DNA from: a virus
Lineage: Duplodnaviria; Heunggongvirae; Uroviricota; Caudoviricetes
Virus record (IMG/VR): IMGVR_UViG_3300028534_000003
Coordinates: 1-33,089 of that record
Direction: 5' to 3' (one strand)
Length of the DNA: 33,089 nt
The position numbers and the translations under genes were made by a program. Each line of letters starts with the position of its first letter. The stretch's first letter is position 1. This document shows, piece after piece, positions 1-33,089 of this stretch. Under the pieces are notes generated by a model that made no database searches, was not told the DNA's origin, and saw nothing but the letters and a program-made list of their open reading frames with translations.

Positions 1-7
1 GCCAGTA

Positions 8-730
8 ATGGAAATAGAAGTAATAAGAGTAAATGAGTTAGTACTACATGAGCTAGCTGAATCAACACCGATGATGAATGACGAGCAATATGCAGCATTA
101 AAGCACTCAATAGAGCAGAATGGACAACAGGAACCAATAACTGTGTACAGAGGTAAGATAGTTGATGGTAGGCATAGATGGCTAATAATGCAAGATATTG
201 GTAGCCCAACAATAAAAGCTGTACGATTGCCGAATAACACTACAATAGCTGAATTGGAGTCACTAGTCCAAGCCAAAGAAACTAGAAGACATGAAACAGC
301 AAGTCAATTAGCAATTAGAGCATACAGACTATCACTTAGAGATGGATATACGCAAGCAAGTGCTGCTAAGGAATTAGGAGCTAATGTTAAGAGAGTTAGT
401 GAAGCTAAAAAGATAGCTGTCACATATAAGCGAGAGGATATATTAGAGCTATTACATAGAGGTAAGAAACTTAACATAGGCACAGAAGTAATACCATTCA
501 ATACAGATAGCCTAGGTACAATATGTAGATGGTTGGCTGAAAATAACACAATACTACCAGCTATTGAAACATCAATTGGTAAAAGAAAACAGTTAAATGA
601 TAGTGAGATAGCACTAATCAATAGCTACTTCAACATAATACATCAAGAGAGTACATTAGTAGTTGAAGAACTAGCTAGTATGCTATACGCATCAGTCAAA
701 GAAAAGATGCAAAGAGACACTAACACATAG
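8..730 (+). CDS. ParB/Srx-like N-terminal domain protein with probable HTH
   Basis: 240 aa; QEPITVYRGKIVDGRHRWL matches the ParB-N motif (P-I-x-V...IVDGxHR). YTQASAAKELGANVKRVS is HTH-like. The start lies at the window edge, so no RBS is visible. Confidence 0.75.
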   Translation: MEIEVIRVNELVLHELAESTPMMNDEQYAALKHSIEQNGQQEPITVYRGKIVDGRHRWLIMQDIGSPTIKAVRLPNNTTIAELESLVQAKETRRHETASQLAIRAYRLSLRDGYTQASAAKELGANVKRVSEAKKIAVTYKREDILELLHRGKKLNIGTEVIPFNTDSLGTICRWLAENNTILPAIETSIGKRKQLNDSEIALINSYFNIIHQESTLVVEELASMLYASVKEKMQRDTNT

Positions 731-776
731 GCTTAATAGCAAGGAACAATAGTGAACTATAAGAGTGAGGCAATGA

Positions 777-829
777 GATAACCGCAAGGATGTGTGAGGC
801 GCCGTAGGGGCCCACATCCGAGGATTATC
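777..829. other. GC-rich intergenic stem-loop
   Basis: GATAACC (777-783) pairs with GG-A-TTATC (822-829); GGATGTG (788-794) with CACATCC (813-819); inner GGCGCC-GTA-GGGGCC has one G-G mismatch. Confidence 0.6.
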
Positions 830-859
830 GAATAACGAACGGATAAGATTAAAGGTAGG

Positions 860-1417
860 GTGATGGCATTTGTAAGTGTAGATGGTAGTGGTAAAGTTAA
901 GAACCGTAGGACTAGTAAGAAGAGTAAGGCTAATAGTGATAAGAAGAGCGGTAAAGGTATGGTGTATGTAATCAAGATGGAATTAGATAGTAATGAGATT
1001 GTATACAAGATAGGAGTTAGTAATAGATGGAGTATCACTGAAAGGTTAGCTGAGGTATTAGTTGGATTCTTCAATGTATATAGGTATGTACCAAGGACAG
1101 AGGTTAGACGATATAAGAGAGTTGATAGTTACTACCAGGTTGAGAGTTACTTGCATAGGAAGTTCAAGGATAGTAAATATGAGTTTGATAAAGTGTTTGG
1201 AGGTAGTAGTGAATTCTTCATGGTGGATGAGGATGAGCTGTTGGAAGTGTATGATGAAGTGATAGAGAATGTAGCTGATTATGTGTGGACAGGTAATGGC
1301 GGTAAGACAAAGGCTAAGGTTGTAGTTGATGAAATGATAATTGAGGAAGTTGTAGAAATCATTGACGATGATATTGTTGTATGTGATGACGAAGTGGTAG
1401 TGATAGACGACTATTAA
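860..1417 (+). CDS. T5orf172/Mug113-type (GIY-YIG-like) domain protein
   Basis: Motifs VYVIKM, YKIGVS, ERL, VESYLHRKF and SSEFF follow the T5orf172 pattern. Basic N-terminus, acidic C-terminus. Start is GTG 860 or ATG 863. Confidence 0.7.
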   Translation: MMAFVSVDGSGKVKNRRTSKKSKANSDKKSGKGMVYVIKMELDSNEIVYKIGVSNRWSITERLAEVLVGFFNVYRYVPRTEVRRYKRVDSYYQVESYLHRKFKDSKYEFDKVFGGSSEFFMVDEDELLEVYDEVIENVADYVWTGNGGKTKAKVVVDEMIIEEVVEIIDDDIVVCDDEVVVIDDY

Positions 1418-1446
1418 GTAGTAATGAAGGTTTGTATTGGTATAAT
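1414..1446 (+). promoter_or_regulatory. Promoter, copy of the repeated TAAG-N6-TAAG-N11-TATAAT motif
   Basis: TTAAG-tagtaa-TGAAG-gtttgtattgg-TATAAT upstream of the ClpP-like gene. Confidence 0.65.
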
Positions 1447-1477
1447 TGGGTACTATATTAATAGAAATGGAGACAAT

Positions 1478-2077
1478 ATGGGTAAAAATAACGATAAATG
1501 CAAGAGAATACCAACATCAGTTATTGATAAGGTTATCGATGATGAGGTGTGGAGTAGTAATCTAGTACCAATAATTAGTGATGGCAGTAATCATACTGCA
1601 TATATCAGTAGTGAGATTAGTAGTCCGATTGAATACAATAAGTTCGTTCACTTCTTAGGTATGCTAGGTAAGGATGATAAAGTTAAGTTGTACTTGAATA
1701 GTCCTGGTGGGATGATTGATAGTTGTATGATGATTAGTAATGCTATTAAGGACAGTAAAGCTACTGTTGTGGCTAGAATTGAAGGTGGTGCTGCTAGTGC
1801 TGCTACATTCATTGCAATGATGTGTGATAAGGTTGAAGTAGGTGATGATGCTCATTTCATGATACACAATTATAGCCATAGGGCATCAGGAACTGGTAAT
1901 CAGGTTAGAGAGTATGTCGAGTTCATGGATAGAGAATTAAAGAGTACATTTAAGAGAGTATATAAAGGTATATTAACTAAAGATGAAATAGTTAGTGTAG
2001 TTGAGCAGGATAAAGAGATATGGATTGGTGCTGAAGAGCTAAGAGATAGACTAAATAAGATTGGTAAATTAGCATGA
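1478..2077 (+). CDS. clpP: ClpP-like (S14) serine protease
   Basis: LYLNSPGG, AASAAT (catalytic Ser), FMIH (His) and DKEIWIGAEE (Asp region). Start moved from 1424 to ATG 1478 because of GGAG at 1469-1472 and the promoter at 1414-1446. Confidence 0.85.
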   Translation: MGKNNDKCKRIPTSVIDKVIDDEVWSSNLVPIISDGSNHTAYISSEISSPIEYNKFVHFLGMLGKDDKVKLYLNSPGGMIDSCMMISNAIKDSKATVVARIEGGAASAATFIAMMCDKVEVGDDAHFMIHNYSHRASGTGNQVREYVEFMDRELKSTFKRVYKGILTKDEIVSVVEQDKEIWIGAEELRDRLNKIGKLA

Positions 2078-3447
2078 GTAGATATGTAATACTAGATACT
2101 AATATACTGTTGTTGGATAGTAATAACTTATTTGAGTTTGGTGATGCCATTGTGGTGTTGCCAGAGACTGTGCTAGCTGAGCTAGATAGTAAGAAGAGTG
2201 GGTTTGATGAGATTAACTTCCAGGCTAGGGCATGTGGTAGATTACTAGCTAGTGCTGTGGTTGATAATATTGAGACTGATGAAGATTGTGTGTTCACTAG
2301 ATTGGTGATAGGTAATACTAACATATTAGTTGTTAGTATAGCTGATTACTATGATGCTGATGCTGATACTAGTAGTAAGAATGATCAACGTATATTATAT
2401 GTGGCTAATGAGTTAAAAGGCAGAGGATTAGACGTAGAGGTAGTAAGCAATGATGTGATGATGCGGTTAAGAGCAATTGCTGTAGGTATTGATGCCACTG
2501 ATATGAAAGCTGTGGATGATGTAGAGTTTGAGTTCGTTAAAGAGTTTGTTGTAGATGATTCAGAAGTGTTTAGAACACTACATAATGCAAGTATATTGGA
2601 CGTAGATAGTGATTATAAACTAGAGAATTATAATTATAAGTTCACATGTGCTACTACAGAACAGGTTAAATTAGCTACTATTAGTAGAGGGTTTATTAAT
2701 GTACTTGGTAAAGATACTGAGAGAGAGCTAAGGCGGCAAGATTGTGCACCTATTAATAGTGAGCAATTAATGGCAAGTAAAGCTATTCAAGATACTACTG
2801 TTGATATAGTAATGATTGAGGGACAAGCAGGCAGTGGTAAGAATATAGTGGCAGTTAGCAACGCTATAAAGCTGATGAGAACTAATAAGGATAAATACAG
2901 TAGTATTGTATATATCAGAAGCCCACAAAATGATGAAAGTATGGGTGAAGATATAGGATACTTAAGCACTAATGAGGCCAAGATGGATGTATACTTAGGT
3001 GCTATGGACGATACTCTTGATTTCATAGTTAGAAGTAGAATAAAGAAAGGTAGTAATGAGAAAGTGCAAGAGTACGAAGATAGGGTAGCTAGAGAGTTGA
3101 GTAAACTTATTGCTGACTATGGTGTAACTAGCACAATAAGTACAGGACTAAGAGGTAGAACATTTCATGATAGTATTGTTATAATTGATGAAGCACAAAA
3201 CACTAGTCCTGCTACAATGGTTAAGATACTGACTAGGGTTGGCAAGAATTGCAAGGTAATAGTTATAGGTAGTCAAAAGCAAATTGATAATAAATATATT
3301 AGTAAATACACTAATGGGTTAGCAGTGCTGATGAATGAAGCTAGTATCAGAAATATTGATACTGATGTTAATATGTATGCTATTACATTAGATAAAGTTG
3401 TTAGAAGTGATATGGCAGAATTTGCTGAAGCACTGTTCAGTAAATAA
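2074..3447 (+). CDS. phoH: PIN domain-PhoH ATPase fusion (PhoH2/YlaK-like)
   Basis: PIN acidic residues in ILDTNILL, VLAELD, KNDQRIL and VSNDV. Walker A GQAGSGKN, LRGRTF, Walker B IIDEAQN. ATGA overlap with the clpP-like stop. Confidence 0.9.
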   Translation: MSRYVILDTNILLLDSNNLFEFGDAIVVLPETVLAELDSKKSGFDEINFQARACGRLLASAVVDNIETDEDCVFTRLVIGNTNILVVSIADYYDADADTSSKNDQRILYVANELKGRGLDVEVVSNDVMMRLRAIAVGIDATDMKAVDDVEFEFVKEFVVDDSEVFRTLHNASILDVDSDYKLENYNYKFTCATTEQVKLATISRGFINVLGKDTERELRRQDCAPINSEQLMASKAIQDTTVDIVMIEGQAGSGKNIVAVSNAIKLMRTNKDKYSSIVYIRSPQNDESMGEDIGYLSTNEAKMDVYLGAMDDTLDFIVRSRIKKGSNEKVQEYEDRVARELSKLIADYGVTSTISTGLRGRTFHDSIVIIDEAQNTSPATMVKILTRVGKNCKVIVIGSQKQIDNKYISKYTNGLAVLMNEASIRNIDTDVNMYAITLDKVVRSDMAEFAEALFSK

Positions 3448-3462
3448 ATAAAGGAGGTTAAG

Positions 3463-3510
3463 ATGGCTTGTAAGAAGAAAAAGAAATCAACTACTAAGAA
3501 AAAGAAGTAG
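3463..3510 (+). CDS. 15-aa lysine-rich micro-ORF MACKKKKKSTTKKKK
   Basis: Strong SD AAGGAGG at 3451-3457, 5 nt before ATG; not in the ORF track. Confidence 0.55.
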   Translation: MACKKKKKSTTKKKK

Positions 3511-3543
3511 TTAAGTAACAGTTAAGGTAAGTAGTGATATACT
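3511..3543 (+). promoter_or_regulatory. Promoter for the leader and tRNA cluster
   Basis: TTAAG-taacag-TTAAG-gtaagtagtga-TATACT. Confidence 0.7.
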
Positions 3544-3572
3544 TACAGTAAGAATACGGAAAGGTAGATAAT

Positions 3573-3659
3573 ATGAGAGAATTTGCAATTAATATAAATC
3601 AGTTTAATCAATGGCATCCGCATAGCGGAGACTCTCTCATGGAATGGATTGATATTTAG
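3573..3659 (+). CDS. 28-aa putative attenuator leader peptide MREFAININQFNQWHPHSGDSLMEWIDI
   Basis: SD-like GGAAAGGT at 3558-3565. Codons 7-18 are 10/12 Asn/Gln/Trp/His/Pro/Ser, matching the six downstream tRNAs. Not in the ORF track. Confidence 0.7.
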   Translation: MREFAININQFNQWHPHSGDSLMEWIDI

Positions 3660-3680
3660 TATTGATCTATAATTGCCTAG

Positions 3681-3710
3681 AGGGGGTCGAGAAATCGGCT
3701 CCCTTTTTTT
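3681..3710 (+). terminator. Intrinsic terminator
   Basis: AGGGGGTCGA-GAAA-TCGGCTCCCT stem running into a T7 tract. Confidence 0.85.
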
Positions 3711-3741
3711 AATGCCCGAAAGTGGCAGTAAACTATTAGAT

Positions 3742-3819
3742 GGCAGGTGTAGCTCAGTTGGTTAGAGCGTCTGGCTGTGGTCCGGAAGGTCGCGAGTTCA
3801 AATCTCGTCATTTACCCCA
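3742..3819 (+). tRNA. tRNA-His(GUG)
   Basis: G-1, C73 and encoded CCA; anticodon arm TCTGG-CT GTG GT-CCGGA; T arm GCGAG-TTCAAAT-CTCGT. The acceptor stem has a C2:A71 mismatch. Confidence 0.9.
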
Positions 3820-3823
3820 AAAT

Positions 3824-3901
3824 GTGAGTATAGCGTGAGTCTGGTTTACGCAGTCGCTTGGAACGACAGATACGTAGGTTCAAATCCTACTGCTCGCACC
3901 A
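3824..3901 (+). tRNA. tRNA-Pro(UGG), atypical
   Basis: Acceptor GTGAGTA/TGCTCGC, A73, CCA; anticodon GTCG-CT TGG AA-CGAC (4-bp stem, A37); T arm GTAGG-TTCAAAT-CCTAC. Confidence 0.8.
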
Positions 3902-3904
3902 TAA

Positions 3905-3980
3905 TGGCGTGTAGCAAAGCGGTATGGGCAACTGGTTTTGATCCAGTGATTCGCAGGTTCGATCCCTGCCACGCCATCCA
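3905..3980 (+). tRNA. tRNA-Gln(UUG)
   Basis: Acceptor TGGCGTG/CACGCCA (U1-A72); anticodon ACTGG-TT TTG AT-CCAGT; T arm GCAGG-TTCGATC-CCTGC; CCA. Confidence 0.9.
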
Positions 3981-3990
3981 TTACAATTAA

Positions 3991-4064
3991 TTCCCGGTAG
4001 CTTGAAGGTCAAGCAGGTGTCTGTTAAACACAAGTTGGAGGTTCGATTCCTCCTCGGGGAGCCA
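3991..4064 (+). tRNA. tRNA-Asn(GUU)
   Basis: Acceptor TTCCCGG/TCGGGGA, G73, CCA; anticodon GTGT-CT GTT AA-ACAC; T arm GGAGG-TTCGATT-CCTCC. Confidence 0.9.
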
Positions 4065-4071
4065 TACATAA

Positions 4072-4147
4072 GTGTCGGTAGCTCCAATGGCAGAGCGTCG
4101 GATTCCAAATCCGAATGTTCAAGGTTCAAGTCCTTGTCGGCATGCCA
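4072..4147 (+). tRNA. tRNA-Trp(CCA)
   Basis: D arm GCTC/GAGC; anticodon TCGGA-TT CCA AA-TCCGA; T arm CAAGG-TTCAAGT-CCTTG; G73, CCA. Confidence 0.9.
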
Positions 4148-4148
4148 A

Positions 4149-4235
4149 GGTAAGTTGCTAGAGAGGGAATAGGCCCGGTTGCTAACCGGAGACAGGGTAA
4201 TACCTACATAGGTTCAAGTCCTATACTTACCGCCA
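4149..4235 (+). tRNA. tRNA-Ser(GCU)
   Basis: Acceptor GGTAAGT/ACTTACC, G73, CCA; anticodon CCGG-TT GCT AA-CCGG; long variable arm; T arm ATAGG-TTCAAGT-CCTAT. Confidence 0.9.
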
Positions 4236-4236
4236 A

Positions 4237-4269
4237 TTAAGACTACACTAAGCCAAATGATTGTATAGT
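4237..4269 (+). promoter_or_regulatory. Promoter for the terminase genes
   Basis: TTAAG-actaca-CTAAG-ccaaatgattg-TATAGT. Confidence 0.6.
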
Positions 4270-4300
4270 ATCGTATACAATACGATAATTAGGAATACAG

Positions 4301-5161
4301 ATGGCTAAAAAATCAAAAGAAAAAGTAAAACTGTTCACACTAGATGAGTTTGAAGAGAGAGCTGAAGATATAGAGGTAAAGATTAGGCATGAGACTAGTC
4401 CAATACCACAAGGATTAACTAAAGACAAGTTAAAGAGATTATTAGGTAGACAGTTGTCAAGTAGAGTAACTGATGGTGTAATGGAACTAATAAAGAATAT
4501 GGAAGCTGATACCGATTTGGATCAGGATAGCATGGAAGAAAGGGTAGTAAGTTACATCAGCATCATGCAAGAAATGAAAGTTAGTATGACTCAGTACGTT
4601 AATGCAGTTAAATACTGTGTACTGAAGAGAAACTTGAGGAGTAATAAGAAGGCATACGAGATAGTATTCCCAGACAGGGTTGCTGCATATGAAGCTGAGG
4701 TTAAAAGACGTGCTGAAGCTGGTGAACCAGCAATGAAGGTAACACTAGATACAAAGGTTAGTAACTACAACTCAGGTGATTTAGTTGTGCGAATAGATCA
4801 AATGATGGCAGTAGAGTGGTCATTGTTGCACTATAATGATAGAGAGAATGCATTATATACACTAATTAATTTAAGTAAGGGTAAAGCAGCTCCGGCTCCG
4901 GATGGATCACAGCTGACAGTTACACCAATGGTACAAATGCAAGCTGCTAGTAAAGTAGTTGATATACTAGCCCCTGCTGAAGAGAAAGCTGCTAAGTTAG
5001 ATATTAATGTCAGTAGTGGTATACAACAGAACCTAGCTGAACAATTGGCTAAGATGACTGAAATACAAATGGCTAAGTTAAAAAGTGGTAGTAGCATAGA
5101 AGATATACAGCAGATAGGATTGAATAGCGACACTATTGATGCGGAGGTTATAGATGAATGA
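4301..5161 (+). CDS. Probable terminase small subunit (N4 gp69-like position)
   Basis: Directly upstream of and overlapping terL; YVNAVKY, AYEIVFPDR and VQMQAASK resemble N4-like small subunits. Confidence 0.55.
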   Translation: MAKKSKEKVKLFTLDEFEERAEDIEVKIRHETSPIPQGLTKDKLKRLLGRQLSSRVTDGVMELIKNMEADTDLDQDSMEERVVSYISIMQEMKVSMTQYVNAVKYCVLKRNLRSNKKAYEIVFPDRVAAYEAEVKRRAEAGEPAMKVTLDTKVSNYNSGDLVVRIDQMMAVEWSLLHYNDRENALYTLINLSKGKAAPAPDGSQLTVTPMVQMQAASKVVDILAPAEEKAAKLDINVSSGIQQNLAEQLAKMTEIQMAKLKSGSSIEDIQQIGLNSDTIDAEVIDE

Positions 5162-7046
5162 TGAGATACTAGATAAAAAGCCTGCAGAAGTAGTTATAGA
5201 TGACTCAGCTAGTAATGATATTAGTGGTGATGATAGTGTTGCCTACGAAAGTTGGATGAAGTACGAGGAAGCTGTTATTGATGGCAAGGAGCGTAAGCCA
5301 AAAGATGAACCAATAATGGATCAAACTGCATTGAAAGGATTACAGAGTAAATTTGAGTTCAATGTTGATCATGCGTTAGATAATATAGACTTAAGCTTTC
5401 CAAACTATACTCCAAGCAAAGATGCTATAGAATTTTTCAATATAATGAGACTAGTATATGGTGAAGACTTTGAAACCCCAAACGCAATAGTTCACTACTT
5501 CTTCGTTGATCTGGTATTCAATAATGTTACAAGAGAAATGTTTCCATATCCAAAAGAGATAACTGATAAGATAAGATTAAACCCAAAGAAAATAGCCATA
5601 ATAGCTGCTAGGTTTACTAGTAAGAGTACTGTGCTGACTGCATTCATGCCTATATACTGCGCAATAACTGGTAAGATGCCTGGGTTTGGTCCAGTTATGT
5701 TCTGGGTTGCATTCGGTGACTCTCAACAAGCTGGTGCTAAAGTTCAGGCAAACACTATCAGGGATATATGTATGGATAGTGCATTCTGCAAGGAGCACTT
5801 CGAGAAGATGAGATTTACTGATGAAGAGTGTGAGTTCATTCGGAGAGGTAGTGAGCCAGTTAAGAAGAGAGCATTTATGTTCAAAACTAAGGGTGCTGCT
5901 GGTGGGTCAGTAAGGGGAATCAGGTATAAAACTGAACGGCCACAAATACTGAGTTTCGATGATGCTATTAAGAATGAAGCTGATGCAAACAGTCCAATAA
6001 TTATGGCTAAGTTAAAGAGTATGATTTACTCTGATGCTGAAAATGCACTAGGTAAAAAGGGTAAGATTATAATTGTTAATACACCATTTAATAAGAAAGA
6101 CCCAGTATATAGTGCGCTAGAGAATGGTGTGTGGACACCACTAGCTATACCATTATGTGAGAAAATAGAAATTGGTATGAGTAAGGAAGACTATCGAGGT
6201 AGCTGGGAAGCAATGAAAAGTTTCGAGGAAGTATACGAAAGATATGTAGATGCTGTTCAGGGACAAACACTTAGGGAGTTCAACCAAGAGATGATGCTAC
6301 GAATTAGTAACGCTGATGATAGAATGATTAAAGATGATATGCTGAATAAATATAGTAGAAAAGTTATAATGCGTTCACTAGATAAATTTACTATACTAAT
6401 AACAACAGACTTCACAGCTAGTAATAGTAAGAAAGGTGACTATAGTGGAATAGCTGTGTGGGCTATAGGTAGTGATAATGATACATTTCTACTAGACTTA
6501 GAGCTTAGGAAGAGAACTATACAAGAGCAGTATGAAGCACTGTTCAGGATGGTTAGTAAATGGGGTCGAAATGGTAGAGTACTTGAGGTAGGTATTGAGA
6601 TTGATGGTCAGCAGAAGCTAAATGTGTTTGCATTAAAGAAGATGATGATAGAAAAGAACATATGGTTCAGATTCGCTAGACAGAAGGATGCCCCTAATGG
6701 TAGAGAGGGTATAATGAGTAGGTCAGCTGGTGGTAATAAGTTAGAACGGTTCAGGTATATGATGCCAAGGTTTGAGATGGGTAAGATGTGGTTTCCAGAA
6801 GAACTAGACGATACTCCTGATATGAAAGAGATGATGGAAGAGCTAAAGTACTTAACATATGATAGTATAGGAAGTACACATGATGATGGATTAGACCTAA
6901 TAAGTCAATTAGGAATGATTGATTACATATTACCAACACAGGAGTTCGATGTAGATGATGGGCTCACAGAGGCTGACAGTAACATATGGGCCAGCTTTGA
7001 GGACGAGGATGATGACTATACTAGCAACAGCTCAGTTGTATTTTAG
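5154..7046 (+). CDS. terL: Terminase large subunit
   Basis: Walker A AARFTSKST, SVRGIRY...RPQILSFDD (Walker B), nuclease motifs ITTDFTAS, DYSGIAVW and HDDGLD. Confidence 0.9.
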   Translation: MNDEILDKKPAEVVIDDSASNDISGDDSVAYESWMKYEEAVIDGKERKPKDEPIMDQTALKGLQSKFEFNVDHALDNIDLSFPNYTPSKDAIEFFNIMRLVYGEDFETPNAIVHYFFVDLVFNNVTREMFPYPKEITDKIRLNPKKIAIIAARFTSKSTVLTAFMPIYCAITGKMPGFGPVMFWVAFGDSQQAGAKVQANTIRDICMDSAFCKEHFEKMRFTDEECEFIRRGSEPVKKRAFMFKTKGAAGGSVRGIRYKTERPQILSFDDAIKNEADANSPIIMAKLKSMIYSDAENALGKKGKIIIVNTPFNKKDPVYSALENGVWTPLAIPLCEKIEIGMSKEDYRGSWEAMKSFEEVYERYVDAVQGQTLREFNQEMMLRISNADDRMIKDDMLNKYSRKVIMRSLDKFTILITTDFTASNSKKGDYSGIAVWAIGSDNDTFLLDLELRKRTIQEQYEALFRMVSKWGRNGRVLEVGIEIDGQQKLNVFALKKMMIEKNIWFRFARQKDAPNGREGIMSRSAGGNKLERFRYMMPRFEMGKMWFPEELDDTPDMKEMMEELKYLTYDSIGSTHDDGLDLISQLGMIDYILPTQEFDVDDGLTEADSNIWASFEDEDDDYTSNSSVVF

Positions 7047-7063
7047 GTTAGTGATGATATAAT
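7031..7063 (+). promoter_or_regulatory. Promoter for the tail genes
   Basis: CTCAG-ttgtat-TTTAG-gttagtgatga-TATAAT. Confidence 0.55.
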
Positions 7064-7084
7064 TGGTTCAAATAAGAATAAGGT

Positions 7085-7717
7085 ATGATAATGAAATTAA
7101 GTACAGTAATAAGACAAGCTCGTAATGGTGAATTAAGTGCTATGTCTTCAAATGTAAAAACTAATGAAGTAATTACTGACTATATTAATTTGGGATTGAT
7201 TGCACTATATAAGAGATTCCCATTACGAACTGATGAAGCCATAGTAACACTACGAACAGGTAAAACACTGTACAGATTAGATGGTACTGATGAAGATGTT
7301 AGTATGGGTGCAGGTGAGTTATATATGGTTACATCAGCGTTTGATGAGGTAGGACCAATACCAGTTAATGATGATAGTGTTCCATTTGGTATATTCACAA
7401 CTAGCTACAATGTAGTCCAGATACCAATAGCAGTAGATGGGTCATTTGTTAGTATAATGTATCAAACAGGTCCTGATGAAATAATATATGATGAAGCTAC
7501 GGTTGACAGTGTTGATGTTCCACTACCTAGTAGCCTGGTTGACGTACTACTAACATACATAGACTACAGAGCAACTAAATCAAGTACTCCAGAAGGTAGT
7601 GGCGAACCTATAAGTAAGTACAGAGTATTTCAAGCTGCTTGTAATGAGGCTGAAAAACTAGGATTAGTGCCATCAGATCATCTAACATTTAATACAGATA
7701 TAAAAGGATTCGCATGA
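7085..7717 (+). CDS. Virion head-tail adaptor-like protein (N4 gp67-like position)
   Basis: 210 aa immediately after terL. GELS...INLGLIALYKRF and a C-terminal LLTYIDYRA resemble N4-like adaptor proteins. Confidence 0.5.
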   Translation: MIMKLSTVIRQARNGELSAMSSNVKTNEVITDYINLGLIALYKRFPLRTDEAIVTLRTGKTLYRLDGTDEDVSMGAGELYMVTSAFDEVGPIPVNDDSVPFGIFTTSYNVVQIPIAVDGSFVSIMYQTGPDEIIYDEATVDSVDVPLPSSLVDVLLTYIDYRATKSSTPEGSGEPISKYRVFQAACNEAEKLGLVPSDHLTFNTDIKGFA

Positions 7718-10494
7718 GAAGAAGCAGCTTAGATACTACTGATATTAGTATAAATAGAGATATAGACAGCCACTATGATAATGTCAAGAAAGTGGCTGAT
7801 GATCTACCACACATAGATACAGTTGCAAATGCAATAGATGGTGGTACATTTGACAACGTAGATGTAGTTATCACAGAACCATTCAATAGTGAAATTAGTA
7901 CAGTTGCCAACGATAAGGAAGCTATAGAGTCATTATATGCTGATAAGGCTAAATTAGATAGTTTGTTTGCAGATAAGGATAAATTAGACAGCCTGTTTGC
8001 AGATAAAACAACGTTGGATAGCTTATACGCAGACAAAGTTGTTCTGGATAGCATATTTGCAGATAAGGAAACATTGGATTCACTGTATGCAGATAAAGAT
8101 ACACTAGATAGGATATACACGAGCATAGCTAATATTGATAGAGTATTTACTAGCATAGGTGCTATTGATAGCTTATATGCTGATATTGATGTATTGGATA
8201 GCTTATATGCCGATAAAAGTGTGCTAGATAGGATACACACTAGTATTAGTAATATTGATACAGTGTATAATGATTTAGTTAACATAGATGCTGTTGCAGG
8301 TAATAAGGCTAATATAGATACAGTAGCTGATAATAAAACTAGTATAGACACAGTAGCAGGCAATAACACTAACATAACCACAACAGCTGCTAATATTTCA
8401 GACGTAAACATAGTAGCTGATAATATTGAAAATGTCAGTATAGTAGCAGCTAATGATGCAAATATAACAGCTGTAGCTGACAATAAGAGTAATATTGATG
8501 CTGTTGTAGCTAATGAGGCTGATATTGACTCAGTTGCTAGTATAAATGTTGATGTCACAACTGTTGCAGCTAACATCGCTGATATACAAAATGCTGAAGA
8601 AAATGCTAATACAGCTACAACTAAGGCAGCCGAAGCTAGTGCTAGTGCAGATGCTAGTGCTAATAGTGCTGAAGCTAGTGAAGTTAGTAGATTAGCTAGT
8701 GAATTAGCACTAGATGAGTTTACAGATACATACTTAGGTGCACATAATGCAGAGCCCTCAACTGATAATGATGGTGATCCACTAGAAGCTGGCGCACTAT
8801 ACTTAGATATTAGTGATAGCTCAAATATAGTTATGAAAGTATACACTGGCACAGAGTGGGTAGCTGCTTATGTTAGTTTAGGTGATGCATTACTAGGAGG
8901 TAACAATTTAAGTGATGTTAGTGATGTTACCACTGCAAGAACAAACTTAGATGTATATAGCAAGGCTGAGAGTGATGAACTATCTCCCACAGCAACTGAG
9001 GTATTAGATCTAATAAAGACTGTTGATGGAGCTGGTAGCGGACTAGACGCTGACACATTAGATGGGTTAGATAGTAGCAAGTTTCTATCAGCTGATGGAA
9101 AGGCTATTGATAGTGATAAGCTGGATGGTCTTGATAGCACACAATTTTTAAGGAAAGATATTACAGACTACATGCAAGGTAATCTTGTTATGCAGGATAC
9201 AGATAATGCTTACTCTAGTGAGTTGCAGTTTGAGAACGATACTAATAAACTAGGTATTGATTACTATAATGTAGGTCAACTACGATTTATTGATAGAGAT
9301 GCTAATGCTGTAAGGGCCACTATAGACAATATCGATACTGCTACCCCTACAATGTACTTAGGCGGTCAGAAAGTATGGAACACAGGCAATGATGGAGCTG
9401 GGTCTGGATTAGATGCTGATTTACTCGATGGTGTTGATAGTAGTCAATTCCTGAGGAGTGATATTAGTGACACATTTACTGGTACGTATCTAAATTTAAA
9501 AGGTGCTGCTATGAATAATGATGGAGCTAAAATGCATATACCACTGGTCAAGGGTGGGCAGTTTTACGCGTCAGGCGATAATACTGGTAGTATAAAAATT
9601 AAGTTCAACGATGCACAATCTGCTGATATGATGACTATGTGGGTAGATGTATATGATTATACATATAATGAAGCAGTATCGTTCTTTATTGGTGGATATA
9701 AGTATGCTGCTGATAATGCCTGGGTTAATGAAATGGCAGTACAACTTGGACAAAGAGCAGCCATTCCAGTTAGGTTTGGTAAAGATGCTAATGACTATGC
9801 CTGCATATGGATAGGTGAAACTACTCAGAACTGGGACTATGTTAGTGTAACTGTTAGAGACCTACAATCAAATAATAGTGGTTACATTAGCGAATTTGAT
9901 GCTGGTGTAACTATATCTTTAGTTACAGCTTTTGATACAGTTGAGCAGACTATAACAGACACAAGAGTTAGGGCCGGTGACAGTAGCAAACTAAACGGGT
10001 ATTATAGTACATACGCTAGTACAGCTAGTACTGTGGTTAGAAGAGATGGTAGTGGAGATATAAACGCAAGACTGTTTAGAAGTGAATATGATACAACTAA
10101 TAGCGACATTGGTTTTATTATGACACAGATTGATACAGCTAGTAATAACTATATAAGACCAAGTACACCAGCAGCAGTCGCTAATGTAATGAAAAATGAG
10201 GGTTTAATTAAAGATGATGGTCATAGCTTTGCAACTAACGGGTATCAGAAATTTAGTAATGGGTTAATATTACAGTGGGGTACTGAAGCAGCAGACTCTG
10301 GTGCCAGACAAACTATAACTATGCCTATATCATTCCCAAATGCTATATTAAATGCTCAAGCTATACATTCGGATGCAGGTGATACTTGGGTTTATCATAT
10401 GAACTGGAGAAAAGATATTAGTAGCACAAGTACGGTGGTATTTGGTAAGCATGATAATGGTTATGCTGTATCTTGGTTTGCAATTGGTTATTAA
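7714..10494 (+). CDS. Tail fibre / receptor-binding protein
   Basis: 926 aa; decad repeats, the GALYLD linker, GAGSGLDADxLDG repeats and a gp53-like C-terminus NGYQKFSNGLILQWG...WFAIGY. Confidence 0.85.
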   Translation: MRRSSLDTTDISINRDIDSHYDNVKKVADDLPHIDTVANAIDGGTFDNVDVVITEPFNSEISTVANDKEAIESLYADKAKLDSLFADKDKLDSLFADKTTLDSLYADKVVLDSIFADKETLDSLYADKDTLDRIYTSIANIDRVFTSIGAIDSLYADIDVLDSLYADKSVLDRIHTSISNIDTVYNDLVNIDAVAGNKANIDTVADNKTSIDTVAGNNTNITTTAANISDVNIVADNIENVSIVAANDANITAVADNKSNIDAVVANEADIDSVASINVDVTTVAANIADIQNAEENANTATTKAAEASASADASANSAEASEVSRLASELALDEFTDTYLGAHNAEPSTDNDGDPLEAGALYLDISDSSNIVMKVYTGTEWVAAYVSLGDALLGGNNLSDVSDVTTARTNLDVYSKAESDELSPTATEVLDLIKTVDGAGSGLDADTLDGLDSSKFLSADGKAIDSDKLDGLDSTQFLRKDITDYMQGNLVMQDTDNAYSSELQFENDTNKLGIDYYNVGQLRFIDRDANAVRATIDNIDTATPTMYLGGQKVWNTGNDGAGSGLDADLLDGVDSSQFLRSDISDTFTGTYLNLKGAAMNNDGAKMHIPLVKGGQFYASGDNTGSIKIKFNDAQSADMMTMWVDVYDYTYNEAVSFFIGGYKYAADNAWVNEMAVQLGQRAAIPVRFGKDANDYACIWIGETTQNWDYVSVTVRDLQSNNSGYISEFDAGVTISLVTAFDTVEQTITDTRVRAGDSSKLNGYYSTYASTASTVVRRDGSGDINARLFRSEYDTTNSDIGFIMTQIDTASNNYIRPSTPAAVANVMKNEGLIKDDGHSFATNGYQKFSNGLILQWGTEAADSGARQTITMPISFPNAILNAQAIHSDAGDTWVYHMNWRKDISSTSTVVFGKHDNGYAVSWFAIGY
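7921..8580 (+). repeat. About 22 tandem 30-bp (10-aa) repeats, xLDSLYADKx then NIDxVAxNxx
   Basis: Period is visible in both protein and DNA, e.g. AIESLYADKA KLDSLFADKD KLDSLFADKT TLDSLYADKV. Confidence 0.85.
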
Positions 10495-10503
10495 GGAGAT
10501 TAA

Positions 10504-11040
10504 ATGAAATATGCATATTATGATGAAACAAATGGAAAGTTGCTAGGTTGGTATGATACTGAGATACACGGGGTATTAGTACCAGCTGAGTATGATGAAG
10601 AGGGTAACGAAATAGCTGAAGAGTATTATGATATTAGTGGATTACCAGAACCAAAGTTAGAAGTTACTGATGAAGCATGGCAGGAAGCTATTGATAATGG
10701 CTACAACTATGTAGATGTTAGTACAGGTGAGCTTAGTAAAGTTGATTTCAGAACAGATGAAGAGATTGCTGAAGCTGAATTAAATGCTTGGAAGCGAAGC
10801 AGAGATGAGGCAGTGGCGAATATAGTGGTAGAATACAATGGTATACAATACCAAGGTGATGAGAAATCACAAGATAGAATGAGTAGAGCAATTAATGGTT
10901 TACCAGATGATACTACAGAGATTGGTTGGGTTGCAGCTGATAATAGTATGCAGATGCTGAATAAGGCAGACTTACAGACTATACTAGCAATGGCAGGTGC
11001 TGAACAAGCTAGACTATGGGTTGAAGGTAGACCAGAATGA
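10504..11040 (+). CDS. Tail fibre assembly chaperone (DUF4376-like C-terminus)
   Basis: Follows the fibre gene; KYAYYD..GKLLGWYD, VTDEAWQE, YQGDEKSQDRM and WVAADN. Confidence 0.7.
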   Translation: MKYAYYDETNGKLLGWYDTEIHGVLVPAEYDEEGNEIAEEYYDISGLPEPKLEVTDEAWQEAIDNGYNYVDVSTGELSKVDFRTDEEIAEAELNAWKRSRDEAVANIVVEYNGIQYQGDEKSQDRMSRAINGLPDDTTEIGWVAADNSMQMLNKADLQTILAMAGAEQARLWVEGRPE

Positions 11041-11540
11041 GTTGGCTAGTAATAGTACCAGTGCTGTTTGCATGGCTAGATAGATTACGAGGTACCGATA
11101 GTAAACTAACTATTGGTGGCTATATAATCGGTAATAGTGTATGGTATAGCAGTACAGTTGGACTAGTAATGGGATTAACTGTAGGTGATGTCAATGTTGG
11201 GTTAGTTAGTGCATTATTATTCGAGATAGGTGAACGAAGAAATTGGCAAGAGGTTGGATACTTCATAATTGACTCACACGATAGTGATGTATGGTGGGAA
11301 TTGATTGCACGAAGTTGGATATGGTACTTGCCACAGGTAATAGTGCTATGGATAGCTAACTGGATTACAGGCAATGAAGCTATAGTGTATGGATTAGTTA
11401 GCGGGTTAATTATGCTTACTGCTAGTGGAATAGCTAAGTTGATATGGCAAAGATGGAAGATTGATGGCAATAATCAATGGACAATACAAGAATATGTGCG
11501 AGGGTTCCTATGGGGGCTACTAGTGGTGGTGATGTTATGA
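11037..11540 (+). CDS. Hypothetical multi-pass membrane protein
   Basis: Several hydrophobic segments; LDRLRG motif; ATGA overlaps at both ends. Confidence 0.6.
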   Translation: MSWLVIVPVLFAWLDRLRGTDSKLTIGGYIIGNSVWYSSTVGLVMGLTVGDVNVGLVSALLFEIGERRNWQEVGYFIIDSHDSDVWWELIARSWIWYLPQVIVLWIANWITGNEAIVYGLVSGLIMLTASGIAKLIWQRWKIDGNNQWTIQEYVRGFLWGLLVVVML

Positions 11541-11869
11541 TAAGCTACCCACAGCACCCAGTTATACAAACAATGAATAACAATAGAGTAATGCTGTGGG
11601 AAGACTACAAAGTTGACTGGCTAGTAATCCCAGAAGGATACATGAGTGATGGGGCATCAGTACCAAGATGGTTATGGTCAATAGTACCACCATTCAAGCC
11701 AAAGTACATGCCAGCAGTGCTTGCCCACGACTACTTGTGTGACAAGGAGTTATACACATACGCTGATGAGTTATTCGAGAAGATACTACTAGATATCGAA
11801 GATAGTGTTGTAACCAGGGGAATGATAAAAGCCGTTAGAAGTTACCACAAAGTAAGATATAAGGTATGA
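11537..11869 (+). CDS. DUF1353-like protein
   Basis: IPEGYMSDGASVPRWLW...AVLAHDYL is the DUF1353 signature. Start moved to ATG 11537, which overlaps the upstream stop. Confidence 0.75.
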   Translation: MISYPQHPVIQTMNNNRVMLWEDYKVDWLVIPEGYMSDGASVPRWLWSIVPPFKPKYMPAVLAHDYLCDKELYTYADELFEKILLDIEDSVVTRGMIKAVRSYHKVRYKV

Positions 11870-12534
11870 GTAGATATAATATGGAAAAGACAAGAAGGTG
11901 TGGTATGCATAGTAGAATAAGTAGAAGTACATATAAATTGTATATAGCTATAGTACTATTATTAAGTGCAATAGTTATAGATGTATCAATGCGAATTACA
12001 ATAGAAAATCAAAAGAGAATACAAGCAAGGTATAATTTAGAGCAGATTGAGTTCTGTTTGAATAGTATGGTTGATACTAACATAGTTGGTGCACTGACAG
12101 TATGTACTAGTAAGTGTAGAACAAGTGAGACTGGTGATGTATTTACATTCGACTTAGATACAGGTGAAGTTGTGTACGATGTGAGTAGAGATGTACCGTT
12201 AGGTGAGAAGTTCTATTTCAATGACGATAACATTGACAAGTTATGGTACAATGCTGATAGCGGTAAAGCTGCTATGTATTGGTTAGAAAGTGGTAAAGAT
12301 AGTACATACGGAATGAATATATGGTATAACTATGATGGTGAGCCTGAATGGTTAGAGTGGATTAACTATGAACGAGATGGTAAAAAGTACGTTATAGTAC
12401 AAGGTACACAGCAAGATGAAGTGTTCGATGACTATGCTGTAATTAGATATGGATTCCTTGTAATTATGTTTATGTCAGCATTTGTGCTGATAGCGTCATA
12501 CCTACGAGAGCAAAAGAATGAACGAAGAAAGTAA
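11866..12534 (+). CDS. Two-TM membrane protein with Cache/PAS-like extracytoplasmic domain
   Basis: TM1 at about aa 23-46 and TM2 at about aa 191-214. The loop has DVFTFDLDTGEVVYD and WYNYDGEPEWLEW...KYVIVQGTQQDEV, echoing the Cache strand pattern. Confidence 0.45.
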   Translation: MSRYNMEKTRRCGMHSRISRSTYKLYIAIVLLLSAIVIDVSMRITIENQKRIQARYNLEQIEFCLNSMVDTNIVGALTVCTSKCRTSETGDVFTFDLDTGEVVYDVSRDVPLGEKFYFNDDNIDKLWYNADSGKAAMYWLESGKDSTYGMNIWYNYDGEPEWLEWINYERDGKKYVIVQGTQQDEVFDDYAVIRYGFLVIMFMSAFVLIASYLREQKNERRK

Positions 12535-12868
12535 CATGAGTAATATTGATATAAATGTAATATATAAGATACTAGTAGCAGCTAAGGATGTATCACTCGG
12601 ATTGAGCGGTGGTGCTGTTGCGTATATGTTCGACTATATGCGTGCCAGGAGAGCAGGTGATGACTTTGCTTTCAGACTTAGCAGCATGATAGTACTGATG
12701 TTATTAGGAGCATTTGTAGCATACTTAGTAGGTAGTGTATTAGATAACGGTACATATGGAAGAGACGCTATAATTGGACTTAGTGGTGTAACTGCGTACA
12801 ACATAATAGGATTAGCCGAAAGTAAATTCGCTGAATGGGTACTAGACAAGATGACAAAGGGTAAATAA
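12518..12868 (+). CDS. Putative holin
   Basis: 116 aa, three hydrophobic segments, a basic C-terminus and a position in the lysis cassette. Alternative start at 12536. Confidence 0.6.
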   Translation: MNEESNMSNIDINVIYKILVAAKDVSLGLSGGAVAYMFDYMRARRAGDDFAFRLSSMIVLMLLGAFVAYLVGSVLDNGTYGRDAIIGLSGVTAYNIIGLAESKFAEWVLDKMTKGK

Positions 12869-13293
12869 TGAGTTGGTTAACAAATATAGTTAGTAGTGGT
12901 ATTGATGAGGTAGTTGATAGTGTAGGTAAAGCTGCTGATAATTTATTCACCAGTGATGAAGAAAAGCTTATATTAAAAAATAAACTAGAGCAGATAAGAT
13001 TAGATGCTAAACTAAAGCAGATAGAGATGGCTCAAGGACAAGAGAAAGAGATAACTAAACGATGGCTAAGTGATAATGAGCACGTAATAACAAGACTTGT
13101 ACGGCCAATTAGTTACATAACAATGCTTGTATTGTACATACTTATGATAGGCTTCGATGGCAATGTTGGTGATTTCAAAGTAAATTCTGTATATATACCA
13201 ATGCTGGAGACACTACTAGTTACAATGACAATAGCATACTTCGGAGGTAGAACACTGGAGAAGTACAAAAGGATAAGCAATGAGAAAGATTGA
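12868..13293 (+). CDS. Holin-like protein (3TM gene-transfer-holin type)
   Basis: DNLFTSDEEK, WLSD...RLVRPISY and IAYFGGRTLEK; overlaps the endolysin start. Confidence 0.65.
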   Translation: MSWLTNIVSSGIDEVVDSVGKAADNLFTSDEEKLILKNKLEQIRLDAKLKQIEMAQGQEKEITKRWLSDNEHVITRLVRPISYITMLVLYILMIGFDGNVGDFKVNSVYIPMLETLLVTMTIAYFGGRTLEKYKRISNEKD

Positions 13294-13732
13294 TAAGATA
13301 TATGTGCACGAGAGTGATAGTACATTTGGTGATGTAGGTGTAGTAAGAGATTGGCATGTTAATGGTAGAGGATGGTCAGATATAGGATACCACAATGTCA
13401 TATGCAATGGACACCAACACAAAGGTGATGAATACGAGAGTGCTGTAATTGATGGTGAGATACAACAAGGTAGAGACTACAGTAGAATAGGTGCACATGT
13501 ACGAGGTGATAATAGACATAGTATAGGAATATGCCTGATAGGTGAGAATGGTGAGTTCACTGATAAACAGATGATAAGCTTAGAACAGTTAATTAGAGGG
13601 CTAATGGTGCAGTATGCTGTAGATGTTGATAATGTACTTGGACACTATGAGGCTAAGAGCGGTAAAGCTCAGGGTAAGACATGTCCAGACATTGATATGG
13701 CTAAATTCAGAGATAAGTTAAAGGATAATTAA
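13280..13732 (+). CDS. Endolysin, N-acetylmuramoyl-L-alanine amidase (Amidase_2, T7 lysozyme-like)
   Basis: IYVHES, GWSDIGYH, GAHVRG.N..SIGICLIG and GHYE...KTCP zinc-amidase motifs. Confidence 0.9.
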   Translation: MRKIDKIYVHESDSTFGDVGVVRDWHVNGRGWSDIGYHNVICNGHQHKGDEYESAVIDGEIQQGRDYSRIGAHVRGDNRHSIGICLIGENGEFTDKQMISLEQLIRGLMVQYAVDVDNVLGHYEAKSGKAQGKTCPDIDMAKFRDKLKDN

Positions 13733-15306
13733 TGGCTAAAATAACAGACCCAGATTTAATTGTAAGAGCTACATCACTAGATAACCTTGGTGTTGATGGT
13801 AATGTATTCATTGATGGTGAGCAGCTGAAAGTATACTTAGGTAAGTACGGTGATTTGAGTGATGATGGTGTGTCAATACTTGCGTTATACCAATACCTCA
13901 AAGAGGAATGGAATAGTGATGATGAACTAATTAAGTTACTGTTCCCAATGGAGTCAATAACTACAGAGCAATTTGAATTCATAGATGGCTGGACATACGG
14001 TTCAGTTGATACATTAAATCTACTTCGAGATGGTGGGTTTGCTGTTCAATCAAAAGATGGCTATGAAGAAGTTACATATGTAGGTATAATTACACTTGGT
14101 AAAGTTGGTGAGACAGATCAAATATACTACCAACAAGAACTAGATGGTGTGGCTAAGAATATAGTACTACCAGGGGCTGTTAATCAGGTAGTTAGAGTTA
14201 AAGCTCAGGTCAATAGTGATTCAACACAGATTGATGGTACTAATATGACAATTACATTAGATAAAACTGCTAAGTACTTCGATGTCGGTGACACAATTAC
14301 TATAAGCGGTACTGCTAGTAATAATGTTATATGCAAGATTACAGCTATAGCTGATAATGTAGTAACAGTTGATGGCGGCTTAGTTGATGAGTCAATAGAT
14401 ACTACAGTTAGTATAGTAGTTGATTACAGAGGATACTTCAAAGTATTTGTAAGAGAGCAAGCTAAGACATATGCACAAGCTACTCAGTCAGATATAGGTG
14501 TACTACAGTTCGACTATAAAGCAGAAAGATTCCCTATAAATAATAGTGATGACTTAAAGATAAGTGTACCTGATAGTGGTATAGATAGTGATTCAGATGG
14601 AATTGCTGATGTTGCTCCATACAATGATATTAGTATACACTATTACGATACTGCTCAAACATATAACATAGGTGGCACTGATTATCAATTTGACATTGTA
14701 ATAAGAACTAGTAGCAACCCTACAGCTGAGCAAATATACGAATATGTTGCATGGGCATTGCGACAAGATTCAAATATAAATGCTGAAGCAGGTACTGTTA
14801 TAGGCAAGACAGCAGACAAATTACTTACATTTGTAGGTGATACTTTAATAACAAGTGCTGGAGTATATATTGATGGATTCAACAGAGATGATATTAATAG
14901 ACTTAAATTCAACACAATTGATGGAACCGAGGTTATGTATCCATTCGTTGCATCTGGTAAGATAGTGTTCAGTGATACTCTTGTGTCAGATCAGAATTCA
15001 CTATATAAAGTATTCTTCGAAGATGCTAATGGTAATAAATTCGGTAGTTCATCAGCTATTGTTGTAAATGATGTTGATGGTAACCCAATAAACGGAGCCG
15101 TAACAGATTATACTATACCGTTTACATTTGATTATGAAAATAACACACAAGGTGGTAGAACACCAAACACTGATGCTAATATTGTATGTGTAGGTATAGG
15201 GCTAGACAATGCTAAGTATGTACTAGCTAGAGGAACAATAACTAGGTCAAGTGCTAACTCTATTAGTTTAGTAAGTGCACTAGAAAGAAATTATGTAAAT
15301 AAATAA
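13732..15306 (+). CDS. Virion tail-associated structural protein
   Basis: 524 aa, acidic and beta-rich; N-terminus MAKITDPDL...LYQYLKEEW...FPMESIT...FEFIDGW. Confidence 0.5.
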   Translation: MAKITDPDLIVRATSLDNLGVDGNVFIDGEQLKVYLGKYGDLSDDGVSILALYQYLKEEWNSDDELIKLLFPMESITTEQFEFIDGWTYGSVDTLNLLRDGGFAVQSKDGYEEVTYVGIITLGKVGETDQIYYQQELDGVAKNIVLPGAVNQVVRVKAQVNSDSTQIDGTNMTITLDKTAKYFDVGDTITISGTASNNVICKITAIADNVVTVDGGLVDESIDTTVSIVVDYRGYFKVFVREQAKTYAQATQSDIGVLQFDYKAERFPINNSDDLKISVPDSGIDSDSDGIADVAPYNDISIHYYDTAQTYNIGGTDYQFDIVIRTSSNPTAEQIYEYVAWALRQDSNINAEAGTVIGKTADKLLTFVGDTLITSAGVYIDGFNRDDINRLKFNTIDGTEVMYPFVASGKIVFSDTLVSDQNSLYKVFFEDANGNKFGSSSAIVVNDVDGNPINGAVTDYTIPFTFDYENNTQGGRTPNTDANIVCVGIGLDNAKYVLARGTITRSSANSISLVSALERNYVNK

Positions 15307-15316
15307 GGATTACACT

Positions 15317-15514
15317 ATGAAGTTCAAAATAATTGAAACAACAGGAGACTTCTACGAGTCAGAGGTAGTTACAACTGATGGTGGTATGGAAGTTGGTGAC
15401 AAACTACACTATAAAGATGTAGTATATACTATAAGTGATATAGTATGGGTTAGCCCAACTGTTGTAAAAGTTGCATGTAGTAACTTCATAGCTGTACTAA
15501 AATTAATAGGGTAA
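15317..15514 (+). CDS. Hypothetical protein
   Basis: 65 aa, SD AAGGA, tightly packed in the operon. Confidence 0.6.
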   Translation: MKFKIIETTGDFYESEVVTTDGGMEVGDKLHYKDVVYTISDIVWVSPTVVKVACSNFIAVLKLIG

Positions 15515-15517
15515 TAT

Positions 15518-18052
15518 ATGAGTATTACATTCAATGAAACAATTACAAATATGCGGCAAATAGAGCGATATATTGCTGCTGATGACATATATAATTATGT
15601 TGGATATTACAGTACAGATTTTGACTTAATACCTACAGACGCTGCTGTAGGTGATGCCATACTGTTCCAGTTGTACAATAGTTATGGTGGTAAGGGTAAT
15701 ACATTACTACTAGAAATGAGTGAAGTAATGGAGTACACTACATTAGAAGGTATATGGGAATACTACAGCTGTACAAGTGGTACATATGATAATGCGATAG
15801 ATACTAACTGGAAGCCATTACAAGGTGTAAAGGATAGCTCAAATGGATTTACAGTAGTAGGTGATGATGGATATGCTAGAGTATCATGGGACATGCCTAC
15901 TGACTGGGATAATTACTGTAACCCAAAAGGTCAGGTTGCTTGGTACTGTTTCAACATAAGATTCAGAATAACTGCTGTTGATGGCATCACTAATACTGGT
16001 AGAGTATTAAATGTAAGAAATCTACCATATACAATAAGTGTAGTTGGCCAAGATGTTACATTCGAAGATATATACCAAGCAAATATAGATGGTGGCTGGG
16101 GAGTAGTAACTAGACAGGGTGAATCAGACTACACGTTTAACTGTGGACTACAGTTAGATAGTTCATCATCGCTTATAGGTAAGAATTGTACTGTAACGTT
16201 TGTAGATAATTACATAATATATAATGCAGGTAAAGCACTATTTGGTGAGTTAAATAGCCAATTGGCTCCAGAGAATGGTATAACTATACGGTTTGAGGGA
16301 GCAAATGCTGACCACTCACAATGTTACTTAGGTAAATATGACTCACAGTTTATTGATACTGTAGTTAGGTTTCCAGAAACAGCTAGAAGCCATAGGATGC
16401 ATGGGTTCTGGGGAGGTGGTATAGGTTCATATGATAATCAATTAATAGCTGGATGCAATTTATATAACTTCAGAAACTATACGTTTACTAACTCAAGCGT
16501 TGTCGTTAGTGGGTTATCATATTATAATGCACACACTGAGCCAAATGGAGCTATAATTGATACAGTTAAATGTATTAACAGTAGTTATGGTATAAGACCA
16601 AATGTAAATTCAAATAGTTTTTTATCTCATAGAATGGATATGTCAGCGGTTACATCAGCCAATACAAACCCATGGAGAGTGAGTGCAGTTGAAGATTGGT
16701 TTATAGGTATAGTTGACTCAATATACAATGAGTCTCTGCCAATAGCAAAGTACTACCAGTACATAACAGATGATAATCAGTACGTTAACAACTATAAGGT
16801 AATAGACTATAAAAGCTATCAAGTATACTTATATGATAGTAGCTTGAATAGGATCAATGACGCTACAGTACAGTGTTTCAATAACTCCGGAGAGATAGTT
16901 ATAAATGGCACAACTAACGCTGATGGATATGTATGTGAAAATTACGGTGAGGTAACAAATACAGATAATAAGGTTATTGAATACAGTGGCTACATAGACG
17001 CTAGTAACGATATAAAAAGATATTATGAAGTATTGATAACATCTGGTGAGTCAAATGGTAGCAAAAGAATAATAGCAAGTTCGGCTGCTAGTAGTATTAC
17101 ATTAGCTACACAAGTTGATGGATTTACTGCTGGTGATAGATTTATTGAAATACCATACATAGCGTACAGATGGCAAAGACCAGCTGAAGACCAAGTTGAA
17201 GGGTATGATTACTCACCAATTGAGTACCAAGGGCCTTTTAAGTTGGTGTTTAGGAAATATGGTTACGTGTTTGTGGATGTTGAGGAGACTATGGAATCAC
17301 CAGTTAATAACTCAGTAGGTACAATAGTAAATAACTATACACTGCTGAGTGAAGCTGAAGCTAGTGTAATTAGTGGCATTACAGTAGACACTATTAATAA
17401 TGAGATAGTACTAACTAATAGTAATGCAATAAACGATATATACTGCTACATTCAGTACTGGTGTAGTCAAGCTGATAATATGCAATATCCAGAGATTATG
17501 TCCACAACAAATGGGATAACTTATAAAATAGCTGATGGATGGACATTAGTACTAGATAGTACAATCATTGGTAGTAGTGATATACAAGGTGAAGTTAAAA
17601 TAAAGACAACTGATGATATAATTGGGCTACATGTTATAGGTAATATATCATATGATGTTACTAGTGATACTGTATATATGGTAGATTCAGTTGTAGATGG
17701 TACAGTTAGTAATAATACAACCAACGAACTATTTGTAGGGTTAAAAGGGACATCATTAGCTAGTGCTAGTGGTGACTACATCACAGTAAGCAAAGTTGTA
17801 AATTTCAAATTAAATGGATTAGCTGCTGGGACTGAAGTTAGAGTGTACGATACTAACAATGTGGAGTTATTTGGTATTGAGACAGTAGATGATGTATATG
17901 TTAACGACTATAATTATAGCACTGACATCAATGCAACTATAGTTATATATAATGTAAAGTATAAACCTGTTAGACTACCAGTTATACTATCAGACAAGGA
18001 TATAAGCATAGATGTACAACAACAGCCAGATAGATGGTATATAAATGATTAG
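15518..18052 (+). CDS. Large tail/adhesin-like protein
   Basis: 844 aa rich in Y/N/D/T/S; possible beta-helix middle and Ig-like C-terminus LNGLAAGTEVRVY. Function inferred from context. Confidence 0.5.
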   Translation: MSITFNETITNMRQIERYIAADDIYNYVGYYSTDFDLIPTDAAVGDAILFQLYNSYGGKGNTLLLEMSEVMEYTTLEGIWEYYSCTSGTYDNAIDTNWKPLQGVKDSSNGFTVVGDDGYARVSWDMPTDWDNYCNPKGQVAWYCFNIRFRITAVDGITNTGRVLNVRNLPYTISVVGQDVTFEDIYQANIDGGWGVVTRQGESDYTFNCGLQLDSSSSLIGKNCTVTFVDNYIIYNAGKALFGELNSQLAPENGITIRFEGANADHSQCYLGKYDSQFIDTVVRFPETARSHRMHGFWGGGIGSYDNQLIAGCNLYNFRNYTFTNSSVVVSGLSYYNAHTEPNGAIIDTVKCINSSYGIRPNVNSNSFLSHRMDMSAVTSANTNPWRVSAVEDWFIGIVDSIYNESLPIAKYYQYITDDNQYVNNYKVIDYKSYQVYLYDSSLNRINDATVQCFNNSGEIVINGTTNADGYVCENYGEVTNTDNKVIEYSGYIDASNDIKRYYEVLITSGESNGSKRIIASSAASSITLATQVDGFTAGDRFIEIPYIAYRWQRPAEDQVEGYDYSPIEYQGPFKLVFRKYGYVFVDVEETMESPVNNSVGTIVNNYTLLSEAEASVISGITVDTINNEIVLTNSNAINDIYCYIQYWCSQADNMQYPEIMSTTNGITYKIADGWTLVLDSTIIGSSDIQGEVKIKTTDDIIGLHVIGNISYDVTSDTVYMVDSVVDGTVSNNTTNELFVGLKGTSLASASGDYITVSKVVNFKLNGLAAGTEVRVYDTNNVELFGIETVDDVYVNDYNYSTDINATIVIYNVKYKPVRLPVILSDKDISIDVQQQPDRWYIND

Positions 18053-18060
18053 GAGATAGT

Positions 18061-18831
18061 ATGGATGTTATGTTTGATGGTGCTAACAAATTAATACTAC
18101 CACAAGAGCCAACAGGTGTACTAAGTGTTAAAGCTATGTACTCAAGTTGGAAAGAGTGGGTACTAGATAATATGGAATACGAACAGGCATTCATAACTGT
18201 TGGTGGTGATCCTATTACAGCTGAAAATAATATACCAACATACTATTACTTAATTAATGACTGGCGTATTAAATGGCCAAGCAATAGTAATATAGCTGTA
18301 GAAGTACATGGTAACATATTAGTGTACGGTGGACTGGATACACCATATCTACCTGTTGATAGTGGTTATTCAAGTACTGTTACATCTGTTGTAGCCACTA
18401 ATGACAAATTAACTGAGGAAGAACTACACAGTATGCTAGATAACTATATAAATAAAGATATGTGGAAAGCTAACGTAGAAGATGGTGTTGCAGCTATTGA
18501 TGGTAAAGTTAATGGGTTAGTTACAGCTACAGATGTAATAGATAGTAAAGTTACGCAACTACGTAATTATGATGACACAATTATCAACAGCAAACTAGAT
18601 GCAATAACTAGTGATATATCAATTAATAAAACTGATGTAATTAATGATATAAACGGTGCTATAGATAAAATAAACAATGTATTAAGTTACATGCCTGCGC
18701 TTGATGTAACTAATAGTGGTAGCATATACAGTAAGCTTGTTGGAATAGTAAATGACATACAAGAGGTAAGCACTGGAATAGATAACATAGCTGATGACGT
18801 ATACAATAAAACATTTGGGAGAGTAGTATGA
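18061..18831 (+). CDS. Virion structural protein with C-terminal coiled coil
   Basis: SD AGGAG; N-terminus MYSSWKEWV...LINDWRI parallels the 13732 protein. Confidence 0.5.
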   Translation: MDVMFDGANKLILPQEPTGVLSVKAMYSSWKEWVLDNMEYEQAFITVGGDPITAENNIPTYYYLINDWRIKWPSNSNIAVEVHGNILVYGGLDTPYLPVDSGYSSTVTSVVATNDKLTEEELHSMLDNYINKDMWKANVEDGVAAIDGKVNGLVTATDVIDSKVTQLRNYDDTIINSKLDAITSDISINKTDVINDINGAIDKINNVLSYMPALDVTNSGSIYSKLVGIVNDIQEVSTGIDNIADDVYNKTFGRVV

Positions 18832-19085
18832 CACTAGAAGATATGATACTAGGTAGAAGTGCACTACCAAAGAATGGTAAGCACACTATTACTGAGCACC
18901 TACTTAGTAACAAAATGAACATTAGTGGTGAGAGTGTTGAGATGTTAGTATATAGTGTAAGTGATGCTATCCACACTAATAGTATTGCTGATGACATTAT
19001 CTACGATAGCATTACAGATAACTTAATAATTAATGATACAACAGATAATATAGAAATAAAGGAAAATTATGAACAATACAATTAA
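18828..19085 (+). CDS. Hypothetical protein
   Basis: 85 aa with overlaps at both ends. Confidence 0.55.
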   Translation: MTLEDMILGRSALPKNGKHTITEHLLSNKMNISGESVEMLVYSVSDAIHTNSIADDIIYDSITDNLIINDTTDNIEIKENYEQYN

Positions 19086-19404
19086 AGTTAAGTCAGGCGA
19101 GAGCACAAACATACAACAGATTACTCACAAGATTAATGGCGAGGCTGTTACAGATTATAGTAAATACACATTAAATATAGATGTAATTAAGTCAGGAACT
19201 AAAGAGTCTACAGGGTTAGTTAGAAGCATAGCTGGTACTGCCAGTGGGTTTGAGTTTGGCTTACTTCCTGGTGATACTAGGCAATTAGGGCCAGGTAATT
19301 ATGTAATAGTTGCTGATTTCACTAAAGTCGATGACAGTGGTGTAGAAGTATTCAATAAAGAGTTAACTTGGAAACTAGAGATAGTACCTGGATTACGCGA
19401 CTAA
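19069..19404 (+). CDS. Small beta-sandwich (BppU-N-like) structural protein
   Basis: 111 aa, SD AAGGA; LLPGDTRQLGPGNYVIVADF pattern. Confidence 0.45.
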   Translation: MNNTIKVKSGESTNIQQITHKINGEAVTDYSKYTLNIDVIKSGTKESTGLVRSIAGTASGFEFGLLPGDTRQLGPGNYVIVADFTKVDDSGVEVFNKELTWKLEIVPGLRD

Positions 19405-19433
19405 GCATAGATTAATAAGATTGAGTGTACAAT
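19401..19433 (+). promoter_or_regulatory. Promoter for the portal gene
   Basis: CTAAG-cataga-TTAAT-aagattgagtg-TACAAT. Confidence 0.6.
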
Positions 19434-19458
19434 TGGTTAATTAATAATAGGATATTAA

Positions 19459-22400
19459 ATGAATAAGAAGAAAATACTACAAGCATTAAAAGCAGACTTT
19501 AAGGCAGCTGAAACATATCATGACGATATACAAGGTAAGATTGATACATGGATAGACTGGCACGATGGTAAGCCATATGGTAATGAACGTAAAGGTAAAT
19601 CAGCCATTGTTACTCGTGACATCAAGAAACAATCAGAGTGGCAACATGCTAGTATAATTGATCCATTCGTATCAGATAGTAAAATAATTAAATGTATTCC
19701 TATTACAGCTGAAGATGTACAGAGTGCCAAGCAAAATGAGTTAGTGCTTAATACACAGTTCTGTAGACAGTTCAACAGATTTAGTTTCATGACAAAAGCA
19801 GTTAAAGTGCTTGATAGAGAAGGTACTGTAGTTATACAGACTGGATGGGATTATAAAGACACTGAGGTTGAAGTTGAAGTGCCAGTTATTGAAGTTGATC
19901 CAATGACAGGCCAAGAGGTGATAGTTGGCTATGAGATAGAGATGCAGACTAAAGTGCTGGTTAATAAACCAACTGCTACTGTATGTAGAAATGAGGATAT
20001 ATACATAGACCCAACATGCCAAGATGATATGGATAACTGTCAGTTTGTAATATACAGATACGAGTCAGACTTGAGTACACTACGACAAGATGGCAGATAC
20101 AAGAACTTAGACAAAATTGTACCAAGTAAGTATGACGATAGTGACTACGAAGATGAGGATGATTCAGAATTCGAGTTCGAGGATGACCCAAGAAAGAAAA
20201 TAGTAGTGTATGAGTACTGGGGTAATTATGACATGAATGATGATGGTATAGCTGAACCAATAGTATGTACATGGGTAGATGATACAATAATAAGATTACA
20301 AAGCAATCCATACCCAGATAATAAACCACCATTCATAATAGTACCGTTTAATAGTGTACCATTCCAAATGCATGGTGAAGCCAATGCTGAATTAATTGGT
20401 GATAATCAAAAGATAAAGACTGCAATTACAAGAGGTATAATAGATAATATGGCTCAAAGTAATAATGGGCAGAAGGGGATTAGAAAAGGTGCACTAGATG
20501 TACAGAATAGAAAGAGATTCCTCAATGGAGATAACTTCGAGTTCAATGGTACACCAAATGACTTCTGGGATGGCAGTTACAATCAGATACCAGGTAGTGC
20601 ATTCAATATGTTAGACTTAATGAATAATGAGATAGAGAGTATTACAGGAACTAAAAGCTTCAGTGGCGGGATTAGTGGTAATTCACTAGGGCACATGCTA
20701 GATATAAACACTGATATACCGCTAATTGATGGCACATTCAAAAAATTAGTTGATATACAGGATGGCGATAAGTTAATTGGATCAGACGGTAAAGCAACTA
20801 CTGTAGTTAAAGCCCACTCTATTAAACTACCAGAGATAGCTTATGATATGGAATTTGATAATGGCTCTACAGTTAAATCTGGAGGTGAACATCTATGGAC
20901 TGTTAAAGTACATGGGACAAGTCACAAATTAAGAGAATGGACTACTATGGATGCTGATGAAGTATATAGACACATGCAAAATGGTAGACGAGTTACTATT
21001 CCTAAAATGAAGGAAATACACACTGGTAATCCAACTAATAATAAGATAGACCCGTATGTACTCGGATACTGGCTAGGTGATGGAATGAGTCACAGTGCTA
21101 GGATAACTACAGAAGATAATGAAGTTATTGATAATTTTACTAATGCTGGGTATGTCTGTGTCGCTGTAAAAGACTCAAGCAAGACTGGTAATGCAACAAT
21201 GTACGACGTATACAAACCAAATAGAGTTAGAATAAGTGATAAAGGACCATCACAAGCAACTGATTCATTACATAGTGAGTTAAGAGCACTTGGACTACAC
21301 GCTAGATATGGTGGCGAGAAACACATACCAGAAGAGTACTTCAATGCTACATATGAAGAAAAGATGGAATTAATACGAGGATTAATGGATAGTGATGGCT
21401 ATGCACATAGTGGTTCATTTGTACAATTCTGTCAATCAGAAGGTAGATTAAAAGATGATATGATAAGATTATTAAAAACATTAGGATTAAAAGTAAGTGT
21501 TCTTAGAAGAGATATGGATGAAAGAAATGCACAGAAAATAAAGTTGTGCGAAAAAACAGGTGCTAAGGTGATATGGCAACGAAAAGACTCGTATGAGATA
21601 GGATTTACACCGTGGAGTAATCCATTTAAGCTAAGTAGAAAAGCTAGTAAATGGAAACAACCCAGAAAAGAAACTGTTACACTAAAGTCAATGACTATAG
21701 TTGATAAAGTTCACATGAGATGTCTTACAGTTGATAGTAAAGATAAATTATTTGCTGTTACGGATAAATATACCCTAACACATAATACAGCAACAGGTGC
21801 TAGAGGTGCATTAGATGCAACTAGTACTAGAAGATTGAATGTTGTACGTAATATCGCAGAGAACATGATAAAACCACTGATGAGAAAGTGGTTAGCGTAC
21901 AATGCAGAGTTCCTAAGTGAGACTGAAGTAGTTAGAATTACAAATGAAGAGTTCGTTGATATCAGACGAGATGACTTAGCAGGTAAATTAGACCTAGATA
22001 TTGAAGTAAGTACAGCTGAGGATAATGCAGCTAAGGTACAAGAGTTAAGTTTCCTATTACAGACACTAGGGCCAAGTGAAGATCCAGCTGTCAGACGTGG
22101 GTTAATGGCTGATATATACGAACTAATGAGAATGCCTGATAAAGCTGATATGATTAGAAACTATCAACCACAACAAGACCCATTCCAAGAGCAAATGAAA
22201 CAAATTGAGTTGGCTAAGGCCCAAGCAGAGGTTGAAAAAATAAAAGCTGAGACTGTTGCTCTATATAGTAGTGCTCACGAGGATGACGCTGATAAAGCTG
22301 AGAAGATGGCACAAGCACAGTACAAGATGGCTCAAACTAAAAAGCTGTTGAGTGAGGCTGATATGATAGACTTGAAGTTCATCAAAGAAGATGAAGATGC

Positions 22401-22509
22401 TCAACACCAGAATGAAATGGAAAAGAAAGAGTTTGATAGGTTGGCTAACTTGGATCAGATGGCCTTCCAAGCTATGCACAATGATACTAATATAGGCGTA
22501 ATGAAATAA
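19459..22509 (+). CDS. Portal protein (N4-like) containing an intein; about 652 aa after splicing
   Basis: DIKKQSEWQHASIIDPF, YEYWGNYD.N.DGIAEPIV..WV, PFQMHGEA and TATGARGALDA..RR..VRNIAE are N4-like portal motifs. Confidence 0.9.
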   Translation: MNKKKILQALKADFKAAETYHDDIQGKIDTWIDWHDGKPYGNERKGKSAIVTRDIKKQSEWQHASIIDPFVSDSKIIKCIPITAEDVQSAKQNELVLNTQFCRQFNRFSFMTKAVKVLDREGTVVIQTGWDYKDTEVEVEVPVIEVDPMTGQEVIVGYEIEMQTKVLVNKPTATVCRNEDIYIDPTCQDDMDNCQFVIYRYESDLSTLRQDGRYKNLDKIVPSKYDDSDYEDEDDSEFEFEDDPRKKIVVYEYWGNYDMNDDGIAEPIVCTWVDDTIIRLQSNPYPDNKPPFIIVPFNSVPFQMHGEANAELIGDNQKIKTAITRGIIDNMAQSNNGQKGIRKGALDVQNRKRFLNGDNFEFNGTPNDFWDGSYNQIPGSAFNMLDLMNNEIESITGTKSFSGGISGNSLGHMLDINTDIPLIDGTFKKLVDIQDGDKLIGSDGKATTVVKAHSIKLPEIAYDMEFDNGSTVKSGGEHLWTVKVHGTSHKLREWTTMDADEVYRHMQNGRRVTIPKMKEIHTGNPTNNKIDPYVLGYWLGDGMSHSARITTEDNEVIDNFTNAGYVCVAVKDSSKTGNATMYDVYKPNRVRISDKGPSQATDSLHSELRALGLHARYGGEKHIPEEYFNATYEEKMELIRGLMDSDGYAHSGSFVQFCQSEGRLKDDMIRLLKTLGLKVSVLRRDMDERNAQKIKLCEKTGAKVIWQRKDSYEIGFTPWSNPFKLSRKASKWKQPRKETVTLKSMTIVDKVHMRCLTVDSKDKLFAVTDKYTLTHNTATGARGALDATSTRRLNVVRNIAENMIKPLMRKWLAYNAEFLSETEVVRITNEEFVDIRRDDLAGKLDLDIEVSTAEDNAAKVQELSFLLQTLGPSEDPAVRRGLMADIYELMRMPDKADMIRNYQPQQDPFQEQMKQIELAKAQAEVEKIKAETVALYSSAHEDDADKAEKMAQAQYKMAQTKKLLSEADMIDLKFIKEDEDAQHQNEMEKKEFDRLANLDQMAFQAMHNDTNIGVMK
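20695..21786 (+). mobile_element. Class 3 intein (364 aa) with LAGLIDADG homing endonuclease
   Basis: Block A MLDINTDIP, block B GGEHLWT, LAGLIDADG motifs PYVLGYWLGDG and LIRGLMDSDG, block F MRCLTV, block G LTHN followed by Thr+1. Removal restores GISGNSLGH-TATGARG. Confidence 0.9.
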
Positions 22510-22518
22510 GGAGATAAT

Positions 22519-22914
22519 ATGGGTTGGTTAGATAAAGTTGCAACTAAAGAAGCAGATAAGAAGAGAGCAGCAGAGGCTGCACACCAGAGTGAACTAGTTA
22601 GGATGGCATTGGCTGATAGATCAGCTAGAGCTAATGAAGCATTAAGTGTTATGCATGATGATATGGCACCAAGTTATGCTAGAAATGGTGCTGCTGATAT
22701 GCTATACGAGAATAGTATTAAAACACCAGGAATAGTAAATGTTAACAATGGTGGAGTTAAAGTTAGTGATGGACTAGCTAGTTATTTACTAGAATTGGAT
22801 AGAGCTAATGTAAATGGTGCCGGGTATAATCAAGGCTCACTACAATACCAAATTGAAAGAAATCCCGCTGTAGAAGCACAATGGGGTGATAAAACACTGG
22901 CATATAAGCAATAA
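22519..22914 (+). CDS. Hypothetical protein
   Basis: 131 aa, SD AAGGAG, follows the portal. Confidence 0.65.
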   Translation: MGWLDKVATKEADKKRAAEAAHQSELVRMALADRSARANEALSVMHDDMAPSYARNGAADMLYENSIKTPGIVNVNNGGVKVSDGLASYLLELDRANVNGAGYNQGSLQYQIERNPAVEAQWGDKTLAYKQ

Positions 22915-22936
22915 TTAAGCCAGTGTAGAGTACAAT
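22904..22936 (+). promoter_or_regulatory. Promoter for the head genes
   Basis: ATAAG-caataa-TTAAG-ccagtgtagag-TACAAT. Confidence 0.65.
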
Positions 22937-22956
22937 ACAATAAATAAGGAAATTAC

Positions 22957-23157
22957 ATGGAAAATAACAGTGGACTAGCAATGGGTGGTAATAGAGAATT
23001 GATTGAGCAAGTTAAAACTGCACTACAACAAGGAACTACTCCAGAGCAATTGATACAGGAAGGTATTCCAGAAACAATAATCAAGATGGCTATACAAGAG
23101 TTGCAACAAATGATGATGCAACAACAAGGCCAACAACAAATGCCAATGGCTATGTAG
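22957..23157 (+). CDS. Small Gln/Met-rich protein
   Basis: 66 aa, SD AAGGA; C-terminus QQMMMQQQGQQQMPMAM. Confidence 0.6.
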   Translation: MENNSGLAMGGNRELIEQVKTALQQGTTPEQLIQEGIPETIIKMAIQELQQMMMQQQGQQQMPMAM

Positions 23158-23215
23158 TACATGTCCAACAACTGAAGACAAAAAAGCTGAATCAAATAAT
23201 CTTAAAGGAGTCAAG

Positions 23216-23539
23216 ATGACTAACCAAAACGAAGAAATTGAATTGGAAACAATTGAGAGAAACTACTGGGTTGAACAAGCTCAAGCATTGGAAAGACTAG
23301 AGAGAAATGAAGATTTCAAGACAGTTATATTAGAAGGGTATTTCAAAGACACAGCACTAAATCAAGTTAGCTTATTAGCTAATGATCAGATTAAGAGAGC
23401 TGGAAATAGAACTGACTTGATGGAATTATTAGTAGCAATTAGTACACTACAAGATCACTTCATGACAATCAAGAATTTAGGTGCACTAGCAGAAGACGAC
23501 TTAGAACAAGAGATCGAAGACGAAATTAATGAAGGATAA
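23216..23539 (+). CDS. Conserved head-module protein (N4 gp58-like position)
   Basis: 107 aa; ALERLERNEDFKTVILEGYF; SD AAGGAG. Confidence 0.6.
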   Translation: MTNQNEEIELETIERNYWVEQAQALERLERNEDFKTVILEGYFKDTALNQVSLLANDQIKRAGNRTDLMELLVAISTLQDHFMTIKNLGALAEDDLEQEIEDEINEG

Positions 23540-23541
23540 CT

Positions 23542-24714
23542 ATGAGTGAAATTATAGAAGAAACTGAAATTGATGAAAGTCTATACGAGATGAGTGATGA
23601 GGAATTACAAGCTGCTGTTAGGGAAGCCAAACAACAAGAGGTAGAACCAGATGTTGAACAAGTTACTCCAGAGGTAGTAGAAGATGAAGAAGTAGAGTTA
23701 GATGACAATACTGACATTGACGAAGAAGTAGAACTAGATGATGGCGAAGAGGATGCAGAAGATGAAGATACGGAACAACCCGATGAGGATTCCGACAATG
23801 AAGCTGATGAAGAAGTAGAAGAGGAAGTTACTGATGAGCCCTCGGACGGAGAGCATGACGATGCTGAGGACGATAAGGCTACGGATGAAACTGAGAAAGA
23901 AGCTGAACCAGCTACGTATAAGATAAGAGCTAATGGGCAAGACTTCGAGTTCACTATTGATGAATTGAAGCAACTAGCACCACAAGCAATGGATTATACG
24001 AAGAAGATGCAAACTATCAAGCCATGGAGACAAACTATATCAGCTCTAGAAGAGAATGATATTAGTATGGAAGATGTTAATCTTATGATTGACGTGCTAA
24101 AAGGTGATAAGGATGCTATTGCATCGATTGTTAATCGAGCGGGTATAGACACACTAGAGTTAGACACTGAGAATGTCAAGTATGAGCCAAAAATGTATGG
24201 TAAGACTGAGACAGAGTTAGATATAAGAGAAGTTGAACAGAGAATAGCTCAAGATAAAGAGTACTCAATTACAACTCATGTATTTAATAATCAGTGGGAC
24301 GAACAGTCTAGAAGTGTAATGTACAAAAACCCTGCGATGATTGAAGGATTACACAATGACATCAAAACAGGTGTGTTTGACAAAGTAAGTCCACAAGCAA
24401 TGAAGTTAAAAGCATTAGATGGTGGAAGAAAGTCAGATTTAGACTACTACATTGAAGCTGGTCAACAATTAGCTATGAGAGAACGACAAGTTGCTCAAGA
24501 GCAAGCTAAACCAGTTGAGGTTAAGCCTGATCCAGAAGTGGAGAAAGCTAAGAAGGTGGTAGAGGAGCAGAAGACAATTAAGAAAGCTGCTAAGAAACGA
24601 AAGGCCGCTGCACCAACTAAAAAGGCTGCAGGAAATAGAAAAGTTATCGACTACTTGGATGATTCAGATGAAGCATTCGAAGAGTGGTACAAGAAGTTAG
24701 AGGCTAGTATGTAG
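23542..24714 (+). CDS. Probable capsid scaffold (N4 gp57-like)
   Basis: Very acidic N-terminus, YKIRANGQDFEF, GMDYT-like AMDYTKKMQ and a basic C-terminus; directly upstream of the capsid gene. Confidence 0.7.
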   Translation: MSEIIEETEIDESLYEMSDEELQAAVREAKQQEVEPDVEQVTPEVVEDEEVELDDNTDIDEEVELDDGEEDAEDEDTEQPDEDSDNEADEEVEEEVTDEPSDGEHDDAEDDKATDETEKEAEPATYKIRANGQDFEFTIDELKQLAPQAMDYTKKMQTIKPWRQTISALEENDISMEDVNLMIDVLKGDKDAIASIVNRAGIDTLELDTENVKYEPKMYGKTETELDIREVEQRIAQDKEYSITTHVFNNQWDEQSRSVMYKNPAMIEGLHNDIKTGVFDKVSPQAMKLKALDGGRKSDLDYYIEAGQQLAMRERQVAQEQAKPVEVKPDPEVEKAKKVVEEQKTIKKAAKKRKAAAPTKKAAGNRKVIDYLDDSDEAFEEWYKKLEASM

Positions 24715-24743
24715 CCTCTAATAAGCTACAATAAAGGATTAAT

Positions 24744-25904
24744 ATGGCTACAAATATTTACGGTGATGGTATTAACAGTACTATTGGAGAAAACACGATT
24801 AAACATTATTACGACAGGGCTGGTATTAAAGCAGCAACTGCTACTAATGTATATGGACAATGGGCTGATAGAAAATCAATGCCATTGAAGATGGGTAAGA
24901 CATTTAAGATTAGTAAATTCTTAAATATCTATGATAGAGACTTAGCAGATGCAGATTTCGCTACTAAGGGTTACTTAACAGCTAGAAATGTAACTGATGT
25001 TACTAATGGTATGCCAACATTAGCTGAAGGTGCTGGTGCAGTGAATAAACAATCAATCAAAAAAGTTACATTCGAGACTAGCTTTGCTAGATACGGTGAA
25101 ATGATTGATTACACTGATGAAGTTGAAATCTGGTCAGAAGATTCTGTACAAGTTAGATACAGAGAGCAATTAGGTGAGTTAGCAAACAGAAGAGTTGAAG
25201 ACTTAATTCAATTAGATATGTTAGGTACTGGTACAGTAATGTACTCAGGTGGAGCTACTAGTAATGCTACATTAGGTGCTGGATTAGCTGCTGATGGTTC
25301 AGAAGATGATGCATACAGAATTAGTTATGACTTAATCAGAAGAGCTTCTAAGAAGTTAGTTAGAAATAGAGCATCTAAGAATACTCAAATTGTTACTGGA
25401 TCAACTAAGATTGATACTAGAACAATTAATAAAGCGTTCTATGCAATTGTTGGCCCTGAAGTTAAGTTTGACTTAGAAGGATTAACTAGAGGTTCTGGTT
25501 CTGCTGAAGAGTTTGCATACATTCCAGCATACAAATATGCTGCTGCTGCTAACTTAGCTGAAGGTGAAGTTGGTGCTATGCATGATGTAAGATTCATTGA
25601 ATCAGAATCAGCTGTAGTATACGCTGGACAAGGTGCAGATATTCCTGTTGATTACGCTGGTACACTATCAAATGATGGTACTAAGTTCGATGTATTCCCT
25701 GTGTTGTTCCCAACTCAAGGTTCATTTGCAACTGTTGGGCTAAAAGGTCACAGCAAGATTAAGTTCAACTCTAAGTCTCCATCTAAAGTTGAATTAAGTA
25801 ACCCATACGGAACTCAAGGGTTCTTCAGTTACAACTTCTTCTACGCTGGTATCATTTTAGAGGAAGAAAAACTATTGAAGATTAATGTATTAGCAAGCGC
25901 ATAA
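24744..25904 (+). CDS. Major capsid protein (N4 gp56-like)
   Basis: 386 aa; HYYDRAG, MPLKMGKTFK, YAAAANLAEGEVGAM..VRFI, DVFPVL..GSFATVG and NPYGTQGFFS. Confidence 0.9.
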   Translation: MATNIYGDGINSTIGENTIKHYYDRAGIKAATATNVYGQWADRKSMPLKMGKTFKISKFLNIYDRDLADADFATKGYLTARNVTDVTNGMPTLAEGAGAVNKQSIKKVTFETSFARYGEMIDYTDEVEIWSEDSVQVRYREQLGELANRRVEDLIQLDMLGTGTVMYSGGATSNATLGAGLAADGSEDDAYRISYDLIRRASKKLVRNRASKNTQIVTGSTKIDTRTINKAFYAIVGPEVKFDLEGLTRGSGSAEEFAYIPAYKYAAAANLAEGEVGAMHDVRFIESESAVVYAGQGADIPVDYAGTLSNDGTKFDVFPVLFPTQGSFATVGLKGHSKIKFNSKSPSKVELSNPYGTQGFFSYNFFYAGIILEEEKLLKINVLASA

Positions 25905-25933
25905 GCCTGTATAACATATTTCAATAGATAGGT

Positions 25934-25953
25934 GCTGAGGGGAAACCCTCGGC
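25934..25953 (+). other. GC-rich hairpin after the capsid gene
   Basis: GCTGAGGG-GAAA-CCCTCGGC, with no U tract. Confidence 0.6.
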
Positions 25954-25994
25954 TAACATACCAAGATAAATTAAAGAACCGATAAGGAATTAAT

Positions 25995-26516
25995 ATGAGT
26001 GAAATTACAAAGAGCATGAACGAGTTAAAGGATGAAGCAACTAAATTAGGGTTAGACTTCACAGGAATCAAATCAAAGGTAGCACTTCAAGAGCTAATTG
26101 ATACATACTATAAGAGTCAAGCAGCTGATGACTTAGTGGAAGAGAAGCCAGAAGTTACTGAGGATATTGCAACAAGTCAGGCTCCAGCTCAAACTAGAGC
26201 AAAAGGTGTGCGAGGAATGGTTGCACAGTTAAAGAAAGAAGCACTAAAAACTAGAATAGTTAGAATTACTAACAATGATAAGAGAGATAACCATGTAACT
26301 ACTACATGCTATCTATGTTGTGAGAATCAGTACTGGGGTATCAGTAAGATAGTACCACTAGATGAGCCAGTAGAGTTAGAACAATGTCTGATTGATACAG
26401 CTAAAGGTGTAGAGGTTGTATTGCATGTTGATGAAATAGTTGATGGTAAAAGAACAGGTAATAAAGTACCAAAGTTAGTTAAGAAATACGTAATTAGCTA
26501 TGAAGATATAGACTAG
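25995..26516 (+). CDS. Head-module protein (N4 gp55-like position)
   Basis: N-terminal LKDEATKLGLDF...LQELI helical motif; KTRIVRITN.D. Confidence 0.55.
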   Translation: MSEITKSMNELKDEATKLGLDFTGIKSKVALQELIDTYYKSQAADDLVEEKPEVTEDIATSQAPAQTRAKGVRGMVAQLKKEALKTRIVRITNNDKRDNHVTTTCYLCCENQYWGISKIVPLDEPVELEQCLIDTAKGVEVVLHVDEIVDGKRTGNKVPKLVKKYVISYEDID

Positions 26517-26566
26517 TGTTTATAGTGGGCCAATAATGGCCTACTATTAAGTACTAAGGAGTATAT

Positions 26567-27292
26567 ATGGCAAATACAATTAATATAAGTGATATTACTA
26601 GTAATGTTCAAGTTACAACAGATAATGATGGATTACAAGTAGTTACAGGTGATGGATACTTCGATGATATAATGGAAACACTGAATGTACACTTGAAGAG
26701 TCAATTCGATAATGGCTACATCAAAGGCGCTGAATATGCTCAAGTATACATGACACTATTCCAAAATGCAATGAATCAAGCAATGCAATTCACACTACAG
26801 AAACGAATTAATGAGCTACAAGCTGATGGTTTGGAGAAAGATGTACTAATCAGAGACAAGCAATTAGAGAAGCTAGATGAAGAAATAGACTTATTACAAA
26901 CTCAAGATAGTGAGTTACTAGCAAATGGATTAAAAGCTAGAGAGCTAAAAGATGAGCAAATAGCTAGTGCACATGAAGACGTACTCAAGAAGGTAGAAGA
27001 TAACTCAGTAGCTACTGCACTGCATGATACTAAAGTTAGTCAAGGTGAACAACAGTTATTAAAGCTACAAGCAGATACTAGTTATGTAGCAGAACAAGAA
27101 GTTCAACTGATTAACAGTGTAAACTATAATAATAAAATTAAAGCAATAGACTCACTAAGTGATACATACGGTGTATTCGGTGGTGGTGGGCTTACAGTAT
27201 CAAGTGATATGTGGGCTACATACTTCGGACTAATTAATGACTTAGCAGATGGTGCAATACCAACAAGTACAACAGTAACTAAGGTTACATAA
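26567..27292 (+). CDS. Structural protein (N4 gp54-like position)
   Basis: GDGYFDDIM...HLKSQFD.G.IKGAEYAQVY motif; SD AGGAG. Confidence 0.6.
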   Translation: MANTINISDITSNVQVTTDNDGLQVVTGDGYFDDIMETLNVHLKSQFDNGYIKGAEYAQVYMTLFQNAMNQAMQFTLQKRINELQADGLEKDVLIRDKQLEKLDEEIDLLQTQDSELLANGLKARELKDEQIASAHEDVLKKVEDNSVATALHDTKVSQGEQQLLKLQADTSYVAEQEVQLINSVNYNNKIKAIDSLSDTYGVFGGGGLTVSSDMWATYFGLINDLADGAIPTSTTVTKVT

Positions 27293-27795
27293 TGGGTAGA
27301 GATAGAGGTAAAACACTAGCTAAAGCTGCATTCGCTAAGGCTAATGTTGCTACTGTATTCATAGAAGGTGATTACGAGGACGATAGACAGAAGTTCAGTG
27401 CATTAGTACAGGATATGTCAATAGAATTTGACAGTAATAATAATATTAGTTCCAATGGAATAAAGGACACTGTAGATGGTCATATAGCAAACACTAGTAA
27501 CCCACATGGAGTTGATAAAACAGATGTAGGATTAGGCAGTGTAGATAATAAGTCATACGCTACAATAGAGAGTGACGTGCTAGCTGCTGCAAGTAAATCA
27601 GATGTAGGACTAGATAATGTACCAAATGTAGACTGCACAAACGCTAGTAACATAAGTAGTGGAACACTGCCTAATGATAGACTAAGTGGCTATAGTGGCA
27701 CAATCACTGTAATAACTAGTGTAGACTTCGCAAATGAAACTACAACTGATGTAACAATTACAGTTGATAATGGGTTAATTACTGGTGTAAGCTAA
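27292..27795 (+). CDS. Short fibre-like structural protein
   Basis: HIANTSNPHGVDKTDVGLGSVDN and SDVGLDNVPN fibre repeats. Confidence 0.55.
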   Translation: MGRDRGKTLAKAAFAKANVATVFIEGDYEDDRQKFSALVQDMSIEFDSNNNISSNGIKDTVDGHIANTSNPHGVDKTDVGLGSVDNKSYATIESDVLAAASKSDVGLDNVPNVDCTNASNISSGTLPNDRLSGYSGTITVITSVDFANETTTDVTITVDNGLITGVS

Positions 27796-29069
27796 TGGCT
27801 GATATATACACAACTACAGCTGCTATCGCTGATTCAAGTAGTGATGATACTAGCACTATAGTAAGCTACTCATACTTATCAGATGTAGTAAACTACAAAG
27901 ACATCAATGAACATATGCCAGGTGGGTTATTTGGTATAAACGGTAAGCTACCAGGTAATGTGCTATGGGATGCTACAAATACACCAAAGATGGAGCCAAT
28001 AGTTGCACAAGGTAACACTGGAATAAGTGCTATGCTAAATGGTGAGATACTGACATACTTACAATACGGATTCAATGATATAATGTCACTAGTGAATGGT
28101 GGTAAATTAGATTTAATGTTTGATGATGATATGCTAAATACAATTATGTACAATATAACAATAGAAGTAATAACTCCAGATGGTGGTATAATAACTCTAT
28201 TTGATAATGATGTTACAATAGATAAAGATCATGATGGTGGTCATACAACAGCTACTGGATTCACAAGTAGTAATGAATCAATGTCATTGGATGATATAGC
28301 ATCTGCTACTAGTATGAGCTACTCAACAACTGAAAACATTGTTGGTATGCTAGGTAGGCTATCTGGCATACCACTGGGTAGCAGTATAGCAGTGGCGTTA
28401 TATGATTATGCTACAGGTGAAGAAGTAAGGGCTGAGCAAGTAATAGCAAATGGATTACTATCAACAGTACAGAATACAATGACTAAAGTAACAACACAAG
28501 CCATAGCTAATATGGCTGAAATTACTAGCACTACAGGTGCAATAGCACTTACATTAGCTGTAGGTGTGTTAGTGAATGAAGCAATGGAAGTTGCACTAGG
28601 ATTGGATAATCACTTCGGATTAGGTGGTGATATAATGACACTAGGCACAGGAGAGATTAAGTACAATGATGCCGGTGAAGCGCAATACGAAAGTGTGTAC
28701 ACAATAGAGACAGCATTAAAGACTAGTGTTGTAGGGCAGTTACTACATGATTACGATATAATAGATTACAGTGAAGCTGAGCAGGATAGAATGAATGAAC
28801 TAGCTGGATATACAAGTGATGATATGCAAGCAGCAATGGATCAATCAGCTGTAAGTGCTGAAGTAGATAACCCAGAGTGGAGTGCTATAGACTTTGCAAA
28901 TAGTACAGGAGATGGTGGATCAACGTTAGGTGGATTCACAGATGTAAATGGTACTAGTGTGTCAGTTGATATTAGCACAGCCACTGCCCTCGATAACGCA
29001 CTGTTTGGTGGTGTTAGCGGTACAGATGACTGGGGTGATAATAGTGATAGTGGTACTTGGGGTGGTTAA
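27795..29069 (+). CDS. Acidic virion protein (possible ejection protein)
   Basis: 424 aa, one hydrophobic stretch GAIALTLAVGVLV, Gly/Asp-rich tail. Confidence 0.5.
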   Translation: MADIYTTTAAIADSSSDDTSTIVSYSYLSDVVNYKDINEHMPGGLFGINGKLPGNVLWDATNTPKMEPIVAQGNTGISAMLNGEILTYLQYGFNDIMSLVNGGKLDLMFDDDMLNTIMYNITIEVITPDGGIITLFDNDVTIDKDHDGGHTTATGFTSSNESMSLDDIASATSMSYSTTENIVGMLGRLSGIPLGSSIAVALYDYATGEEVRAEQVIANGLLSTVQNTMTKVTTQAIANMAEITSTTGAIALTLAVGVLVNEAMEVALGLDNHFGLGGDIMTLGTGEIKYNDAGEAQYESVYTIETALKTSVVGQLLHDYDIIDYSEAEQDRMNELAGYTSDDMQAAMDQSAVSAEVDNPEWSAIDFANSTGDGGSTLGGFTDVNGTSVSVDISTATALDNALFGGVSGTDDWGDNSDSGTWGG

Positions 29070-29098
29070 GACTAGCCAAAGTAAGTGTGTAGTATAAT
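29066..29098 (+). promoter_or_regulatory. Promoter for the ejection-type genes
   Basis: TTAAG-actagc-CAAAG-taagtgtgtag-TATAAT. Confidence 0.65.
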
Positions 29099-29126
29099 AA
29101 AGCAAATAAGTAAATAAAGGATTAAT

Positions 29127-29606
29127 ATGAGTTGGTTAGGAGATTTAGGTGGTAGCTTAGCAAATTGGTTTACAGGCTCTACAGCTAGTAATAGCAATAG
29201 TAATATAATGAGTGCAGTGAATAATGGAGCTAGTGCAGACACTGTAGCAAGTATGGGTAAAATGTACACAGATAGAGGTGATTATGATACATTCAGTAGC
29301 TTAGGTAATATGCTAGGTGGACTAGGTGATTCAACAAGCAGCTTAGCAGGATATATCAAGCCAGCAGCTAGTATGTATGACATGTATAGTCAGTATAACA
29401 CCAATAAAACACTAGAGGACTACTACAAGACACAAACAGCAATAGCTCAACAAAACGCTGCTAACAGTAATACATTGTTCAATAAACAGTTGGAAGATCA
29501 GGCTACTGCACAAGCAGCAATGACGGATGGGTATGCGGCTAGTGGATTAGCTGGATTAGATCCTACTAAAGACAGACAATATGTTTCATACACAATGCCA
29601 AGTTAA
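29127..29606 (+). CDS. Probable internal virion / ejection protein
   Basis: 159 aa, Gly/Ser/Ala-rich N-terminus and Gln/Ala helical C-terminus. Confidence 0.55.
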   Translation: MSWLGDLGGSLANWFTGSTASNSNSNIMSAVNNGASADTVASMGKMYTDRGDYDTFSSLGNMLGGLGDSTSSLAGYIKPAASMYDMYSQYNTNKTLEDYYKTQTAIAQQNAANSNTLFNKQLEDQATAQAAMTDGYAASGLAGLDPTKDRQYVSYTMPS

Positions 29607-29618
29607 TAAGGATTAGAT

Positions 29619-31145
29619 ATGGGATTCTACATAAAAGACAGTGCTAGTGCATACTCAAAAGCTGCAGTAGACTCGATGAACTCAGCACTGAAAGCTATGG
29701 ATAAGATGACTAATCCAGGTGCTCAGATACTGAAGTACTACGAGAATCAAGATAAGAAAGCTAGAGAAGATGAGCTAAGACGAAGAAATGATCAGTTATG
29801 GCAACAACAACAAGATGAGTATCAGTACAAACTAAAAGAGCGTGAAGATGCTAAATTAGCAGACTACAAGAATAAAGCGGCAATGGTGAATCAAGCAATT
29901 GCAGGTAGTCAATGGGATACTGTTGATAGAGATGCAATGTACAAGAAGATGATGGCTGATGGTGTAGTTGATGAAGCTGAAGGTAGACAATTACTAGAGA
30001 GATACCAACAAACAGTTAATGGATTAGATGAAGCTGGTACAAGTACAATCAAGAATTACATAACAATGAAAGATAAAGCTGTACGAGACGCACAGACAAG
30101 AGCTGATAGTAATGCAACACAAAACATGGCACTAGGTAGAGGTGGTAATGCTGATATCAAGTTAGGACAGTTCGATACAGTTGTACACGGCAATGCTGAT
30201 GCAATGGCAGTCAATAAGTACAGAGCTAACATGGCAGCTAACAATGCGTCAATAGAGGCTAGTAGGTACAGGCTAAATAAGATGAAGCAAGATGATGTAG
30301 TTAAGGAAGAATTAGCTAAATCAATGATGGTAGATGGTAAGATAACAATACCAGCAATGAATAACGCAGATGTTATGACTAAAGTAGTTGAGCACAATGA
30401 TAAGATTAATGAGAAGAAAGCTCCACTACTACGAAAGAAAGAAGACATAGAGGCAGAGTTACAGCAATTAAATAGAAGCTTGGTTAATAGCATAAAAACT
30501 GGTAATAATACAGTTGATATAGTGCCACTTAGGGAACACATGAGAAAGTTAAGTAATGAGTTAAATAATATTAACACAGAGCTAGGTAAAAAAGATTACC
30601 AGTTAAAGCCACTACCAGACTATGTGTATACACCAGAGCACAAAGGTAAGGACAAGACTAGTACAATGATAGCTAATGAACAGATTAACAACATCAAAGA
30701 AGCTGTCAACAGTGGTAGGTTACCATATAGTGACGGAGTGATTGCAATCAATAAACTACGATCACAGAATACACCATCAGTTGAGGATGCATACAAGATT
30801 GCTCAGACTAAGAAAATATTAGCTGAAACTAAGAAGATAACTAATGAAGCTAACAGCAAAGGGTCTGGTAAGACAAATACAAAAATAGCTGACGTGCTAA
30901 GTGGAGTAGAAGATAACAATCCACTAACCGATCCATGGGATAACTGGTTCACAGAAGACAAGAAGGAATTCATGGATGACTTACCAGCACTGAAAAAAGT
31001 ATACACTGATGATCAGATAGCTGCTGCAATGAAAGCTACATTGAATGGTAAAGCATTAGGTACAGTAGATTCAATAAAGAAAGCACTGAAAAGCTTATAC
31101 CCATACATGACACAAAAGAAGCACAAGCCAGGTACGGCTAGATAG
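29619..31145 (+). CDS. Probable internal virion / ejection protein
   Basis: 508 aa, helical and charged; sits before the giant gene as N4 gp51 does. Confidence 0.5.
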   Translation: MGFYIKDSASAYSKAAVDSMNSALKAMDKMTNPGAQILKYYENQDKKAREDELRRRNDQLWQQQQDEYQYKLKEREDAKLADYKNKAAMVNQAIAGSQWDTVDRDAMYKKMMADGVVDEAEGRQLLERYQQTVNGLDEAGTSTIKNYITMKDKAVRDAQTRADSNATQNMALGRGGNADIKLGQFDTVVHGNADAMAVNKYRANMAANNASIEASRYRLNKMKQDDVVKEELAKSMMVDGKITIPAMNNADVMTKVVEHNDKINEKKAPLLRKKEDIEAELQQLNRSLVNSIKTGNNTVDIVPLREHMRKLSNELNNINTELGKKDYQLKPLPDYVYTPEHKGKDKTSTMIANEQINNIKEAVNSGRLPYSDGVIAINKLRSQNTPSVEDAYKIAQTKKILAETKKITNEANSKGSGKTNTKIADVLSGVEDNNPLTDPWDNWFTEDKKEFMDDLPALKKVYTDDQIAAAMKATLNGKALGTVDSIKKALKSLYPYMTQKKHKPGTAR

Positions 31146-31178
31146 CTAAGCATACATTAATTGTAACTTCGGTACTAT
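31146..31178 (+). promoter_or_regulatory. Promoter embedded in an RBS-occluding hairpin
   Basis: CTAAG-cataca-TTAAT-tgtaacttcgg-TACTAT; inverted repeat 31167-31177/31190-31200. Confidence 0.5.
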
Positions 31179-31209
31179 ATACTATAAAATAGTATCGAAG
31201 GATTACATG

Positions 31210-33089
31210 ATGACTAACAAAGAAATGGACTCACTGATAGGTTACAGTCCACTACAATTACAATCAACAAAACAAGACAAGATAGATAGACTGCTTGGAG
31301 CATCGCAAGATAAATTGAATAAATTAGTGCCACAGGACGAGCTACTAACAATAGAATCAGTAACTGATATGGATAGCTTCAGAATGGTTGGTGAAGATAA
31401 AGAAACTAGGATTAATGGACTAGATGCATACGAAGTGTATCATAACGATCCAACTAGTGAGAAATACTTCAATAGCAAAGCCGGTAAAGAAAAGATGTAC
31501 AGACAGAAGCAACACTACGCTGATAAACATGGACTAGATGTTAGTCAAGTTAGTGATGGTGATATACACAAAGAAGGTGCAAGACAAACACTGCAAGCAC
31601 TATACGAACTATACAAAGCAGAAGATCCAACACTAGAAGAATGGACACCAGGACCAACAGACTACTACGCAGATCATAAGTTAGAGTTGGGAAGTAAAGA
31701 GAATCCACTAGGGATTAAAGTGATTGGTAAGAACTATGGCGAAGGTTACTTCGGTAGGCCACTAAGAGATGTATACAATAAAGTTGGTACAGATGACTTA
31801 CTAGCAGGGCTCAAGAACAAGCAACAAGACACAAACTATGGAGCTGATTACGATAAAGGAATAGAAGCTGAGCACATGCGAGATAAACCATCATATGGTG
31901 AATACGTACTAGGAATGGACTCAGCTGATGGATCGGATAGAAGTGTGGTTGACCAGATTGGAAGTGGACTCCAAGCAGTTGGACAAGGGTTCCTAAAGAC
32001 TGGAGTAGTAGACACACTAGACTGGGCTGGTGAAGCACTAGACATAGGCGACCTAGGTACAGAGCAAGAGAAAGAGGACATGGTAGCTAAGGTAACAGGC
32101 TACAATGATAAGTACACTAAGAAGTACATGGAAGCTAATAATAAGATACTACAGAAGAATAATCACGAAATAGCTAAGAAAGACATGGGATGGTTCGATG
32201 AATCAGTTGAGAAGTTCAGTGGCGAAGACGGAGTGATGACTCAGATCAATAGGATGGTAAGCAACATGGATGGTAAAGACTTCGGTGAGTTCATGGGCAA
32301 TGCATTCGCAAACACAGACATGACAGGCTACAGTGTCGGTATGCTGGTAGGAATGATGGCAGGTACAAAAGGACTAGGACTAGGTAAAGTTGGAATAAAA
32401 GCTGGTACAACAGCTAAAGACGCAATACAGATAGTTAAGCAGACAATGCCAAAAGGTAGTCCAGCTAGATACAGGGCAATAGCAGAAATTAACAAAGAAG
32501 CATATGAGAATGCTAGTGGACTACAAAAAGCAGTTAACCAAATTGGTAAGAACAGTGGATTGCTAGCAGTGAATGCAGGACAAGTTAATGACCAACTAGA
32601 TGAGTTCGAGAAGAATACTGGTAGACCAGCAACAGCAGAAGAGAAGGTGTACAAGTACTTCACTAACCTAGCAGGACTATACATAGACAGATTAGTAGAT
32701 ACAAAGGTTATTGGTGGTAAGATTAATACTAGTGCAGTTAAGAAAGCACTGAAGCCAGTTGAAGAGATAATAGACAAGCTACCATACAAAGAAACTGTAG
32801 ACTTAGTTAAGAAGTTAGGTACAAGAGGATTAAGAGTAACAGCTGGTGGTGCAATTGAAGTACCAACTGAGGGTGCTCAAACTGCAATAGAAGAGTTCAA
32901 CAAAGTTGATTACAGTACAGAACAAGGTAAGAAACAATTCCAAGATAAAGCAGTTGACATAGCTAATGCAGCTGGTAGTGCAATTGGAATGACAGCTCAT
33001 ATGGCAGGACCAAAAGAGGTAACAGGAGCAGTTAGTGACACCGCTAAGGCAGTTGAGAATGGACTAAACAATGAAGTTGATAGACGAGC
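31210..33089 (+). CDS. Very large virion protein, 5' part (3' truncated by the window), with N-terminal SNase-like domain
   Basis: Translated by hand: open for more than 620 codons (MTNKEMDSLIG...NEVDRR) with no stop. SD AAGGA at 31198-31202; alternative ATG at 31207. Absent from the ORF track. Occupies the slot of the N4 virion RNA polymerase, but no polymerase motif is visible in this part. Confidence 0.8.
   Translation, partial: MTNKEMDSLIGYSPLQLQSTKQDKIDRLLGASQDKLNKLVPQDELLTIESVTDMDSFRMVGEDKETRINGLDAYEVYHNDPTSEKYFNSKAGKEKMYRQKQHYADKHGLDVSQVSDGDIHKEGARQTLQALYELYKAEDPTLEEWTPGPTDYYADHKLELGSKENPLGIKVIGKNYGEGYFGRPLRDVYNKVGTDDLLAGLKNKQQDTNYGADYDKGIEAEHMRDKPSYGEYVLGMDSADGSDRSVVDQIGSGLQAVGQGFLKTGVVDTLDWAGEALDIGDLGTEQEKEDMVAKVTGYNDKYTKKYMEANNKILQKNNHEIAKKDMGWFDESVEKFSGEDGVMTQINRMVSNMDGKDFGEFMGNAFANTDMTGYSVGMLVGMMAGTKGLGLGKVGIKAGTTAKDAIQIVKQTMPKGSPARYRAIAEINKEAYENASGLQKAVNQIGKNSGLLAVNAGQVNDQLDEFEKNTGRPATAEEKVYKYFTNLAGLYIDRLVDTKVIGGKINTSAVKKALKPVEEIIDKLPYKETVDLVKKLGTRGLRVTAGGAIEVPTEGAQTAIEEFNKVDYSTEQGKKQFQDKAVDIANAAGSAIGMTAHMAGPKEVTGAVSDTAKAVENGLNNEVDRR

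Follow-up and report, generated by a model that had tools for sequence, protein, structure and literature searches.

We suggest that a short leader unit ahead of six phage tRNA genes is a ribosome-mediated transcription attenuator of the leader-peptide, trp-type kind, a reading to which we give a probability of about 0.78. The evidence for it is comparative only, with no experiment and no RNA or ribosome data. By this reading, the phage probably makes its six tRNAs only when ribosomes read the matching codons slowly. The unit lies in what we call the window, the whole 33,089-nucleotide stretch of DNA analyzed here (positions 1 to 33,089 of IMG/VR record IMGVR_UViG_3300028534_000003).

A leader unit ahead of six tRNA genes

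Within positions 3515-4235 a promoter-like site comes first, followed by a Shine-Dalgarno site and the 28-codon leader ORF, then an intrinsic terminator and finally six tRNA genes. The features are as follows.

3515-3543, plus strand: promoter-like site with -35 GTAACA, a 17-nt spacer and a TG-extended -10 TATACT; found by consensus scan, a match to consensus only, without transcription start site data
3558-3564, plus strand: Shine-Dalgarno site GGAAAGG, with the ATG 8 nt downstream; read from the sequence
3573-3659, plus strand: leader ORF MREFAININQFNQWHPHSGDSLMEWIDI, 28 codons, stop TAG at 3657-3659; from the ORF list
3573-3581, plus strand: region 1, comprising the start codon and following bases, which supplies the 5' arm of protector stem P1; from the minimum-energy fold
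3591-3626, plus strand: sensor codons 7-18, of which 10/12 are cognate, with the core N Q W H P H S at 3606-3626
3630-3640, plus strand: region 2, which pairs with region 1 (via 3633-3640) or with the terminator 5' arm (via 3630-3638); from folding
3644-3670, plus strand: hairpin H2, formed by arms 3644-3655 and 3659-3670, its apical loop being the site of the leader stop codon; from folding
3680-3710, plus strand: intrinsic terminator, stem 3680-3690/3695-3705, GAAA loop, 7-T run at 3704-3710, with region 3 at 3680-3688; from the terminator scan
3711-3742, plus strand: 32-nt spacer with a small hairpin (TGCC 3713-3716 / GGCA 3724-3727) and no promoter-like site; from the sequence and the promoter scan
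3743-4235, plus strand: six tRNA genes, His(gtg), Pro(tgg), Gln(ttg), Asn(gtt), Trp(cca) and Ser(gct); from ARAGORN

The original prediction had placed a promoter, a leader ORF, a terminator and genes for tRNA-His, Pro, Gln, Asn, Trp and Ser here, and the sequence, the ORF list, ARAGORN and the scans find each of them at its predicted position, the promoter as a consensus match only. The six tRNA genes score 37.8-55.6 bits with the Rfam tRNA model and are the sole tRNAs of the 97-kb genome. It had also been stated that no promoter motif separates the leader unit from the tRNAs, and the consensus scan found none on the plus strand between 3544 and 4300. That scan did not flag the fresh promoter claimed at 4237, though the local sequence there resembles the leader promoter, and a genome-wide promoter motif search gave no useful result. 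The source is a marine, N4-like phage from an epibiont metagenome. Only two DNA runs contain 3300-4400, one from the epibiont metagenome and one from a hydrothermal-vent metagenome, and no RNA runs containing this interval are listed.

Alternative folds and a proposed switch

Both of the pairings predicted for region 2 appear on folding, the protector stem P1 (3573-3580 with 3633-3640) in the minimum-energy fold, with a duplex energy of -11.8 kcal/mol, and the 9-bp antiterminator (3630-3638 with 3680-3688) in the fold of the nascent RNA. Nascent RNA 3630-3692 forms the antiterminator together with H2 at -23.1 kcal/mol, and an equally good nascent fold was reached by just 3 of 1000 shuffles for the window unit and by 0 of 1000 for the related unit L171. 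With the complete terminator included there are two states, at -27.0 and -24.3 kcal/mol; the energy of the terminator hairpin is -18.2 kcal/mol. The effect of a ribosome was modelled by folding solely the RNA downstream of it. This replaced equilibrium folding with a simple ribosome mask, in which the terminator was always retained, because the mask let pairs form across the ribosome. A caveat had been raised that a ribosome stalled at the Pro, His and Ser codons 16-18 may still mask 3630-3638. It stands in part: a stall at codons 16-18 would mask the first bases of this arm, and a stall at codons 7-15 would leave it free, the overlap having been judged by footprint arithmetic only.

The sequences themselves establish the anatomy, the codon match and the alternative folds, together with the conservation of these features in relatives. 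Leader translation, ribosome stalling, read-through and the natural trigger are inferred, and what follows is a proposal. Host RNA polymerase would start near 3550, and a ribosome would load on the nascent leader. Slow reading of Asn, Gln, Trp, His, Pro or Ser(AGY) codons would make the ribosome wait at codons 7-15, leaving region 2 (3630-3638) and H2 free to capture jointly the emerging 5' arm of the terminator (3680-3688), and polymerase would continue into the six tRNA genes. Fast decoding would bring the ribosome to the stop codon, where it would melt H2 and stand between regions 2 and 3; the terminator would form and transcription would end at 3704-3710. If the leader were not translated at all, region 2 would pair with the start codon in P1 and the terminator would again form. 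Since the products of such a switch are the very tRNAs that read the sensor codons, it would constitute a negative feedback supplying these tRNAs on demand.

Related units on one RNA chassis

The window unit shares a common chassis with four related units, L171, L178, L154 unit 2 and L076. It consists of the start-codon stem P1, the antiterminator, a hairpin whose loop contains the stop codon, and the terminator. In the relatives the ORFs of chassis units run to 28-31 codons, all related leaders carry an AAGG/AGGA/GGAG site, located 5-8 nt upstream of the ATG, and an arrangement TTAAG...TGnTAtAcT, similar to the promoter-like site of the window, lies upstream of the leader in all four. The first leader of L154 was not recovered; assemblies break at the T-run.

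Compensatory changes in relatives had been proposed as a check on the alternative stems. The three pairings are retained in 5/5 chassis units, with paired cells at 92.5% for P1 and 91.1% for the antiterminator against 30-65% in slid controls, and each of these two long-range stems has one compensatory pair. Covariation shuffle controls for P1 and the antiterminator were not significant, with five sequences only. The stop codon lies within the H2 loop in 5/5 chassis units, and in the four related units this is so with H2 arms of unrelated sequence. The motif of region 2, the antiterminator arm, is conserved in the five units but falls in each of the three reading frames, so this arm is kept as RNA. 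The peptide tails of the chassis leaders are not conserved.

Sensor codons and the tRNA set

The codon match of the leader core to the tRNAs exceeds chance. As predicted, codons 12-18 (AAT CAA TGG CAT CCG CAT AGC) cover all six tRNA specificities, and codons 7-18 include 10 cognate ones. The six frames of the 97-kb genome contain 194,138 seven-codon windows; 12 of these are fully cognate, and of the 12 just the one at 3606-3626 covers 6/6 tRNAs. Cognate codons make up 11 of the 27 in the whole leader, to be compared with a background of 0.174 (binomial P = 3.8e-3).

The further expectation, that the codon content of leaders should track the tRNA set in relatives, is borne out by L178, L154 unit 2 and L076. 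The sensor codons of L178 (N/T/F/S/H/Q/P) precede tRNA His-Pro-Thr-Asn-Phe-Gln-Ser, so that relative to the window unit Thr and Phe codons have been added together with tRNA-Thr and tRNA-Phe; there are 10 consecutive cognate codons, and the leader covers 7/7 tRNAs. L154 unit 2 has L/S/Y/C codons ahead of tRNA Leu, Cys, Tyr, Ser(tga) and Ser(gct), both Ser codon boxes being used ahead of both Ser tRNAs, and L076 has L/S/Y codons ahead of tRNA Tyr-Leu-Leu-Ser, with neither Cys codons nor a tRNA-Cys. When tRNA sets were shuffled among 10 units, 0/200,000 shuffles reached the observed leader match, and every tRNA was represented in its own leader in 9/10 units. With five lineage representatives the true tRNA assignment ranks 1/120, and the Fisher-combined P is 5e-7. 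The leaders that stand before 18-20 tRNAs have 39-41 codons and use 19 or 20 different amino acids, with chance values of 0.02 and 0.004. The fit is not perfect throughout: the leader of L012 has no Gln codon.

It is unlikely that the switch works as described but responds to host amino-acid supply, or to general translation capacity, and not to a lack of tRNA molecules, stalling on several uncharged tRNAs being then a read-out of host physiology. Classical attenuators such as trp and his are established to sense charging, not tRNA abundance; absent and uncharged tRNA cannot be distinguished by a leader, and the anatomy of the unit is equally compatible with both readings. However, amino-acid starvation is not relieved by extra tRNA, so a phage would gain little from placing tRNA genes behind a switch of that kind, and the tracking of the tRNA set by the sensor codons in each unit, including the two Ser codon boxes, is what tRNA feedback predicts.

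We find it improbable that the ORF and terminator are merely a constitutive, leaky insulator after an upstream operon, with fixed read-through and a codon match due to shared descent or to the composition bias of a peptide with another role. The type I leaders (window, L171 and L038) are homologous and all N/Q/H-rich, so their matches are not independent, and three units fit poorly: L171 has four Asn codons although tRNA-Asn is missing from its vicinity, the Tyr, Ser and Pro codons of L038 have no corresponding tRNAs (P = 0.085), and in L033 (Met, Ala) cognate codons are not enriched (P = 0.19). But three sensor spellings occur on one chassis, each ahead of matching tRNAs, and shared descent or composition would also have to account for a seven-codon core that is unique in the genome, for a region 2 read in three frames beside unconserved peptide tails, and for a stop codon that always falls in the H2 loop. 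The same design recurs, moreover, in the unrelated unit L084, whose leader carries Q..Q.CW before tRNA Trp, Gln and Cys.

Terminators and units that depart from the pattern

Canonical terminators, a hairpin followed by a T-run, are present in the window, L171, L178, L154 unit 2, L076 and L084. In L012, L098, L040, L019 and L033 the ORF is present and a canonical terminator is absent; L012-type units have three conserved alternative hairpins and no clear terminator, and L038 has a 28-bp hairpin spanning the end of the ORF without a T-run. These departures lend some support to the idea that leader translation controls RNA processing, stability or repeated initiation (through occlusion of the start codon by P1) and not termination, for example by making the tRNA precursor accessible or inaccessible to a nuclease at some site, and the start codon is indeed hidden by P1 in all units. 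We nevertheless regard this as very unlikely, given the canonical terminators in the six units named above and, on the five-unit chassis, the complementarity between region 2 and the terminator 5' arm.

It is very unlikely that a separate promoter beyond the terminator drives the tRNAs and that the leader unit has no part in their expression. A sigma-70 scan would miss phage-specific promoters, but the consensus scan found no promoter-like site in the window spacer, and there is little room for one: the first tRNA follows the T-run after 32 nt in the window and after 3 nt (tRNA-Leu) in L154 unit 2, and the distance is 0 nt in L084, where the T-run abuts tRNA-Trp.

Some loci have tRNAs and no leader: L143/L176, L164 and L142 have tRNAs at or near the locus without a leader ORF. 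Relatives without tRNAs at the locus (L002, L027 and L179-L182) have neither such an ORF nor a terminator there. L179-L182 are PIN-PhoH relatives.

Relation to known systems

The enterobacterial leaders trpL, hisL, pheL, leuL, thrL and ilvL likewise have a short leader that is translated and in which regulatory codons abound, together with an intrinsic terminator and an antiterminator that excludes it, and in amino-acid operon attenuators, too, a protector stem leads to termination when the leader is untranslated. The window unit fulfils the attenuator criteria of a short ORF with a ribosome-binding site and an intrinsic terminator before the controlled genes, of regulatory codons that are enriched and tied to those genes, and of an antiterminator that excludes the terminator at comparable stability. 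It does not fulfil the criterion of control over amino-acid biosynthesis or synthetase genes, the downstream genes being six tRNAs, so that tRNA genes and not biosynthetic enzymes would be controlled and the product would be the sensed molecule itself. Multivalent leaders that sense several amino acids, as the phage unit would, are represented by thrL and ilvL. However, amino-acid attenuators carry a run of one codon, whereas phage units list 6-7 specificities once or twice each, and the phage unit further differs in having the start codon as its region 1 and a hairpin within the antiterminator whose loop carries the stop codon.

The pheM leader of E. coli pheST attenuates an aminoacyl-tRNA synthetase and senses one amino acid. 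It shares with the phage unit leader-peptide attenuation of a component of the translation machinery, but it is bacterial, not viral, and controls a synthetase and not tRNAs. T-box riboswitches also sense the state of a specific tRNA through a choice between terminator and antiterminator; they do so by direct binding of uncharged tRNA without translation, using a specifier loop and a T-box motif, whereas the phage unit has a Shine-Dalgarno site and an ORF. Neither T-box nor the Rfam leader families (Trp_leader, His_leader, Thr_leader, Leu_leader and others) matched 3300-4400 at E up to 1, where only tRNA models and chance-level matches were returned. A full-text literature search found no paper on attenuation of tRNA genes.

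Implications

The usual view is that phage tRNA genes are constitutive cargo, there to offset codon usage or to withstand defences that cleave tRNAs. If the attenuator reading is true, the phage gauges how fast the codons of a defined list are decoded and produces the corresponding tRNAs only as they are needed, in a closed feedback loop that acts on the tRNA pool itself. Attenuation, textbook knowledge for amino-acid operons, would then extend to viruses and to a new class of controlled genes. The unit would also be a compact and portable sensor of tRNA availability, about 200 nt long, with a specificity that can be read from its codons and is apparently rewritable, and it would offer a handle on when and why phages need their own tRNAs.

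More tentatively, and as no more than one possibility, we suggest that such units are modular "codon checklist" attenuators in unrelated phage lineages, in which the sensor cassette is rewritten along with the tRNA cargo and long arrays are split, as in L154 and L076, into separately gated sub-operons. They might provide a codon-by-codon measure of whether phage genes can still be decoded in the infected cell, and allow exact replacement of tRNAs that host shut-off has depleted or that anticodon-nuclease defences have cut. The tRNAs carried for His, Asn and Tyr share G34-U35 anticodons, which are targets of some anticodon nucleases.

Searches for further units

A nucleotide search of GenBank phages for cultured relatives gave tRNA-level matches only, and none for the L084 unit. 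The best tRNA match, "Acinetobacter phage MD-2021a", lies between nadA and add and so looks like bacterial DNA. In 596 Gb of prokaryote genomes there were 21 matches to the chassis pattern, none of them beside a tRNA; these were taken to be chance matches and used as a control. In the viral collection the same pattern matched only L076 and L178, both with tRNAs downstream. A search with the hairpin motif TACTGRAAAGTAGYTNC added one new member, L098, the remaining matches being known members or chance. The small hairpin of the window spacer has counterparts at the same position, TGTC/GACA in L154 and a similar stem in L076.

Organization of the tRNA locus

The source virus record is 97,089 bp long with direct terminal repeats, and the window covers its first 33 kb. 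The large terminase has approximately 32% identity to N4-like phage terminases, and the window DNA is present in an epibiont metagenome. The tRNA locus contains the following elements.

2074-3447: PIN-PhoH gene, the first element of the series
3463-3510: 15-codon poly-lysine ORF MACKKKKKSTTKKKK, with a strong AAGGAGG site ahead of it and its end adjoining the leader promoter
3515-3543, plus strand: promoter-like site GTAACA-17-TATACT with a TG extension, from a consensus scan
3558-3564: Shine-Dalgarno site GGAAAGG
3573-3659: leader ORF of 28 codons
3680-3705: stem of an intrinsic terminator, with seven T at 3704-3710, followed by a 32-nt spacer
3743-4235: six tRNA genes, His, Pro, Gln, Asn, Trp and Ser(gct)

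These six tRNAs are the whole tRNA complement of the 97,089-bp genome. The anatomy confirms the layout of leader, terminator and tRNA cluster in the original prediction, whose coordinates were all right to within one or two bases; the promoter it placed at 4237 was not flagged by the consensus scan, which found no further promoter-like site on the plus strand from 3544 to 4300. The phage has no tRNA-Lys. The stretch from the T-run to the first tRNA contains a small hairpin in the window (3713-3727) and in two other virus loci, L154 (8-21) and L076 (8680-8695, minus strand), and it is kept through compensatory changes (TGCC/GGCA in the window versus TGTC/GACA in L154).

Leader codons match the tRNAs behind them

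With conservative wobble (G34 reads C/U, U34 reads A/G and C34 reads G), 11 of the 27 leader codons after the ATG are readable by the six tRNAs, against a background of 0.174 in the phage's long ORFs (P = 3.8e-3). Each of the six tRNAs has at least one codon in the leader, and the cognate run from codon 12 to codon 18 is uninterrupted. Only 12 wholly cognate windows were seen among 194,138 seven-codon windows in the six frames of the 97-kb genome, and the one at 3606-3626 is alone in covering all six tRNAs.

Relatives were found through neighbouring proteins, a tRNA-Gln pattern and a pattern for the RNA chassis, the frame of paired elements around the leader. Four more units (a unit being a leader ORF plus its downstream tRNAs) have this chassis in common with the window. 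In their alignment, A7, the order is Shine-Dalgarno site, ATGAGA, sensor codons, a motif ending CTC[AG]TGG, a stop-codon hairpin, and a terminator beginning GAGGG or AAGGG with six or seven T, then AATG.

Sensor codons and tRNAs of the four related chassis units
L171: N-T-L-N-N-Q-H-T-N-H-Q-P; tRNAs His, Gln, Ser(gct)
L178: N-V-T-F-N-S-H-N-T-F-N-Q-L-P; tRNAs His, Pro, Thr, Asn, Phe, Gln, Ser
L154 unit 2: L-V-L-S-S-Y-C-Y-L-L-S-L-S-L; tRNAs Leu, Cys, Tyr, Ser(tga), Ser(gct)
L076: L-L-S-L-S-L-Y-S-Y-L-L-S-S-S; tRNAs Tyr, Leu(taa), Leu(tag), Ser(tga)

The L178 leader covers all seven of its downstream tRNAs, that of L154 unit 2 draws serine codons from the TCR box as well as the AGY box, in keeping with the two Ser tRNAs behind it, and L076 has neither Cys codons nor tRNA-Cys. 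From these matches, at least three sensor spellings exist on one chassis. L154 unit 2 is internal to a longer tRNA array, 3' of His-Pro-Gln-Asn-Phe-Met, and each spelling fits the tRNAs behind it, not those in front, so the expectation that leader codons track the tRNA set was borne out. In the relatives without tRNAs at the locus (L002, L027 and L179-L182), the ORF and terminator are likewise missing. Contig L170 starts with 57 T (1-57), exactly at the expected terminator T-run; the first leader of L154 is hidden because assemblies of the L170/L154 phage break there.

RNA folding and its conservation

The minimum-energy fold of the whole window leader contains P1, which pairs the start codon (region 1, 3573-3581) with 3633-3640 in region 2, together with hairpin H2 (3644-3670) and the terminator (z = -3.8). 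In the RNA from beyond a stalled ribosome to the terminator loop (3630-3692), 3630-3638 pairs with 3680-3688 (region 3) around H2 at -23.1 kcal/mol; this nascent fold was equalled in 3 of 1000 dinucleotide shuffles of its upstream part, and in none of 1000 for L171. Once the terminator 3' arm is present, the terminator state (-27.0 kcal/mol) lies below the antiterminator state (-24.3 kcal/mol), so that folding kinetics would decide between them, as happens in characterized attenuators. Across the five chassis units, P1 ranges from -9.8 to -13.5 kcal/mol and the nine-base-pair antiterminator duplex from -11 to -15.8 kcal/mol, and the nascent fold is in every case a closing stem with one inner hairpin.

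The original prediction looked to compensatory changes in the stems, and here the support is partial. On A7, 92.5% of P1 cells and 91.1% of antiterminator cells are paired, against 30-65% in slid controls, and each stem has one compensatory pair (A-U twice and G-C twice in P1; C-G three times and A-U twice in the antiterminator, where five further pairs are altered on one side only), but with only five sequences the shuffle controls for either pairing were not significant. We give more weight to two further features of the five units than to these covariation counts. The H2 arms are unrelated in sequence, yet in each unit the leader stop codon falls within or at the apical loop. Moreover, the leader ORF runs through the region-2 motif in frame 2 in the window, in frame 0 in L171 and L076 and in frame 1 in L178 and L154 unit 2, with no relationship among the peptide tails, so it is as RNA that the motif is conserved. 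Judged by these comparisons, the leader ORF is kept open and ends at one fixed structural position.

A putative attenuator of tRNA genes

Taken together, the observed elements and the inferred steps would make a modified trp-type switch. With a ribosome paused at codons 7-15, its leading edge would not yet have reached 3630 and the antiterminator could assemble from region 2, H2 and region 3, whereas a terminating ribosome would sit on H2 and destroy the antiterminator. As region 1 is the start codon, P1 would additionally block later rounds of initiation. On footprint arithmetic alone, the concern that a stalled ribosome might mask region 2 would hold for codons 16-18, where its first bases would be covered, but not for codons 7-15. 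In L154 unit 2 and L084 the T-run is too close to the first tRNA to leave space for a promoter, so read-through is the only route to their tRNAs; the window gap is 32 nt.

We suggest, with a probability of about 0.78, that the window unit is a ribosome-mediated attenuator gating its tRNAs; only anatomy and comparison support this, and the remainder lacks experiment. The unit meets the structural criteria of the leader-peptide attenuators of amino-acid operons and would work in the same way, but the genes it would control are tRNAs. The design is a variation on leader-peptide attenuation, with tRNA genes as targets. The window unit matched no Rfam leader family, nor the T-box family, and full-text literature searches found no account of leader-peptide attenuation of tRNA genes. 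A record named 'Acinetobacter phage MD-2021a' (L183, CAKLQH020000046.1 18118-20685) has genes for nadA and adenosine deaminase together with a Pro-Arg-His-Pro tRNA operon, and looks like bacterial DNA.

Units in other RNA contexts

The same codon rule is obeyed by units in a different RNA context.

L012: N/Y/S codons; tRNAs Gln, Ser, Asn, Tyr
L098: S-N-Q-Q-Y-N-Y-S-Y; tRNAs Asn, Gln, Ser and a decayed Tyr-like gene
L040 and L019: leaders of 39-41 codons that use 19 and 20 amino acids, respectively; 20 and 18 tRNAs (chance 0.02 and 0.004)
L084/L058: unrelated, with a strong sigma-70 promoter, leader MSQTIRTQLCWPPSGGMS, and a strong terminator with its T-run directly against tRNA-Trp; tRNAs Trp, then Gln, Cys

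For the ten units with small tRNA sets, binomial P ranged from 5.4e-4 to 0.19, and shuffling the sets among them never reached the observed excess (0/200,000). Since these units are not independent, we rely on five lineage representatives, for which the Fisher combination is 5e-7 and the true leader-tRNA assignment ranks first of 120. The 18-tRNA array of L019 is split by two HNH-type endonuclease-like genes (422-907 and 946-1602).

Several units fit poorly. For the four Asn codons of L171 there is no tRNA-Asn within the 10.8-kb locus retrieved, the L038 leader has Tyr, Ser and Pro codons without corresponding tRNAs, and cognate codons are not enriched in L033 (Met, Ala). In L038 a hairpin of approximately 28 bp (6576-6640), whose 5' arm is the leader's last seven codons and stop, replaces the terminator and lacks a T-run; it might serve in processing instead of termination. 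L143/L176, L164 and L142 have tRNAs and no leader ORF. At the same genome position, L143 (60-292) and L176 (3990-4159) carry a conserved, highly structured non-coding leader ahead of tRNA-Asn, without Shine-Dalgarno site or ORF, and with tRNA-Gln further on.

In L012-type units the interval between leader ORF and tRNAs contains YTACTGRAAAGTAGYT, a conserved element present once in each genome (L012:2929-3019, L098:3050-3137, L040:461-589 and L033:3956-4042). It can form three mutually exclusive hairpins, A, extended 2:3 and B; with a ribosome on the leader stop codon, 2:3 would form in place of A+B, and which state ends transcription is unresolved. ARAGORN and Rfam missed tRNA-like remnants in L098 (3138-3221, Tyr-like, anticodon GTA, broken T arm) and L038 (6922-7010, Ser(gct)-like), which suggest that tRNA sets in this group decay, eroding faster than the leaders. 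Finally, large-terminase ORFs of 1000-1200 aa, versus approximately 620, were seen at L027:3769-6777, L016:2087-5152, L038:7896-11504 and L182:6290-9352; L182 has LAGLIDADG/Hom_end Pfam matches, which suggests inteins in the terminase.
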